From: a virus
IMG/VR virus record: IMGVR_UViG_3300032268_000293
Location: 15,832 to 79,831 of that record
DNA length: 64,000 nucleotides
Reading direction: 5' to 3' (one strand)
The notes under the pieces were generated by a model. That model searched no databases. It saw only the letters and a list, made by a program, of their open reading frames with translations, and was not told the origin of the DNA. Every line of letters starts with the position of its first letter. The stretch's first letter is position 1. Made by a program: the position numbers and the translations under genes. This document shows, one piece after another, positions 1-64,000 of the stretch.

Positions 1-320
1 GCACAGTGAATGCAGGGAGCATGAGTTAGGAACATAGTTGCGTCATTACCAGATTCGCCATCTCTAGCGAGTTTACTTATCGCATTGGCTTCTGCGTGAA
101 TAACTTCGTCTTTAGTTTTTGTAACAACCCCACCATCTTCGTGAACTTCGATAACTTCTTCGCAGGAATTATCCCAACCTTCTGGCGTTCCGTTGTACCC
201 GATAGAGATAACTCTATGGTTTTTGACCACGATTGCTCCAACTTGGAGACGCTTTGCGTGGCTGAGTTCGGCGAACCTCTCAGCCATGTCCAAATACGCA
301 TCAACCCACTTTCTCTGCAC
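1..320 (-). CDS. cd: dCMP deaminase (3' end runs off the window)
   Basis: Translated by hand from GTG at 320: MQRKWVDAYLDMAERFAELSHAKRLQVGAIVVK...GYNGTPEGWDNSCE...IHAEANAI...THAPCIHC, with HAE and PCxxC zinc motifs. Not in the ORF track. Confidence 0.95.
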   Translation of the reverse strand, partial: MQRKWVDAYLDMAERFAELSHAKRLQVGAIVVKNHRVISIGYNGTPEGWDNSCEEVIEVHEDGGVVTKTKDEVIHAEANAISKLARDGESGNDATMFLTHAPCIHC

Positions 321-771
321 TTTTCACCTTCGATTTTTTTGATGGTTCTGCTACCACCACACCCTCTGGCAAAACATCAGGAAAGTTTTTCTTGACAAAC
401 TCTGCCGTAATTTTTGGATAGAGAGCATCTAGTTTCTGATCTTTTATCGCATTAATGATTTTAACTTCTGATGCATGTAAAGACTCAAGCAATTGAACAT
501 ATAACTGTTCACGACGCAGACGTTTAACATCACTGAATTTTGTGAAAATGTAAAACTTCTTAGTCTCCATTCGAAGATTCGCTGCAGTCATTCCTATTGG
601 TTGGGGCGCAGGTTTAAATGGCGGTGATCCTTCGGGAAGAACGAATTTATACTCTGTGTCAAAAGCGCATTTCAACACAGTCTTAAATGCGAAATCGTCT
701 TTATAATTTGCTACTTTAGATGGATCTTTAACAATCTCATCAAAGACTTCGGTAATGTATTTTGTTGCCAT
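301..771 (-). CDS. conserved T4-like phage protein (DUF6433-like)
   Basis: LPEGSPPFKP...REQLYVQLLESLH motif typical of the ORF next to rnh in T4-like phages. Confidence 0.65.
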   Translation of the reverse strand: MATKYITEVFDEIVKDPSKVANYKDDFAFKTVLKCAFDTEYKFVLPEGSPPFKPAPQPIGMTAANLRMETKKFYIFTKFSDVKRLRREQLYVQLLESLHASEVKIINAIKDQKLDALYPKITAEFVKKNFPDVLPEGVVVAEPSKKSKVKSAEKVG

Positions 772-1643
772 TAGAACTCCTCCACTTCGTCTAGTAATAG
801 TTTACAGCGATGTTCAGTCAGATATTTAAAAACTGACATTTTATCGCCCTTTGGTTTAGTATTTAGAAACACTTGGTGTACCTCTTTCTGAATCTCTTCA
901 GGAATATGTTTGAAATCTACAAGAAGAGTATTTCGTCCCCAGTTACGACGCTCTTCATCAGTCTTACACGCAATAAAACCATTGTCGAAAAATTCTTGTA
1001 GACGTTTTGCTGTAACAGACTTTTGTTTCGTTCCAGTTATAAATGTATCATCAGGAGAAAATATATTGGGAATACCATCACCTGAATCACCACGAACAAC
1101 GTGTTCAATAATCTGACGAGTAATTTCAGAATGCTTGCTAGTTACTGCTTTCTTCTGAATCGGCGACCATTGTTTCACGTTATCGAACACATGAAGTTGT
1201 TTGAAGTCTTTATCGCTGGAGATAATCATAACTTTATCGTTGTGACCAAACTCTTGTGTAAGAAATGTCAATGATGCGATAATGTCATCTGCCTCAGCAC
1301 GATCCATGTGAATAACTTTCCAAGGAAAGTGTTCTTGAATCTCAAGACGAATATCGTTTAGAGTATCAAAGATTAAATTCCAATCAAGATCTGAGTTCTC
1401 TCTATGTTTTTTACGCCCAGCTTTGTAGTTTGGGAACACATCGCGACGCCAGTAACGACGACCATCACAACAAATAACAACCTCACCATATTCTTTTCCG
1501 TATTTCTTTTTGTAGTACTTGATCGTTGATAGAGTTGAGTGGCGAATCAGATTCTTAATATCTGCTGGCGAACCCTTCTTCAGATCGCTTTGAAACGCAA
1601 GGATGTTACTCAATGCAACTTGACTATAATCTATTAGAATCAT
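771..1643 (-). CDS. rnh: T4-type RNase H / 5'-3' exonuclease
   Basis: ILIDYSQ, YWRRDVFPNYKAGR, EADDII, SSDKDFKQL and GDSGDGIPNI motifs. Confidence 0.95.
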   Translation of the reverse strand: MILIDYSQVALSNILAFQSDLKKGSPADIKNLIRHSTLSTIKYYKKKYGKEYGEVVICCDGRRYWRRDVFPNYKAGRKKHRENSDLDWNLIFDTLNDIRLEIQEHFPWKVIHMDRAEADDIIASLTFLTQEFGHNDKVMIISSDKDFKQLHVFDNVKQWSPIQKKAVTSKHSEITRQIIEHVVRGDSGDGIPNIFSPDDTFITGTKQKSVTAKRLQEFFDNGFIACKTDEERRNWGRNTLLVDFKHIPEEIQKEVHQVFLNTKPKGDKMSVFKYLTEHRCKLLLDEVEEF

Positions 1644-2737
1644 TTAAATGCTCTCACTAAAATTGTTTCTTCGTTGATACGACCATTTGGTTGGGCTTCT
1701 TTCGTTTTGATATTACGAAACTCTGGAGTGAGACTGCGCTTCGGAGTTGACAACACTTTTGGTAGGAACTCTTCAGGTTTTCTGAGAGTCTTCATACTAG
1801 AACCTTTAACAGTGTAGTTGATAATGGTTGTACCTTTAACACCAAGTCCATTACTATCAGCAGAACGATAAACTGCTAGACGACGATACTTCGTGCTATA
1901 AACCCACAACTCATCAGCACCAATAATGTCGGCAGGATTAATACTCTTAAGTTTTAACTCTGCGAACTCTTTTAGGTATTTCATCTTAGCAACCTGAACT
2001 GAAGCAGGTTTTGCTTTACGAGCACGTGGTTTACGAATTGCTTTAGCAGCAACTTTCTGCTCTTCGCATTGTTCAACTAATGACTCGAGAAGAGTAATAA
2101 AACGCTTGAGTTCTATTTTCTTAAAATTACTGTATCCCTCAACAAGTTGTTCATCTGTACCTTCGTACGCTTCTTGCATTTCAGCGATACGTGGTTTGAT
2201 AAATGAAGCAATGTGTTTTACAATCTGTGCATTGTAGGATTTGATTGGTGTTTTAAATTTGAAATCTTTCGGGCAACCAGAAAGAACAAACTCATCAATC
2301 TCACCTTCAATCTCACCACCAACCTCACGTGCTTTCTCAAGAATACGATCTTGAATATTGACAACAACAGTTGGTGCTGCTACCTTTGCTTTTGGTTTAT
2401 TGATTTTTTTTGTGGTGAGTTCTTTGATTTTGTTGTTTAGAAACAACTGTTCAGATTCTTGGAGTTTGCCACCAAGGTCAACTGAACGAATAAGAACACC
2501 GATAGTGTGAAAGTCAAAATCAGGCAACGAGTCAAGATGCTCTGCTAGTTGCGCATGCTTTTGCTTTTTGTAATGTTTGACGACCCATGATTTACGAGAT
2601 TTCGAATCTGTGTTTTTGGCATGCCAATTCAACACAGCATTCAAATCGTAATCATCATCAGACAAGAATGGTTCGTCGCTTTTGCCAGAAACTCGATCAA
2701 TGAGTTTCTGACGCTTTTCTGCTTTATCACTAGACAT
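1640..2737 (-). CDS. conserved hypothetical phage protein
   Basis: 365-aa ORF overlapping the rnh start, directly downstream of a consensus early promoter. Confidence 0.75.
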   Translation of the reverse strand: MSSDKAEKRQKLIDRVSGKSDEPFLSDDDYDLNAVLNWHAKNTDSKSRKSWVVKHYKKQKHAQLAEHLDSLPDFDFHTIGVLIRSVDLGGKLQESEQLFLNNKIKELTTKKINKPKAKVAAPTVVVNIQDRILEKAREVGGEIEGEIDEFVLSGCPKDFKFKTPIKSYNAQIVKHIASFIKPRIAEMQEAYEGTDEQLVEGYSNFKKIELKRFITLLESLVEQCEEQKVAAKAIRKPRARKAKPASVQVAKMKYLKEFAELKLKSINPADIIGADELWVYSTKYRRLAVYRSADSNGLGVKGTTIINYTVKGSSMKTLRKPEEFLPKVLSTPKRSLTPEFRNIKTKEAQPNGRINEETILVRAFK

Positions 2738-2759
2738 AGAAGTCTCCTTTCAAGTATAT

Positions 2760-2788
2760 ATTATACCTGAAAACATAATAATTGTCAA
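2760..2788 (-). promoter_or_regulatory. sigma70-type early promoter
   Basis: TTGACA-N17-TATAAT on the minus strand. Confidence 0.85.
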
Positions 2789-2791
2789 GCA

Positions 2792-2983
2792 TTATTTACT
2801 GCCAGAAATCCTCAGTCCAGAGACTCCTGCAAAGAGAATTGCTGCTGCAGCCCAAGTCTCAATTGTGTATTGGATTGCCAATACTGGGAACAGAGTATTA
2901 AGAGACCAGATTGTAAGAATCGGTCCAATAACAACAAGAAAGATAATAAACGCAATTAGAAACAACACTTTAGTCATAATCAC
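2792..2983 (-). CDS. small membrane protein
   Basis: 63 aa, two hydrophobic segments. Confidence 0.65.
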   Translation of the reverse strand: MIMTKVLFLIAFIIFLVVIGPILTIWSLNTLFPVLAIQYTIETWAAAAILFAGVSGLRISGSK

Positions 2984-3210
2984 TTCCCTTTAATAATTGC
3001 CATTTTCTCACAAGTAGAACGAACATCTTTATTACCAGTAGATAATTGAGATGCACATGCTGCGACAGTTGGATCAATACCACGTGCAATCGCAGCATTA
3101 ACAATCTCTTTAGAATTATTACTCTCAATCACATTGTAGTATGTCACACAACCAATCAAAGTTGTAGCGATAATACCCAACACACTAATAAACATATTAC
3201 CTTCATTCAT
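2980..3210 (-). CDS. small membrane-anchored protein
   Basis: Likely start MNEGNMF at 3210, followed by an N-terminal TM segment; the upstream part of the track ORF overlaps the previous gene. Confidence 0.6.
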   Translation of the reverse strand: MNEGNMFISVLGIIATTLIGCVTYYNVIESNNSKEIVNAAIARGIDPTVAACASQLSTGNKDVRSTCEKMAIIKGK

Positions 3211-3592
3211 TTTCTTTTTCCTCTTCAAGAACAACTGGGTCTGGATGTGGTGGATAATCTTCTGTAAGTTCTCCACTGAATTCAATAATCGATTCGTAAC
3301 GGAAAGATCTCCAATCTTGTTTATCAAGATCAAAAACTGCGATTGAATCTTCAGGAGATTTTCTTTTACCGTTTCCAGTAGACTTCTTATCTTCTGGGAT
3401 AAGTTCTTCATTTAACGTACACCTCATCTTTCTAATTTCACCATTCACTTTCTTGAATGTGAGATTAACCTCAATCTCTTTCAACAATCCAGCGAACCAT
3501 TTTTTAAAGTTGGGATGATTAAGTTCTTCTTTGCGTCTCTTCTCTTCCTCAACATCTATAACGTCTATAACATCAATAATATCATTTGTCAT
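3203..3592 (-). CDS. WYL-2 / Sm-like SH3 beta-barrel protein (DUF2693-like)
   Basis: TFKKVNGEIRKMRCTL...VFDLDKQDWRSFR signature. Confidence 0.8.
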   Translation of the reverse strand: MTNDIIDVIDVIDVEEEKRRKEELNHPNFKKWFAGLLKEIEVNLTFKKVNGEIRKMRCTLNEELIPEDKKSTGNGKRKSPEDSIAVFDLDKQDWRSFRYESIIEFSGELTEDYPPHPDPVVLEEEKENE

Positions 3593-3920
3593 TTACTTCT
3601 CTCCATAAATCAGTACCCTCAAGAATAACACCCTTCTTTTGCGGATATGCTACACTAAATCTTTCACTCAATTCGTCTTTTGTCCCACCTTGGCAAATGA
3701 ATGCTTGGTTAGTTGTGTTGTATAAGAAATATTCGCTGTTGTGTTTCTCAACACGCATAGGAACAACGTTCTCTTTAAACTGTTCTTGTATTTCAGCAAG
3801 ATCGTTCGATAATTCATTATGTAATTGTTTTACAAGATATTTCGCATAAAGTTCTCTAAGAACCCAACCAGTATGAACTGCACCAATAATGATGGCAACT
3901 AAAAATAACAGATCAATCAT
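3582..3920 (-). CDS. hypothetical protein with N-terminal TM
   Basis: Tightly packed ORF in the operon. Confidence 0.6.
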   Translation of the reverse strand: MIDLLFLVAIIIGAVHTGWVLRELYAKYLVKQLHNELSNDLAEIQEQFKENVVPMRVEKHNSEYFLYNTTNQAFICQGGTKDELSERFSVAYPQKKGVILEGTDLWREVNDK

Positions 3921-4585
3921 AACAACTTATCTTGTTTGTACTCAGACAGGTCAACTTCCATAGGAACAACCTTCCAACCAATTGCGTTCAAGTCGTTCTG
4001 AACTTCATCATCAATATTACCTTCACCACCAGAGCAGTACCAATTCAAGTAGTCGCCTTCGCCGAGGATATCAGCAATCAAACCACCAGTAGCACGCCAG
4101 CTGTAACCTGTAGTGTAGTCGCCGTATACTAAGTCGTTATTACACAAAGTTGCGTAGAAACGGACACAGTAGTTTCTACTATTACGCATCTTAGTTTTGA
4201 TGGTATCGGAGTCTTGAATATTGCGTATAAGATTTGGTTGTTGAAGATCGATATGATCTTTGTCATCAGTAATGAAGTCTGTTTGCTTTTCAAAATCAGC
4301 CATCCACTCTTGACGTAGTTTCTCAAGAGTACCTGCTCGATCGCGTAGATAAACCTTGCTATGAACAGTAGAGAAAAAACTACTGAATGTGTTAAATTGT
4401 TCTTCAGTTAAAAACATCTCAAGTTTGTTAAAATCCAACTTACCAGAGTTGTCAGTCTTACCAATCATCACATGAATGTAATCAGGATGAGCATCGAACA
4501 CATTAATATATGTGGTTACGTCGCCATGGTCGATCTCCAAGTGTTCATGAATTTCAGTCTCAAGTTTATCAATTTGACTGTCCAC
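3917..4585 (-). CDS. hypothetical phage protein
   Basis: 222 aa; C-terminal SWRATGG...DYLNWYCSG motif; overlaps its neighbours. Confidence 0.7.
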   Translation of the reverse strand: MDSQIDKLETEIHEHLEIDHGDVTTYINVFDAHPDYIHVMIGKTDNSGKLDFNKLEMFLTEEQFNTFSSFFSTVHSKVYLRDRAGTLEKLRQEWMADFEKQTDFITDDKDHIDLQQPNLIRNIQDSDTIKTKMRNSRNYCVRFYATLCNNDLVYGDYTTGYSWRATGGLIADILGEGDYLNWYCSGGEGNIDDEVQNDLNAIGWKVVPMEVDLSEYKQDKLL

Positions 4586-4724
4586 GATGCTTCTCCTTGC
4601 GTGTGTATTTCTTTTTGTTTAACTCAACTCGACAACGATATTTTGGTGTGCGCAAATCCTTAGCAATCCAATTTCTTGGTTTACTTACGGGAATAACCAG
4701 CGCACATCGAGTATCCATCATCAT
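4569..4724 (-). CDS. ArfA-like (alternative ribosome rescue factor A-like) small basic protein
   Basis: Translated by hand: MMMDTRCALVIPVSKPRNWIAKDLRTPKYRCRVELNKKKYTRKEKHRGQSN. Aligns by eye with the ArfA core. AAGGA SD upstream. Confidence 0.6.
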   Translation of the reverse strand: MMMDTRCALVIPVSKPRNWIAKDLRTPKYRCRVELNKKKYTRKEKHRGQSN

Positions 4725-4866
4725 GTCCTTGTGTATATTGTTGCATACCTAGAGTATTTAAATAACTCTCCAACTCTTTATATTTTACCTCGGAAATATC
4801 ATTAATGTCAACCCCCAAGATTTGCAGGACTCGAACAGTGGCAAAATCAAGTTCGCTCTGATACAT
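4681..4866 (-). CDS. hypothetical protein
   Basis: 61-aa ORF in the operon. Confidence 0.5.
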   Translation of the reverse strand: MYQSELDFATVRVLQILGVDINDISEVKYKELESYLNTLGMQQYTQGHDDGYSMCAGYSRK

Positions 4867-5095
4867 CTTCGCGATCTTTCTTATTCATTGACCATGGTTT
4901 ATTTTTTGCGTCACGTTCTGCAAGTTCTGCTTGAATCATCTGTCGTTTAAATGTATTTCTTTCATCTTGAGATTTGAAAGGCATTAAAGCCAACAGTCTC
5001 TTTACTGTTTTCGACATAACATATGTTGATGTTGGTTTCTGTGTCCAAGAAATAAATTCAACATGCTCTGTTTTTCTAACTTTCTTTTTAGCCAT
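4847..5095 (-). CDS. hypothetical basic protein
   Basis: 82 aa, GAGGAG SD. Confidence 0.65.
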   Translation of the reverse strand: MAKKKVRKTEHVEFISWTQKPTSTYVMSKTVKRLLALMPFKSQDERNTFKRQMIQAELAERDAKNKPWSMNKKDREDVSERT

Positions 5096-5104
5096 AATTT
5101 CTCC

Positions 5105-5389
5105 TCATAGCATTCTTATTAAACCAATAGTATCAATTGTTGTTAGCAGGATGTAGTTAGCCAACATGCCAAATGATTTCCGAGTATAACTAGCCCAAGC
5201 ATACATAGCACAACCAAAGATCCAGATAGGATATAAAACAAGTAAGGGAGGATTAGGGACTGTGAGTGCCATAGTGATCGAACACCCGATAGAGATCGCC
5301 CAAGCCAAAACCTCAACAACGAAACGTAATTTGTTACTTTTCCAATCATCTTTTATCCATGCAAATGTATTTATCAAAAATCCTAACAT
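5105..5389 (-). CDS. small 3-TM membrane protein
   Basis: Three hydrophobic helices in 94 aa. Confidence 0.7.
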   Translation of the reverse strand: MLGFLINTFAWIKDDWKSNKLRFVVEVLAWAISIGCSITMALTVPNPPLLVLYPIWIFGCAMYAWASYTRKSFGMLANYILLTTIDTIGLIRML

Positions 5390-6264
5390 ACTTCCACCAC
5401 TTTTAGTTCAAAGGTATTAGAGATACCTTCGTAACCGAGATATCCACGAGGATTACACACAACACGTGTGTTCCCGATCATATAATCATATCGCTCATGC
5501 GTATGACCATGTGTCCACAATTTAATTTGGGGGTGATCTAAAATATATTCTACATAGTCGTTGTGATAACCACCATTCATGTACTCATCGTCAGAGTAAC
5601 GAGGATGCATAGATTGCCTTGATGGGGTGTGATGTCCAACAACAACTACTTTATCGTTTTCAGAAACAATGTGTTTGATGTAATCAAAACATTTTTTGTT
5701 TTCTTCAACAGCATCTTCAGGACAAAACGTCGCGACACGTGTTTTGAATGATGGGATTTGACGCCCATCTTCCGTAACCTCAAATGTTTTGTAACTTACC
5801 TCACGATTGCTGTTTTTTACACAGTTAAAATCGTTCATCATACTTTTGATGTGATACATTGTCATTGGATCTTCATTGTTCATGTTAGTCCACAATGTAC
5901 CACCAACAAATGTAATGTCATCAATCTTCAAAAGTTCTTTATCAAGAACATGAACATTCGTCAAGTATTTGAATTTGTGCTTCAACGAAGACAACGTATA
6001 TCTGAAGTCGCCATGGTAATGTTCATGATTACCAGCTACATAGATAACATGTGGAAACTCAGAAGCGCAATCCTGAAAGAATCTATGATACATGTTCGAT
6101 TTGTTTCTTGCGAAACCAGTCTCGACTTGTTGTTCGTTCCATTCATCAAGATCGTTCTCAACTAGAATGTCACCAGAGAGGATGAGTACATCAACATCTC
6201 CAGGATTCTTTAGGATAAGTGGTCCGAACTCTAAATGAACATCGGAACATACTGCAATTTTCAT
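5383..6264 (-). CDS. calcineurin-like metallophosphoesterase
   Basis: DVH, GD, GNHE, HH and GHTH motifs. Confidence 0.92.
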   Translation of the reverse strand: MKIAVCSDVHLEFGPLILKNPGDVDVLILSGDILVENDLDEWNEQQVETGFARNKSNMYHRFFQDCASEFPHVIYVAGNHEHYHGDFRYTLSSLKHKFKYLTNVHVLDKELLKIDDITFVGGTLWTNMNNEDPMTMYHIKSMMNDFNCVKNSNREVSYKTFEVTEDGRQIPSFKTRVATFCPEDAVEENKKCFDYIKHIVSENDKVVVVGHHTPSRQSMHPRYSDDEYMNGGYHNDYVEYILDHPQIKLWTHGHTHERYDYMIGNTRVVCNPRGYLGYEGISNTFELKVVEVC

Positions 6265-6267
6265 AAA

Positions 6268-6645
6268 TTAACCTCTACGCATTCTTGAAATATCTTTCGC
6301 TTCCTCTTCGCTAAAAACAGGAACAGCGTTAGACTTATGTAAAGTGCCGATACCAATAATTTTGGTACCAGTGTAAACTGGATTTGGTTTTAAAGTGCCA
6401 CCATGAGAATTACCAGTGCTGACGCTAGGATAGTGGACAGATTCTCCCCGAGGTGGAGTACTACGATTTGACTTGTAAGTGTCACTGACTGATACAGTTG
6501 TTTTAGGTTTGACATCGTATTTCCTTTTCAAAATTTCCCATGATTCTTGTTGAGCAAAAAATCTGCGTTTTTCCTCAGCAGATTTAAATTTCTGCTTACG
6601 TTTCTTGGTAGAAGTGGTGGTAAAAAAAGCAGGCATCATACCCAT
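6268..6645 (-). CDS. conserved hypothetical basic protein
   Basis: C-terminal GIGTLHKSNAVPVF...ISRMRR motif; has its own promoter. Confidence 0.75.
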   Translation of the reverse strand: MGMMPAFFTTTSTKKRKQKFKSAEEKRRFFAQQESWEILKRKYDVKPKTTVSVSDTYKSNRSTPPRGESVHYPSVSTGNSHGGTLKPNPVYTGTKIIGIGTLHKSNAVPVFSEEEAKDISRMRRG

Positions 6646-6665
6646 AAGTTTCTCCTTGTAAGGAT

Positions 6666-6723
6666 ATTATACTTTAGATTCGTATTATTGTCAAGCATTA
6701 ACCCTACTGTAAGTAAGGTTATT
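6666..6723 (-). promoter_or_regulatory. early promoter with upstream CCCTAC-N5-GTAGGG-type palindrome
   Basis: TTGACA-N17-TATAAT at 6666-6694; imperfect palindrome at 6697-6723. Confidence 0.8.
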
Positions 6724-7744
6724 TTACCTCAATACTGTAAGACGCTACACGAGTAGCAAGAGAATTGTCCAGCAGAAATTCTATATTAGCTGGAGTTTTT
6801 TTGTTTGTTTGTATTACAACTGTATCTGTTTCAAAATAATTGTTCGTATTGAAAAATACGTAGTTGTTTTTTCTAGATGAACCAGCAGGATAAAACTCAA
6901 TCATCTTAAGATCGTGTGACGTATGTTTCATTTGTTTCAAAACAGAACCATTGGAATCTTTCAATGTTATAATAAAATAATTTACGTTATACTTAGAAAT
7001 ATTCTCTAAGTCAAACCCAACATCATGGCAATCTTTTGAGTCGACTTGTTTACTTTCAGTAAAACAGTATGTATTTCCATTTCTTGTTTTTGTTTTTGCA
7101 GGATTCATGAATATCGATCCAGCAATTAGAACAGGATGATAAAACGAACTTCCATAATAAACATTACTTTGAAAATCTCTGTCTACTGATTCTTTACCAG
7201 CGTATTTTGCGAAATTCTGAAAATCATTTACCCACTTATGTTGCCATGAAACAAAACCATTAATCGAAACTCTAGTGCTAATGTCGTGAGGATAAACGTC
7301 AATCTTGTTTGTTGAGAAATGATAAGCAGATGTTTGAGAGATTTTTTCAATCATAGTTCTACGATTGTTCATCTCATCAATCTTAGATTTAATTCTGTCA
7401 TCAAATAATGGTTTATCACGTTCGATTTGAAATACACTCGGTTTCGTTTCATCAACAACAGCACGAATAGTTACTATCCAATGCTGGTGAGTTCTTTGAG
7501 AACGCAAAACTTCTGACTCGAGTATAATTCCTGAAACATAATCATCTATTTCTTCGGAATACTGTTTACCATCAGTTTTTCTATGACCAAGATTAAAAGA
7601 ACCTGTCACTTTCTCAACTGCTTCAATTTTTGCTCTGCGTATTGCTTCTTCTTGGGTATCGCCTTTACCTGTTGTCTCAACAGTCACGGCAGCAAATGTT
7701 ACATTAGTAAAAAATAAACAAGCAATCAAGAAATGTGGTTTCAT
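6719..7744 (-). CDS. exported protein with LPP20/FlgT-N-like N-terminal domain
   Basis: Signal peptide, then VETTGKG...EEAIRRAKIEAVEKVTG. Confidence 0.6.
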   Translation of the reverse strand: MKPHFLIACLFFTNVTFAAVTVETTGKGDTQEEAIRRAKIEAVEKVTGSFNLGHRKTDGKQYSEEIDDYVSGIILESEVLRSQRTHQHWIVTIRAVVDETKPSVFQIERDKPLFDDRIKSKIDEMNNRRTMIEKISQTSAYHFSTNKIDVYPHDISTRVSINGFVSWQHKWVNDFQNFAKYAGKESVDRDFQSNVYYGSSFYHPVLIAGSIFMNPAKTKTRNGNTYCFTESKQVDSKDCHDVGFDLENISKYNVNYFIITLKDSNGSVLKQMKHTSHDLKMIEFYPAGSSRKNNYVFFNTNNYFETDTVVIQTNKKTPANIEFLLDNSLATRVASYSIEVK

Positions 7745-7863
7745 TTGGATTTAACCCAGTCTCCGACTTTCTTAAGATCTTCGCCAGCACCCGAAAGGGT
7801 GCCACCTACTGTTCCGCACCCAATCAATGCAGTAGTCAAAACAAGCATAACAAGTTTTTTCAT
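7741..7863 (-). CDS. entericidin EcnA/B-like small lipoprotein
   Basis: Translated by hand: MKKLVMLVLTTALIGCGTVGGTLSGAGEDLKKVGDWVKSK, with lipobox LIGC and a GAGEDL motif. Confidence 0.7.
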   Translation of the reverse strand: MKKLVMLVLTTALIGCGTVGGTLSGAGEDLKKVGDWVKSK

Positions 7864-8531
7864 TATCGTAATCCCTCAATCATTGCTTTTAGTTGATGCG
7901 AAGCAGCAATAGAATGTTTAGAAACACGAACTTCCACTGATACTAGGTTGCTATCTTTCTCAATGTTTCGATTTGTAATGACAAGACCACGCAAAAGAGC
8001 AGCAGAATTGTCTGTCATTTGTTCTTTAACATAAGTAGCAACACGCTGACCACGATTACGTTCTTCAGCTGTCATAGTTTCTGAATTGCCACCACCATCT
8101 TCAAGATCATCAAGATTTGATGCTTTATCATTTCCCTCAGTCTTATTGGATTTTAAAGATTCATTTGCGTCAGTTTTGAGCAAAGTCTTTGTGATTGTTT
8201 TTGAGAATTTATTTGAACTTACATCGTTTGATAAAAACTCAGCAACATTTCGTTTAGCACGCATCAATGCAATATTATATGCGTCTTCACGTGAAGATGT
8301 GTGATTTGTTTGGATGTAAGCAGTGCCTGTAGAAACAAGACCAAAGAAATTCCCCTGTTCGTCAAACTCAACTTTAATGAGTCCGTTCGATTTTAAGAAT
8401 TGGGCTTCTTTCTTTTCCAGTTTAGCAACTGGAGCAGGTGCTTCGGGTGGGAGTTGTGTGACAGTTTTGGTTGACGAACAACCAGCAACGAACAGCGCAC
8501 AAACTGACATAACAATAACACTTCGTTTCAT
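7863..8531 (-). CDS. LPP20-like lipoprotein
   Basis: Lipobox VAGC; A-x-x-x-A-x-M-R-A-K-x-x-V-A-E helix. Confidence 0.7.
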   Translation of the reverse strand: MKRSVIVMSVCALFVAGCSSTKTVTQLPPEAPAPVAKLEKKEAQFLKSNGLIKVEFDEQGNFFGLVSTGTAYIQTNHTSSREDAYNIALMRAKRNVAEFLSNDVSSNKFSKTITKTLLKTDANESLKSNKTEGNDKASNLDDLEDGGGNSETMTAEERNRGQRVATYVKEQMTDNSAALLRGLVITNRNIEKDSNLVSVEVRVSKHSIAASHQLKAMIEGLR

Positions 8532-8563
8532 AATTTAGATCCTTTTCAAGTTAAGGTAGAATA

Positions 8564-8592
8564 ATTATACCTTACATACTATTTTTTGTCAA
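8564..8592 (-). promoter_or_regulatory. sigma70-type early promoter
   Basis: TTGACA-N17-TATAAT. Confidence 0.85.
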
Positions 8593-9758
8593 GCATTATC
8601 TTGTGATCTTCTTGAGTTTGGGCGAACAGGAACAGGTTGCTTTACAGTTTCTTCAGTTTTTTGTTCGTTTTCGTTCCAAGGATTTTTCGGATCAAAGTCT
8701 TCTTCCTTCTTTTTAAAGAAATCTTTGACTACTTTGAAAAATTCTTTTGGTGGTTCTTCGGCTGGTGGTCCCTGTAAAATTGAGGGATCCCATTCTTGCG
8801 TTTTTGGTTCTGTTGGTTGATAGACTGCAGTAATTCCAGTGTATGGATCGTAATTCAAATCTCCTGGTTTCATCTCAGAACCTTGGATCGAAGAAACAAT
8901 TTTATTCCATCTGTTCTCAGATTTTTGTTCATCAACTTCTTCGTCTAGCAAACGAGCACGTTCTTTACCCTTCTTAAACCAATTGGTAATTTCTTCGTCT
9001 TCAGATTTCGTTTTATTTAATAAAGATTCCCTATTCGCTGCAATTAATAATAAAACGGCAAGTGGATCAAACACGAAAACAATCATGAGGATGACGATAC
9101 GCACAGCAGACTCAAGTAAAGAGTCGTCCATCGTATCGCCATACATCAATGCTGCGATGTATTTTATTGGTCCGACTTCGGCTTCGACTTTACGGACTTC
9201 GCTGGCGATTGGCGCACGCTCTTGGTTGAGACTTGCGATTTCGGTTTGGGACCTCTGGATTTCGTTGATGAGGTTGGTTCGCTCTTTGGCTTGTCGCTGT
9301 CTGATGGAGACTGCGTTTGCGGCTCCTCGTTCGTCGCTACTTCTTGCGAGGGTTTGGTCGACTTGCGCATCCAGTTGAGTAATTGCTTTACGAGCTGCAT
9401 CTATATTCTCCTTTTGTGTTTTTATTTTCTCATCGATGAGGGATAATTTAGATACAATATCACCTGTTGGCACTGCTTGGTCTAAATGTGCTTTTGACAA
9501 ATAACCAAAGATACCCATTGATGTGAGTATCATTAACACAACAACAGCAGTTGTGAAATATGTTTTAAGTAGTGTTGGGATTGTTGACCAGCTTCTATAC
9601 AGCCATGATGCTGCAACAAGTTTGCTTACTTCAAGAGCAGTTCCCATTATTGCGATGGGCACAACAGCAGTTGAGAAAATAGCAATAAGACCCATCACAG
9701 AATAATACGCTGCTATTGCAGACAATAATAGTCCGCAACCAAATAGTAGGTATATCAT
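8589..9758 (-). CDS. multi-TM coiled-coil membrane protein
   Basis: Three N-terminal TMs, a coiled coil, a fourth TM (IVFVFDPLAV) and a low-complexity tail. Confidence 0.75.
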   Translation of the reverse strand: MIYLLFGCGLLLSAIAAYYSVMGLIAIFSTAVVPIAIMGTALEVSKLVAASWLYRSWSTIPTLLKTYFTTAVVVLMILTSMGIFGYLSKAHLDQAVPTGDIVSKLSLIDEKIKTQKENIDAARKAITQLDAQVDQTLARSSDERGAANAVSIRQRQAKERTNLINEIQRSQTEIASLNQERAPIASEVRKVEAEVGPIKYIAALMYGDTMDDSLLESAVRIVILMIVFVFDPLAVLLLIAANRESLLNKTKSEDEEITNWFKKGKERARLLDEEVDEQKSENRWNKIVSSIQGSEMKPGDLNYDPYTGITAVYQPTEPKTQEWDPSILQGPPAEEPPKEFFKVVKDFFKKKEEDFDPKNPWNENEQKTEETVKQPVPVRPNSRRSQDNA

Positions 9759-10144
9759 TTCTTTATATGTTTCCTGTGAGTTTTAATCATAATCCATTCA
9801 TTATAATAATTGTCTTCTAAAAGTACATTATTGTCAAATTGGAATTTCGCTTCCCAATAATTAGTGTTACCTCTAGTCGGACACAACATCAAAATTTTGC
9901 GTGTGAAACTTTCCTTACCATATTTATCAATATCTGCAAGTAGTTCTTTGTTCGAACCCCAGTAGTCACGCCAATCACTCTCAACTCTTGTTCGTTTTTT
10001 CTTACCTTTTACTTGCCTAGTTTTTGCTTGGCTAAAGTATTTACGACCAATGTATTTTTTTCCTGTTGTATTGTTTGTAATTTCGTATATGAACCCATAC
10101 CAATCTTCAGGGTCATTCAGGGGTTGGTTGTTGTATATCCACAT
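9755..10144 (-). CDS. GIY-YIG nuclease (endonuclease II/DenA-like)
   Basis: GFIY...KYIG...YWGS...E...YYN motifs; catalytic domain only. Confidence 0.8.
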   Translation of the reverse strand: MWIYNNQPLNDPEDWYGFIYEITNNTTGKKYIGRKYFSQAKTRQVKGKKKRTRVESDWRDYWGSNKELLADIDKYGKESFTRKILMLCPTRGNTNYWEAKFQFDNNVLLEDNYYNEWIMIKTHRKHIKK

Positions 10145-10254
10145 TTTCTGGTTTCTTGTCAGTCAATCCTTCTACTTGAGAAGTGTCTAATGATTGACCT
10201 TGTGGATTTTTAAGTTTACTGAACCAGTCGTCGCCTTGTAGTTCTGATGTGTTT

Positions 10255-10410
10255 TCAGGCATCTTCTTCCTCCTCAAAGTCTTCCTCTTCATATATATCA
10301 CCACCACAGAATGGGCAATATACAACATCGGTTGACTGAAGATCGTCTACCTTAAATGAGATTTTTCCATGCGATCCGCATGATTCACAATCAAAATATT
10401 TAACTGCCAT
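10255..10410 (-). CDS. rubredoxin/zinc-ribbon-like small protein
   Basis: Translated by hand: MAVKYFDCESCGSHGKISFKVDDLQSTDVVYCPFCGGDIYEEEDFEEEEDA, with two CxxCG knuckles. Confidence 0.7.
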   Translation of the reverse strand: MAVKYFDCESCGSHGKISFKVDDLQSTDVVYCPFCGGDIYEEEDFEEEEDA

Positions 10411-11110
10411 CTCTTACCTTCGTTAATCCGAGTTTATTAAAAACCTTAAACCACATCCAACCAATATCAAACTCTACTGGTTTTCTACTTAATTTTGGGT
10501 TTGCTGGATCACCATGATGGTTATTGTGTAATTCTTCACCACCTATGATAATTCCCCACGGAATTATGTTAGTCGATTTTTCTTTGGTGTCATAATTTCT
10601 ATAACCATAATAATGTCCCATACCATTTATAACACCTGCTGCCCAGAATGGAATCCATACCATTTGAACTGCCCAGAACCAAATTCCCCACCAACCGAAC
10701 AGAATTAAACTAATTACCAACATTAAAACAATTCCAGCATATGGAAATTTTGAATAAACATTTCTTTCCATCCAGTCATCTGGAGTTCCAACACCATACT
10801 TCTGAATCATTTCTTTATCTCTTGCGGATTGAACATAGCAAGAAACCCCAGCGAATAAAACAAACCAGATACCCTCATTGTGAGGACTATGAGGATCGCC
10901 CTCTTTGTCCGAGTTCTGATGATGTTTACGATGTATCGCAACCCATTCTTTTGTTACCATGCCAGTTGTTAACCACAACCAAAAGCGCATGAAATGGGAT
11001 AGAACTGGATCAAACTCTATACCTCTATGTGTTTGTCCTCTGTGTAAATACAGTGTAACACAAACAATGGTAATGTGTGTCATTACCAACAGATAAATTA
11101 TTTCAATCAT
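10400..11110 (-). CDS. membrane fatty acid (delta-9-type) desaturase
   Basis: Three His boxes (HRGQTH, HRKHH, ELHNNHH) plus TM segments. Confidence 0.92.
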   Translation of the reverse strand: MIEIIYLLVMTHITIVCVTLYLHRGQTHRGIEFDPVLSHFMRFWLWLTTGMVTKEWVAIHRKHHQNSDKEGDPHSPHNEGIWFVLFAGVSCYVQSARDKEMIQKYGVGTPDDWMERNVYSKFPYAGIVLMLVISLILFGWWGIWFWAVQMVWIPFWAAGVINGMGHYYGYRNYDTKEKSTNIIPWGIIIGGEELHNNHHGDPANPKLSRKPVEFDIGWMWFKVFNKLGLTKVRDGS

Positions 11111-11741
11111 CTTGCCTTTCGTACATTACGGTATTGGTATCTCCCAATGACCATTTTGCATTTGTTTCGACAGACCAGCGTTTAGTAGCCACTCTAAAAT
11201 CTGGCGTCTTAAGTTCTTTAGGATTACTGCTTGGCTCTAATATAATTAAACGATTATTAGGCTGAGCAGCAAACTGCCCATTATCACACTGAATGAAATT
11301 ATAAGACTTGTGATCTTCGGGGTCTTCAGAAAACCCTGTATCAAGTATGTTAAAATCAGGATGAGCACTATCAACTGTAAAAAGATAAACACCATGCTGC
11401 CAATCTCCATTCTTTAATTTAAACTTACAACGCATTGATTGTAGTTGTGCTTTCTTTATGACAGTTATATCGTAAGAAAGGCAATCCCACAACTGTAGAT
11501 AATCTAGTGGTAATGGCTCACCCTCAATAGGTTTCCAGCAGTAAGCATGTAGTGGTAGCTTATCGTATAATGCACCATAATTATTCAAGTAAGATTCAAT
11601 ACGAAATGCTTGCCCTCTTAGCGACTTAATACTTACCCACCAACATGGTTCAAGTTCTCCGTGACCCTTTTCAAAGTCATAGAGAAACTCTCTACGAACA
11701 AAACATTTTACTGGTGGTAAGTTGGCTAGAATATGTGACAT
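11103..11741 (-). CDS. conserved hypothetical phage protein
   Basis: Likely start MSHILANLPP at 11741; EDHKS...GQFAAQPNNR motif. Confidence 0.75.
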   Translation of the reverse strand: MSHILANLPPVKCFVRREFLYDFEKGHGELEPCWWVSIKSLRGQAFRIESYLNNYGALYDKLPLHAYCWKPIEGEPLPLDYLQLWDCLSYDITVIKKAQLQSMRCKFKLKNGDWQHGVYLFTVDSAHPDFNILDTGFSEDPEDHKSYNFIQCDNGQFAAQPNNRLIILEPSSNPKELKTPDFRVATKRWSVETNAKWSLGDTNTVMYERQDD

Positions 11742-12064
11742 TAAAACCCCACCGATGAACCACAACCACAAGAAGTTTTTGTTTTAGGATTAGTAATTAC
11801 AAATCGAGACTCAAAGGGTTGCTCTTTATAATCAAGTGTTGCTTCGTTCAAATATTCCATTGACATGTAATCTACAATCAATTTAACATCCGATGCTTCA
11901 AAAACAAAATCACCATCATCTATTGTGTTTTCAAAAGTAAACACATACTCGAAACCATTACAACCACCACCACGAACAGCAACCCTAAGACCTTTAAGTG
12001 ATGAGTCATTTTCTTCAATAATTAAATCGCGGATTCGTTCAGAGGCATTAGATGTCAATTGCAT
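11741..12064 (-). CDS. erpA: A-type Fe-S cluster carrier (ErpA/IscA/HesB)
   Basis: GGGCNGFEY and SCGCGSS motifs. Confidence 0.9.
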   Translation of the reverse strand: MQLTSNASERIRDLIIEENDSSLKGLRVAVRGGGCNGFEYVFTFENTIDDGDFVFEASDVKLIVDYMSMEYLNEATLDYKEQPFESRFVITNPKTKTSCGCGSSVGF

Positions 12065-13059
12065 TAAGCAGCCTTACCCCATACGTCGCCCCAGTCACCA
12101 GACAACGCACCCTTGGCATAATCAGTAGCACGATTTTCGAAGAAGTTGGTATGGGTTGGGGCATTAATCATTTCCTCTACCCATGGTAGAGGATTCTTTT
12201 TAACTTTGAAGATTCCCTTCAAGCCAAGAGAGATAAGACGACGATCTGCGATGTAACGAATATACTTCTTGACTTCTTCAGCCGACAGGTCTCTCATGTC
12301 ACCCATACTGAATGCGAGATCAATAAACTTATCTTCAAGTTCAACCATCTTTTCAGCAATAGCATAAATCTTGCTCTTCAAATCATCATTCCACAATTCT
12401 CTGTTTTCTTCTACATATGTTCTGAACAATTTAATCATTGACTCTGCGTGCATTGTTTCATCAACAATAGACCATGTAACGATTTGTCCCATACCCTTCA
12501 TCATACCATGACGTGGGAAGTTCAACAACATAATGAAAGAACTAAACAACTGCATACCTTCAGTGAATGCTGAGAATGCTGCGATGTTTGTTGCTACTGA
12601 TTCTGCTGTTCCATTTGCTTTAGACAAAGCCATAAAGTAATCATGCTTGTCTCTCATTTGCGCATATTCTAGAAACTCGTTATAGGTTGCTTCTGGCATA
12701 CCAACTGTTTCAATCAGATGAGAATACGCAGCAACGTGCAATGCTTCTCTAGCAGAGAAACCAAGCAACATCATACGCACTTCTGGTTGCTTAAAATATG
12801 GTAAGTAATTATTTACGTAACCACCAGCAACATCAACGTCACCTTGAACAAAGAATCTGAAAATGTTTGTCAGGAAATGTTTTTCATGTTCTGTCAGTTT
12901 TTTCTTCCAGTCCTTCACATCTTCCATCATCGGCACTTCTGTATGAAGCCAGTGCGCTTGCTCATGTTTTAACCAAGCATCATATGCCCATGGATAATTA
13001 AATGGTTTAAACGAATTTCTATCGTCTGTTAATTTTAGTTTTTCTTTCTTCGACACCAT
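12064..13059 (-). CDS. nrdB: ribonucleotide reductase class I beta subunit
   Basis: Di-iron motifs EALHVAAY, EGMQLFSSF and DETMH; NFFENRATDY. Confidence 0.95.
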   Translation of the reverse strand: MVSKKEKLKLTDDRNSFKPFNYPWAYDAWLKHEQAHWLHTEVPMMEDVKDWKKKLTEHEKHFLTNIFRFFVQGDVDVAGGYVNNYLPYFKQPEVRMMLLGFSAREALHVAAYSHLIETVGMPEATYNEFLEYAQMRDKHDYFMALSKANGTAESVATNIAAFSAFTEGMQLFSSFIMLLNFPRHGMMKGMGQIVTWSIVDETMHAESMIKLFRTYVEENRELWNDDLKSKIYAIAEKMVELEDKFIDLAFSMGDMRDLSAEEVKKYIRYIADRRLISLGLKGIFKVKKNPLPWVEEMINAPTHTNFFENRATDYAKGALSGDWGDVWGKAA

Positions 13060-13083
13060 CTGTGTTTCCTTTAGTTTCTAGTA

Positions 13084-14880
13084 TTATCCCTCGCAAGCAA
13101 GGCACTCATTTCCTTCAGCAAGAGATTTTAAATCGATCTCCTGTATTACTTCTCGTTCTATCTTCTTAGATACTTTATCTGCCTTGCCAATCTTTTCGGA
13201 TCTGCAGTAGTAAAGTGTTTTTAATCCTTGTTTCCATGCTTGGAAGTGCACTGCGTGAACATATTTAATGTTTGAGTCAGGTCTGAAGAATAAGTTAAGC
13301 GACTGGGCTTGATCAATATATTCTTGTCTGTCTGCTGCATGCTGTACAAGCCATCGTTGGTCGAGTTCCATTGAAGTTTTGAAAACATCTTTTGTCCATT
13401 CATCAAGGAACTCGAGATGTTGAACACTTCCATCGTTGGCGATAATACTTGACCAGATTTCGTTATAATCCAACTTACTTTCTGCATCACACTTCTCCTT
13501 AATAATTTTATCAAGCCACTTGTTTTTATTCAGCGAAGAACCCGAAAGAGTATCCTGCCTATAAGCATTGGCACGATAAGGTTCAATACTAGGACTAGTG
13601 TTGCCCATAAGAATGGAAGAAGAAGCATTGGGAGCAATAGCCATGAGATGACTAAAACGATTCCCAGTGCCCACTGCATCAGGTGCTTCACCACGCTCCA
13701 ATCCGAGTTCTTTATTTGCACGATCTAACCCTTCTCTAATGTGTTTAAAGATTTGTCTGTTTCTTCCGACGGAGAGTGCTGATTCCCACGGCATGTTATT
13801 TCGTTGTAGATAAGCATGCCAACCCAAAGCACCGACACCAATGCTGCGCTCACGTATGGCACTATACCTTGCACGCTCAATGGAGGTAGGAGCATTAAGA
13901 ATGAAATACTCCAAAACATTGTCAAGCATTTCAGCAACATCACGAAGAAAGTTAGGATCTGTTCTCCATTCATCATAGTACTCCAAATTTAAAGAAGATA
14001 AGCAACACACTGCAGTGCGTTCTTCGTTGGTTGGTAAAATAATTTCAGAACACAAGTTTGACTGGTGAACTTTAAGACCTTTGTCTTTTAACCACTGTGG
14101 TAAATGGCGATTTGATGTATCAACGAAGTGAAGATATGGCTCACCTGTCATCATACGCAACTCTAAAATTTGTTGCCATAATGCACGAGCAGAAACCACT
14201 TCTCTTATGTCACCACTGTGTGGATCTTTCAATTCCCATGAATCATCTGCTTCTGGGTCTAACATACACTTTTCAATAATCTGCATAAATGCGTCAGGAA
14301 TATTGATTGCGTGATGTAGATTTAAACAACGGAGATTCTGATCTCCTGTTGGTTTGCGCATTTCTAGGAAAGGAATAATATCTGGATGGCTAATGTCGAG
14401 ATAAGCAGCATAACTGCCACGACGAGTGCGTCCCTGACGGTAAGCCAAAGAACTCGCATCGTAAATCTTGAGGTGTGGCATAACACCAGTCGATTTATCA
14501 TCTGCCGAACGAATGCCAAAACCAATACCGACACCGCCACCGAGCATACTAAGCCAATTAGTTTCACTAAGATTATCAACTAAACCCTCCGCTGTGTCTT
14601 CAATATAATTTAAAAAACAAGAGATAGGCATACCCCTCTTGCTTCTCCCAAAGGATAGAATTGGTGTTGAATATGACAACCAATGCTTGGATGAATAGTC
14701 GTACAACCTTTGAGCATGAGCAGGATTACTGCCAAATGCATTCGATACATACGCAAATCTTTCTTGTGGGGATTGTTCTTCTTCTTTCATGTAAGATTCA
14801 CGTAGACGTTTAACACCTAATGAATCAAATAAACTGTCTCTACTATAATCTACTACCAGACCATTAATGGTATCTTGCAT
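13084..14880 (-). CDS. nrdA: ribonucleotide reductase class I alpha subunit (short, no evident ATP cone)
   Basis: ISCF, QSNLCSEI, APNASSS, KTLYY and C-terminal CLAC motifs. Confidence 0.95.
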   Translation of the reverse strand: MQDTINGLVVDYSRDSLFDSLGVKRLRESYMKEEEQSPQERFAYVSNAFGSNPAHAQRLYDYSSKHWLSYSTPILSFGRSKRGMPISCFLNYIEDTAEGLVDNLSETNWLSMLGGGVGIGFGIRSADDKSTGVMPHLKIYDASSLAYRQGRTRRGSYAAYLDISHPDIIPFLEMRKPTGDQNLRCLNLHHAINIPDAFMQIIEKCMLDPEADDSWELKDPHSGDIREVVSARALWQQILELRMMTGEPYLHFVDTSNRHLPQWLKDKGLKVHQSNLCSEIILPTNEERTAVCCLSSLNLEYYDEWRTDPNFLRDVAEMLDNVLEYFILNAPTSIERARYSAIRERSIGVGALGWHAYLQRNNMPWESALSVGRNRQIFKHIREGLDRANKELGLERGEAPDAVGTGNRFSHLMAIAPNASSSILMGNTSPSIEPYRANAYRQDTLSGSSLNKNKWLDKIIKEKCDAESKLDYNEIWSSIIANDGSVQHLEFLDEWTKDVFKTSMELDQRWLVQHAADRQEYIDQAQSLNLFFRPDSNIKYVHAVHFQAWKQGLKTLYYCRSEKIGKADKVSKKIEREVIQEIDLKSLAEGNECLACEG

Positions 14881-14898
14881 TTAACACTCCAATTATTA

Positions 14899-15552
14899 TT
14901 ATTGTACAAATTCCTTAGACAAAGGAAATATCTTTGCGATGACCTCGGCACATGCTTTGGCGATGAGTGTGTGTTCTTTTTGTGTTCCGTTTGCTGAGCG
15001 TAACTGTATATAGTGTATCCAAGATCTCAGTGTTCCATTCATGTAAAGTTTAGACTCAATAAGACCTTCTGGCAAAACAGCACGAGCCTGTTCTTTAGCA
15101 ATACCATTTGCGATCGCCCACTCATATTCCCTCTTTGCTGCATAAATCACTCTTTGTTGAGCACGTTCCCACTCAATTTGAATCATTTTATCCTCAGTTT
15201 CCACACTATTTTGTCTATTTTTTTCATCTTGAAGACGTGCCTCACGAATGACAAAATTAAGATCTTTTGTAGGATCAGCATAGCGTTGAGAGAATTCTTG
15301 GAAAGAGAAACTACGGTGGCGTAACATTTGTCTAGCAATATCACGTGTTGTAGTAATTTCCAAACATACGTTCACCATCTCAAGTGGTGACCAATGTTGA
15401 TTTTTAATTAGATACTTAATTAGTTTTTCACTTGTATCTTTGTTACTTTGATTGCTTGGATTACTAACACGTGCGCAGAATGCCACAAGATCCGTCATGT
15501 TTTCAGCAAAGTATTCGGCAGGTTGCGAATATGAGATTAATTCTACTTTCAT
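14899..15552 (-). CDS. thyX: flavin-dependent thymidylate synthase
   Basis: HWSPLE and RHRSFSFQEFSQRY motifs; likely start MKVELISYSQ. Confidence 0.95.
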   Translation of the reverse strand: MKVELISYSQPAEYFAENMTDLVAFCARVSNPSNQSNKDTSEKLIKYLIKNQHWSPLEMVNVCLEITTTRDIARQMLRHRSFSFQEFSQRYADPTKDLNFVIREARLQDEKNRQNSVETEDKMIQIEWERAQQRVIYAAKREYEWAIANGIAKEQARAVLPEGLIESKLYMNGTLRSWIHYIQLRSANGTQKEHTLIAKACAEVIAKIFPLSKEFVQ

Positions 15553-15614
15553 TTTGTTTCCTTCATCAATAACTCTTTGAGCCCACATTTCCTCATTCTC
15601 AAGAATAGGAATAT

Positions 15615-16628
15615 TCAAATTTTCTTCCATACAGTATATCTCGCTTTCGCTTCTAAACCACTAACAGTGTATTCATCGATAAGTTTCAAAACCTTTTCTT
15701 GCGTGTAACCAGCAAGAATTAATTCATTTATATCTTTATATCCTGTCTCTGGCATTAAGGAAACAGTGTAACCAAGATCAATACACTTCTCAATTTGCTT
15801 ACACAGTTCTTTATTTCTTGGTTCGTTATCAAAAACTACAACGAGATTAGTAGAAAGACCGCGAAGATAGAGACTATCAAAACTTGCTCCTGCAACAGCA
15901 ATGGTGTTTGATAGAAAAAGAGAGTCAATCGGTCCTTCAACCGCATAAACTTTTTCAGCAAAATTGACACGTTCAAGTCCATAAATTCTCTCCATATCAT
16001 CATCAAGTTTGATTGTCATATATCTCGGTTGTTCATCGCCGAAAGCTCTACCCTGAAAAGCAAAAACTTTTCCGTGTTCATTAAAGAAGGGGATTACTAA
16101 TCGAGGATGATCATTATCTTCTGAGGTGTATGTATATTTAACTCTGTTAACATACTTCTTCCACTTTGGCGCATAAAAAAGATTTTCATAATGTGTGCGT
16201 GGAATTTTACGTTTCTCAACATATAACACAGCAGGATGATCTGCTGGCATTGTATCAATCCGTCTAAGACCACTAAGAGTATCATCTTGTAACTCGACAA
16301 AAACTGGCTTTGTGTCAGCAATTTCTATCGTTTTATGCGCATTATATCTCTTTGGACCCGACTTATAACGCTCCATTACATACTGCTCATAAAGGTATGG
16401 GTCAACGTGTTTAATCAGATTGCCTGCGTTTGTTGACACTCCACAATTATGACACTTGTAAAACAAGTCATTTTTTGAGGGATATGCGTATCCTCTTGCC
16501 TTCAGTTTGTTCTTGGTGCTATCGCCACAGAAGGGACAGGAGAAATTGAAGGTGTTGTCTTTCTTCTCCTTGAAATTTCGAAGGCGAGAAGAAAGTTGGG
16601 TGATGTATTTTAGATCAATGTATAGCAT
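15615..16628 (-). CDS. 61: DNA primase gp61
   Basis: CPFCGDS...CHNC zinc finger; Toprim EGPIDS and FDNE. Confidence 0.95.
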   Translation of the reverse strand: MLYIDLKYITQLSSRLRNFKEKKDNTFNFSCPFCGDSTKNKLKARGYAYPSKNDLFYKCHNCGVSTNAGNLIKHVDPYLYEQYVMERYKSGPKRYNAHKTIEIADTKPVFVELQDDTLSGLRRIDTMPADHPAVLYVEKRKIPRTHYENLFYAPKWKKYVNRVKYTYTSEDNDHPRLVIPFFNEHGKVFAFQGRAFGDEQPRYMTIKLDDDMERIYGLERVNFAEKVYAVEGPIDSLFLSNTIAVAGASFDSLYLRGLSTNLVVVFDNEPRNKELCKQIEKCIDLGYTVSLMPETGYKDINELILAGYTQEKVLKLIDEYTVSGLEAKARYTVWKKI

Positions 16629-16635
16629 ATTGTAT

Positions 16636-16664
16636 ATTATACCCCGAATGGGGTTAAAGAGCAA
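16636..16664 (-). promoter_or_regulatory. probable early/middle promoter for primase
   Basis: TTGCTC-N17-TATAAT. Confidence 0.55.
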
Positions 16665-16700
16665 ATTTTATTTTAGAATTTTATACTGCTGTAAACGATG

Positions 16701-17954
16701 TTACCAAGTACCAGCACTATACGCTGTACGTTTCCATATATCAGTTGAATTATTTACATAATTCGCTACGCAATAGTATATGTAAGAAGTATCAAAGGCT
16801 ATCATACCTGTTTTATCACCAGCTGCGCCATAACTATGAGTAGGAGGATTAGTTGATAAAATTAATCTATCAGCATTGATATACTGACTGTATGAAATAG
16901 CTGCCAGTGAAATGCCACCAAATGTAGAGTTTGCTTTATCATAAACAGAGTGTAGGATAGAATAATATCCACCGAAACTGTTTCTTGACACATCTGTTAA
17001 AGTAGGTATCAATGTCTGACTATTGTTTACTGTTATTATTGAACCAGCACTTTGTGTTATGGCATTAGAAGTATTAGTAGCAGAATACACAAGTGTATCA
17101 GAAAGTTGTAGTGTTCCCGCTGTTAAAACTACTGGTCCCATTGTAATAACACCTTTAACTAAAACTCCAGCAGAAGCATTATTTACAGTCACAGTACCAT
17201 AATTACCACCAACCATAATAGTTGTACCACTACCAGTAATGCTTAATGTAGATGAAGATAAATCGCATCCTCTAAATACTGTGTATGCAGATGATGTTTT
17301 TGTAGCTGCTGTTGTTACTGTACAACCAATAAGATCAACTGTTCCTGTTGTATTATCTGCTGAGATAACAAGATTTGTCATCTTTAGACCATCAATGGTA
17401 CAACCTTTTGTAATGGTCAAAGTACCAGACAGTGTAGTATTTTTACCCACCAATTCATGTGTGGTTAAAACAGTAAACTGAGTATTAATTGTTACATTTT
17501 CTGTATAGTCGCCTGGATGTAAAATAATTGTTTTTCTTTGTCCGACACCAGTTGTTTCAAATGCCAAGGCTGCTAATACTTGTGCTTGAGCAATAGTCTT
17601 AACTGGATCACCAATAGTTCCATTACCACTATTATCAAAAGCAACAGGGCTAACATGGATTTCTGGACCATATCCTGTAATGTATGGACTTACAGCATCT
17701 AATTTATTGCTATATGTAATCGCACCAGTTGATTCGTTATATTGTAAAACTCGTTTAGTTGCATATGCGCTCGTACCACCACTTTGAGTAATAGCTCCAG
17801 TTGTGATTGCTATACCACCTGGTGTTACACCGTCGGATATTTTTAATGCACCAATTTCTGGATCATAGAACAATTCACCAGTTACACCAATATGAGAGGC
17901 AGCAGGATTGCCACCCATTTTATCGGCGAATAGTTTATATGTTTTATTTGACAT
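16701..17954 (-). CDS. fibre-like virion protein (Mtd-N-like N-terminus, beta-helix core)
   Basis: GELFYD..LKISDGVTPGG; P.KTI..A...LHPGDYTE beta-helix start; C-terminal IAFD..YIYYC..WKR; T/S/G rich. Confidence 0.6.
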   Translation of the reverse strand: MSNKTYKLFADKMGGNPAASHIGVTGELFYDPEIGALKISDGVTPGGIAITTGAITQSGGTSAYATKRVLQYNESTGAITYSNKLDAVSPYITGYGPEIHVSPVAFDNSGNGTIGDPVKTIAQAQVLAALAFETTGVGQRKTIILHPGDYTENVTINTQFTVLTTHELVGKNTTLSGTLTITKGCTIDGLKMTNLVISADNTTGTVDLIGCTVTTAATKTSSAYTVFRGCDLSSSTLSITGSGTTIMVGGNYGTVTVNNASAGVLVKGVITMGPVVLTAGTLQLSDTLVYSATNTSNAITQSAGSIITVNNSQTLIPTLTDVSRNSFGGYYSILHSVYDKANSTFGGISLAAISYSQYINADRLILSTNPPTHSYGAAGDKTGMIAFDTSYIYYCVANYVNNSTDIWKRTAYSAGTW

Positions 17955-18011
17955 TTTATTTCCCTTGTTATAAGATAATGTCCTTTTTCAAGGGAAATTA
18001 AATTGTTAGTT

Positions 18012-18338
18012 TTAGTTTATGAACTTTGCAAAGAAATCTGAATGGCCAATAACATATCCAAGAACTACTGCACCGCCAATGAGCATCCATCGCCACTTCT
18101 CAAGAACATCAACACGATTGTCAATCTTATGCATCTGATCTGACAGAGATTGATGTTGAGTAGTAGCGTCATGTTTAATTGATGCTGTCGAAGCATCAAT
18201 TTTGTCAACGATTTCTCTTGTGGTAGTTGTAATTCTAGAATGCACTTCTTTTACATCGGAACGAATTTCGGAAATATCCTCTTTTAGATTTTCGACATTC
18301 GTCTCAAGAGAAGCGACTCTCTCTTCTACTGGACTCAT
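18012..18338 (-). CDS. coiled-coil protein with C-terminal TM (XhlA/holin-like)
   Basis: ERVASLE coiled coil, LEKWRW followed by a TM; adjacent to the spanins. Confidence 0.5.
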   Translation of the reverse strand: MSPVEERVASLETNVENLKEDISEIRSDVKEVHSRITTTTREIVDKIDASTASIKHDATTQHQSLSDQMHKIDNRVDVLEKWRWMLIGGAVVLGYVIGHSDFFAKFIN

Positions 18339-18949
18339 TTTACTTCCTCGTATATTTGCTTTTGAGTTCGATACCATTCTTGCCATCCCTTCAACTTGCT
18401 TCTTACTTCGTAGCAGGTTGCGTAGTTGTCGACGACGACTTCAAGGACTTGACTGGCTTTAACATCGGAGGTTCCTCCATCAGTTCCTTGGGTGCTTCTG
18501 GAAACTTGATTTTGACTGGCACTGTCGTGGAGCACGACTGCAGAGTTAGGCAAGCTGCACTGATTATCGAGATCTTTAGCAACGACATCTTTAATGATTT
18601 GTTTGTTTTCATTAGCAGTTTCCCTTACTATTTCTATTTGTTTTACAACCTTTTCAACAATCTTTACATTCTGTTGCTTTGACTTTTCTTCAGCAACTTG
18701 AACTTTTCTCTCAAACTCTTTCGTTGCTTCTATCCAAGTTTTAGAAGCATAGTGATAGCCTTCTAAGAATAAACCAGCAACTAAAAATATTCCAGCAATT
18801 GCCTTAACAATATTTCCATATAATGATATGAATGGAAGTTTGGAACCAACTGTTCCAATTATAATACCGATAATACCAATACTAAAAATAGCATGAATTG
18901 CATAGGCAATCCACTCGGCAGGAATAAACGATAACATCCAAATACTCAT
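18335..18949 (-). CDS. i-spanin (Rz-like)
   Basis: N-terminal TMs, periplasmic coiled coil, C.LP...V.LHDSA and NY..C....KL.GWQ.W motifs. Confidence 0.75.
   Translation of the reverse strand: MSIWMLSFIPAEWIAYAIHAIFSIGIIGIIIGTVGSKLPFISLYGNIVKAIAGIFLVAGLFLEGYHYASKTWIEATKEFERKVQVAEEKSKQQNVKIVEKVVKQIEIVRETANENKQIIKDVVAKDLDNQCSLPNSAVVLHDSASQNQVSRSTQGTDGGTSDVKASQVLEVVVDNYATCYEVRSKLKGWQEWYRTQKQIYEEVK
18403..18588 (-). CDS. o-spanin (Rz1-like lipoprotein) embedded in Rz
   Basis: Different frame inside the i-spanin; lipobox LQSC followed by Pro-rich FPEAPKELMEEPPML. Confidence 0.75.
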   Translation of the reverse strand: MSLLKISIISAACLTLQSCSTTVPVKIKFPEAPKELMEEPPMLKPVKSLKSSSTTTQPATK

Positions 18950-18950
18950 G

Positions 18951-19448
18951 TTATACTTTCTTTATTCTCTTTAACATTCTTATCTGCTTCACTTTCTTTC
19001 TTACGATAGGTTCGTCAGTGGAAACGGCAGAACCAGTGGCATTTGTTGGCACTTCTTCTGATAAGAACTTCTCTACTAGTAGAAACTCTTCACAGAGAAT
19101 TATATCTTCTCTTCTAATTTTTGTCAAAAGATTATCGTAATCTTCTTCCAAATTTACCATTGATCTTTTATTCTCAACACATTCTCTCACAAGAAAATAT
19201 GCAGTGGCTAATGTCCCAAGTTTTGATCCAAGACCTGGAACTTTTTCCATAATTCGTTTAATTCTAAAGACCATTCTATGTAACATAGAATACTGATCTT
19301 TCTCAGTCCATGTCATATCTTTCAGTTTCTTTAAAGGATTTCCCTTTTGATCGATGATGCCGAGTTGATATGCTTTTGTCTCTTCGAATGGAGTAACAAG
19401 CATACTTAGAATTCTAAACGCAATTAAATTATCAACTAACTGTGACAT
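18951..19448 (-). CDS. conserved hypothetical late protein
   Basis: TPFEETKAYQLGIID..G motif; EEVPTNATG tail. Confidence 0.7.
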   Translation of the reverse strand: MSQLVDNLIAFRILSMLVTPFEETKAYQLGIIDQKGNPLKKLKDMTWTEKDQYSMLHRMVFRIKRIMEKVPGLGSKLGTLATAYFLVRECVENKRSMVNLEEDYDNLLTKIRREDIILCEEFLLVEKFLSEEVPTNATGSAVSTDEPIVRKKVKQIRMLKRIKKV

Positions 19449-19819
19449 TAAATTTTCCTTAACTCTGAAATGATATTTTCATCAAGTTTTATATCAGAGG
19501 AAATGATGTTTGTTCCTGGTATAACTTCTGGCATTTTATTTAAAAAAACTAAAAATGTTACTAGTAAATTCCAATCGTTTTTCTCTATTTTATAGAACAG
19601 CATTTTTATTGCTGATTCTCCAAATATGTTAAAAAGAACGATAAGGTGATTAAGAATTAATCTTTCTTTTAACTCATCGTTCTTTTTATATCGTGTAAAT
19701 AATTTTTTAATGTATAGAAATTTCTTCAGATCTTCCTCAAACTCTGTAACAGTAGAGCATTGAGGATTATCGTAATTATGCATTGCATATTGAAGAAATT
19801 CAGCATCACTTTTAAACAT
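19448..19819 (-). CDS. conserved T4-like hypothetical protein
   Basis: YAMHNYDNPQC...EDLK...RLILNH motif. Confidence 0.75.
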   Translation of the reverse strand: MFKSDAEFLQYAMHNYDNPQCSTVTEFEEDLKKFLYIKKLFTRYKKNDELKERLILNHLIVLFNIFGESAIKMLFYKIEKNDWNLLVTFLVFLNKMPEVIPGTNIISSDIKLDENIISELRKI

Positions 19820-19838
19820 AATGTATTAAAAAAATCAA

Positions 19839-20777
19839 TTACGCATTTGTAAATGTAATACCTTGAGTTGGTGCTGATGTAGAACCAGAGGAACTTGTCG
19901 CTGCTCCAGCAGAAGCAACAGGAATCCACTTACCGTTACCGTCAGCATATGCCCAAGCCCACTGAGTCATATACAATCCAGCTACTGCAGCTGTTCTTGC
20001 TTTATAGTATAATGATCCTCTTTCGCCTGAGTTAGCTGGCTCAATTGACATTGTGTTAGCTGAAGTTACGTTCATAATAAACGTAAATACTTTACCAGAA
20101 TCACCTGCTGTCATTGATGGAAGTGTTACGTTCCATGCGCCACCAGACATGTTAAGTTGGATAAGAGAGTTAACAGCCAACTGAGATGTGTTCAATGAAG
20201 TGTTAGCAGAAATAGTAATAATTTGTGTATTATTTGTAATACCACCTGTTGTTCCTACGAATCCTAGAGAAACAAACTTAGGATAGTGGAAATTGTGGAA
20301 TACGTTACCAGAAACGTCAACAGAAGCTACTGGAGTGCCACCAACACGTAGACTTAATAATCTACTTGATGCATTCGACAATGTATTTGTAATATTTAAA
20401 TCGAGTGCTGTGTGAATAACAGAAGAACTGTTCCATGTCTCAACCAACGCTAGTGATGTTCCACCAACTGTTGCTAAATCACCAATCTGGAATGTAAACT
20501 TAGTTGCGCCAACATTACTTAATGTTAATGATGGTAAGTTAGATCCACTTCCAGATATACGGAAAGCTCCATTAGTAGCATTACCACCAGACGCTTTAAC
20601 AATAAAAGAGTTTGTTGTTAAAGTGAGAGTTGGGTTTACAGAATTACTGCATGTTAAACCACCAAGCAGAGAATCTAATGTGAGTTTTCTATTGTCACCA
20701 GATTGGACAATTAAAAACAACTCTGCGCCAGTCAAAGCTGACGCTGAGTTTAATTCAGATATCTTTTTAGATGCCAT
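19839..20777 (-). CDS. putative virion structural/fibre protein
   Basis: KKISEL...IVQSG..RK N-terminal fibre motif; S/T/G rich. Confidence 0.6.
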   Translation of the reverse strand: MASKKISELNSASALTGAELFLIVQSGDNRKLTLDSLLGGLTCSNSVNPTLTLTTNSFIVKASGGNATNGAFRISGSGSNLPSLTLSNVGATKFTFQIGDLATVGGTSLALVETWNSSSVIHTALDLNITNTLSNASSRLLSLRVGGTPVASVDVSGNVFHNFHYPKFVSLGFVGTTGGITNNTQIITISANTSLNTSQLAVNSLIQLNMSGGAWNVTLPSMTAGDSGKVFTFIMNVTSANTMSIEPANSGERGSLYYKARTAAVAGLYMTQWAWAYADGNGKWIPVASAGAATSSSGSTSAPTQGITFTNA

Positions 20778-20812
20778 TTTTTATTCCTTATAAGGTTATC
20801 TCAATGTATTTA

Positions 20813-22063
20813 TTAACTATCTGGGAACTCGATATCATCAGCAGCATCGCCAGTGATTAGAGAACGACCAGCAACTAATGTTTCATACTGAACACGACCA
20901 GCACGACCACCAGTTCCCTCAGTTCTTAGTACCCATCCTGGAGACATAACTGCTGCTGGCTCACCAGAACCAAGATCAGCAACGGCAGTAGCTTGATCAG
21001 CTGCAGCTTGGATTTCAAAGTACTGAGCATTGTTACCAGTACCAGAAATGTCAATAATAGTTTCTGTTGTATATGTAAGACCAGTCAATGTACCAGCAGT
21101 TGTAACAATCGCAGAACCAGCGTTAGTTTGTAAAGTAAAACCAGTTACGTTTGGTGATGTGCCAGTTACTGCAGATACTTTATATGTTGTTCCACTTGTA
21201 TATCCAGTAATAGTTCCTGTTCCACCTAATGTCCCAGTAATAGTAACACGATCGCCAGCAGCTAATGAAGAATTACCGCAAGTAAATTGACCACCAGTTC
21301 CTGAAGTAGCAACAGTTGCTGCAATAGTACCAGTTGTATTTGCAGCTTTTACGCTAAACACACCAGTTGCGAAATTAGCAGTAGCAACATAATATGATGT
21401 ATTGTTTGTTAGTCCAGTTGCGGCAGTACCACCACCATGGAAATATTTAACTTCTTCTCCAGCAACTAAACCATGAGTTGCATATGTAACAGTATCAGCA
21501 GCAGTTGTTATTCCAGATGTTGGAATGATGCGAGCAGGTTTAGCGATAGCAACTGTTGGCACTGATGTGTAAGAAGAACCTACGTTTGTCACAGCGATTG
21601 CTGTTACTGCGCCACCAGAAATAGTTGCTGTTGCTGCAGCTGATGAACCACCACCACCAGAGAATGTTACTGCTGGTGCAGTTCCGAGATATCTTGTACC
21701 AGCAAAAGAAATGTTAACATCAACAACATTGTCGCCACCAGCTTGCGCTTCTGTAGCATCAACACCGTATGTATTTCTCTTGTCTGCCAGAGACAAATTC
21801 TTAGGTGATTGCTGAACACGAACTGGCTCGGAAGCGATCGTTAGCGTTGCATTCGATCCTTCAAAATTACTTGTTAGTGTTAGAGCAGTATTGCTTGTGA
21901 TAGATAATACTTTATATTTTACTGTTCCGATAATTAATGTATCGCCAGCGTCGATGTCGGTAAGGAACGTTGTTCCTGAACCTGTTACTGCTGCTGATCC
22001 GTTGGTTACATCAATCGATGTTCCTGTTGGCGTCGCAGCGTCTTGTTTTCCCCAAAGTGCCAT
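20813..22063 (-). CDS. putative virion structural protein
   Basis: MALWG N-terminus and GWV...GRAGRVQYETLVA C-terminus; T/G/A-rich beta repeats. Confidence 0.7.
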   Translation of the reverse strand: MALWGKQDAATPTGTSIDVTNGSAAVTGSGTTFLTDIDAGDTLIIGTVKYKVLSITSNTALTLTSNFEGSNATLTIASEPVRVQQSPKNLSLADKRNTYGVDATEAQAGGDNVVDVNISFAGTRYLGTAPAVTFSGGGGSSAAATATISGGAVTAIAVTNVGSSYTSVPTVAIAKPARIIPTSGITTAADTVTYATHGLVAGEEVKYFHGGGTAATGLTNNTSYYVATANFATGVFSVKAANTTGTIAATVATSGTGGQFTCGNSSLAAGDRVTITGTLGGTGTITGYTSGTTYKVSAVTGTSPNVTGFTLQTNAGSAIVTTAGTLTGLTYTTETIIDISGTGNNAQYFEIQAAADQATAVADLGSGEPAAVMSPGWVLRTEGTGGRAGRVQYETLVAGRSLITGDAADDIEFPDS

Positions 22064-22080
22064 TTTAGTTTTCTCCTTGT

Positions 22081-24165
22081 TTATCTAGAATTAGGAAGAT
22101 GTAATGGATAACCTGTCATCTCTACACCACTTCCTTTTTTCTTTGGTGTTGACCCCTTTTGTCTTGCGCCAGATGCAGAACCTTTCGGTCTACCACGCCC
22201 ACGTTTTTCTGTTGATGATTCTTTTTCATCATCAGCATCATATCCCTTTTCATCCTTATCCTTTTCACCCTTATAGTATTCTGTACCATATTTACCAGTT
22301 ACTTTACGAGAAGGAAGATCTGACATTTTAATTTCATCAAGATTAAATCCTTTAAATGAAACCAACTCTACTTCTTCTTTCTTGGTTCCAAGATCTGCTG
22401 ATAATTTTGCAGCGATTGCCATCTGGCGACGCTTTTCCATAGATTTGCCAGCAAATTGTGGAGCATCTGATTTCTTAAAGTCTTTAATAACATCGCCCAT
22501 AGATGCTTTTGTCATATTCATTTTTTCGGCGATCTCGATGAACTGCTCGATTAACGCCAATTCTTCTTGGGTAAATTCCATCTCTATTTCCTCGTTAGTA
22601 GGTTTTGGTAAGTGTGGGGTTACTTTGAACTTATGTAGTTTACCATCACCCAACTCTTTATGAGCCTGGATATGTACATTCTTACCATCGTTCTTAGTTA
22701 CTTTTCCTTGCATCTTGTCACCAGTCTTACTGGCGTAGAAGTCGACATGCTGATCAGATACTTTATGAATATCCATCTTAGCGTGGTCAGGATGCATAAC
22801 ACCTTGTGATGCGTATTCGCGACCATTAATACGAGCTTCTTCTATCTGAACTTCTTCAGACCACTCTCTGCGTTTTCTCATAAACTCAGAACGACCTCTT
22901 CCAACAGTACCACCGATTCTATCTGTTTTCTTTGCTGCAGTTTGAGCATTGTTGAAATGGCGGTCTTCTCCATCCATGTCGCCTTTAGCATTTGCTTTTG
23001 CTGCTTTTTTCATGTGACCCATAACTACATCACCATGAACTTTTCTGACTACCTTTTCAGTTGACTTAGTGTCATTACCATTGACATGTGCATTTGCAAA
23101 TTTGTTGTAGAGAGTTCGAACTGTTAAATCGCCTTCTTCTAGTTCAACTTCTTCTTTCATTTTCTTTTTCGCTAATGCCTGTTTAGCAAGTTCACGTGCA
23201 CGGCTCATTGGCGATTGCGTTGTTCCATCTGAATTTTTAACAGGTTTAGATTTTGTATATGGACCATCAAATGGTACATTATCTTTACGACTTAATGTTG
23301 CTCGTGAATTTGGTGAGAAGTTTGTTGAAGAACCGCCACCGATTTCATCACCTTTACGACGATAAGCAGATGCTGGCTTTTCGTAGTATCCTTCTTCTAC
23401 TTGTTCAGCTTCTTCTTTTTTCATTAGACCCTTAACAGCACCCTTTACCATGTTGATCTGCTTTTGACCAACTTTATGGAAGAAACCTTTTTTACTGTCT
23501 TCTTTGTCTGACTTCAATTTTGCAATTCTGTCATCAGATTGTTTATCGATAGATTTCTTTGCATGATCTGCAGCATCAGAACGCAATTTCTTAATCTGAT
23601 CGTCTGTTAATTCATTAATCTCTTCTTCTTTTACTGGAACGCAGTTAGGAACTTTCTTTCCGTTCTTCATTTTCATACCAACTGCAGTGTAACCTTTCCA
23701 GCAAGCATCCTTTAAATCTCCAGTTGCTTTTTCAACTTCATCGATTTGCTCAACTTCTTCTTTATACGCTAGTTTCGATGCTGCCTTCAAAACACCACTA
23801 AGACGCTTTGCTGACTTCTTAGATGCATCAGCAGACTTACCCATCTCGTGTTTTTGAACAGCTTGATTTGCTGACTTAGCAAACGCCAACTTAGGATCTT
23901 TAGCACGTTTCTCTGCATCTTTTGCTGAAGAAGCACGTCTCTCTGACTCACGTGCTTTATCTGTAGCATCGCCAGCAGCTTTATAAGCATAAGAAGCAAG
24001 AGTCTTTTTATCTAACTCATCTAATTCTTCAACTTCTTCTTTCATTTTCTTCGCACGCAGCTTGGCCAGATCTTCACCTTCGATCTTTCCGTCTTTATCT
24101 ACATCGATTTTTTGCTGTCCGCCTTTTAACGCTTCCAGGTATACTTGTCTAAATGGGTTGCTCAT
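22081..24165 (-). CDS. highly charged internal-head-like protein with AT-hook
   Basis: Repeated KEEVE/L-x-E junctions, CWKGY...VPNCVP module and KRGRGRPKG. Confidence 0.6.
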   Translation of the reverse strand: MSNPFRQVYLEALKGGQQKIDVDKDGKIEGEDLAKLRAKKMKEEVEELDELDKKTLASYAYKAAGDATDKARESERRASSAKDAEKRAKDPKLAFAKSANQAVQKHEMGKSADASKKSAKRLSGVLKAASKLAYKEEVEQIDEVEKATGDLKDACWKGYTAVGMKMKNGKKVPNCVPVKEEEINELTDDQIKKLRSDAADHAKKSIDKQSDDRIAKLKSDKEDSKKGFFHKVGQKQINMVKGAVKGLMKKEEAEQVEEGYYEKPASAYRRKGDEIGGGSSTNFSPNSRATLSRKDNVPFDGPYTKSKPVKNSDGTTQSPMSRARELAKQALAKKKMKEEVELEEGDLTVRTLYNKFANAHVNGNDTKSTEKVVRKVHGDVVMGHMKKAAKANAKGDMDGEDRHFNNAQTAAKKTDRIGGTVGRGRSEFMRKRREWSEEVQIEEARINGREYASQGVMHPDHAKMDIHKVSDQHVDFYASKTGDKMQGKVTKNDGKNVHIQAHKELGDGKLHKFKVTPHLPKPTNEEIEMEFTQEELALIEQFIEIAEKMNMTKASMGDVIKDFKKSDAPQFAGKSMEKRRQMAIAAKLSADLGTKKEEVELVSFKGFNLDEIKMSDLPSRKVTGKYGTEYYKGEKDKDEKGYDADDEKESSTEKRGRGRPKGSASGARQKGSTPKKKGSGVEMTGYPLHLPNSR

Positions 24166-24596
24166 TTAAGGTGACTCCTTATCATCCATCCGTGTTTTTC
24201 GTGAGTATCTATTCTGCCAGCGAGAAAATCAGCCAAACCTTGCTTGTTTTCTCTCGTAGCGATCTCCATTGATTTATTTAGGGATTCTAAAACTCCATCA
24301 TTCGCATTTTGAAGATCTTGGAGCATTTGTTCAACTGTAACCGACACATTTCCCTCATTTAATGTCTTATATTCGTATATTTCGGAAATAGTCCTTGGAG
24401 CATATTCCCTCATAGCACGAATTTCTTCTGCGATATGGTCAATAGAACCATAAACATCTTCATACAACTTACCAAAGAAATCGTGAAACTGGGAAAAGTT
24501 TATTCCTTCTACATTCCAATGGTGTGATTGCGCTTTAAAATACATAACAAATGTATTTCCAAGTAAAACTCTAAGCGACATTACTAATTCATTCAT
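24162..24596 (-). CDS. dps: Dps/ferritin-like DNA protection protein
   Basis: HHWNVEG..F..FHDFF..LY...IDHIAEEIR; HEKHGWM. Confidence 0.92.
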   Translation of the reverse strand: MNELVMSLRVLLGNTFVMYFKAQSHHWNVEGINFSQFHDFFGKLYEDVYGSIDHIAEEIRAMREYAPRTISEIYEYKTLNEGNVSVTVEQMLQDLQNANDGVLESLNKSMEIATRENKQGLADFLAGRIDTHEKHGWMIRSHLK

Positions 24597-24878
24597 TTAA
24601 CAATCCCATGCTTTTCTAGACCAATAATTTGCGCTAGTCTTATCATTAGTATTTCCCTGTCCAGCTGATCTTGCGCAGTAAGATTTTTTGCGAGCAGGAA
24701 TATGTTTTTTAATGGAAAGGTTTTTATCCCCAAAATTTACCTTTTGTGCTTTACCATCTCCGTCTGGGTCAACGTAAACCTTTGACTTTTTTACATCACC
24801 AGACATAGGTTTATTAAGTGTAACGTTCTTTCCCTGATATGTAGCTTCGTTTAACAAGTATTCTTTGAAGGGAATCAT
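24597..24878 (-). CDS. conserved T4-like protein (DUF6321-like) with capsid-targeting-like N-terminus
   Basis: MIPFKEYLLNE; KVNFGD...RKKSYCAR...YWSRKAW. Confidence 0.65.
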   Translation of the reverse strand: MIPFKEYLLNEATYQGKNVTLNKPMSGDVKKSKVYVDPDGDGKAQKVNFGDKNLSIKKHIPARKKSYCARSAGQGNTNDKTSANYWSRKAWDC

Positions 24879-27800
24879 TTCGTGAACCTCTTGTGTTGTA
24901 ATCTTGATTTTTCGATTTGACGAATTCTCGGAGCAACTCTACGTGCTAGTCTATCAACCAACGCTTTTCTAGTTTGCAAGAATCTCTCAACTCTTTCTTT
25001 TTCTGGTAATGTTGCTTTGTTTGGATCTTTACGGAGCATTCTGCGCTTGATCATTGATGTAGCCAAACGACGAGCACGCTTGTTTATTGTAGATTGATTT
25101 GATGTTTTTCTCAATGCGATTTGCGCACGAACCTCACGTTTTGATTTGGTTCTAGCAAAACGCTGTTTACGACGGATGCGTTCCATACGAGAGATCTCGA
25201 GAATGACAATCTTATCTTCTTTGAGTTTTGCTTCTTCTTCATCATCTTCGTAACCATCAGTATCTAATTCTTCACCAGTCTCGTCATCAACGATTGCTAT
25301 CTCATCGTCTTCATATGCGTCAATGATATGCTCTGGTTCTGACATTCCAGTAATTTCGTCTTCAAAATCATCGTCCTCGAAATCTTCTTCTTCACTTTCT
25401 TTCTCTTCTTCTTCAGTCATATGTCTTTTTTGCATTGCAGTAAAAGAAGACTTTTTATTAAGATCATCTAATTGAGAAATATTTTGAATACCAAGGAATC
25501 TCTTTATACTTTCGTAGGACATTTTTCCTGTGTCGCCTACCTTAAATTTATCATCCTCTTCGCAGCCACAATCTTCATCTAATTGAGATTCTTCTTTAAC
25601 TTGTTTCTTTTGCTCTGCTTCTTTTTTCTCACGTGCTTGACGTTCTTGTTTAGCAAGACGTGACATCTTCTTTAGGAAAGATGGTTTGTTGTAGTATGCA
25701 GTAGCCTCGCCAAGTTCTTCTCTTGACTGCAAATAATCTCTAACAGTAGTGATGTAATCTTGCGCTAGTGTAATTTTAGATTGAACCCACTCTGGCATAT
25801 TCTCATCATCTTCGATCATGTCGATCAAATCTTCGCAATTACGTAGAGTAGTTTGTAGTTGCGTGCGAGCCATTTGACCTTCATAGTCATACTCGCCTTT
25901 GTCGATTGTTTTTGCTGCTTCTTCTAGAATATCAAAGTCTTCTTTTAAACCAAACGCTGCGGCAACTTTCTTGTCGCCATGCTTAGTGCGCAGATAGTGA
26001 GAGATAGCGTGGTCTTTAGTTTTGAATTCAGAAGTATCTATAATCTTATGTTGAGTCTTGATTAATCCACGTAGAGACTTAATATCATGATTCTTCTTAA
26101 GAGAGTCGTACTCTGCCTTAATATCTTCATCGATCTCTTCAGCTTCTTCTTTAATGTTTGTTGGCTTGTCTTTATATACTGTACCAAGATGCTTTGCGCC
26201 AGACTTATGTAACGAATTACGTCCATTGGCATTCATGGTGTGGTTGACATCATAACCACCAGATTTATGCTTATACACTTCAATACCATCTAAGTTATCG
26301 CGATGTGTTTTAACTTTGTCAGTAGCATAAGAAACTGCTTGATCTAGTTTTTTGAATGGAGCATTTTCGCTTAGTTCAGTTTCTTCTCGCATCTGCTTGT
26401 ATTTATCGAGGAGATCTTTGTTCTTAGCATAATCTTTTGTTGGCATAGCATAACGAGCAGTCTTAGCATTATCTAAATGATACAGTGATTTTTTTGAGTC
26501 ACCTTTCATATGCGCAGCAACTGCCTTATCCATATGGTACTTAAAAGTGCCTTCTTCTAAGTCATCTTCTTTTGAAGCATTCTTAAAACGCAATTTATGT
26601 GCACGAATCTTTCTACCATGTTTGTCTAACTTAGTGTCAGAAGTCGAAACCTCATCATATCCCTCAGTTACTTTTTGTGGTAGTAATTTCTCGTCGTAGT
26701 TAATACCAGCTTCTCTTGCTGTTTGAAGCATGTTTTTTACAACTGAAAGATATTCAGCACGCATTGGTTTGTTTCTAATTTTTCTTAATGCATTATTAAC
26801 AAGCTGGTCAGCAGAAGAAGACTTCTCGACATCTGTAACACCAAGAGCATCAGCAATAATTCTTGCCACTTTTATTTTATCTGATGAACTAAACTTCATC
26901 TCTATTAGTTCTTTAAAAGTTTTCATAGATTCTTCCATGCCCTCTTCTTTTTCCATGTGATATTGTGCTCGAACTTGGTCAATATCGTGTATTGCGTGAT
27001 TGATATAATCTGCGTGGTGATGTAGAACACCGAGTTTAGCAAGATATTCTTGTGCTTTCTGAGCAGAAATGTTAAATTGCTCAAATTCTTCGTCTGTCAT
27101 CTCATCATTGCCAACTGCTTTATTTAAAATACCGTAATAATCATCAGTTGCTTTCAATGCATTTAAAATAGCAACTGGGTCTAAATCTTCTTGTTTAGTT
27201 AAATGATGAAAAGCATCCAACACTTGTGGATGCTGTAAATTTTTTGGTGTGTAGTTTTTATAAGAGAACTTTGTTGGCTCATCTGCTACTGTGTAATCCT
27301 CAACCAACGTCACATCGTGCAACCACTTACGATGTGTATTACCATCAGAATCAACGACAGTAAGATAATTACTACCTCTATTAAGTATTTCATATTTGTG
27401 ATCATTAGACTCAACGATCTGACCAACTTTAAACACTTCACCTCTATAATAGGACTCTCTCAACCAATCTGTTACTGTAACTTGTTCTTTTACTGCGTCA
27501 AGACCCATTGCTTGTCTCAACTCATTCATCAGTCTGCGACCATCAGCTGTGGTCAATGTGGTTGGAAGACCTTTCTTAAATGTATCAAAATCGCCTTTTT
27601 TAGCAGCATCACGCATTTTGGTACCAGACATTCCAGATGCGTCATCGCTATCTGGATCACGCTCTCCAGCCGAAACTACTTGTATGGTGTTGAAATTGAA
27701 CTCTTTACCGTTGTACTGATTCAACAGTTTTGTATATTCCATAACACGATCGCTTCCTGCGACCATGATAATGTCTTTGTATTTTTTGTTGAGTTCTTTG

Positions 27801-28084
27801 GCGACTTCGATAAATGTTCTTGTGGTTGGACCAGCAGCCATAAAATTGGCTGTTGGGAACATTCTTTTTAGGAAATAGACTTTGCGGTCTACTGGGAGAG
27901 GGTTTTTGGTTTTGTCCTGAGTTCTGGACGCATAGATTACATGAGAAGCATTATGTGTAGATGCAAGACGCTCTACAGCACGAACCAACAGTTCGTGACC
28001 TGTCGTTGGTGGCTGGAAGCGACCAAACGCAAAAACTACTTTTTTGGAAGGGAGTTCCTTCAGAAATTGGGTATATGCTTTCAT
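24875..28084 (-). CDS. HIGH-superfamily (cytidyltransferase-like) nucleotidyltransferase fused to internal-protein-like modules
   Basis: FGRFQPPTTGH, VAGSDR, SAGERDPD and MSGTKMR motifs in about the first 200 aa; long charged remainder; basic C-terminus. Confidence 0.85.
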   Translation of the reverse strand: MKAYTQFLKELPSKKVVFAFGRFQPPTTGHELLVRAVERLASTHNASHVIYASRTQDKTKNPLPVDRKVYFLKRMFPTANFMAAGPTTRTFIEVAKELNKKYKDIIMVAGSDRVMEYTKLLNQYNGKEFNFNTIQVVSAGERDPDSDDASGMSGTKMRDAAKKGDFDTFKKGLPTTLTTADGRRLMNELRQAMGLDAVKEQVTVTDWLRESYYRGEVFKVGQIVESNDHKYEILNRGSNYLTVVDSDGNTHRKWLHDVTLVEDYTVADEPTKFSYKNYTPKNLQHPQVLDAFHHLTKQEDLDPVAILNALKATDDYYGILNKAVGNDEMTDEEFEQFNISAQKAQEYLAKLGVLHHHADYINHAIHDIDQVRAQYHMEKEEGMEESMKTFKELIEMKFSSSDKIKVARIIADALGVTDVEKSSSADQLVNNALRKIRNKPMRAEYLSVVKNMLQTAREAGINYDEKLLPQKVTEGYDEVSTSDTKLDKHGRKIRAHKLRFKNASKEDDLEEGTFKYHMDKAVAAHMKGDSKKSLYHLDNAKTARYAMPTKDYAKNKDLLDKYKQMREETELSENAPFKKLDQAVSYATDKVKTHRDNLDGIEVYKHKSGGYDVNHTMNANGRNSLHKSGAKHLGTVYKDKPTNIKEEAEEIDEDIKAEYDSLKKNHDIKSLRGLIKTQHKIIDTSEFKTKDHAISHYLRTKHGDKKVAAAFGLKEDFDILEEAAKTIDKGEYDYEGQMARTQLQTTLRNCEDLIDMIEDDENMPEWVQSKITLAQDYITTVRDYLQSREELGEATAYYNKPSFLKKMSRLAKQERQAREKKEAEQKKQVKEESQLDEDCGCEEDDKFKVGDTGKMSYESIKRFLGIQNISQLDDLNKKSSFTAMQKRHMTEEEEKESEEEDFEDDDFEDEITGMSEPEHIIDAYEDDEIAIVDDETGEELDTDGYEDDEEEAKLKEDKIVILEISRMERIRRKQRFARTKSKREVRAQIALRKTSNQSTINKRARRLATSMIKRRMLRKDPNKATLPEKERVERFLQTRKALVDRLARRVAPRIRQIEKSRLQHKRFTK

Positions 28085-28113
28085 TTAATCCATCTATATG
28101 AGTAATAATCAAT

Positions 28114-28120
28114 TATTTAG
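28114..28120 (-). promoter_or_regulatory. possible T4-type late promoter variant
   Basis: CTAAATA about 30 nt upstream of the nucleotidyltransferase start. Confidence 0.45.
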
Positions 28121-28192
28121 TCATCTTTTATTCTCATAGTACCTTTACAGGCGATACCGTTAATACTACAGATGCTGTACCTTTTAAATCGC

Positions 28193-28429
28193 TCATACTA
28201 TTGCTAGCAATCCTTGTGCTGCTGCTACAATCCAACGGCAAGCAACTTCGTCGTTAGCCAATTCTTGTTGCGCTCTGATCTCGGCGACTTCTTTAACAAG
28301 AAAATCATATTCTTCTTTAGTTAATTGACCACTTGTATATTGCTCGTAAAATGAGATCAAATCATTAGCAAGAACTCCTGCTGCTCCACCCATTCCTGCT
28401 TGTTGCTGTAGTTGTTCTAATAGATTCAT
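28193..28429 (-). CDS. hypothetical protein
   Basis: Coupled to the upstream lipoprotein by an ATGA overlap. Confidence 0.65.
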   Translation of the reverse strand: MNLLEQLQQQAGMGGAAGVLANDLISFYEQYTSGQLTKEEYDFLVKEVAEIRAQQELANDEVACRWIVAAAQGLLAIV

Positions 28430-28770
28430 CTTCCTCTCCATACATTAGTAATTATTTCTACTCTTGTTTTCTGTAGTTTTAATACACCTTCGCAGAATTT
28501 TTCATTGCTAGATGCTTGGGCTTTTTTCAACGCTTCTTCTAAATCACCCAACGCTTGTGCTTGCGGGTCTTTTCTTAAAGTAGCATAGGTTTTTAATTGC
28601 TCAACTTTCGAAAATGTTGTTTTCCAATCTCTATCAACGCAATTTAGTTTATCGACTGACAATTTTACTTCAACTAATCTATCGAACATAACTGGATCGT
28701 GTGGTTTTGGCATTATGAAAGAGCAACCTGTTAGCACAACTAATGCTATACCTGCTATTAGTTTCTTCAT
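28426..28770 (-). CDS. lipoprotein
   Basis: Lipobox LTGC. Confidence 0.75.
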   Translation of the reverse strand: MKKLIAGIALVVLTGCSFIMPKPHDPVMFDRLVEVKLSVDKLNCVDRDWKTTFSKVEQLKTYATLRKDPQAQALGDLEEALKKAQASSNEKFCEGVLKLQKTRVEIITNVWRGR

Positions 28771-28772
28771 GT

Positions 28773-29984
28773 TTACCTCGGTCTATTTAAAAAGTTATTT
28801 CTAGAAAATTCAAGACGATCAACCAATTTAACAACACGATCTCCCTGAACAGCTACGAATCCTTCTGGTGTTGTAGGAACAAGAGAATTACCTCGCTCAA
28901 CAAAACCAGAAACCCCTGTCTCTAATTTATTTAATTTGTTTACAATTATCATTTTACATGTAACAATCAAAGAAAACGCTTCATACGCTTTCTCAAGAAC
29001 AACTCTGTTCTTATCGAGAAAGTCAATTATCTGCTGTCTCTCATCATTCTTCTTTTGTTTGGTGGCAGCTGTTTTAACTTTATCAATATCTTTTTGCAGT
29101 TCATCATGAACATACTGAGCAAACCCATGCGCCTGAGAGACACCAACGTAACTACCAGCACGAACATTAGCATTATTGTATTTTGCCATCAATGGATACA
29201 GCTGCTTATGTGTTGAGAGATAAGATAAGAATGATGTTGGTATTGCTACTTTAAGTTTCTCTAACTGAGCATGTGCTTTTAGAATAGTGGCTTGCTCTGA
29301 TGCAGAGAGCGATAGATCCTTTGTTTTGTCTTTAAGGATAGCGTCATCAACAAACACATTCTTTGATTTCTTTAATCCAGCAATAGAATAACCGAAATTG
29401 GCTTTCATTGTAGCAGGATCAGAGCCAGTGTAGTAAGTATGAAAAATAATACCCATTTTACTTGCGATGATTCTTCTACCAAGATCACTATCAGCAACGA
29501 CAGCATATACAATAGTATTGGGTTTGAAAGTAACATGTTTTACTCCATCAATTGTTTGTGGCTTTAGATCGCCTTCAGTATAAAGAAAATCGCCCTGAAC
29601 AGTTCCATTAATACCAAGATCTCTGCAGTATTTTAAAGCATACTTCATTTTCTCAACAAGACCTGGAGAATGTCCATGGTTTGCGATAATATCTGCTTCT
29701 GTTCTGTTAAGTTTCGGATTCGCATTGAATGCTGACTTTGAAGCGACCCAATAATCTGTTCCTGAATCGTGAACAATAATTGAAGGAGAACCATCCCACT
29801 TCGTAGTAATTAATGTTCCTGATGGTTTATTATACAAAGCATTGACATAAATCTGAATACTCTCTATGGCAAAATCTAAACCTGCCTTACCTTCCTCGAA
29901 CATCAAATCTTCTAGATGCGAGAGATGTTTTAAACGAGTAGTATCGTTTACTGCTTCTGCTATGTAACCTTTTAAATTATACAT
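28773..29984 (-). CDS. DUF6267-like protein with ATP-dependent ligase/capping-type motifs
   Basis: TKWDGSP (motif I), QGDFL, PEGFVA (IV), VKLVDRLEFS (V). Confidence 0.65.
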   Translation of the reverse strand: MYNLKGYIAEAVNDTTRLKHLSHLEDLMFEEGKAGLDFAIESIQIYVNALYNKPSGTLITTKWDGSPSIIVHDSGTDYWVASKSAFNANPKLNRTEADIIANHGHSPGLVEKMKYALKYCRDLGINGTVQGDFLYTEGDLKPQTIDGVKHVTFKPNTIVYAVVADSDLGRRIIASKMGIIFHTYYTGSDPATMKANFGYSIAGLKKSKNVFVDDAILKDKTKDLSLSASEQATILKAHAQLEKLKVAIPTSFLSYLSTHKQLYPLMAKYNNANVRAGSYVGVSQAHGFAQYVHDELQKDIDKVKTAATKQKKNDERQQIIDFLDKNRVVLEKAYEAFSLIVTCKMIIVNKLNKLETGVSGFVERGNSLVPTTPEGFVAVQGDRVVKLVDRLEFSRNNFLNRPR

Positions 29985-29992
29985 TTCTTGCC

Positions 29993-31294
29993 TTATTTGA
30001 TTACGATGTATAGAGAACTATCAGTGCTCAACTTCTTAGAACTAAAATAACAGAATGTCATATTCTCCTGAAATTTGGTTTTCGGTGAAATCATGAAACT
30101 ATAAAGATATGAGATCAAGTTCGCGAATCTATCTTTAGTTAATTTATCTGCCTTACTGAACAATGCTTCTGCTTGCTTGTAGTCTTTAATCGTATTTGAT
30201 AAACGTGGGAATTTGGTAAACATCTCTTTTAATTCTGTTTTGGCTTTGGTATAATCGCTTGCTGATACACCAACACCACTACGAACAGTATAACCATACT
30301 TCTGCTTTTGATGTGGTCCATACTGTTTAGCATCAACAGCACCAAGTTGATAACCTGCACCAATAAATCTACCTTCTAGAGATACATTTAATGTTGTGGC
30401 AGATGCTTTAAAACCACAACGAACAGCAAAACCAGATTTCGTTTGGACAATAAAATTAGCAAAAGTATCTGACAAATCTACTTTAGAAAATGTCATGTCA
30501 TAATCTAATTTCTGATTCATTTGAGATGCTGGGTCAGTTATCTCGAGAACAGCTTTATCTTCAGTAACTTGCTTTAAAGAAATAGGAATAAGATCTTTCT
30601 TCTTGAATGCTGCAGCAATACCATTATTCAGTTCTTCAATAGAAGTTGCATTTACAAGTTTCTTAATGTCGTATGTTTTCTTAATCATCCAAACGTCAGC
30701 TGGATTCCAGTTGTCATTTGCTTTACCAGATAATTTTCTGCCAGTCTTATACAAGTTATCAGTTAGATTTGACGCTTGTCTTTCATAATGATACCCTTTG
30801 TTACTGCCCATAAACTTCTTTATAACAACTGTTTGTTTTGCAGCGGATTCATAATAAATTGATTGGTATAAGTTTTTCTTGCTACCAATTTTCTGCATAA
30901 TCTGTTCTTCAGTTAAGGTTTTGTTCGATTCAATTGCTGCCTCAAACATATACATGCTAATCAATTCTTTTAACTCAGTAAGAGCACCTGTGTTGCTCTT
31001 GGAATTTTCGCTGAAATGATTAAAACAATTATTGATTGAACTTTCAGAACCTTTTATAAGAACAACTTTTTTATTGGCATCAATTAGAGTTATAGTATCT
31101 TTACCAGATGCTAATTCAATTACAAGACTTATGTCTTTTGTCTTTGCTGTTTTTGTGATGGTGAACACCGATTCACCAAGTTTATACTTGTTATCAGTAA
31201 ACTTCTTTCCTGTTGATGGTGGAATCTTATCTGATTCCTTTAGAACTATTTTATGTCCCTCACCATACTTTGAACTACCAACAATTGATGCCAT
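29993..31294 (-). CDS. hypothetical protein, possible PD-(D/E)xK-like nuclease fold
   Basis: WNPADVW...IPISLKQ. Confidence 0.5.
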   Translation of the reverse strand: MASIVGSSKYGEGHKIVLKESDKIPPSTGKKFTDNKYKLGESVFTITKTAKTKDISLVIELASGKDTITLIDANKKVVLIKGSESSINNCFNHFSENSKSNTGALTELKELISMYMFEAAIESNKTLTEEQIMQKIGSKKNLYQSIYYESAAKQTVVIKKFMGSNKGYHYERQASNLTDNLYKTGRKLSGKANDNWNPADVWMIKKTYDIKKLVNATSIEELNNGIAAAFKKKDLIPISLKQVTEDKAVLEITDPASQMNQKLDYDMTFSKVDLSDTFANFIVQTKSGFAVRCGFKASATTLNVSLEGRFIGAGYQLGAVDAKQYGPHQKQKYGYTVRSGVGVSASDYTKAKTELKEMFTKFPRLSNTIKDYKQAEALFSKADKLTKDRFANLISYLYSFMISPKTKFQENMTFCYFSSKKLSTDSSLYIVIK

Positions 31295-31306
31295 ATTTTT
31301 CCAAAA

Positions 31307-32026
31307 TTAACTCTGTTTTTTTCTTTGCTTACAAAGAACTCTCTCATATTTATTGTTCCATTTAATGACTTGTTTAAACAACTTGGGTATTGCTTGGTTG
31401 TTGTGAGCATCGTAATTAAATGTTCTGAGATAGTATCGTAGAGTTTTTGAATCTCGACTTTTTCTGGCTCTAGAAAGTAATTGAGTTATTGGAACATTTG
31501 GTCGATTTCTTTTAAAGTCCAAGTATATACAATGGGCATATGCTTGTATTTCATCAAACTCCGAAAGATATTTTCTTTCTTCGTTCTTTTTAAGCTGTTT
31601 TACTTTTTTGTAGGGAAGAACATAATTTGACCACTCATCACATCTTCTATCAAACTGCATAAAATGCACAAGTTCATGCATAGCAATTTGAATGAGTCTG
31701 AATTTAAATTTATTCCACGTTGTTTCTGTAAACGGGAATTTGTCAAAGTAATCTGTATAAATGTGTATAGCACACTGTCGTTCTTGTGGGTCATATTCAC
31801 CACCCATTGCGACGTTTGTTAAATAGAATTTCGACTTCAGTTTCTCTGGGCGATACTCAACTTTAGTGCGCCATTTTTTGAAGTAGTTTGATAGACCCTT
31901 AGAATCGTTGCGATACAGGTCTAAATCGTTCCAAATTTTTGATGGAATGAATTTTGCTCTGAACGGACGTTCAGAGAAAGGTAGAAAATCTATGAAATCG
32001 ATATTTACTTGTTTGAGATGTTCCAT
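31307..32026 (-). CDS. putative HExxH zinc metalloprotein
   Basis: AMHELVHFMQ with downstream DEIQAYA. Confidence 0.6.
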   Translation of the reverse strand: MEHLKQVNIDFIDFLPFSERPFRAKFIPSKIWNDLDLYRNDSKGLSNYFKKWRTKVEYRPEKLKSKFYLTNVAMGGEYDPQERQCAIHIYTDYFDKFPFTETTWNKFKFRLIQIAMHELVHFMQFDRRCDEWSNYVLPYKKVKQLKKNEERKYLSEFDEIQAYAHCIYLDFKRNRPNVPITQLLSRARKSRDSKTLRYYLRTFNYDAHNNQAIPKLFKQVIKWNNKYERVLCKQRKKQS

Positions 32027-32060
32027 AGCAACCCCATAAGGTCAGGAATATTTATCCTTT

Positions 32061-32089
32061 ATTATACCTTATGGGTTGTTCGGTGTCAA
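32061..32089 (-). promoter_or_regulatory. sigma70-type early promoter
   Basis: TTGACA-N17-TATAAT. Confidence 0.8.
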
Positions 32090-32094
32090 ACAGT

Positions 32095-33444
32095 TTATCC
32101 GAAAAATTCGTCTAAACTCTGGGTTTCTTGCGTTTCGAAGTGTTCATCGAACATATTTCGCGAATTTTTAGCCAAGTTTGGATCGAAATTCGTTTTTGTA
32201 AGAAGTTCGTTTAGATACCCAGTTGGCTTTTGTTCAGCCAAATCAACATAATGCTGGGCAATACGCTTACGATCAAACTGCTGGATTAACTCATAGTTGT
32301 TGTTGACGATACGCATATACTCAGTCTCTGGCATATCGCAGTACTCAGCGATCTTTTCGCCATATTCTTTTGGTGTATAGGACTTCTTAAGCATACAGTA
32401 GTTGACCCCTGCTTTCAGAAGAACACCATTACCTTCTTCGTTGTTGGAAACGCCATAGTTCACAGCGATGGGCACAGTCCCGATACGCATAGCATCCACG
32501 ACAACCCGATTGAAATGCTCACCAAAAGTGTTAGACCAACTAGAATCAATAAGAAATCTAGAAGTTGATAAAATCTCGTCACGTTTTCCTCCAGAAATAA
32601 AACCAAGATACTCGAAGTTGCCTGAGTTTTCGGCATTTTCCCAAATACGTTTACCTTCCCTATCAGGTGTTACGTCTGGGTCATATTGCCTAGTAGCAAA
32701 ATAATCTTCTTTACATTTTTCCTTCGACATCATGTATGCTGCTTCAATACCATAACCACCAACAAGGGTTTTGACATTTTTCATGTAAGGTACTGCACGA
32801 ATAAGGTCGTCCACACGCTTCCAGCGTTTAAATGTCTGTATTGACAGGATTTTGTTCTCGCGACCAGCAAACTGCGGAGTAGGTGGTACGCCAGCGATAT
32901 CCTGAGGGTTTAAAATTAACGCTCGAGGTGTGGACATAAAATCAGCTGAGTCATACGCAGCAGGGTGTACGCATGCGAGACCAGCAAAATGTTTTTCAAA
33001 TATACTAATCCAAGGATAGAGTTTCTTTAGATTTGCGTCATGAATAATTACAATTTGTTTTGCTTTGACATTCTCAATCATTGGCAACCAATCTTTATAT
33101 TTCTCGGTGTCCTTGTTTTTAAAACCGAAAATAGATTGCCAAATAATAATATCGTGTTTGTTTGCGTCTTCAACAAATTTGTCGATGGACTCTTTTACTT
33201 TATAAGAATAATATGGTGCCATCCAACCATCACCTTGATGAACAGGATAACCAGAACCAATACCAATCTCCCATCCTTCCTTCAATTCAGAAGGAATCTC
33301 AACAGGACGAACTGTCTTTGTGCCTTTAAGGTAGGCAAAATTTACTTCATGACCAAGTTCTTTTAATCCTGCCATTAGATGTTCGCAGTGATTAATGATT
33401 CCACCAAAGTTGTTGAAGGTGTGCATTACCATTAAAATTCTCAT
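32095..33444 (-). CDS. GT-B fold glycosyltransferase, probably acting on DNA
   Basis: MRILMV...GGI N-terminus, FKRWKRVDDLIRAV, GEHFNRVVVDAM; in an operon with the TET/JBP gene. Confidence 0.85.
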   Translation of the reverse strand: MRILMVMHTFNNFGGIINHCEHLMAGLKELGHEVNFAYLKGTKTVRPVEIPSELKEGWEIGIGSGYPVHQGDGWMAPYYSYKVKESIDKFVEDANKHDIIIWQSIFGFKNKDTEKYKDWLPMIENVKAKQIVIIHDANLKKLYPWISIFEKHFAGLACVHPAAYDSADFMSTPRALILNPQDIAGVPPTPQFAGRENKILSIQTFKRWKRVDDLIRAVPYMKNVKTLVGGYGIEAAYMMSKEKCKEDYFATRQYDPDVTPDREGKRIWENAENSGNFEYLGFISGGKRDEILSTSRFLIDSSWSNTFGEHFNRVVVDAMRIGTVPIAVNYGVSNNEEGNGVLLKAGVNYCMLKKSYTPKEYGEKIAEYCDMPETEYMRIVNNNYELIQQFDRKRIAQHYVDLAEQKPTGYLNELLTKTNFDPNLAKNSRNMFDEHFETQETQSLDEFFG

Positions 33445-34271
33445 GTCCAAAGTCCTTGTCTAATTTTAATCAAACGAATCATCATGTCTTCGTCTTCTTG
33501 TTCATAGCGTTGCTCAATTTCAGTGCACAAGTCAAGTGCTTTTTTAGTTTCTTCTTTTTCTTCTTCGGTACGATCCTCAAAGTCAAGGAATCCTTTATCA
33601 GCCTCGCGACGTTTATCGCAAATAGCAGACCAACCAGATGCTTCGTGGGCATCAACACGTTTTGGTCGCTCAACTGTCCACCAAGTATATAGATCTAGAA
33701 TTTCTTGCGCTTTAATTGCTTGGTGAGTTAATTTACCAAAACCCTCATCATCGGGTTTGAGACCCCAATCTTCACCAGCTGTCAATTTACGTTGCCATTC
33801 TAGATTAGCAAGTCCGCACTCTGGATTGCGCCAAGTGCGCCAACGGAACCATCCTGTGGCATACCAAGGTGATTTAAACTTCTTGCGTGACTCTTCATCC
33901 CAAACAACATGCCACCACGCAAGTTCTACTTCCACAAAATCGACAAGTTCATTGAAGAGGCATGGTAGGAAGCGATTTCCGACATCACACCAGTTTCCTG
34001 GCTTAATGTCACGAGGGTGGGCAGTAAGAGAATGAGTGCGAGTAACCCAGCGATTATTGATGTAGTATTTAACAGAGTAAATCGCATCAGGAATGTATAG
34101 AATTGCTCCCTGAATCGCATCAAGACCTTCTTCGGCAAGCCAGTATCGAAATTTGTGTGCTTCTTTTGCAGCTGCATTCCAGTTTCTCCATCCCTTTGAT
34201 GTTTCTGCGTGTGGCTTTGGTGTCCCACGAAGCCAGTCGGCGAATTTAGTGCATGACCAATAGTTGCGCAT
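33441..34271 (-). CDS. Trp-rich conserved hypothetical protein
   Basis: 276 aa, coupled to the glycosyltransferase. Confidence 0.75.
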   Translation of the reverse strand: MRNYWSCTKFADWLRGTPKPHAETSKGWRNWNAAAKEAHKFRYWLAEEGLDAIQGAILYIPDAIYSVKYYINNRWVTRTHSLTAHPRDIKPGNWCDVGNRFLPCLFNELVDFVEVELAWWHVVWDEESRKKFKSPWYATGWFRWRTWRNPECGLANLEWQRKLTAGEDWGLKPDDEGFGKLTHQAIKAQEILDLYTWWTVERPKRVDAHEASGWSAICDKRREADKGFLDFEDRTEEEKEETKKALDLCTEIEQRYEQEDEDMMIRLIKIRQGLWT

Positions 34272-34274
34272 GTT

Positions 34275-34490
34275 TTACCTCTTTAAATTTATGTATTCTT
34301 TAAAATAATTATCAAATTTGTTAATTAAGCTCTCAATGTCACTGCTGTTTGTAAGATCCTCAACTATGCGCTTCTCATCCATATTAAACTGTTTCGCATA
34401 TCTTCTTGCGATACTTAGAAGAGTCGCAACTCTCATGTTAGGACTCTTCAAATTTAATGAAAGTTTTTGTCTTTCTTCACGAAAACTCAT
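34275..34490 (-). CDS. hypothetical protein
   Basis: 71 aa, coupled to the dioxygenase. Confidence 0.6.
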   Translation of the reverse strand: MSFREERQKLSLNLKSPNMRVATLLSIARRYAKQFNMDEKRIVEDLTNSSDIESLINKFDNYFKEYINLKR

Positions 34491-35800
34491 ACAAAGAATT
34501 CATCAATATCAGCCTTTACCGCATTGGGATGATACTTCGCCAAATCTTCTTCACCAAGTTTGTTGCGAAGGTAATCATACCACTCTTGTTCTTCCCACAT
34601 TCCTGGGGAAACACCATTCCATAGTTTTTTCCATAGAGGGTGTTCTTTGTTCAATCTACGAGACTCAACATATTCATATCTAGTATTTTCGTATTCGTAC
34701 GATCCAAGTTCTAACATGTTTTCACGCAAATAAACAACAAGCGAAACACGCTCAGAACCTTCTTCGCATACGATTGGTGTGTTACCATGAATAACCTCAT
34801 GATTGTTTACCAACAACAAATCTCCTGGACGAACATTTACGGCAATACGAATTTCAGGGAAAATCAAATAACCACCTGTGTATCTACCATCATTAGAAAG
34901 TGTCAACAGATTTGAAAGACCATCAGAAAAGTCGCCAGCATCACGATGAGCAGCAGTTCTAAATGTTTTATTTACTGTTACTGTAGTAAAAGGTGTCTCA
35001 GGAATAACAAATCTTGGATCAATTTTATCTGTTGCTACTTTCTGAGCGGAATATCTTGTTGGTAATAGTGTCTCAAAACCTCTAGCCAAATGCTGAAGGA
35101 AGGGATACGCCATCTTAAACTTCTCAAAATTATCACGAGTATATGTAGTCGCACGACCAAACGGAATACGAGGATAACGATCGAACCAACCTGCGATACC
35201 AGAATCAACTGGATTACCATAGGATGTTTCACTAACCATCTTCATAGTTTCTTGTGTTGATTCTGCTCTCTGCGCAGGTGTCAACGGAATAATACTGTCA
35301 ACCCACTCATCAAAATTAAATTTGTTGCGGAAACGTGAGATAACCCAAACATTATTCTTACCCGAACCCAATGCTTTCAAACGTGACTCTGGTGTTGGAT
35401 AACGTGAACGAATTTCTTCAATAACATCCTCATCTCCGAGTTTGGCTTTTTCTGCGTTGAGTAAAGCAAGCATTAGTTCTTCCTGATAATTTGTTACCCA
35501 CTCACGACCTTCGCCTGTTACCGATGTCCCTTCTTTGATACCAGAAGCAAGTCCACGATTTTCAGTACGAACAGCAGCCTCACGCAATCCAGCATATGCT
35601 GCGTCTTGTTCTTCCTTTGAGAAAAAGTTTTTTCTAAACTTAAAGGCAATATGCCTTTCGTCTGGATCAACTCCATAACCAGATGGAAGATAACAATCCG
35701 TATCCTCTTCAATCAAAATATCATAATTGGACTCATCAACAAACATACCAAGTAAATGTTCGCAGTCATGTTTTTGTTCTAGTTTAATTACACGTGTCAT
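34487..35800 (-). CDS. TET/JBP-family 2OG-Fe(II) 5-methylpyrimidine dioxygenase
   Basis: TPFTTVTVN..FRTAAHRDAGD (HxD), HEVIHGNTP (distal H), RVSLVVYLRE (2OG-binding R). Confidence 0.85.
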   Translation of the reverse strand: MTRVIKLEQKHDCEHLLGMFVDESNYDILIEEDTDCYLPSGYGVDPDERHIAFKFRKNFFSKEEQDAAYAGLREAAVRTENRGLASGIKEGTSVTGEGREWVTNYQEELMLALLNAEKAKLGDEDVIEEIRSRYPTPESRLKALGSGKNNVWVISRFRNKFNFDEWVDSIIPLTPAQRAESTQETMKMVSETSYGNPVDSGIAGWFDRYPRIPFGRATTYTRDNFEKFKMAYPFLQHLARGFETLLPTRYSAQKVATDKIDPRFVIPETPFTTVTVNKTFRTAAHRDAGDFSDGLSNLLTLSNDGRYTGGYLIFPEIRIAVNVRPGDLLLVNNHEVIHGNTPIVCEEGSERVSLVVYLRENMLELGSYEYENTRYEYVESRRLNKEHPLWKKLWNGVSPGMWEEQEWYDYLRNKLGEEDLAKYHPNAVKADIDEFFV

Positions 35801-37191
35801 ACTTTAAACCCTTCGAAATTGTTTTCTTCTATTCTTTTACCAAAAGAACTTTGATCAAATAGAGGAACATCATTATCAACTTTACCCATACCACCCAAAT
35901 TACTTTGAGCACTCATCTCAACATCATATAGACGCATATGTTTACGATCAACTCCAACAATAAATCTCTTATAGAAATTTGGATCAGAATAACGATTCTT
36001 CAACTGTTTCACCATAATCTGATTCAACTCCGCAAGTTCCTCTGTACTAATTAGAGCAATCATTAAGTCTGCTGTTGCTGGCAAACCGAAAGATTCAGAA
36101 GTATCTTCAAGACCAACATCAGTGTTACTATAACCAGAACGTGTAGTTTGTGTAGCAGAAACAATTGGCACTTTATACTCAACAGCCAAACCACGAAGTT
36201 CTTCTGCGATTGCTTTAATATATGTATAAGAGTTTACATTTCCACTCAGTTTCAAACGCTGACTTGCACAAATATTAATATAATCGATAAAGATAATGTC
36301 TGGCGTAAAGTCTTTCTTCAATCTCAACTCTTCAAGCAAAGCACGGAAATGACCAGCATGAGCAGAAGTGGTAGGATATTCTTTTACGACCAATTTACCA
36401 TTCGTCTTTTCTTTCAACTTCTCAACACGAGAATCAAAGACCCTACGCTCAACCATCTTCAATCCTTCCATAGAAAGATCAAGTAGGTTTGCGTCAATAC
36501 GTTCTGCAATCTTTTCCTCAGCCATCTCCATGGTTATGTATAAAACATTAACACCCTTCATCAACATAGACGAAGCAAAATGACACATTGCCAAAGATTT
36601 ACCAACACCAGTACCAGCAAGAATAATGTTCAGCGTTTTCTTACTGACTCCTCCGTTCGTGATTTTATTGAGAAGTTCAATGTCGAAAGGAATCTTCTCT
36701 TCAACCCTGTGATAAAAATCATAACGATCAGCAGCATTTTCAAGATAGTCATGACCAACATGATTATCAAATGAAACGGCAAGAGCATCGCTAAGAATAG
36801 AAACAATCGCATCTTGGTTACGGTTTTTATCTTTTCCATCAATTATTTTGATTGAACTGAGAATAGCATTATAAACTGCTTTATCTTTACAGAATTTTTC
36901 TGTTGATTCAACCAACCACTCCTCATTAGAATGTTCATCCGCAAAATCTTCAACAAGTTCGTTAATGTTTTTTACTTGTTCGTCAGTAACATCAGTTCTA
37001 TTACTTACTTCAATTTTAACAATATCTTTACTTGGAACCTTACCATACTTGTTAAAGAATTTATCAATTTCCTCAAAAACAATACGATCTGTTCTCTCAG
37101 TAAAATACTCAGGAACCAGAAAGGGCATAACCTTTCTGGAATATTCCTCATTAGAAATTAGATTTGAAAAAATCTGATTTTCAATTCTCAT
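35797..37191 (-). CDS. 41: replicative helicase gp41
   Basis: [21 protein letters not shown] and KQLKNRY motifs. Confidence 0.97.
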
Positions 37192-38239
37192 TCAATTCTT
37201 CCTCTAGTTCTTCAATTTCTTGCTCAACGTCACTACCATAATTATACTTTGATTTACAATATTTGTCAAGTTGAGTTAAGATATCCTCAGTGAAGAAATT
37301 AGAGGGATTGCTTGCAATGTTTTTACCGAATACTTTTCTACCATCATGAACCTCGATACGACCACCCTGCGCTTTCCAGATTCCTGCTTCAACAGCAAGA
37401 TCGGTTAGACCATGATGACGATCTAGACCTTTAGTGAAAGACAATTTTGTTTCAACCATAGATTTCTCTCTTGTGAAACGAGACTTCTCAAGTTTACACT
37501 TGATAATATTACCAACAACTTCAGTTCCGTCTTTATCTTGCGACTTAGAAAGGAACACGATTGTTGATGCTGCATATTTCAAGCCATCGCCACCACCCAT
37601 AACTTTAGTTGGAATGTAAGCACCAACTGCTGCGTAAGTATGATTAGTCACAACCATAGCAATATCGAGTTTAGCCAACTTCAAAGATAGCACCCTGAAA
37701 GCACCTCGAATCAACTGCGCACGAGTCATATCTCGTGTATCTTTCCCCTCAAGCGTATCTTCCATTTCTTTAGCAGTTGAAAGCATACCCAATGAATCAA
37801 GGAACAACATCAAAGGTGGGCGATCTTTCTTTGGTGTCTTTTCATAAGCATCTAGAATCTTAGATGCTTGAGTGCGGAATTCTTGAATCGTAGAAACAGG
37901 AACAATAACAAAACGCTTGGTGTCAATACCACGTTCCTGAAGCATGTCCTTCGTCAACGCACCTTCTGTTTCAAAGTAAACGACTCCAGCTTGTTCATTA
38001 GTTCGAAGAAAATTTCCCGCAATGCCAAGAGCATAAAAGGTTTTTCCTGTGGAAGACTCACCAGCCAAAGCTGTAACTTTGTTGCTAGGTAAACCACCAT
38101 AGATGCTACCACTGATAAGAGCATTAAAGGCATAAGAACCAGTATCGATAAAACTGCCAGTATCACCAACCACACCATCATCAGCCAATCCCGCATATTC
38201 ATTATCAAGTTCCTTTACAATATTTTTTAAAAAACTCAT
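37181..38239 (-). CDS. uvsX: RecA-like recombinase UvsX
   Basis: [18 protein letters not shown] and GGGDG motifs. Confidence 0.96.
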
Positions 38240-38448
38240 TCTTTTGTCTCCTCTTCATCTTGTTTCACATACTGAATCTCCTGCGCAATCATTGCCAAAT
38301 ATTCGACAGCGCAAACTAAACAATATGATAATTTTTCGTAACCAAATTCGGGCATGTTTACACGAAACACGTAGTCATCTCTAACTTCACCATGTTTCGG
38401 ACATACACACTTTGGTGGTTTTTCTAGTTGTATATTTTCAGTTTCCAT
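38236..38448 (-). CDS. small zinc-binding protein
   Basis: CPKH...CLVC. Confidence 0.6.
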
Positions 38449-38454
38449 AATAAG

Positions 38455-38483
38455 ATTATACCTCTTTTCTGTTTAAATGTAAA
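38455..38483 (-). promoter_or_regulatory. early promoter for the uvsX-41-TET-GT operon
   Basis: TTTACA-N17-TATAAT. Confidence 0.7.
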
Positions 38484-38487
38484 GTAA

Positions 38488-40968
38488 TCATGCGAAGAAT
38501 TCATCTAGATCGTTTTTCTCAACAATACTCCAGTCAATTGCCTCAAGAATTATTGAAAGTGGATCAAGAAACACCTTCTCAAACTGTTTATCATAATCTA
38601 TGTATTTATGTAGATTCAGCTCATTTGGTAAAGTACCAACAAACGAAATAATGTTTTCGTGTATTGTGTTTGGTTCACGCAAGTAAACGAATTTAATTTT
38701 ATCACCATTCTTAATCAATTGATATTTGTTTAAGAGATTCATTTCTTTCATGTAGTGATTATATAACAAAGCACCACGGACATGAATTGGCGTAGCCTTT
38801 TTATAGATTGTTGATGAAGATTTATAATCATTCAAGTCATTTACGCCACGTGGGAAAGCAATCTCTTCCACACTCATCGTATTAAATTTCTTTTGAAAGT
38901 CAAGAACGAACTTCCTTAGTTCTTTCTCATCACCACCCATAATCACTTTAATGGCATCTTTTAAAGTCTCACGAATAGTAGCAGGTGTTGACGACTTAAC
39001 CACCTCAAGACCCATAATCTTCATCTTGGGTTGCGCATACTGAACACCCTCAGAGTTATGGACATTGAGAACGTAGCGTTTCTTAGCAGTCCATATACCT
39101 TTGTCGGCGATAGACTCACGCTTCATAATCATTTTTTGATCATAAGCATTCTGTCTTCGAGCAAGTTCTTGATAACATTTATCGATGAATGGTTGAACCT
39201 TGTCTTCGCATATCTTGTCGATTGTAACTATTACTTTTTGGGTGTCTTTTTGTTGTTCTTCTGTGAAGATAGAATCAACAAGCGGAGCCATATTAATATA
39301 CACAGAGTCAGTATCAACAGCAATAACATAGTCTGCTCCTTCAGTCTTTAACAATTTGTTGAAATATTCATTGAGTCTATCGTGGATCCAACGAATAGAA
39401 AGTTGACCAGAAAGTGTAATACCTTCTGATAATCGTTTATCGTAGTATCGGAAATATTGATTAGCCAAAGCACCATAAGCAGAGTTAAGAGCAATCTTTA
39501 ATGCCATCTGTAGGTTGTTGAGTCTAGATATCTCATTAGTCAATGCATGATTCTTTGTGTTCTCATATTCCTGCTGCACTTTCAGCATCTGCTTCTTTGA
39601 CTTGCTTCGATCAGTATACATTTTCTCCATCAACTCAGGGAGGAAACCACGTACGTCTTTACGATAACACCATCCATTCGCAGAAACAGCAAGTCCATTA
39701 TTATCTGGCTCTTCTTTCAGAAACAAATCTACTCCACCAGAAACGCTTTTAACAATAGTCTCGGGAGACATATTATACTGCATAATCAAATGCGGATACA
39801 GACTATTCAAGTCAAACGAAACTACCCACTTATGAAATCCAATCAGAGGATCTTTAACATACGCACCTTCAATTGCTGTGTCTTTAGAGTTACCAGTCTT
39901 TGGTGGTATAACAATCTTTTTTGCACGCAAATGATTGTAGATTATAGTATCCCACATGCGAACCTGCGAAAACACATCTTCGTAGTTCACCTTTGCGTTA
40001 TAAGCCATAACAATCGCCAACTCGACAAGTTTCATCTTGTCTTCAAGCATGTCAACAAGAGAGGTGTCATGAATATTATAGTCAACGAAATCACGCCAGT
40101 GGTTTGTATAGAAATCTTTGAAAGAATCTCCTGGGTTTTCTTTCTTACGCTCACCAAGTTCCACAAAAGCAATATGGTCAAGACGATACGATTCCTGCAT
40201 CGTATAAGTAAACTTCTTATAGAGATCGATGTAGTCAAGAACACTTACGCCAATAATATCATACGCAATTTCTTTATTGCCTTTGATGTAGATTTCTCTG
40301 CGTGTGATCATATTCCAAGGCGACATCTTCTTAGAGTCATCTTCGCCGAGAACGTTGTGAATACGTTGAATCAGATATGGGATATCGAACAGATTGATGT
40401 TCCAACCTGTAACAATATCTGGTGTGTTCTTACGCCAAAATGTTAAGAACTCGCGAAGCAGTTTTGCTTCCGAGTCACAGTGAATGTAGAAAGGACATTG
40501 ACCATCGTAAGGTTTGCGACCAAACACAGTTAGACGTTTGGTCTTGTTGTCCATCAACGAGATTAGAAGTATTTCCTCATTCGCCGTTTCGATGTTAGGA
40601 AAACCATCCTCAGTCTCAGTTTCAATATCAATAGAGAAACACCTAATCTTGTCCTTGTCGTAAACAATTTCTGACGGATAATTATCCGAGATGTATTGGT
40701 AAGCATAATTTAAATTTCCATAAATTTTAAAACCCTCAACACCCTCGTACTTCTCGATAAAGTCTCGTGTGTCTTTAATATTACCTGGAGAGAATGAATA
40801 CACAACTTCGCCATCAAGTGTGCGCATCATCTCTTTTGAATTTTTATGTTTTGATGTTACGTAGAGAGTTGGGTGGAAATCTATCTTCTCTTTAAATGTC
40901 TCACCATTCTCATAACCTCGAACGAGAATTTTATTCCCGATAGAACAAATGTTCGTATAAAACTGCAT
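38488..40968 (-). CDS. 43: family B DNA polymerase gp43
   Basis: DIET exonuclease motif, FDLNSLYP, KIALNSAYG, DTDS, KKRY. Confidence 0.98.
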   Translation of the reverse strand: MQFYTNICSIGNKILVRGYENGETFKEKIDFHPTLYVTSKHKNSKEMMRTLDGEVVYSFSPGNIKDTRDFIEKYEGVEGFKIYGNLNYAYQYISDNYPSEIVYDKDKIRCFSIDIETETEDGFPNIETANEEILLISLMDNKTKRLTVFGRKPYDGQCPFYIHCDSEAKLLREFLTFWRKNTPDIVTGWNINLFDIPYLIQRIHNVLGEDDSKKMSPWNMITRREIYIKGNKEIAYDIIGVSVLDYIDLYKKFTYTMQESYRLDHIAFVELGERKKENPGDSFKDFYTNHWRDFVDYNIHDTSLVDMLEDKMKLVELAIVMAYNAKVNYEDVFSQVRMWDTIIYNHLRAKKIVIPPKTGNSKDTAIEGAYVKDPLIGFHKWVVSFDLNSLYPHLIMQYNMSPETIVKSVSGGVDLFLKEEPDNNGLAVSANGWCYRKDVRGFLPELMEKMYTDRSKSKKQMLKVQQEYENTKNHALTNEISRLNNLQMALKIALNSAYGALANQYFRYYDKRLSEGITLSGQLSIRWIHDRLNEYFNKLLKTEGADYVIAVDTDSVYINMAPLVDSIFTEEQQKDTQKVIVTIDKICEDKVQPFIDKCYQELARRQNAYDQKMIMKRESIADKGIWTAKKRYVLNVHNSEGVQYAQPKMKIMGLEVVKSSTPATIRETLKDAIKVIMGGDEKELRKFVLDFQKKFNTMSVEEIAFPRGVNDLNDYKSSSTIYKKATPIHVRGALLYNHYMKEMNLLNKYQLIKNGDKIKFVYLREPNTIHENIISFVGTLPNELNLHKYIDYDKQFEKVFLDPLSIILEAIDWSIVEKNDLDEFFA

Positions 40969-40993
40969 GACACTCCTTCATGTTTATCTTACT

Positions 40994-41022
40994 ATTATAC
41001 TTAGAGCGGAGTTTTTTGTAAA
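40994..41022 (-). promoter_or_regulatory. early promoter for gene 43
   Basis: TTTACA-N17-TATAAT. Confidence 0.7.
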
Positions 41023-41023
41023 A

Positions 41024-41590
41024 TTATTTTCCATGCACCAACTGCATAATATCATATGCGCAGTCGTGAACAGGATGGTGCTTAATTACATTGGCACCTT
41101 TATCGAATGGAATCTTAAGATCGCAATATCCATTCTTCGTTGTTTCGCAAAGACAATCTAGAGCAGTTCGAACATCACGCCAACAGTTATATGGCGCAAG
41201 CAAATCAACATCTACTGCTTTACATAAACTATCAATTACCATCTGATCAAGAGAACCACGTGACCAGAATGTTGGGTTACTTGGTTTACCAATGTAGTCA
41301 CGCAACTTCTCAATCCCATCAAGAACAGAAATATCATTCTTTGACGGAACAAAACTCACTTCTCTAATCGAAGGATGAATTTTACTCCACCATTCAATAG
41401 TAGATTTGTCAATCGTGCGATTATAATTTTTTACTTGTTCCTCAACATTCAATTTAACGAACAACGCATCTTGTAGATAGTCGTCGTAAGTTTTTTCTGT
41501 ATTTGTTGGGTCAAATCTAATAATCGCAGCAGACAAAATAACACTGGTGGATTCTACACCAATAGTCTCTACGTCAAACATATACATCAT
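41024..41590 (-). CDS. dexA: DEDDh 3'-5' exonuclease (DexA-like)
   Basis: FDVET, TIEWW, WSRG, RDVRT and HHPVHDCAYD motifs. Confidence 0.85.
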   Translation of the reverse strand: MMYMFDVETIGVESTSVILSAAIIRFDPTNTEKTYDDYLQDALFVKLNVEEQVKNYNRTIDKSTIEWWSKIHPSIREVSFVPSKNDISVLDGIEKLRDYIGKPSNPTFWSRGSLDQMVIDSLCKAVDVDLLAPYNCWRDVRTALDCLCETTKNGYCDLKIPFDKGANVIKHHPVHDCAYDIMQLVHGK

Positions 41591-42300
41591 TCGATTTGTT
41601 CCTTCACTAATGTATCAAGTTCTTCTTCAGTAAGTTCTTGCATCAAACCGCACCACTGAGTAGGTTTAATTTTCTTACCATCCCAATACTCACCCCATGA
41701 TTTACCATCCCATGTGGCAAATTGATCATAGTCACGATCTTTAGTTTTAATGATATAGCGACCAATCTTTTCTGGTTTAATTTTACCATCAATCATTTCT
41801 GTTCTAGGTAATCCCCACAAAACATCAGTAGTAATATTATCTATGTAGTCTTCATGCGCATTCTCTAAACCTGCGAAATCTATTACATCACTAGGCAGCG
41901 AATCAATAGAATCTTTATCAGAAAGACTGTATTCATAACAATCGTCATGTCCCTCAATAAACTGCCCAGCATATCCCATTCCTGGCTCGTGGTAATATGC
42001 TTCCACATCCCACCCCTGCCCATCAAGATATTCATAAAGAGATGTTGGTGGGGACCATGCTGATTCGAAAGCAATCCAAATACAATTATCTTCCTGTCGT
42101 TCCCAGTCTATAATACCCATCTCCCATTTTGTTCCCCAATTATTGACTGACCAATCATACTCCCACTCACCAGAAGGATTTGGGCGCAAGTGCTGGAATA
42201 CTTGTTGATTTTCTTTATCTTCTAAAACCTTTTGTAAGGTATCAATTTTAGTTACATCATCATTGCGAAAATATGCGCTGTTATCACACCAATTAGGCAT
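41587..42300 (-). CDS. YubB/DUF1281-like ferredoxin-fold protein
   Basis: MPNWC...NWGTKW...FESAWSPP...YYHEPG. Confidence 0.75.
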   Translation of the reverse strand: MPNWCDNSAYFRNDDVTKIDTLQKVLEDKENQQVFQHLRPNPSGEWEYDWSVNNWGTKWEMGIIDWERQEDNCIWIAFESAWSPPTSLYEYLDGQGWDVEAYYHEPGMGYAGQFIEGHDDCYEYSLSDKDSIDSLPSDVIDFAGLENAHEDYIDNITTDVLWGLPRTEMIDGKIKPEKIGRYIIKTKDRDYDQFATWDGKSWGEYWDGKKIKPTQWCGLMQELTEEELDTLVKEQIE

Positions 42301-42448
42301 CTTGATTCTCCTGTTCAATAATCTTTACTTCATCATAAAATTCTAATTCGATTAATTCTGTAGCTTTTATTTCGGCTTCCATTATGTCCATACATGTCTC
42401 TGATCGGACAACTTTACTATTATTATAACATTTAACAAAAAAGATCAT
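42293..42448 (-). CDS. small hypothetical protein
   Basis: Translated by hand: MIFFVKCYNN...ENQDA; fills the gap and overlaps both neighbours. Confidence 0.45.
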   Translation of the reverse strand: MIFFVKCYNNSKVVRSETCMDIMEAEIKATELIELEFYDEVKIIEQENQDA

Positions 42449-42573
42449 TTAACATTCTCCTTGATAACTATTTGTGTTTGGTTAACAAATCCATCAAGGT
42501 ATCTAGCAATTCCAGTAAACCCCACAGTAGCAACAGCAATGCCAAGAAAAAATCCCACAATCAAATTAATCAT
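42445..42573 (-). CDS. small membrane protein
   Basis: Translated by hand: MINLIVGFFLGIAVATVGFTGIARYLD...; ATGA coupling. Confidence 0.55.
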   Translation of the reverse strand: MINLIVGFFLGIAVATVGFTGIARYLDGFVNQTQIVIKENVK

Positions 42574-43127
42574 GAGGAAAGTTCCTTTATTGTTTTTACT
42601 TCAAACTCTCCCCATCGTTTCTCAGCAGAGTTTGTCAATGAACCATCTTTACTCGAAAAAGAAAACGAAATACCTGTTTTGGTCATACGGTTTTTCCAGA
42701 TCGGAAATGGTAATACAAACATACGATAACCGATCTTATTAATATTCTCATCCATATATGTTATAAAAATACGCAACGCACCTTTCTTATTTCTAACAGA
42801 TGCTGGCGACAAACAGCACCATGTGCGTTGAACATCCTTACCTTTGTATTTACTGTGATTCAATGAACGAGCACGCATATACTTTGCGTCAGAATGATCA
42901 TTAAAATCTTCACCATCTTCATTACTACGTTTGAGTTGTTTGTTGTTGTCAGCAATAACCTGCTCAAGCAAATTAGAAACTGACAACAAACCTGTTTTGG
43001 TCAACTCAATGGCTTGCTGTTTTGTTACACCACCATTTTTCTTAAGATGTTCCCAAAGATATTCAACTGCGAGACCATCTGTTATTGCAGAATATTCGGT
43101 GTGATTCGCAGCCATTATTTGCTCCAA
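42570..43127 (-). CDS. hypothetical protein, possible PD-(D/E)xK nuclease
   Basis: LE helix followed by EDFNDHSDAK; basic C-terminal half. Confidence 0.5.
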   Translation of the reverse strand: MEQIMAANHTEYSAITDGLAVEYLWEHLKKNGGVTKQQAIELTKTGLLSVSNLLEQVIADNNKQLKRSNEDGEDFNDHSDAKYMRARSLNHSKYKGKDVQRTWCCLSPASVRNKKGALRIFITYMDENINKIGYRMFVLPFPIWKNRMTKTGISFSFSSKDGSLTNSAEKRWGEFEVKTIKELSS

Positions 43128-43309
43128 GCAGTTTTACGTGGGAATGAGGATGCGAAACCAGAAGTGCCAAGATTAAACCCACGGGAATTTTTTCCAGTCA
43201 TTTTAGACTTTGGGTTTTTGGTAGATTTATAGACAGTGACAGTGCAATTGAGCACAGGGTCAACATAAGTGGTCAGAACATTACGAGGTTTTTTCATCAC
43301 GATCTCCAT
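43115..43309 (-). CDS. hypothetical basic protein
   Basis: First ORF after the promoter at 43327. Confidence 0.5.
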   Translation of the reverse strand: MEIVMKKPRNVLTTYVDPVLNCTVTVYKSTKNPKSKMTGKNSRGFNLGTSGFASSFPRKTAWSK

Positions 43310-43326
43310 ATCAAGTTTATAGAATA

Positions 43327-43384
43327 ATTATACTATAAACCCGAATATTTGTCAAGTATTAACCCTACATTGCATAGGGGTATT
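43327..43384 (-). promoter_or_regulatory. early promoter with upstream palindrome
   Basis: TTGACA-N17-TATAAT at 43327-43355; palindrome at 43358-43384. Confidence 0.8.
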
Positions 43385-43618
43385 TTATTCGCCTGGAGGT
43401 GAGTGCAGACGGGACTCTTTTTCAACAAGCATCTCCAACCAATTAACAGCTTCGTTCTGATTCTTGAAATGTCTTGTGTGAAACTCGCAAGTTGCTGGAT
43501 TGATAGCAACGATCATAACATATTTGTCTCGATATACAGATGCTTTGAATACCCAGTCCCCTCTTCGGACTGGTATAAATGAAACAAGTTTACCGTATAT
43601 TTTTGATTTCTGCATCAA
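43385..43618 (-). CDS. hypothetical protein
   Basis: 77-aa ORF. Confidence 0.6.
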   Translation of the reverse strand: MMQKSKIYGKLVSFIPVRRGDWVFKASVYRDKYVMIVAINPATCEFHTRHFKNQNEAVNWLEMLVEKESRLHSPPGE

Positions 43619-43622
43619 AATA

Positions 43623-43648
43623 TTTAGGGGAACCGAAGTCCCCCTAAA
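43623..43648 (-). terminator. cUUCGg hairpin terminator after the hsp20 operon
   Basis: TTTAGGGGGAC-TTCG-GTTCCCCTAAA-TATTTT. Confidence 0.75.
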
Positions 43649-43658
43649 CAGTTTTATT

Positions 43659-43733
43659 TCACTTTACTGGCGTTGGTGTTTTACCATTCACCCAATCCCA
43701 ATCATCATCTGTCATTGGGATCCAGTTTGTCAT
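43659..43733 (-). CDS. 24-aa peptide MTNWIPMTDDDWDWVNGKTPTPVK
   Basis: ATGA coupling to the previous ORF; GGAG SD. Confidence 0.45.
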   Translation of the reverse strand: MTNWIPMTDDDWDWVNGKTPTPVK

Positions 43734-43867
43734 TTGCATTCTCCGTATTGTCGCATTAAGTCTTGCGCTTCTTTATACTTTCCATTTCTAGAAAGTTCAG
43801 CAGCAGCACGAGCATAGCCAATACCTTTCAACATGACATAAAATTTGCGGAAAAATGTTTTCATCAT
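43730..43867 (-). CDS. 45-aa protein
   Basis: MMKTFFRKFYVMLKGIGYARAAAELSR...; overlaps the hsp20 stop. Confidence 0.55.
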   Translation of the reverse strand: MMKTFFRKFYVMLKGIGYARAAAELSRNGKYKEAQDLMRQYGECK

Positions 43868-44340
43868 TTCCCCTCAGTCAATAACTGTTTCTCAGCTTTT
43901 GACTTAACTGCGATTTTCTTTGGTTGCTTTGCTTCTGGAACCAAACGCTCCAAAGCAATTTTAAGCATACCATTAAAAATCTCGGCATCTTTAACTTCTA
44001 CTTCATCATTCAATACGAATGAACGAGTGAAGGCACGATTGGCGATACCTTTGAACAAGAAACCATCTTCTTGGTCTTCAGCTTTAATATTACCACGAAC
44101 AACCAATTTACCACCATCAATTTCAATATCAATGTCTTGCTGAGCAAAACCTGCGACAGCAATCTCGATCGTGTAATGATTCTCACCATTCTTGCGAATG
44201 TTATATGGTGGATAATTAGGAATGTTTTTGGCTACATCATCATGTAGTTTTTGTAAACGATGCCAATGTTCATCGAAACCTACAAAAAATTTGTCAATGT
44301 CTTTAGTGCCCCAGAAAGTGGGGATAAAATCGTGTCCCAT
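43864..44340 (-). CDS. hsp20: small heat shock protein Hsp20 (IbpA-like)
   Basis: NYPPYNI, IEIAVAGF, GIANRAFTRSF and NGMLKI motifs. Confidence 0.95.
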   Translation of the reverse strand: MGHDFIPTFWGTKDIDKFFVGFDEHWHRLQKLHDDVAKNIPNYPPYNIRKNGENHYTIEIAVAGFAQQDIDIEIDGGKLVVRGNIKAEDQEDGFLFKGIANRAFTRSFVLNDEVEVKDAEIFNGMLKIALERLVPEAKQPKKIAVKSKAEKQLLTEGK

Positions 44341-44350
44341 AATTTTCTCC

Positions 44351-44575
44351 TTACTTAGTTGCGAATGCTTTTTTGGCATCAAAAGAAGTTGCAGCTGAAC
44401 CCACTGTAGTGAAAAAATCTACAGAAGATTTGGCGACATTCTTAGCAAATGATTGCTGAGCATCGATATAAGTTTGGAGTTGTTTTGCGACTGCCTCGTT
44501 TTGAACGAATGTCTTAACGAATTGAGTCTTTGCACCAGAAATGGTGTCGATAGTTGTGTTGATTGCTTGTAACAT
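44351..44575 (-). CDS. small amphipathic helical protein (phasin-like?)
   Basis: 74 aa, AGGAG SD, Ala/Gln/Thr-rich amphipathic helices. Confidence 0.6.
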   Translation of the reverse strand: MLQAINTTIDTISGAKTQFVKTFVQNEAVAKQLQTYIDAQQSFAKNVAKSSVDFFTTVGSAATSFDAKKAFATK

Positions 44576-44579
44576 ATTT

Positions 44580-44726
44580 TCTCCTATTAAGCGAGTTAAA
44601 TTAAAAAATGCTACCCCGAAGGCATAGCGATCCTGCTTACTGTTTACAGGGACACCTTATCGTAGTGTCAGCCTTAAGACGCTCCTAAGGTAGTAGAGTC
44701 TTTACGTTCCCATCCCGATTGGGACA
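44580..44726 (-). ncRNA. structured 5' leader RNA (candidate cis-regulatory motif)
   Basis: Five consecutive hairpins between a late promoter and the SD. Confidence 0.55.
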
Positions 44727-44730
44727 AAAA

Positions 44731-44738
44731 TATTTATA
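44731..44738 (-). promoter_or_regulatory. T4-type late promoter
   Basis: TATAAATA. Confidence 0.7.
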
Positions 44739-44743
44739 ACAGG

Positions 44744-44926
44744 TTACTTCTTTTCTGCAGGTTTTTTATCATCTTTTTTCGCAGGTGCTGGCGCAGATGC
44801 TGCTGGCTTTGCGTCCTTAGCGACTGCTGCTGGCTTCGCTTCTTCTTTCTTAGCTGGTGCTGCTGCTTGAGCAAAAACGGATGTTGAGAAAACTGCTGCT
44901 GTAAACAATGTTGCGATTGATTTCAT
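44744..44926 (-). CDS. exported Ala/Lys/Pro-rich small protein
   Basis: Signal peptide ending VFA, then PAKK/AKPAA repeats. Confidence 0.7.
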   Translation of the reverse strand: MKSIATLFTAAVFSTSVFAQAAAPAKKEEAKPAAVAKDAKPAASAPAPAKKDDKKPAEKK

Positions 44927-44950
44927 AAGATATCTCCTATCATGTTAAAA

Positions 44951-45145
44951 TTACTCAGCTTTTGGAACCTCGGAATCTTTTTGAAGTTTCTCAAACTGAG
45001 GTACTGCTTGCGTCCTAATTTTATTAATTAGTTCTGCAACTTTGATGAAGGGTTGGTCACCCAATGCGCCAAGAATAACATCAATTTCTTCTGGCTTAAA
45101 TTTCAATTCAATATTCATATACTCTCCAATAATATAACGCTCCAA
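44951..45145 (-). CDS. hypothetical protein
   Basis: L.AL..QPF..VA.LI.KI..QA motif; true start may be MNIEL. Confidence 0.6.
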   Translation of the reverse strand: MERYIIGEYMNIELKFKPEEIDVILGALGDQPFIKVAELINKIRTQAVPQFEKLQKDSEVPKAE

Positions 45146-45158
45146 GTATTAATTTGGT

Positions 45159-45584
45159 TTACTTGTTTACGTTTTTTTTCCCAATATTATATTTTGGTAC
45201 TAGTTCCCATTCATCTTTCTCTTTAAAAGAAAGAACCTTTATTTGCGAAAGTGATGCTTCTGGTCTCGATTCTTTCGATTTTGTTACAGAAAGCAAACCC
45301 CAATCTTGCAGTAATACTGCAACTGTGTTTCTTCGCTCAATATCGCTGCTAGTTAGATTAGACTCTTTTCCGTCTAAAGCAAATAACTCTTTGAAATGCA
45401 CAATATAGTATCTACCTTGTTTGTGCAAAATATGACAGGATTGGTAAAGTTTCTTTTCTTTTCTTGACGCAATACCAATACGTGTCAATGTCTCCTTAAT
45501 TTTAAGGAAGTTATCTGGTTCGGGTAATGTCACCTCGAGCATGCTGTCTGGAGTCCAGTCATAGTAAACAGTCTCAACAGTCAT
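45159..45584 (-). CDS. regA: translational repressor RegA
   Basis: FLKIKETLTRIGIAS...LYQSCHILHKQGRYYIVHFKELF. Confidence 0.96.
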   Translation of the reverse strand: MTVETVYYDWTPDSMLEVTLPEPDNFLKIKETLTRIGIASRKEKKLYQSCHILHKQGRYYIVHFKELFALDGKESNLTSSDIERRNTVAVLLQDWGLLSVTKSKESRPEASLSQIKVLSFKEKDEWELVPKYNIGKKNVNK

Positions 45585-45958
45585 AATTTTCCACCTTTTT
45601 CGAATTTTTGTTTTATCATATTAAGTTGTTCTTCGGATAATATGGAAAGAGCAACTTTTGCCTTTTCTCTACTATAATTATAGTAGTTCATTACCATAGT
45701 CAAATCGTCTCCAGTTTCCAGCTTGTGCCATTTAGAGAATCGCTTTTTCTTGGTAATACTATTTAGCAAATAACGAAATTGCCACTTTTTTGGTATATAG
45801 TGGCGAACATTCATCTCATTTGCTTGTAGGCATGAGTCAACAAAAAATGAAAGACCTTTATTTACGATGTATGGATCGTAAAATTTTTGAAAAGATGGAT
45901 CGTCCGATAAATCGTCCTTTGTAATATTAATACAATTTAGATAGTCAAATGGCGACAT
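45581..45958 (-). CDS. 62: clamp loader small subunit gp62
   Basis: Sequence features and 45-44-62-regA synteny. Confidence 0.9.
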   Translation of the reverse strand: MSPFDYLNCINITKDDLSDDPSFQKFYDPYIVNKGLSFFVDSCLQANEMNVRHYIPKKWQFRYLLNSITKKKRFSKWHKLETGDDLTMVMNYYNYSREKAKVALSILSEEQLNMIKQKFEKGGKL

Positions 45959-45965
45959 CGCACCC

Positions 45966-46904
45966 TCACTTAAACTTACAGCCGACCATAATTTCAGTCA
46001 TTGCTGCGATATTATTAAGTTCTGGGTTTGCGACAAATGCTGCTTTGTATTGATAATCTGCTAAAATCAAAATAAGTTTTGGTACTGAACTTGCGTCCAT
46101 AAAATCAACTGCATTGTCGTAAAGAGTCTTAAACAACTGAGAGGTGTCAATATCAGAATTTTTAGCAATCCATTTGCGTGTGTTTGCGAAATCCTTATCT
46201 TTTAGATAACCAATGAGTTCTTTAAAAGAGTCATCAGAAAGATTGATAAGAATACCAGTGTCGATTCGACCATTCACCGAATAACGCTGAAGTTCGTTCA
46301 GAACTCTACGGAAATCGGGGAAATATGTCTCAACAAGTTTCGCGACTGCTTTACTATCTACATCAGCAACACCCTCTTGTGAGAGGATATCCATTACTCT
46401 GCGATAAAACGCAGCAGCAACTTTTGGTTTTTCTGCTGAGGGGATTTTAAATTCAATTACTGAACATCTTGACCAGAGTGGTTCGATGATTTTGTGCTTG
46501 AAGTTGCAGGTGAAGATAAATCGACAATTGTTGGAAAATTCTTCGATAAAAGAGCGCAGGGCTGCTTGGTTTGCTGTTGTGAGATTGTCTGCTTCGTCAA
46601 GGATGACAACTTTCGTTGATGATTCGAGACTAACAGACGAGGCAAAGCTCTTGATTTTTGTACGTAGGATGTCAATTCCGTTCTCCTCAGATCCATTAAT
46701 AAACATATATTCAGCACCGACTTCTCGGCACAATGCTTTTGCTATGGTAGTTTTACCTACACCTGCTCCACCTGAAAATAGGAACATAGGTAATTCACCA
46801 CCAGCAACAAAATTCTTAAATGTTTCTTTTAGTGATTCTGGAAGAATACACTCATCAATCGTTTGTGGGCGATACTTCTCTACCCAAAGAAAATGGTCTT
46901 TCAT
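45966..46904 (-). CDS. 44: clamp loader large subunit gp44
   Basis: WVEKYRP, GVGKTT, LDEAD, SRC. Confidence 0.96.
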   Translation of the reverse strand: MKDHFLWVEKYRPQTIDECILPESLKETFKNFVAGGELPMFLFSGGAGVGKTTIAKALCREVGAEYMFINGSEENGIDILRTKIKSFASSVSLESSTKVVILDEADNLTTANQAALRSFIEEFSNNCRFIFTCNFKHKIIEPLWSRCSVIEFKIPSAEKPKVAAAFYRRVMDILSQEGVADVDSKAVAKLVETYFPDFRRVLNELQRYSVNGRIDTGILINLSDDSFKELIGYLKDKDFANTRKWIAKNSDIDTSQLFKTLYDNAVDFMDASSVPKLILILADYQYKAAFVANPELNNIAAMTEIMVGCKFK

Positions 46905-46924
46905 AATATAGTCCTGAAGTAAAA

Positions 46925-47590
46925 TTATTCAGCAGTTGAGCCAGTCTCAACAGCAACGTAATATGCTAGTTCTGCGCTTGTGTTCTTAAAACGACAAATC
47001 TTCATTTTAGCAATAGTAACGTCATATGCTCCAGGAAGCATCTTAAGGTTTTCAACTTTCAGATATGCTGTAAAATTTCTATCAGTTGTACCAAGATCAA
47101 TTTCGAATTTATTACTTAGCGGATTCTTGTTGTCGAATACACGTGCAGTAACATTAGCACCATCACCAGAAATAGAAACATCGTTTACTTTCAAAATACC
47201 AGCAGAACGGATGACATGGTCTAGATCGCCTGATGTAAGTTTAAAAGAAATGTTTGTGTCATCCTCTGGGAATGCGATAGATTTGGTAGGTGCTTTCAAT
47301 GTATTAGTGTCTGCTGCTTTGTACTTGATAACATTCTTACCTTGTTTAACTTCGACGATGTCGTTATTAAATGTAAACTCTGGGTCTTCGAAGAGTGAAA
47401 CAACACCGAGGAATTCGTTTACATCATAGATACCAAAATCTTGTGGAAAAGATTCCTTTACAGTTGCTTCAGCAAAAACATTATTACCTTCGTTCTTTGT
47501 CGAAAGTTTATTACCCTGCTTAATTAGCAGATTCATGTTGATGGAGGCGAAGTTCTTCACGAGAGTTTGTGTTTCTTTAGTCAGTTTCAT
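46925..47590 (-). CDS. 45: sliding clamp gp45
   Basis: KNFASIN, FGIYDVNEFL, NLKMLPGAY, YYVAVE. Confidence 0.94.
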   Translation of the reverse strand: MKLTKETQTLVKNFASINMNLLIKQGNKLSTKNEGNNVFAEATVKESFPQDFGIYDVNEFLGVVSLFEDPEFTFNNDIVEVKQGKNVIKYKAADTNTLKAPTKSIAFPEDDTNISFKLTSGDLDHVIRSAGILKVNDVSISGDGANVTARVFDNKNPLSNKFEIDLGTTDRNFTAYLKVENLKMLPGAYDVTIAKMKICRFKNTSAELAYYVAVETGSTAE

Positions 47591-47619
47591 ATTTTCTCCT
47601 TGTCATAATATGTATAAAG

Positions 47620-47648
47620 ATTATACCGCAATTGTGTGTTTGTGTCAA
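47620..47648 (-). promoter_or_regulatory. early promoter for 45-44-62-regA
   Basis: TTGACA-N17-TATAAT. Confidence 0.85.
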
Positions 47649-48211
47649 ATAAAATTTCTACTGTTCGCGGAATGCTTTACACTCCAAGGAACATCGAAAA
47701 CGAAAGTGACTCTGTCAACAGAATCAATGTTTAATGCTGAATGTTGTTTCTTGTTATCAAACCAAAAGAACGTTCCTGGTTCAATTATATGAACTTCGCC
47801 ATCAACTTCATAACGATATCTTCCCTGAAGAGAAAGATGAAATCTATCTTTGTTGAGATAGTATGTTCCATCGTCTATGTGTTGACCAACACCATCTCCT
47901 GGTTTTAATCTGAAGAATGCTGCTCTAGCAGTTTGAGAAATACCCTGATCCCTCAACCAAAGTCGTATTTCTCTATACTTCTTGTAGAGTGGTGTCTTGT
48001 ATAAACCCTCCACATTTTTTGGATTCTGTCCTTCTGGAACAACAGCCATAACCAGAGGTAAGAACCCATATGGATTTTTATCACCACCAATATTTTTATA
48101 CGTGCTGACTGCTTGCCAATCTTGTTCATTAGCAAGAACCTTGTCTCGAATTTTACTTATGTCGAGATTCCTGTAAATAAATCTAAAATTTGATTCCAAA
48201 CAAAACTCCAA
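47645..48211 (-). CDS. Asp/Asn beta-hydroxylase-like 2OG-Fe(II) oxygenase
   Basis: QHID, RFHLSL, WFDNKKQHSA and RVTFVFD motifs. Confidence 0.8.
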   Translation of the reverse strand: MEFCLESNFRFIYRNLDISKIRDKVLANEQDWQAVSTYKNIGGDKNPYGFLPLVMAVVPEGQNPKNVEGLYKTPLYKKYREIRLWLRDQGISQTARAAFFRLKPGDGVGQHIDDGTYYLNKDRFHLSLQGRYRYEVDGEVHIIEPGTFFWFDNKKQHSALNIDSVDRVTFVFDVPWSVKHSANSRNFI

Positions 48212-48216
48212 ACAGT

Positions 48217-48555
48217 TTACTCAATACTATATTTAACATCGTGTTCATACAAAAACATCAGACAACACATCGCATGAGCCAAGTGATGCATACCAGATTC
48301 TGGGTCAATCTGTTCACCCTCTTTATATGACCACAGATGTCTTTGCATTGCGTCAAAGTATCTACGTTTTGAATCAGGAACATTCTTCCAATTATCTGGC
48401 TCATATTTCTCTGCGCCAAATGTAAGAACATCAACAGTAGCTCTCAAAGCAAGTGGAGGAAGCAAACCATATTGTGGTTTACCACCATCAAATTTACGAC
48501 CACCTGTGGTGGCATTTTGAGACTTCTTAACTTCTGATTGTAGTGGTATTGCCAT
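48217..48555 (-). CDS. DUF5664 dATP/dGTP diphosphohydrolase-like protein
   Basis: KFDGGK...GAEKY..DNW...RH...DPESGMHHLAHA. Confidence 0.85.
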   Translation of the reverse strand: MAIPLQSEVKKSQNATTGGRKFDGGKPQYGLLPPLALRATVDVLTFGAEKYEPDNWKNVPDSKRRYFDAMQRHLWSYKEGEQIDPESGMHHLAHAMCCLMFLYEHDVKYSIE

Positions 48556-48577
48556 ATCTTTCTCCAAATGAATGCAC

Positions 48578-48605
48578 AAATGAGCACTCCGAAGAATGCT
48601 CATTT
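48578..48605 (-). terminator. cUUCGg hairpin (terminator or stability element)
   Basis: AAATGAGCATTC-TTCG-GAGTGCTCATTT. Confidence 0.65.
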
Positions 48606-48618
48606 ATAACTCACTTAA

Positions 48619-48876
48619 TTAACGAGTAAATGCAGATGCACCAAGCATCTTAGTAGCCAAAGCAACCATTGCTCGTGATGGCTTGCCGAGACGGTACTTA
48701 ACTACACGCTCGCCTGTGCTCAAAGTCTTTGGATTGCTGTAGACGCAATAACCTTGTTCGCGCAAGTAATGAACAGCACGTGCAGGATTCTTGAAACCAA
48801 AAGTTCCAGTAATCTGTTTTGCTGTCAATTCTTTACCACCTTCTAGACATTGAATCAATTTTGCTGTCTTAGTCAT
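48619..48876 (-). CDS. winged-HTH-like small protein
   Basis: LTAKQI...V..LREQGY.VYSN...YRLG. Confidence 0.65.
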   Translation of the reverse strand: MTKTAKLIQCLEGGKELTAKQITGTFGFKNPARAVHYLREQGYCVYSNPKTLSTGERVVKYRLGKPSRAMVALATKMLGASAFTR

Positions 48877-48961
48877 AAATAACTCCATAAAAAAATTCAC
48901 CAATACGAAATGGGAAAATGGGATGCGCTGGTGAACACGCATCCCTCCCACAATTTAGAGA

Positions 48962-49336
48962 TTAAGAGTTAGCAACTTCTTGAATGGAAGTAACGATATC
49001 CGCTACTTCTTGGTCGTACTCAACAGCGACGTCAGAGTCGTCGATGATTTTCTCAAGACGAGTACGCTCATCAGTTGTTGCTTTCTTCGCCTTAGCAGTT
49101 GTTGCTTGAGGCATAGGAATCTGATAGACTCCACGAGAAACTTTATTTGGACCAGTCAACCAGTTGGGGAAACCAACCTTATCACCACCAGCATCACGTT
49201 TCTCATTGAGAACCCAGTAAAGGGACTCAATCTGTTTACGAGTGGCAGTACCAGTCTTAGCGATAGATGGGTCTTCTTTAAGAATAGCATCAACGAAACG
49301 CTTTTGGGCTTTGGTTAAATCAGAATATTTCAACAT
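48962..49336 (-). CDS. hypothetical protein
   Basis: First ORF after the promoter at 49373. Confidence 0.7.
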   Translation of the reverse strand: MLKYSDLTKAQKRFVDAILKEDPSIAKTGTATRKQIESLYWVLNEKRDAGGDKVGFPNWLTGPNKVSRGVYQIPMPQATTAKAKKATTDERTRLEKIIDDSDVAVEYDQEVADIVTSIQEVANS

Positions 49337-49372
49337 AATAATTTCCTTTCGGTTTTCAAGTTTACAATCAAT

Positions 49373-49401
49373 ATTATACTATAATTTACTATTTTTGTCA
49401 A
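49373..49401 (-). promoter_or_regulatory. early promoter
   Basis: TTGACA-N17-TATAAT. Confidence 0.85.
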
Positions 49402-49408
49402 ACACTTT

Positions 49409-50560
49409 TTAGGACGGGATCTCACCATCTACAGATTGTTCGGTTACATCCTGAACAGGTGCGGGTCCCACCTCCGCATTTGGGTCTGCCGAAACTTTGT
49501 CGAACAGATCCAAAAACGCATCTTTCGTCAACGGATCGAAACGATTGATAGCAAGATTCACTGACTTACGCTTGTCTTTGTAGATCGAAAAGTTCTTAAC
49601 GATATGAACCAAACGACGAGTCGTAATCACTTCATCAACACCACCATCCTCGAACGTGCGACGAATAGCATCTGCCCATTTAACGAGAGTAGCAGCAAAC
49701 TCGCCATCAAGGCAGTTATACTTCTGCATCAGATTCGTGACAATCTTCGTCTCAATCTTAGCGGAAGGATAATCTTGTTCAAATACAACAGCGAATCGCT
49801 CCAAGAATGCTTCGTTCAACACGTTGGTGCCGATATAGCGACCATCGTCTGAACCCTTACCCTTGGTGTTCGCAGTTGCGAAAATATTGAATCCTGCTTG
49901 AGGATAAACAATTTCATTCTTGGCTTTGATGTAGTAGGGTTTACCTTCAAGAATACCCTGCAAGCACATCAGCAAGTTGGCTGAACCAGCATCAATCTCA
50001 TCAACGAGAATAGGAATACCACGACGCATAGCAACAACCATCGGACCATCTTCAACGACAACGTTACCATCGATCAGAGTCTTAGACGCAATCAGTTTAT
50101 CTTCGTCATCAGTGCTGTTCAAGTTCACACGGATGAGAGGAATCTTATGCTTTGCGCAAATCTGCTCAATCATAGTTGACTTACCGTTACCAGTCGGACC
50201 AGTCACATAGACAGGGTGGAACAGGCGACTAGTGATAATCTTGTCGAGATCGGAGTGATTACCCCACGCAACGTAAGAAGGATCGACAAGGGGAGCAGCA
50301 ACTTCTGCTTCAGTTACATAGACAGGTTTACGCACATCACTCTCAATTTCTTGCGGAACAATTTTAGCAACAGCACCACCACCAGCGATAGCATAAAGAC
50401 CACGACCAACTTTATTGTTCATGAGCCAAGTAGGATATTTTGCGGTACCGAGAGCATCCATCGTGCTCATAATTTGCTGTCGACTCACAACACCTGACGA
50501 CTGAACATCAGGAAACATTTCGAACAGTTTGGTTTCAAAGACTTGCTGATTCATAATCAC
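49409..50560 (-). CDS. MoxR/CobS-like AAA+ ATPase
   Basis: GPTGNGKS, VDEID, ATANTKG, NEAFLERF. Confidence 0.92.
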   Translation of the reverse strand: MIMNQQVFETKLFEMFPDVQSSGVVSRQQIMSTMDALGTAKYPTWLMNNKVGRGLYAIAGGGAVAKIVPQEIESDVRKPVYVTEAEVAAPLVDPSYVAWGNHSDLDKIITSRLFHPVYVTGPTGNGKSTMIEQICAKHKIPLIRVNLNSTDDEDKLIASKTLIDGNVVVEDGPMVVAMRRGIPILVDEIDAGSANLLMCLQGILEGKPYYIKAKNEIVYPQAGFNIFATANTKGKGSDDGRYIGTNVLNEAFLERFAVVFEQDYPSAKIETKIVTNLMQKYNCLDGEFAATLVKWADAIRRTFEDGGVDEVITTRRLVHIVKNFSIYKDKRKSVNLAINRFDPLTKDAFLDLFDKVSADPNAEVGPAPVQDVTEQSVDGEIPS

Positions 50561-50581
50561 CTTTCATCATAATATAGATCA

Positions 50582-50610
50582 ATTATACAATAATTCTCAA
50601 TTAATGTCAA
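50582..50610 (-). promoter_or_regulatory. early promoter
   Basis: TTGACA-N17-TATAAT. Confidence 0.85.
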
Positions 50611-50615
50611 ACAGT

Positions 50616-51080
50616 TTACCAAGAAGATTGGTAATAAAAATCTGACTTTTCGAACGCAGGGTCGCTGAGGATTTTCTTAAAACGATCAACAGTAAACTGA
50701 ATATCACCCATGTAAAATTCATCATACTCAGTTGAACCGAAGAAAAACCCACTGCGAGTTGGCATCAATTCAATTGCTTGTTTCGGCTCAGCGATAATTT
50801 GCTCACAGAGTTTCAACAACTCCTGCAGTTGCTCACGTGAAACATGATATTCGCCACAGTCATCTGTGCCATTCTGCACGTTGTCAACAAACCACTGATG
50901 AATCGCATTTGCTTTGCGCCAGTAGGCAACACGGAAAGTTACTTCCTGAGCACCATAATCACCATCCTCATCGCCTTCAACACCGAACAGTTCGTTGATA
51001 GAATTGATTCGCTGGGAATCTTTCTCATCAAAATAACGACTCATGTATTTTTTGGCTGACAAGTACATATCCAAACCCAT
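50616..51080 (-). CDS. conserved phage protein
   Basis: MGLDMYL...YWRKANAIHQWF...GFFFGS...YYQSSW. Confidence 0.8.
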   Translation of the reverse strand: MGLDMYLSAKKYMSRYFDEKDSQRINSINELFGVEGDEDGDYGAQEVTFRVAYWRKANAIHQWFVDNVQNGTDDCGEYHVSREQLQELLKLCEQIIAEPKQAIELMPTRSGFFFGSTEYDEFYMGDIQFTVDRFKKILSDPAFEKSDFYYQSSW

Positions 51081-51091
51081 AGCAATTCTCC

Positions 51092-51466
51092 TTACGCTAC
51101 TTTACGAAAATAACCATACGACAAACCGAGCAAAAAGCACAGGTATTCGTCATCACCATCACTGCCTTCTGCTTCGTGAACCCAGCGCAATGCTTGTTCG
51201 CGAGACTTGGCACCACACATCATGAGATTCAGCATACGCATCTCGAAGTCATGCGAAGCACGATCTTCGTCGATTTGACGCTGTTTCTCGTTGCGCTCAA
51301 TTTCAGAGCAGCACAACTCAAGTTGTTCCTTGAGTTCTTCAACAGTCATTACTGACATGTTCATAAAACGAGGGCGAACACCATGCGCATCTTTATACGC
51401 ATCCCACAAAGAGCACTCAAGTTGCTCTTTCTCAGACATTTCTTCCCAAGACTTAAATTCGCTCAT
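51092..51466 (-). CDS. conserved phage early protein
   Basis: WDAYKDAHGVRPR motif; likely start MSEFKS. Confidence 0.7.
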   Translation of the reverse strand: MSEFKSWEEMSEKEQLECSLWDAYKDAHGVRPRFMNMSVMTVEELKEQLELCCSEIERNEKQRQIDEDRASHDFEMRMLNLMMCGAKSREQALRWVHEAEGSDGDDEYLCFLLGLSYGYFRKVA

Positions 51467-51499
51467 TTTTTCAGTTCCATTTTCAATCATCATAGAATA

Positions 51500-51565
51500 A
51501 TTATACGTCCAAACCGAATATTTGTCAAGCAATTCGAAAAATAACCCTACAAGTCGTAGGGGATT
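51500..51565 (-). promoter_or_regulatory. early promoter with upstream palindrome
   Basis: TTGACA-N17-TATAAT at 51500-51528; palindrome at 51540-51565. Confidence 0.8.
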
Positions 51566-51596
51566 GGTAAATTATTGATTTTTAAGGAAAAAAACG

Positions 51597-51640
51597 GAAA
51601 AAAAGGGTCTCCAAACCGAAAAAATCGGCTCGGAGACCTT
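51597..51640 (-). terminator. Rho-independent terminator
   Basis: AAGGTCTCCGAGCCGA-TTTT-TTCGGTTTGGAGACCC followed by a T run. Confidence 0.75.
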
Positions 51641-51648
51641 CAAGGTCG

Positions 51649-53949
51649 TCAAGCGACGACGCCAACAAACCTATTCAGAAGGATTCGGCTGGTTTTTTTC
51701 GCCGATAGGTGCTTTGTGAACTGTTTTGCGATCGCTGCAGCAGTCATTTTAGTCATATCCTCATTCAATTCCTCTTCAGCGACCTTGTGGTCAGCTTTCA
51801 GAAGGAAAAGTTCGTCATGACCAAAGACTTTTAGACCAGTGAACCCTTCTTTAATCATATCACGACGAGCATCGTAAACAATTTGGTCATTTGTTGACAG
51901 ATCGTAAGTCGCCATTGCGTAATTGATATCACGAGCACGTTTATCAGTGACATGGAAACCAATCGTACCGCAGTCATAACGATCTTTGATAAGTTGAGTA
52001 AGCATATTACCCCACTGAGTGTTGTTATCGATAGAATACACTTTCTTGGTAACAGGACAACGCAAGAAACGAACAAGACGGATTTTCTTATTACCATCCC
52101 AATCATAAGAACCATGCATACTCACAGTTCTACTACCGTAACGTTGTTCCATCTCAGTCGCAGTGCTATCGACAACTTTATTATAGTGGTTGACACGACC
52201 ACCATCGCCATCGGTCAATTTAATCAATGTAAACTTCTCAATATGATTAACACGAACAAACTTCTCGCTATAATCATACAAGAAACCAAGTGCTTCGTTC
52301 AGAGGTGTTCCACTCAAATTATAACCATCAGCACAAAAGCCACGAGACATAGAAAACAGAGTTCTACACATTTTTTGTAGATCGGTATTCGTCATCTTAT
52401 GACTAAAGAACTCGATAAGATTAAAATTAGTTTCAAGACCAAGTGTGTGCTCAGCTTGTTTAGATACTTCATTTTGATGACGAATTCGACGCAAATAAAC
52501 TTCCTCATCAGTCATACCTGCGTTGCGCACAGTACTATCATCGGTAAAGGCAAACACTTGGAACGGTATTTTAACACGATGGCAGAATAACACCAACGAA
52601 ATAAGTTGCTTGACCGTATCGTTGATGTAATCATACATCGAACCAGACCAATCAAGAATAAACAACATACCGTGTTTCTTACCATCCTTCGTGATAGCAA
52701 TAGACTTGAACAAATCTTCACGGATTTTAAATTGAGCCAACTTGCGAGTGTCAAGAACACCAGACTTAGCGATCTGAACACGTTTGTAGTCAGTTGCTGC
52801 TTTGCGCATCTCAAACTCTTTCACAAGATAAGCAACGACACGTTGTGTCTCAACCATGAAAGTATCAAAGTCGCCATTTAACTCTTTAGAGTAATGAGAT
52901 AGCATATCAACACGATGTTGATACCCAGATTCCACTGCTTTCTGAATTGTGGTTTCAATTGAGTTCTGATTATCAACAAGGACTTTCTTGTAAGGGATGA
53001 TAATATCATTTTCAAAAGAACCCAGACGCACCATATCAATGTAAGTATAGCGAGTGTTTACGTCAGCGGACTCAGCCAACTTTTCCTCGAACGAACGCAT
53101 CGTGATTGGGTCAAGTGGAGTGTCATCGTTGCGAACATTATCCGCATCAGTACCAGCACCACGACCAGTGTAATCATCGCGATCGTTACGCTCTTCATCT
53201 TTCTTTTCTTCTTCGACACCTTCATATTCATGGCGATTGGTCTCATCATCCATGGTATCATAATCATCGCCGAAGTCTTCGTTGTCGAAGTCAAGTTGTT
53301 CGTCTTCTTCCTGCTCTTGCTGACGTTCTTGCATCATGCGTTTAAAATCTTCGTCATTCGACAACTGTTTCAACAGATCCTGTTTTTGTTTCTTAGTGTA
53401 ATCGAAAACTTTACGAGCAAGGGTAACTACATCATCAATAGACTCGAGACGTGCGACTTGGTCAACCAGATATTTCTCAGCTGGTGTAAACTTCACACCA
53501 CAGTCAAACCCTGCTTTGTAGTACAGATTAATTTTATCAATCAGTTGCAGTTTGTTGACATCGTGCTTAGACAACTCAAAGAAATCTCGCTCATTCAGTT
53601 GCTTGTAACCTTTGTTGAAAACAGTACGCAGTCCAGGATACTTACGTTTCATCAACTTCTCAATACGAGCATCTTCAAGAACATTACAGAAACCATGGGG
53701 GATACCCTTGCGTTCTTCGTTTTGTTTGGCTTTTTCGAAGATGCTATAATCGGTATAGAGAGCATGAGCAACTTCGTGTGCTTTGAGCATCTCCTCAATC
53801 TCGGGAGTCATGTTTTGCCATTGCGGCAAAGTCAGCACACGATTAACCACATCGAATGATGCAGTAGAGACAGGTGCTCGCTGAATCAACAGGTTTTCCT
53901 GAGCAAGCAAGCGAGTAGTAATATCGTTAGTTTGAAATTGTTGGGTCAT
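51649..53949 (-). CDS. CobT-like protein: HExxH domain, acidic linker, vWA domain
   Basis: HEVAHAL, NVLEDARIE, MIDAS DWSGSM, GTPL, LTDG. Confidence 0.85.
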   Translation of the reverse strand: MTQQFQTNDITTRLLAQENLLIQRAPVSTASFDVVNRVLTLPQWQNMTPEIEEMLKAHEVAHALYTDYSIFEKAKQNEERKGIPHGFCNVLEDARIEKLMKRKYPGLRTVFNKGYKQLNERDFFELSKHDVNKLQLIDKINLYYKAGFDCGVKFTPAEKYLVDQVARLESIDDVVTLARKVFDYTKKQKQDLLKQLSNDEDFKRMMQERQQEQEEDEQLDFDNEDFGDDYDTMDDETNRHEYEGVEEEKKDEERNDRDDYTGRGAGTDADNVRNDDTPLDPITMRSFEEKLAESADVNTRYTYIDMVRLGSFENDIIIPYKKVLVDNQNSIETTIQKAVESGYQHRVDMLSHYSKELNGDFDTFMVETQRVVAYLVKEFEMRKAATDYKRVQIAKSGVLDTRKLAQFKIREDLFKSIAITKDGKKHGMLFILDWSGSMYDYINDTVKQLISLVLFCHRVKIPFQVFAFTDDSTVRNAGMTDEEVYLRRIRHQNEVSKQAEHTLGLETNFNLIEFFSHKMTNTDLQKMCRTLFSMSRGFCADGYNLSGTPLNEALGFLYDYSEKFVRVNHIEKFTLIKLTDGDGGRVNHYNKVVDSTATEMEQRYGSRTVSMHGSYDWDGNKKIRLVRFLRCPVTKKVYSIDNNTQWGNMLTQLIKDRYDCGTIGFHVTDKRARDINYAMATYDLSTNDQIVYDARRDMIKEGFTGLKVFGHDELFLLKADHKVAEEELNEDMTKMTAAAIAKQFTKHLSAKKTSRILLNRFVGVVA

Positions 53950-53982
53950 AGTTTTATTTAGAATTCAAGTTTCGATAGAGTA

Positions 53983-54011
53983 ATTATACACTGATTTTGA
54001 TTAAATGTCAA
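53983..54011 (-). promoter_or_regulatory. early promoter
   Basis: TTGACA-N17-TATAAT. Confidence 0.85.
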
Positions 54012-54273
54012 TCAACGACTGCAGTCTTCGTTTCGCATGGGAGACACCACCCATTTTCTCACCATTGATTCGAATATTGCGACCAGAGATAATCAGCTGC
54101 AAATTCGGAGCAGTATACGTATAAGTCAACTGTCCTCTGACTTGCGACTTCTCTCTAGTGTAATTAAAACCACCAAAGAACAAAGTGTCTCGCAGTTCTT
54201 CGCTGGCCATCTTAGCGAGAAAGGAATTATGCGCCATAGTAAAGAGCATCCTCATCGTATGATTGGCAAGCAT
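54001..54273 (-). CDS. hypothetical protein
   Basis: True start probably MAHNSF. Confidence 0.55.
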   Translation of the reverse strand: MLANHTMRMLFTMAHNSFLAKMASEELRDTLFFGGFNYTREKSQVRGQLTYTYTAPNLQLIISGRNIRINGEKMGGVSHAKRRLQSLIDI

Positions 54274-54424
54274 ACAACATGTTCATATGCTCAGCAAACA
54301 ACTGGTCAAGTGTTTCTTCTTCAAGCTGACTCAAGTAATCAGACATTCGCTGAGCAGCATTCTCAGCAGCAATTTCACAGCAAACTTCATTTACGTCATC
54401 AATCGTCATTATATATTTCTCCAT
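54227..54424 (-). CDS. small acidic protein
   Basis: Follows the promoter at 54450; ends SYDEDALYYG. Confidence 0.55.
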   Translation of the reverse strand: MEKYIMTIDDVNEVCCEIAAENAAQRMSDYLSQLEEETLDQLFAEHMNMLYACQSYDEDALYYGA

Positions 54425-54449
54425 GTTCTAGGACAAACCTTACATAGTA

Positions 54450-54477
54450 ATTATACTGGTTTTTGAATTAATGTCAA
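54450..54477 (-). promoter_or_regulatory. early promoter
   Basis: TTGACA-N16-TATAAT. Confidence 0.7.
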
Positions 54478-54478
54478 A

Positions 54479-55159
54479 TTAATTTTTCACGAAACCAGAA
54501 GTGTCTTTCTTCGCTTTACCTTTGGCTTTGAGACCCACAATCACATTCTTCGGATCCAAGAAACGAAGATCGGTATCATCGCCATTAACAACTGTTCGTC
54601 CGATATATGTCTCTGGAACTGTTCGGAAAACAGCAGCAACATTCATACCAGAAGATGCAGCCAGACGAGTATCCATGTCGTTACCATCAGCAGCAGAGAA
54701 AGTCAGGTGGTAGTTCTTTAGACTAGCAACTTTGCGATTGCGCATTTTCGTGTAGTCATAGAACTGAACCTGCGGAAACTTCTCGATGATACCATACTTT
54801 TCCCAAGCAATGTCGCTGGTACCATTAAGACGGAAGCAAGGAATCAACCCTTTCTTCTCTGCTTGTTTGATGCCGAGTTTGATATCTGCTTCGAGATCAA
54901 CAAGAAACTGTTCGCGACTCTCAAAGAACATGCGAGTTTTACGTTTGCGTGCTTCTTGAATCATGTTGGTGGTTTCACCTTTCTTGAACATGCCACCACG
55001 ACCAGCTGTATTCAGACAAGCAGAAGTGCAACCAGCAGTACGTTTTGGGCAGGTCTCGTAACCAGACACATCGGCAGGGGACAGGTGAAGGACGAAAGAC
55101 ATGTAACCTTTCTTTTCGCCTTTGAGCAGTTTCGGATTACCAGTAGAAAGTAATTTCAT
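54479..55159 (-). CDS. Gp88-like Cys-rich (radical-SAM-like) protein
   Basis: CPKRTAGCTSACL, RLNGTSDI, QFYDYTK, GD.TDLRFLD. Confidence 0.8.
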   Translation of the reverse strand: MKLLSTGNPKLLKGEKKGYMSFVLHLSPADVSGYETCPKRTAGCTSACLNTAGRGGMFKKGETTNMIQEARKRKTRMFFESREQFLVDLEADIKLGIKQAEKKGLIPCFRLNGTSDIAWEKYGIIEKFPQVQFYDYTKMRNRKVASLKNYHLTFSAADGNDMDTRLAASSGMNVAAVFRTVPETYIGRTVVNGDDTDLRFLDPKNVIVGLKAKGKAKKDTSGFVKN

Positions 55160-55168
55160 GTTATCTCC

Positions 55169-55405
55169 TCAAACAGTTCTGCAGAACCAACCATTGCGCT
55201 CAATTTTACGCTTGGCTGACATCATCGTTTTACGGAAAGACATAAACTCGGGAGTCGGATCAGCATTGATACCACCGAGAGCCATCATAGCCAACAGAGC
55301 AGCATCACGTTTGGCATAAGTTTCGACAGCATGCAGAGGAATCAACACTTGACGAGCCGAACCATTGGCATCTTTAAACACAGGGCTGGTATACAGAACC
55401 TTCAT
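55169..55405 (-). CDS. hypothetical protein
   Basis: Likely start MKVLYTSP after the promoter. Confidence 0.6.
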   Translation of the reverse strand: MKVLYTSPVFKDANGSARQVLIPLHAVETYAKRDAALLAMMALGGINADPTPEFMSFRKTMMSAKRKIERNGWFCRTV

Positions 55406-55435
55406 TTCGTTTTCCTTTTTAATCATCATAAGATA

Positions 55436-55502
55436 ATTATACATGAAATTCGAATTATTGTCAATACCCCAAAAAAATACCCCTACAAAGCGTAGGGGTA
55501 TT
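55436..55502 (-). promoter_or_regulatory. early promoter with perfect upstream palindrome
   Basis: TTGACA-N17-TATAAT; AATACCCCTAC-AAAGC-GTAGGGGTATT at 55476-55502. Confidence 0.85.
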
Positions 55503-55539
55503 TGGATCCTTATTGGATGGGGGCTGTAGGGGCGAAAAT

Positions 55540-55986
55540 TTAGAGTTTTTCCATGATGGTTTTGTGTTTCATGTCTTCGCCAAATGAAAGATTCTCATAG
55601 AACATCCTCACCAACCCTTTACGAGCAAGGGATACACCACAGATAATCATTGTCATGGCATTTGTTGCTTCATGTAAATCGTTGTCATCTGTTATGACCA
55701 ACCCCTCGGCAGTCATGAGCATCATGGTCAGAAGAATCAGATTCTCCATTGCATCTTCATCGTTCTCAGTATTATTGACCATCTCAATAAGTTCTTGAAT
55801 ACTACGATCGCTGGCATTCTTAAAGAAATCGCCAAGAGACAAGTATGGTGCTTTAATTAGATCAAAGGCAAGAAGTCTGATTGTTGCGGGAAGATGAGCC
55901 GAACTAGCGACCTGTTCGAAGTTTACATGGTACTCATTACTATCATCATATTCAAGTTTTAATTCCATCGATCCAGTCCTCCGCAT
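55540..55986 (-). CDS. hypothetical protein
   Basis: 148-aa ORF. Confidence 0.6.
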   Translation of the reverse strand: MRRTGSMELKLEYDDSNEYHVNFEQVASSAHLPATIRLLAFDLIKAPYLSLGDFFKNASDRSIQELIEMVNNTENDEDAMENLILLTMMLMTAEGLVITDDNDLHEATNAMTMIICGVSLARKGLVRMFYENLSFGEDMKHKTIMEKL

Positions 55987-56185
55987 AGTCTTCCGCTTCT
56001 TGTTGAGAAGTAAACATTGTTACAAACCATGTACCGAATTCAGATTTTACTCTTACGTAATAATTGCCTGTTTCGGTTTCTTTCTCAACGAGAGATTCTC
56101 GTTTACTATTTTCAGCGAAGTACTGGGAAAGAATAACTCTGTTATCCATATATTCTCCAGCTGTTATAAATTTAAGATCGTTCAT
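55952..56185 (-). CDS. hypothetical protein
   Basis: Ends AEDYAEDWI. Confidence 0.55.
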   Translation of the reverse strand: MNDLKFITAGEYMDNRVILSQYFAENSKRESLVEKETETGNYYVRVKSEFGTWFVTMFTSQQEAEDYAEDWIDGIKT

Positions 56186-56423
56186 TTTTTAACCACTCAT
56201 GCGCTTCAGTGTCACTGTCAAAATATGGACTTATAACTTTGTGTTTTTCATTCACCCAGAAGTAAGTATATGTATGCATACCTGCATCTCTGTATTTTAT
56301 CAGTTCTATTTTTTGTTCCATGAAGAGTGATGTCCCTTATTCAGAATGACTCCATTCCAAATCATATTTAGAGCAACACGGATTTGTTTAACCGCATGCT
56401 CCCAGTAGTATTGACGATACGTC

Positions 56424-56771
56424 TTAGCCATAAGTCAATGCCATAAAGTTTGTGTCCTCTGGCATCATTTCCATCGACACACCTTCAACACCAGTCAACT
56501 CTTCATGAAAATTCGCATAGATACCATGCGTGTAGCCAGTCATACCATACATTGCTTTGTGACAGCGATAGACACTGCCAGAAGAACCATGGAACAGATA
56601 GCACTGACCATCTTCCTCAATGCGTGTACAACCAGAGTTTAGTTTCCACGATTGACCATAAAGATAACTACCAGCCCAGCTGGCAAGAATCTTGTAAGTT
56701 GTTTGATCTTTGCTCTCAAACTTGAGCATTACCCACCTATCAGGATTGTATTCAGACATCGTCATCCTCAC
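56424..56771 (-). CDS. conserved phage protein
   Basis: YNPDRWV...W.GSYL.G.SWKLNSG...GSSGSVYRC. Confidence 0.75.
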   Translation of the reverse strand: MRMTMSEYNPDRWVMLKFESKDQTTYKILASWAGSYLYGQSWKLNSGCTRIEEDGQCYLFHGSSGSVYRCHKAMYGMTGYTHGIYANFHEELTGVEGVSMEMMPEDTNFMALTYG

Positions 56772-57330
56772 TCATATATTTTGCTTGCCTTGCTTGATAC
56801 TCTGCTTCATGCTTATTACACAGAGTGCGAATCCATCCACCATGACGAATCGTACCACGATCGCCACAAGTCTCACAGGTTACAGATGCCCATGACTCAG
56901 CCATACGAACCATACCAGAAATATGCTCATCCCCACCATGATAGTAGAAACGCAGTCCACCAAACTTTTCTTTGACTTGGTCAGCAACTGTCCAGTGAAC
57001 CTTGTCAGTGATATTATGTCCATTCTCCATAATTTCCTGAGCACGTTCTTCATGCCACTCTCGGGCAGGGCGACCAAGTGTCAAATGTTTCATTAGGGCA
57101 TCGTATCCTTTTTGGCGAGCACGTACAATGCGCAAGTCATTAGCACGCATATTACGTCGCCATTTGGTATAGGAATCAATATTTCCGCAGAGAGATTCCA
57201 GAATGTCAAACCATCCATCACCACACTCAAATCCCCAGCACATAGCAGTCTCGGTCATCGGAGCATAGCGATTCCGAAATATGCGAGGGTACTTCTCTAC
57301 AAGTTGCTTATCCAGTTCTTCTTTCATCAC
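56752..57330 (-). CDS. conserved phage protein
   Basis: ECGDGW...QVKEKFGGLRFY...CETCG...GWIRTLC. Confidence 0.8.
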   Translation of the reverse strand: MMKEELDKQLVEKYPRIFRNRYAPMTETAMCWGFECGDGWFDILESLCGNIDSYTKWRRNMRANDLRIVRARQKGYDALMKHLTLGRPAREWHEERAQEIMENGHNITDKVHWTVADQVKEKFGGLRFYYHGGDEHISGMVRMAESWASVTCETCGDRGTIRHGGWIRTLCNKHEAEYQARQAKYMSEDDDV

Positions 57331-57851
57331 GCCACCTTCCAGTAGTCATTCTCTTTATACTCAATGTTCTCAGAGCCATCATACTCATGGATCTTAAACA
57401 TAGTTCCCTGAGGAATCCACTCTACAACCAAATCATCTACCCCACCGCAATAACATTCGGGATACGTCTTGCGACAGTAATCCATAATATTATTGACCCA
57501 GTCCATACGACGAGAATCCTCAGAATCCAACTTATTCATCTCTTCTACCATATAGACAATAGACGGATCAAATAATAGGGCATCGCCTCCCTCGCGAATC
57601 GAATTCCAAGTACTCCATCCAGCACCGAATCCTGGAGAATACAACACAGCCACTCGACCATCGCGAATGGCTTTCTTCATACCATTATCCATTACAATAT
57701 CCATACCATTCCTCTTTGCATTAAATTCTAGAAACTCAACATCATCCAAGGGCACGACTCTGAAATCGCCATTCGCCAAAGTTTCAATCTTATTGTTCAT
57801 CTCTCCACTCCTACTATTAGCCATTGCTTTTTTACTTTGAAAACCTGTCAT
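57327..57851 (-). CDS. conserved phage protein
   Basis: VAVLYSPGFGAGWSTWN...EYDGSE. Confidence 0.75.
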   Translation of the reverse strand: MTGFQSKKAMANSRSGEMNNKIETLANGDFRVVPLDDVEFLEFNAKRNGMDIVMDNGMKKAIRDGRVAVLYSPGFGAGWSTWNSIREGGDALLFDPSIVYMVEEMNKLDSEDSRRMDWVNNIMDYCRKTYPECYCGGVDDLVVEWIPQGTMFKIHEYDGSENIEYKENDYWKVA

Positions 57852-58195
57852 CTCGAAATCCTTAACTCTGCTTCAGGTGTTTCCCTGCAAGCATTACAAT
57901 AATTATACACAAAATCCACCAATCCATCATAAGAACCCCAACCATTGCCAGGATTAAACTTCCTGTATTTGTCAGGATTGGATGTAAGTATATTCAATCC
58001 CTCATACAGTAACTCGGCAATTTCATTCGCTTTCGTGTAGGGAGGATTACATTCATCAGGTCGCCAAAGAATCTGATAGAGTGTAAGACCATTGTCTAAC
58101 TTCACTTCTGCAGCCATCTTGCCAAGGTTGTGAGTAATGTTACCCGAGTATACCTCAGTGGGTTGTTCGACCATTAGTGAAACATCAAGACTCAT
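57848..58195 (-). CDS. conserved phage protein
   Basis: MSLDV...NITHNLGKMA...NGWGSY. Confidence 0.75.
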   Translation of the reverse strand: MSLDVSLMVEQPTEVYSGNITHNLGKMAAEVKLDNGLTLYQILWRPDECNPPYTKANEIAELLYEGLNILTSNPDKYRKFNPGNGWGSYDGLVDFVYNYCNACRETPEAELRISR

Positions 58196-58229
58196 ACGTG
58201 TACTCCAATATTATACCCAATTATACTCA

Positions 58230-58258
58230 ATTATACCCCAACCATCCCTTTTTGTCAA
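58230..58258 (-). promoter_or_regulatory. early promoter
   Basis: TTGACA-N17-TATAAT, followed by two more TATAAT copies at 10-bp spacing. Confidence 0.8.
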
Positions 58259-58261
58259 ATT

Positions 58262-58437
58262 ATTTTTTTGCAGATAATTCGAGATAATTGATGACCCCCC
58301 CCCACCTTTGGTGCGAAGTTCGGAGACGGAGACAGAGATGGGTACCCACCTAGCCATAAGGGACCCGAGCCACAAAAGGGGACCCGAAAATACTAGTATT
58401 TTACAAACCCCTACCCCCCCATTCCTAAAACAAAAGT
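58262..58437. repeat. repeat-rich, C-run-rich intergenic block
   Basis: C9 run, AGATAATT x2, GGAGAC x2, GGGACCCGA x2, perfect palindrome AAAATACTAGTATTTT, CCCCTACCCCCCC. Confidence 0.7.
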
Positions 58438-58438
58438 T

Positions 58439-58696
58439 TTACATTCGGCTCAGCAGTTCTGTCACCTCATCACTCACTTCTGTCTCAGCATCCAGTTCAG
58501 CAGCAATCACTAGTGATTCAAGCACCTCTACAATTTTGCGAGTGTTTTCTTGTAGCTTCTCTTTCCACTCAGTGTACTCATCGTAGCCATCAATCTGCCA
58601 CATGGTATCCAGTAGTTGGACTTGGTACTCAGTAAGACCATCTATGCTAATCACTCGCTCATTATTGTTCATCATGTTCTCCATATGTATCATCAA
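58439..58696 (-). CDS. hypothetical protein
   Basis: IDGLTEYQV.LLD.MW motif. Confidence 0.6.
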   Translation of the reverse strand: MMIHMENMMNNNERVISIDGLTEYQVQLLDTMWQIDGYDEYTEWKEKLQENTRKIVEVLESLVIAAELDAETEVSDEVTELLSRM

Positions 58697-58816
58697 ACAA
58701 CATCATGACATGCTCATCAGCAATCATGATCTCTTCATCAATCACCATTGTCCTGACATTCAGATCCAACAGGGCACACACATCAGTGAGGCTCATAGTA
58801 GTACCCCCCCCCCCAC

Positions 58817-59023
58817 CTAGCGATTAATCTGTATATCGAACGAGTGCTTGCGCATCTTGTTGTCATACAGAGTCATTCTCGAAACGATCCCTGTTGCATT
58901 GAACATGTTGCTGTACAGTTGGAAAATCGCTTCATTCATGTTGCTGTTGTCACCAACTGAGCGACGCTTGATGCGAGACTCGGTTGTATAGAAAGAAACA
59001 CCATTCACAATTACTCTCATCAT
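58817..59023 (-). CDS. small protein, paralogue of 63536-63751
   Basis: RVIVNGVSFYTT...VGD...DIQI. Confidence 0.7.
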   Translation of the reverse strand: MMRVIVNGVSFYTTESRIKRRSVGDNSNMNEAIFQLYSNMFNATGIVSRMTLYDNKMRKHSFDIQINR

Positions 59024-59036
59024 TTTACTTCTCCTA

Positions 59037-59966
59037 TTAAGCAGTCAACATGTAGGTAGCGAGGTCTTTCCACTCTTTGTTGGAAGCACGAACCTTGCTC
59101 ACAGAGATCAGAGTGCGGAGGGATATCTCCTTGCACTCATCTTTGATTTCTTTGATCAACTCGATCGCATCGTTAACGATGGTCTTGTCATACTCAGGGA
59201 GAAACTCATCAGAAGCAGCGATGGTGGCCATGCGTTCGATTTTCTGGTCAACGTTCATGGACAGATCGATCATCATCGAGCGACTACGGATCGCTTGATC
59301 GATCTTGCCATCATCGAGGTTCGAGATGAAGATCACACGACCTTCGAAGTTGAACGAACGAGGCAGGTCGTCATCACGCATGTCAGAGTTCCAAGAGATG
59401 ATGCGCTTGCCGTAGCTGTCAAGAGCAGACTTGAGGATGTTCAGTGCAACTGGATCTTTTAGAACAGCGTCACAGTCATCGAACACAACGATGCCTTTGT
59501 TGTTCTCGAAGAGAGTACGATAGAGACCTTTGGGTGTTGAGTAACCCTTGACCATACGGAAGCACTTACGCATGTTCAGGATTGAGCCAGCTTGGAATTC
59601 AGCCAAGTCAGAGATATCTTTGAAACCCTTGGACTCGAGAGTCTTGGTCACAGTGTAGGTCTTACCCAAACCACCTTCGCCAGTGATAATCGCAGAGGGC
59701 TGTACACCATCAGCAACCATGGAGACCAACTGCTCAACAAATTCGAATCGCTTGTTGATACCGAATTTGTCAGACTTCGGCTCAAGAGCAGTGGTACCAA
59801 CGATCTGAGCAAAGTTCATTTTGGTGCCAGTGATCTTCTTATAGTGATACTCAACCACGTGCTCGAGATCAGTACCTGTTTTACCAGTCGAGACAATCTT
59901 ATCGCCAAGACGGATTTCAGATTTGCCGTTACGGAGGGTTTTTACAGAGACTTTCAGAGCATTCAT
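59037..59966 (-). CDS. AAA+/P-loop ATPase
   Basis: GEGGLGKT, VFDDCD, FISN, AIRSRS. Confidence 0.88.
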   Translation of the reverse strand: MNALKVSVKTLRNGKSEIRLGDKIVSTGKTGTDLEHVVEYHYKKITGTKMNFAQIVGTTALEPKSDKFGINKRFEFVEQLVSMVADGVQPSAIITGEGGLGKTYTVTKTLESKGFKDISDLAEFQAGSILNMRKCFRMVKGYSTPKGLYRTLFENNKGIVVFDDCDAVLKDPVALNILKSALDSYGKRIISWNSDMRDDDLPRSFNFEGRVIFISNLDDGKIDQAIRSRSMMIDLSMNVDQKIERMATIAASDEFLPEYDKTIVNDAIELIKEIKDECKEISLRTLISVSKVRASNKEWKDLATYMLTA

Positions 59967-59997
59967 TTTCATTTCCTTTTTCATATTCAATAATAGA

Positions 59998-60064
59998 ATT
60001 ATGCCTGAAATCCGAATATTCAGCAAGCACTTTCGTGCAAAACCCTACGTTGCATAGGGTTATT
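59998..60064 (-). promoter_or_regulatory. variant early promoter with upstream palindrome
   Basis: TTGCTG-AATATTCGG...-CATAAT (17-bp spacer); palindrome at about 60039-60064. Confidence 0.7.
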
Positions 60065-60092
60065 AGTGACTACAGTCTAAGTTAGTTAGTAC

Positions 60093-60431
60093 TTACTTAC
60101 TTGCTACAGTCCAGAGATCTCCAGCTGTGTCAATCTCGTAATCTACGATGCCTACTACAGCTGGGTCATGGGGTACCAGTGGATACATAGACTCGAGTTC
60201 TTCCTCAGTGGCATTCGGATGACTCTTTTGATGTGCGATAATCCATCTGCTCTTCTCAGCTGAATCACTGCCACTGTTCATAAATCGCTTAGTTGTCTGT
60301 CGCAGTTTCTCTTTGTGCTCATCTGTTAACACACGACCTTGCGTTGCGTGACTGCGAGAGCAGAATGGTCCACGTTTGCGATGTTCAACACCACACACAG
60401 GACAGTTCTTTTTTCTATAAACATTTGGCAT
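60093..60431 (-). CDS. zinc-finger / NUMOD3-like DNA-binding protein
   Basis: CPVC...FCSRSH; LTDEHKEKLR. Confidence 0.6.
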   Translation of the reverse strand: MPNVYRKKNCPVCGVEHRKRGPFCSRSHATQGRVLTDEHKEKLRQTTKRFMNSGSDSAEKSRWIIAHQKSHPNATEEELESMYPLVPHDPAVVGIVDYEIDTAGDLWTVASK

Positions 60432-60534
60432 TTTATCTTAGTTCCTTAGCGAATCTCTTAGAAAATCCATTGATGGACGCATTCGAACACACCACCATCA
60501 CTTTCTGCCCTTTACCAACACTACCAATCCAAGT

Positions 60535-60729
60535 TCACTGTATACCTTTATCCAATAGCAATTGTATCATCTTACGTTCATGCTGTAAGTCTGTAATACG
60601 CCCTCGAATGTCATGATATTCTTGGGTAAGTGTACTTTCGCCAATCATTGCATCTAAGTATTGATGTGCTGCTTTATCAGTTAGTCTGGTGATTTCTGCT
60701 TCTACTAATACTTTACGATCTTTTAACAT
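60535..60729 (-). CDS. hypothetical protein
   Basis: 64-aa helical ORF. Confidence 0.5.
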   Translation of the reverse strand: MLKDRKVLVEAEITRLTDKAAHQYLDAMIGESTLTQEYHDIRGRITDLQHERKMIQLLLDKGIQ

Positions 60730-60956
60730 TATTCTCTCTCTTCTTTAGAGTTATTCCATAGTTCAGCAATTGCAATAGGGATGATTATAATAGCAAAGTG
60801 TAGTATTTTATACGTTAGTATGATTGGACTGAGAGCAATGATAATTATACCTTTTAGCCAGAGTTTTATGTCATAGTTTATCATTGTTGTCCCCTGCCCA
60901 GATTAGTAGCCAGACTACCACTGCCACTAGGATTGTGAGTAATATTTGCCAGATGC

Positions 60957-61226
60957 TCATTCTTCGGATGGGACGTTGCCCTCGATTTCAACAACCACGT
61001 TGCCCACTTTCTCTGTTGTGCGAAGATTGTTTTTATTCACACCCTCGAGATATAGAAAGTTATAGACGGCAAGACCTTGGACTTCATCACCATAGAATAC
61101 ATTAACATCTTGTATATCCTCTGTGATGATTCGTTTGGCTAGTTGTTGTAGGTCAGAAATTGCTTGTGTTGAAAGGAAAGACTCACGACCTTCCTCGAAT
61201 GCGACTGTAAGTAGTTGTTCTGTCAT
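60957..61226 (-). CDS. hypothetical protein
   Basis: 89 aa, GGAG SD. Confidence 0.55.
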   Translation of the reverse strand: MTEQLLTVAFEEGRESFLSTQAISDLQQLAKRIITEDIQDVNVFYGDEVQGLAVYNFLYLEGVNKNNLRTTEKVGNVVVEIEGNVPSEE

Positions 61227-61229
61227 GTT

Positions 61230-61385
61230 TTACTCCCTTGTTGGACCGAAATACCATGTCTTTACTGGACCATACAACTGTTCTATTAGTTTTCTGGCTT
61301 GAAAGACGTCGTTTGCTTGTACTTTTATTTCAATGCTTGAGCCACCAATCTGCGGTACGACTGTTGCTTTATATGTAAAGTTCAC
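61230..61385 (-). CDS. small protein, tandem paralogue of 61382-61588
   Basis: Translated by hand from GTG: MNFTYKATVVPQIGGSSIEIKVQANDVFQARKLIEQLYGPVKTWYFGPTRE. Confidence 0.6.
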   Translation of the reverse strand: MNFTYKATVVPQIGGSSIEIKVQANDVFQARKLIEQLYGPVKTWYFGPTRE

Positions 61386-61588
61386 TCTGGTTCATCCTCT
61401 GGTTCTGGTTCTGCTATTGGTGTAGTATCTTCTTCGCACTTTGGAGCAGACCACCATGTGCGTAGTGGACCATAGCGATCCTTGATTTGTTGTACTGCTT
61501 CTTCAACGCTGTTAGCATGAGCAACAACTTCCTTTGCCCTTGTGCCATCCATGTCTTGTACGATTACTGCTTTGTATTTTTTGGTCAT
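61382..61588 (-). CDS. hypothetical protein
   Basis: AGGAG SD; YKA...AN...YGP..TW. Confidence 0.65.
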   Translation of the reverse strand: MTKKYKAVIVQDMDGTRAKEVVAHANSVEEAVQQIKDRYGPLRTWWSAPKCEEDTTPIAEPEPEDEPE

Positions 61589-61618
61589 ACCTATTCTCCT
61601 TTGCTGAATATGTACTAT

Positions 61619-61885
61619 TTATTCAACGCTACCTCCGAAGGCACGTATCAAAAGATTACAAGCAGCAATGTATTTGTGATTACCAACCACATCTTCAGGG
61701 TGTAGCCAGTAGCCATCAGGGTTCATTTCGTTCTTGGGATTGGCAGTCCACTGGTCCAGTTCTGACTGAAGATAGTCACGCCAGTCTTTTAGATTGGCAA
61801 CTGTAATGCTGTCTGCTGTTTCCTGAGGTATTTTAAAATCACCACTCACATTCGTACTCCTCTTCATAGGTTTCAGACATGTCAA
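61619..61885 (-). CDS. hypothetical protein
   Basis: ADSITV..LKD...WLHPEDV. Confidence 0.6.
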   Translation of the reverse strand: MTCLKPMKRSTNVSGDFKIPQETADSITVANLKDWRDYLQSELDQWTANPKNEMNPDGYWLHPEDVVGNHKYIAACNLLIRAFGGSVE

Positions 61886-62060
61886 TAATATCAGTCAAAT
61901 CCATAGCACCTCTGCGAATGTATGCCTTTCCACCATCAGTAAAAATAGCACCACACTTACATCTTACAAAGTCATGACGATGTGTACTTTCAATTATGTC
62001 TTCACATTTACGACATTGGCATTTATTCACCAACACTACCTCTCTCTTACGAATTGGCAT
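61839..62060 (-). CDS. zinc-ribbon protein
   Basis: CRKC..IIES.HRHDFV.CKCG....DGG..Y.RR. Confidence 0.75.
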   Translation of the reverse strand: MPIRKREVVLVNKCQCRKCEDIIESTHRHDFVRCKCGAIFTDGGKAYIRRGAMDLTDIIDMSETYEEEYECEW

Positions 62061-62469
62061 ATGACACTCCCATCGCTTTCATCATTTTGGATTTTACACG
62101 CAGGTTCGGCTGACGGTAGCGTTCAGTAGGTGTGAATCCCATCATCGAACCAATCTCAACAACAGCACCACTGCGACAGATACCAGCATGACAGTGTACC
62201 AACACATTCATATTGGTTTCTAATGCATGCTGTAGAAGCATCACAATTTCCTTTGCTTGGCTGTCGGTGATTTTAAAATCTTCATCAAACCCATCTTCGT
62301 CCTCGGCATCGAGAAACTCAAAACAGTAGACTTCTTTGAATGAATATTTGGTTGGACAAAACTCAGTTGCTGGATCCTGAATGCGTATAAGCATTGTGTT
62401 GGTGCCAAGATCACTGTGATGACCAAGATGTACGGCACTCATGCTTACGTTTTCAATCCAGCGTATCAT
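62047..62469 (-). CDS. dual-specificity / tyrosine phosphatase-like protein
   Basis: VHCHAGICRS (CX5R). Confidence 0.88.
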   Translation of the reverse strand: MIRWIENVSMSAVHLGHHSDLGTNTMLIRIQDPATEFCPTKYSFKEVYCFEFLDAEDEDGFDEDFKITDSQAKEIVMLLQHALETNMNVLVHCHAGICRSGAVVEIGSMMGFTPTERYRQPNLRVKSKMMKAMGVSYANS

Positions 62470-62690
62470 ACCAATTCTCTTTTATCAATCCAAATACACG
62501 TTCCATTGTACTGTGATGACCAGCTGTAGCCATCACTACCTTCGTCCTCTGGCAGTTCAGCATACTCAGCAATGTCTGCTGCTCGATCCTTACAGTTTTT
62601 CTCATCACGGAACACATCAATTAGTTCTGTATCTCCATCGACTACCATCAGTAACACATAGACAAACTCAACATTGCTTTCTGCGATCAT
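62466..62690 (-). CDS. hypothetical protein
   Basis: Start MIAESN after GAAGGAG SD. Confidence 0.6.
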   Translation of the reverse strand: MIAESNVEFVYVLLMVVDGDTELIDVFRDEKNCKDRAADIAEYAELPEDEGSDGYSWSSQYNGTCIWIDKRELV

Positions 62691-62711
62691 AACAACTCCT
62701 TCAAAAATTAG

Positions 62712-62875
62712 TGCTGGTTTTTCTTTATAGTCTGTAACCAGCAAAAATAGACTGCATCAGTTTATGACTCTTTCTTTATAGTCTCTCAGTCAAAGGACGC
62801 AACGACCTGTAGATATAGACTGCTGTTTTGGCTAGTTTAAAGTCTTGCCACGGATATCCCTCCATTAAGACTTTT
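62712..62875 (-). ncRNA. three tandem pseudoknot-like RNA modules
   Basis: AGTCT...stem...AGACT-(A/T)TAAA...stem', three times. Confidence 0.5.
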
Positions 62876-62876
62876 A

Positions 62877-63083
62877 TCATCGAATGTAAACTGAAAATTT
62901 TTCAGCGTCTCGTTTTAAACATGTCAATGCCATTACATCATACCTTGGACCACGAAACCTATAACGGAGTCCTTTAAAATTGTTTTTCAACTGTGCCTGC
63001 ACTTCTGCAAGTAAACTGATAGGAATGTTTTTGTACAGTGCTCGTTCGCCACGACACTGAAACTGTTGTAGGTTTATTCCCAT
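62877..63083 (-). CDS. hypothetical basic protein
   Basis: RYRFRGPR...CLK.DA..FSVY. Confidence 0.6.
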   Translation of the reverse strand: MGINLQQFQCRGERALYKNIPISLLAEVQAQLKNNFKGLRYRFRGPRYDVMALTCLKRDAEKFSVYIR

Positions 63084-63316
63084 GATTTCTTATCACCAAA
63101 CTGTTCGTTATATTCGTAACCCATGAAGTACGCACGCATCTCTGCGATACTCATGTCTTTGGGTTCAACTCGATCACCATTGTAACTTCCCTCAGGATAC
63201 CAATGTGGGTCTTCTGGACGACTGTAGTAACTATCAGCTGCACCACGATCAAAGGGACTACCATGAGTGCGATCAAAAGTTTGACCACGATATACAATTG
63301 TTTTATCAATAACCAT
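63074..63316 (-). CDS. conserved phage protein
   Basis: HGSPFDRGAADSYY.R..PH...AY..GY. Confidence 0.7.
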   Translation of the reverse strand: MVIDKTIVYRGQTFDRTHGSPFDRGAADSYYSRPEDPHWYPEGSYNGDRVEPKDMSIAEMRAYFMGYEYNEQFGDKKSWE

Positions 63317-63317
63317 T

Positions 63318-63533
63318 TTAATTTTCTCCATAATATTGAGCATCATCGTTTGCCACTTCATCGGCATAAGACAAGAACTCGTACTGTTTTTCAACTTCCA
63401 AATTTTCTCGTTGTTCAATCAACTGCTCAGCGAGATCAAAAGAGATACCAAAAGTTGCAACCAGATATTTGATTGACATACCTTGCTCAACGGCATCCAT
63501 AACATCAGCGTGTAAATCAGACATTTTACTCAT
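63318..63533 (-). CDS. hypothetical protein
   Basis: MSKMSDL; ends DAQYYG. Confidence 0.6.
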   Translation of the reverse strand: MSKMSDLHADVMDAVEQGMSIKYLVATFGISFDLAEQLIEQRENLEVEKQYEFLSYADEVANDDAQYYGEN

Positions 63534-63535
63534 AA

Positions 63536-63751
63536 TTATACCATTGAAATTTGAACATCATAAGAAACACGATTCATCTTGTGGTCATAGACATGCATAG
63601 TTGATGCGATGCCAATTCCATTATGTAAATTTTCAAACAACTGACGAACAACTGTATTCACACTAACAGAATCACCAACACCACGTTTGATAGCTGCACC
63701 TGTCGTATAGAAAGATACACCATTTACAATTACACGATATTTCATAATCAA
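63536..63751 (-). CDS. small protein, paralogue of 58817-59023
   Basis: RVIVNGVSFYTT...VGD...DVQI. Confidence 0.7.
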   Translation of the reverse strand: MIMKYRVIVNGVSFYTTGAAIKRGVGDSVSVNTVVRQLFENLHNGIGIASTMHVYDHKMNRVSYDVQISMV

Positions 63752-63754
63752 TCC

Positions 63755-64000
63755 TTATTTAAAAACAATCAAAGCCAACAAGATACTGTTGAAGAAGAAA
63801 CCGACTGCATTCGATACGATATACAGCGTATCTTTTTGCACGATTGCTCTAAACAAAAACAGCATCAAACCAGACCAAACAAGAATCACCATGCTAACAG
63901 GTGGAACATTGCTTGAATAACCTAAAATCACTCCAAGAGTCGTTGGGAGAGTAGCACCATGAATCAGTACCATTCCTAACCAACCACTAAGAGCACCAAA
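63755..64000 (-). CDS. small multi-TM membrane protein (SemiSWEET/PQ-loop-like?), 5' end outside the window
   Basis: Frame is open to the window edge (FGALSGWLGMVLIHGATLP...); three hydrophobic helices. Confidence 0.6.
   Translation of the reverse strand, partial: FGALSGWLGMVLIHGATLPTTLGVILGYSSNVPPVSMVILVWSGLMLFLFRAIVQKDTLYIVSNAVGFFFNSILLALIVFK

Follow-up and report, generated by a model that had tools for sequence, protein, structure and literature searches.

Does a TET/JBP-family dioxygenase gene found beside a replicative helicase gene act together with a nearby glycosyltransferase (GT) gene on viral DNA and, if so, on which base, and do the two ORFs lying between them take part? We examined this locus in a window of 64,000 nucleotides from IMG/VR record IMGVR_UViG_3300032268_000293. 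The source is an uncultivated T4-like phage and the locus lies within its replication genes. Five ORFs form a chain on the minus strand, flanked by two perfect promoter sequences:

37241..37269, minus strand: sigma-70-type promoter TTGACA-17-TATAAT (12/12), upstream of the helicase
35797..37191, minus strand: gp41/DnaB-type replicative helicase, 464 aa, its stop overlapping the TET start (ATGA)
34487..35800, minus strand: TET/JBP-family Fe(II)/2OG 5-methylpyrimidine dioxygenase, 437 aa, assigned by PF12851 and its catalytic residues
34275..34490, minus strand: 71-aa ORF, from the ORF call
33441..34271, minus strand: 276-aa Trp-rich ORF (20 Trp, 7.2 %)
32095-33450 as an ORF, 32095..33444 from its ATG, minus strand: GT of GT4/GT-B type, assigned by PF00534
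32061..32089, minus strand: sigma-70-type promoter TTGACA-17-TATAAT (12/12), directly past the GT stop

The preliminary description had these ORFs linked by overlapping or near-abutting stops and starts, and all five were found in that arrangement, with ATGA overlaps at the helicase/TET, TET/71-aa and 276-aa/GT junctions and a gap of 3 nt between the 71-aa stop and the 276-aa ATG. The promoter at 37241..37269 is the likely start of a helicase-TET-p71-p276-GT transcription unit, while the predicted promoter past the GT stop drives the next gene (239 aa) and marks the end of the unit. No further perfect TTGACA-17-TATAAT promoter was found in the helicase-to-GT interval. With perfect promoters before the helicase and after the GT and none inside, the earlier label of a helicase operon is reasonable. 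The DNA of the module gave no match among GenBank phages, and the gene-context comparisons drew on IMG/VR loci only.

The dioxygenase matched Pfam PF12851 (Tet_JBP) over residues 231-360 with 80.2 bits (cut-off 34.9, E=1.3e-22). Both the HxD...H iron triad and the distal arginine for 2-oxoglutarate are present, and these residues (H285-x-D287, H338 and R351) were invariant across 30 homologues of 57-96 % identity. Among cultured phages, dioxygenases of 41-47 % identity are found in Stenotrophomonas phage DLP6, Caulobacter phage Cr30 and phage C48C1. The AF2 model (pLDDT 80.5) has the TET-type double-stranded beta-helix as its predicted fold. When this model was compared with the PDB using Foldseek, the best matches were all TET enzymes (E 7e-11 to 8e-9); individual matches included CcTet (7e-11), TET2 (6.6e-10) and NgTET1 (5e-9), and also CMD1. 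Enzymology exists for two representative phage enzymes of the TET/JBP superfamily (PMC8989533; PMC13229309). From its family, catalytic residues and context, the dioxygenase is predicted to convert thymine to 5-hydroxymethyluracil (5hmU).

The GT probably starts at the ATG at 33444, which gives a protein of 449 aa and matches other gene calls. Its C-terminal Rossmann domain matched PF00534 (Glycos_transf_1; 39.5 bits, cut-off 26.4, E=5.6e-10) and its N-terminal domain gave a weak match to PF13439; by profile, it is a GT-B/GT4-type enzyme. The Pfam scan (E<=0.1) returned neither of the T4 glucosyltransferase families, PF11440 and PF09198, and the sequence had no detectable similarity to solved structures in the PDB. 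The GT family is small, phage-restricted and phage-sized. Of the GT-homologue loci whose upstream flank is intact, 55/55 have a TET homologue directly upstream; these span different phage backbones, and one of the TET homologues is only 39 % identical. This coupling supports the TET/JBP and GT pair as a real, conserved DNA-modification module, as had been proposed from the window. On the strength of the same strict coupling, the GT is predicted to be a 5hmU-DNA glycosyltransferase.

Both proteins also share their extreme C-terminus with the phage DNA polymerase. The features concerned are:

38488..40968, minus strand: gp43-type DNA polymerase; its C-terminal sequence, DLDEFFA, serves as reference for the tail motif
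34490..34510, minus strand: dioxygenase C-terminal tail DIDEFFV, which matches the putative clamp-binding tail of the polymerase
32098..32118, minus strand: GT C-terminal tail SLDEFFG, carrying the motif of the other two tails
46925..47590, minus strand: gp45-type sliding clamp (PF09116), to which the three tails are proposed to dock

The motif is of the T4 type (L-D/E-x-F-F), and the strict pattern picked out polB, TET and GT only (3/129 contig ORFs). It persists in 26 different tail variants of polB, 62 of TET and 33 of GT, and was also found on one unrelated baseplate protein in a relative (G002). The dioxygenase tail has low pLDDT in the model and is thus probably flexible. In T4, gp43, gp55 and gp33 have interchangeable clamp-binding C-termini (PMC2988020), and the alpha-GT binds gp45, a contact that was not considered the chief factor setting the modification level (PMC13216743). 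As the polymerase's acidic-hydrophobic tail recurs at the end of the dioxygenase and of the GT, both enzymes are probably recruited by the gp45 clamp, and the shared tails suggest clamp-tethered modification. The clamp-binding reading rests on a short motif. Co-variation of TET and GT tails within genomes (3.81 versus 3.35 shuffled of 7 positions; 22/5000 shuffles) was set aside as evidence, being weak and confounded by relatedness, and that between polB and TET tails was not significant.

It could be argued that the GT glycosylates a small molecule, a protein or part of the host envelope and that nothing more than a common early operon links it to the dioxygenase; the dioxygenase alone would then leave the DNA with 5hmU or a base oxidised further. 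This would agree with the generic GT4 profile being the only family match, with the JGI automatic annotation of the GT as 'cell wall biosynthesis' and with its lack of similarity to known DNA glucosyltransferases. However, published phage DNA GTs resemble LPS and teichoic-acid enzymes too (10.1101/2023.12.21.572611), and both the unbroken coupling to TET across phage backbones, even where the TET is only 39 % identical, and the tail shared with the DNA polymerase and the dioxygenase argue for an enzyme acting on DNA. We consider a non-DNA substrate of the GT unlikely.

If the two enzymes do form a DNA-modification module, its substrate could be thymine or 5-methylcytosine (5mC). The preliminary description had seen no methyltransferase or hydroxymethylase in the window, and this proved true of the whole contig, which has no PF00145 (C5-methyltransferase) and no PF00303 (ThyA-type hydroxymethylase) gene. 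The contig is ~49 % complete, so that absence there alone proves nothing; five relatives of 90-100 % completeness that carry an orthologous dioxygenase were therefore searched. PF00145 was found in 0/5 of them and PF00303 likewise in 0/5, and no PF01555 methylase was found in the four of these five that were examined or on the contig itself. This speaks against the earlier suggestion that the methylase lies elsewhere in the genome. The accompanying view that a C5-methyltransferase is the usual partner of phage TET loci is out of date, as only about 6 % of them have one (PMC13229309). A glycosyl-5-hydroxycytosine route, which involves a ThyA homologue (PMC13326640), was ruled out by the absence of a PF00303 gene from the contig and the five relatives.

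One further gene on the contig bears on the supply of substrate:

14899..15630, minus strand: ThyX thymidylate synthase

Since ThyX is present, the phage makes dTMP and thymine should be in its DNA as substrate. Both thyX and cd had been called intact, which holds for thyX; cd is present on the contig, yet is cut by the left edge of the window. The presence of the two genes indicates that thymine is made.

Further evidence came from sister loci. Behind orthologous dioxygenases (53-74 % identity), often likewise located after the helicase, the GT is replaced by GATase, GNAT, sometimes a ParB-like gene, and an amino-acid:DNA transferase (AADT; PF18724, E=4.6e-20), and a related tail motif was found on these alternative AADTs. 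The AADT cassette is a known, 5hmU-dependent thymidine-hypermodification set (Lee 2021, PMC8989533), and such contexts have been assigned to T -> 5hmU (Lee 2021, PMC8989533; O'Toole 2026, PMC13229309). In a quick IQ-TREE tree of the dioxygenases, GT-linked and AADT-linked members interleave, and the well-supported branches require at least 7 changes between the two contexts. Taken with the lack of C5-methyltransferase, hydroxymethylase and PF01555 genes in the relatives and with the coupling of GT to dioxygenase, this exchange supports thymine, which is the favoured one of the two alternatives first offered.

For 5mC to be the substrate, a methyltransferase would have to be encoded in the missing half of the genome or by the host, and the GT would then glycosylate 5hmC. 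The incompleteness of the contig leaves room for this, clade A/B phage TETs and GTs do make glycosyl-5hmC (PMC8256090; bioRxiv 10.1101/2023.12.21.572611), and phage T-dioxygenases can also oxidise 5mC in vitro (PMC13229309). However, PF00145 is missing even from the near-complete and complete relatives, orthologues of the dioxygenase exchange the GT for cassettes that act on 5hmU, and host Dcm-type methylation would cover rare sites only, which together make 5mC quite improbable.

With thymine as the more likely substrate, there remain the 276-aa and 71-aa ORFs, which had been put forward as possible new pathway components, with co-occurrence of the 276-aa family and TET genes as the check. 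The 276-aa protein is a member of a very large and strongly conserved phage family (>5,400 clusters), which for the most part occurs without TET or GT; in 68 sampled loci there was neither within 8 kb, and the gene stood beside unrelated ones. Only one subclade has it inserted between TET and GT; most relatives have these two genes directly adjoining, and in close relatives the 276-aa gene has its own perfect promoter. No homologue was found in the complete genomes G003-G005, all of which have TET (G003 with TET-GT). The AF2 model of the protein is all-alpha (pLDDT 78) and had no Foldseek match in the PDB at E<=0.001; a wide VIA-align search gave only BAR-like long-helix matches (Z ~7, sub-meaningful for helical proteins). 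The protein fell into no Pfam, PHROG or NCBIfam family and matched only unnamed viral clusters in the ESM Atlas, and its family showed no longer fused forms and no conserved neighbour.

The 71-aa ORF is lineage-specific. It stands where 96 %-identical relatives have a promoter-bearing spacer; it is missing from all relatives of the locus, including these, and a pattern scan of IMG/VR found no protein related to it. It too belongs to no Pfam, PHROG or NCBIfam family, and an exhaustive HMMER search returned 13 small proteins (no functional clue), making up a sparse family of 65-102 aa. The proposal that the intervening ORFs are pathway components was not borne out: both are unrelated passengers that landed in the TET/GT junction and are not required for the pathway.

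Some phage enzymes of this kind are accompanied by ParB. Among the loci compared here, a ParB-like gene is confined to some AADT-type relatives, and neither ParB_N nor a homologue of the ParB-like L132 was found in the contig or in relatives G001-G004. A ParB-activated dioxygenase was ruled out for this phage, as no ParB-like gene was found on the contig or in the GT-type relatives. Some clade C1 enzymes lacking ParB are reported to have acted on neither T nor 5mC in E. coli (O'Toole 2026, PMC13229309); together with the lack of ParB here, this counts against the module reading. That the 276-aa protein, the 71-aa protein or both are a lineage-specific accessory factor of the dioxygenase, such as an activator replacing ParB, would suit their place in the TET/GT junction, where stops overlap starts, the lack of a ParB-like gene in this clade and the inactivity of some ParB-less clade C1 enzymes on their own (PMC13229309), but it is very improbable in view of the many loci in which the 276-aa family occurs without TET or GT, the direct TET-GT junctions, the TET genomes lacking a homologue, the separate promoter and the absence of any 71-aa counterpart from relatives.

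The reading we prefer, and think probable, is a two-enzyme post-replicative thymidine-hypermodification module (T -> 5hmU -> glycosyl-5hmU) that is recruited by the clamp and to which the 276-aa and 71-aa ORFs are unrelated. The dioxygenase, with Fe(II), 2-oxoglutarate and O2, would convert thymine in the phage DNA to 5hmU by hydroxylating its 5-methyl group. The GT4/GT-B enzyme would then move a sugar from a nucleotide-sugar donor onto the 5hmU hydroxyl, and the resulting glycosyl-5hmU, a base-J-like nucleobase, would presumably shield the DNA from host nucleases. A third element, read from sequence only, is that the tails would recruit both enzymes to the gp45 clamp left on newly made DNA. 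More tentatively, and with somewhat less than even confidence, we propose that in a large T4-like clade the hypermodification writers (dioxygenase, GT and apparently AADTs) carry the polymerase clamp tail, which would couple modification to the replication clamp; that this clamp takes on the DNA tethering which ParB-type CTP clamps provide for other phage T-dioxygenases; and that the product is the first viral base-J-like glycosyl-5hmU.

The module is a further example of a recently described type of phage DNA modification (Lee 2021; O'Toole 2026). It places a predicted thymine-oxidising branch of phage TETs among the replication genes of T4-like phages that are abundant in the environment, where this branch is paired one-to-one with a GT family of its own. 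With the two intervening ORFs taken out of the pathway, it is compact, consisting of two genes, and predicts sugar-capped 5hmU in viral DNA, like trypanosome base J. Such viral glycosyl-5hmU is proposed, and not chemically demonstrated, in the papers cited here on phage thymine dioxygenases. These genes are a possible source of new enzymes for T or 5hmU labelling, and the polymerase-like tail offers a concrete idea of the way in which enzymes that modify DNA after replication reach newly made strands.

The TET/JBP fold and catalytic residues are shared with the phage thymine dioxygenases (5mYOX clades C1/C2, PMC13229309; TET89, Burke 2021, PMC8256090). Further likenesses to 5mYOX C1/C2 are the absence of a C5-methyltransferase, the GT or AADT/GATase neighbours, a C-terminal extension past the catalytic core and, in some relatives of this dioxygenase, a ParB-like gene 3 kb downstream. 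Unlike 5mYOX C1/C2, this dioxygenase is encoded among the replication genes of a T4-like myovirus, and unlike the ParB-dependent 5mYOX enzymes it comes from a phage without ParB. It has 437 aa, whereas the characterised ParB-independent 5mYOX enzymes have ~290-300 aa, and it carries a polymerase-like tail, of which PMC13229309 makes no mention in 5mYOX. The TET_JBP + AADT contigs (Lee 2021, PMC8989533) have the exact GATase, GNAT and AADT PF18724 set of our sister loci and likewise lack a dUMP hydroxymethylase, so the inference of 5hmU formation in situ carries over; here, however, a single GT does the tailoring and the predicted product is a sugar ether, not an amino-acid or polyamine adduct.

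The logic is also that of the base J pathway of kinetoplastids (JBP1/2 + JGT), in which a TET/JBP enzyme makes 5hmU in DNA and a GT caps it. The homology of the dioxygenases is only distant, there is no J-binding domain here, the GT4/GT-B enzyme is unrelated in sequence to JGT, and the role would be viral anti-restriction and not transcription control. In MT-TET-GT clusters (clades A/B; Burke 2021; Pyle 2023/2024), post-replicative oxidation is likewise followed by glycosylation by envelope-derived GTs, but these need an adjacent C5-methyltransferase, which neither this contig nor the complete relatives have. As in the T4 clamp epitopes (gp43, gp55, gp33), an extreme C-terminal acidic-hydrophobic peptide is found on the polymerase and on putative clamp clients. 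The T4 alpha-GT-gp45 pair already places a DNA glucosyltransferase on the sliding clamp; here the motif is carried by a dioxygenase and a GT4 enzyme, both of which are predicted to bind.

The contig (79.8 kb, IMG/VR; ~49% complete by CheckV), of which the window forms the right-hand 64 kb, encodes a DNA polymerase 57% identical to cyanomyophage polymerases, so its source is an uncultivated T4-like myovirus. We found all five chained ORFs that the preliminary description had placed in the helicase operon, along with two flanking promoters:

37269-37241, minus strand, perfect TTGACA-17-TATAAT promoter flanking the five-gene unit
35797-37191, minus strand, DnaB/gp41-type helicase ORF
34487-35800, minus strand, TET/JBP protein (dioxygenase) ORF, 437 aa
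34275-34490, minus strand, 71-aa ORF
33441-34271, minus strand, ORF of a 276-aa protein with 20 tryptophans
32095-33450, minus strand, glycosyltransferase (GT) ORF
32089-32061, minus strand, perfect TTGACA-17-TATAAT promoter flanking the five-gene unit

ATGA overlaps were present at three junctions (helicase/TET, TET/71-aa and 276-aa/GT), and the 276-aa ATG lies 3 nt past the stop of the 71-aa ORF. No further perfect TTGACA-17-TATAAT promoter was found inside the unit (between 37241 and 32089). The ORFs, overlaps and bracketing promoters confirm the initial observation. Other gene calls and homologue alignments support an ATG at 33444 as the GT start, for a protein of 449 aa. The helicase operon of this T4-like phage probably contains a two-gene thymidine-hypermodification module (T to 5-hydroxymethyluracil, 5hmU, to glycosyl-5hmU), with two unrelated genes inserted between the dioxygenase and the GT. 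In three T4-like relatives with neither TET nor GT (sampled IMG/VR loci L008, L027 and L031) a 239-aa-like gene directly follows the helicase, so TET with its tailoring genes seems to be an accessory cassette that was inserted downstream of the helicase. In these loci the 276-aa gene lies ~5 kb beyond.

The dioxygenase matched Pfam Tet_JBP well over threshold (E=1.3e-22) and PHROG 24024 along its full length, and H285-x-D287, H338 and R351 were invariant across 30 homologues. The best solved folds for its AlphaFold model (pLDDT 80.5) were TET enzymes only, namely CcTet, human TET2, NgTET1 and CMD1 (7e-11 to 3e-7). Homologues in four cultured phages, DLP6 (KU682439), Cr30 (KF301602), S-CBWM1 (MG450654) and HTVC112P (MN698246), are labelled 'SNF2 DNA repair protein' in GenBank; this looks like an inherited mis-annotation, and the domain and fold results give it no support. 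DLP6 is a Stenotrophomonas phage and Cr30 a Caulobacter phage, the latter with an ORF resembling an amino-acid:DNA transferase (AADT) ~2 kb downstream of the homologue. All four could be used for DNA chemistry. Family-profile searches with the GT gave Glycos_transf_1 (GT4, GT-B) and nothing more specific, and no sequence relative was detectable among solved structures.

Loci with dioxygenase homologues (80) and GT homologues (57) were then sampled from IMG/VR, and the window proteins were placed in them by tblastn. A dioxygenase homologue lay just upstream of the GT in all 55 loci where the upstream flank was present; the other two end at a contig edge. The coupling holds in phage backbones without the helicase and in a pair whose dioxygenase is 39% identical and GT 77%. 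Among 85 distinct dioxygenases, 50 were followed by this GT, 24 by a different cassette and seven by other genes; four were truncated. The alternative cassette comprises a glutamine amidotransferase (GATase), a 298-aa protein, a GNAT and an AADT (PF18724, E=4.6e-20), joined in some loci by a 443-aa protein whose ParB_N signature is weak. The cassette is thymidine-hypermodification machinery working on 5hmU in DNA, and in several sister phages it fills the position that the GT holds here, flanked by the helicase and the 239-aa gene. On a quick IQ-TREE phylogeny GT-linked and AADT-linked dioxygenases are intermixed, and well-supported branches require at least seven switches; GT-type L092/L093, for example, are sister to AADT-type L105/L106/L108 (clade support 99%).

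In AADT-type loci (L132 9295-15177, with similar stretches in L105-L114, L121, L128 and L137-L155) the order after TET is GATase, 298-aa, GNAT, (ParB-like 443-aa), AADT, 193-aa and 279-aa, the 193-aa protein having a weak guanylate-kinase-like match. Some helicase-linked TET homologues lack both the GT and the standard AADT cassette downstream. One (L097 9321-10328) is followed by a family-less 335-aa ORF, another (L115 2875-4856) by a family-less 343-aa ORF and a weak AADT-like 317-aa protein; these downstream ORFs may represent further tailoring chemistries.

On the simplest reading the dioxygenase is one priming enzyme, making 5hmU, with interchangeable tailoring enzymes, and the pathway would run from thymine in DNA through 5hmU to glycosyl-5hmU. 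Thymine would then be the substrate here and glycosyl-5hmU the predicted product. The preliminary description had offered thymine as one alternative and a methylase elsewhere as the other. Because the contig is incomplete, we examined five IMG/VR genomes with an orthologous dioxygenase (59-84% identity; 90-100% complete, two of the five with terminal repeats). None of the five encoded a PF00145 C5-methyltransferase or a ThyA-family enzyme able to make hydroxymethyl- or hydroxy-pyrimidine nucleotides, and PF01555 methylases were absent from the four of them tested. ThyX and dCMP deaminase are encoded, so the phage makes thymidylate. Together these results make a methylase elsewhere unlikely; with the alternation of orthologues between the GT and a 5hmU-acting AADT cassette, they favour thymine. 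Both thyX and the deaminase gene had been called intact; thyX is present, but the latter overruns the window's left edge:

1-311 (contig 15792-16142), minus strand, dCMP deaminase, partial in the window and complete on the contig

Nor do phage TET loci usually pair with a C5-methyltransferase, as had been stated: one occurs at only ~6% of phage 5-methylpyrimidine dioxygenase (5mYOX) loci (PMC13229309).

The two intervening ORFs had been proposed as new pathway components. The 276-aa family is large (5,489 clusters at E<=1e-3), with identity still 65% at rank 120 and contigs up to 367 kb. When its co-occurrence with TET genes was checked, it lay between TET and GT in only 12 of 80 sampled loci, all from close relatives; neither gene was found within 8 kb in the other 68. 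Neighbours there varied (MazG-like, metallophosphatase, Bax1-I, radical SAM, DNA ligase), no single one occurring in more than 15. Most dioxygenase-GT pairs abut directly, and the insert-bearing arrangement forms one subclade on the dioxygenase tree. No 276-aa homologue was found anywhere in complete genomes G003, G004 and G005, all of which have the dioxygenase and the first also the GT. In 96%-identical relatives a 55-bp spacer before the 276-aa gene contains its own perfect promoter, making the gene a separate transcription unit there:

L084 8330-8390 and L085 1167-1227, spacer with a perfect TTGACA-17-TATAAT promoter

The modelled 276-aa protein consists of alpha-helices only (pLDDT 78), and no known fold matched it significantly; it had no family assignment, no fused forms were found, and in sampled loci L004-L083 it had no fixed neighbour. 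Across these loci and the window (33441-34271, minus strand) its identity stays at 58-68% even where the phages' helicase or DUF6267 proteins have only 30-60%; the gene's G+C (0.44) exceeds that of its flanks. It is an abundant, strongly constrained phage protein and not a component of the TET-GT pathway.

The 71-aa ORF (G+C low, 0.31) stands where relatives have the promoter spacer and had no counterpart in ~200 related loci. An exhaustive search returned 13 small proteins (65-102 aa, one at 70% identity), a sparse family with the conserved motif DL-GP-GNAF...SSDYENL...FD-YFG. It is probably a genuine small gene that occurs sporadically. Elsewhere among the relatives the TET|GT junction holds other inserts, 300-750 bp long, and is therefore an insertion hot spot. 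Given their distribution, both ORFs leave the module.

We also found similar C-terminal ends on the polymerase (DLDEFFA), dioxygenase (DIDEFFV) and GT (SLDEFFG). A strict pattern, [LI][DE][DEAS][FLM]F[GASV]?$, matched only these three among 129 gene-like contig ORFs, and again among all 359 ORFs of at least 50 aa. In the complete relative G002 (231 ORFs) it matched the same three plus one baseplate protein. The relatives' motif, (S/T/D)-L-(D/E)-x-(F/L/M)-F-(G/A), persists across 26 distinct tail sequences for the polymerase, most of 62 for the dioxygenase and 33 for the GT; it is absent from the helicase, UvsX, 276-aa and 239-aa proteins, GATase and GNAT. The AADT C-terminus, G-L-E-A-(L/F)-(W/L), is related and reminiscent of a clamp-type tail. 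In the dioxygenase model pLDDT is below 50 over the final seven residues, in keeping with a flexible peptide. The window also encodes a clamp:

46925-47590, gp45-type clamp gene

T4 offers precedents: its polymerase, gp55 and gp33 have interchangeable acidic-hydrophobic C-terminal clamp-binding epitopes in common (PMC2988020), and its alpha-glucosyltransferase interacts with gp45 (Sommer 2004; confirmed in PMC13216743). By analogy, the dioxygenase and GT may well dock on the sliding clamp, a reading about as likely as not. Co-variation of TET and GT tails within genomes was weak and confounded by relatedness, adding no support. Gp41-type helicases (35797-37191, minus strand, and homologues) have a different conserved tail, F-(E/D/S)-G-F-K-(F/V), in 39 distinct variants, which may serve to dock a further partner in the replisome.

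No chemically shown viral base-J analogue was found in the literature surveyed, and the worthwhile points are the product chemistry, the clade of this 437-aa ParB-less dioxygenase and the candidate clamp docking; an essential C-terminal extension is described in the 2026 T-dioxygenase paper, which makes no mention of a replicative-clamp motif (PMC13229309). Phage thymidine hypermodification via a TET-type dioxygenase is itself already in the literature. Enzymology showed that phage 5mYOX enzymes from clades C1 and C2 act on thymine as dioxygenases (O'Toole et al., PMC13229309), and GTs are the commonest neighbours of phage 5mYOX loci (31%; PMC13229309). Lee et al. (PMC8989533) inferred in-situ conversion of T to 5hmU on TET_JBP-plus-AADT contigs without a dUMP hydroxymethylase, and sister loci of the window dioxygenase carry the same kind of arrangement.
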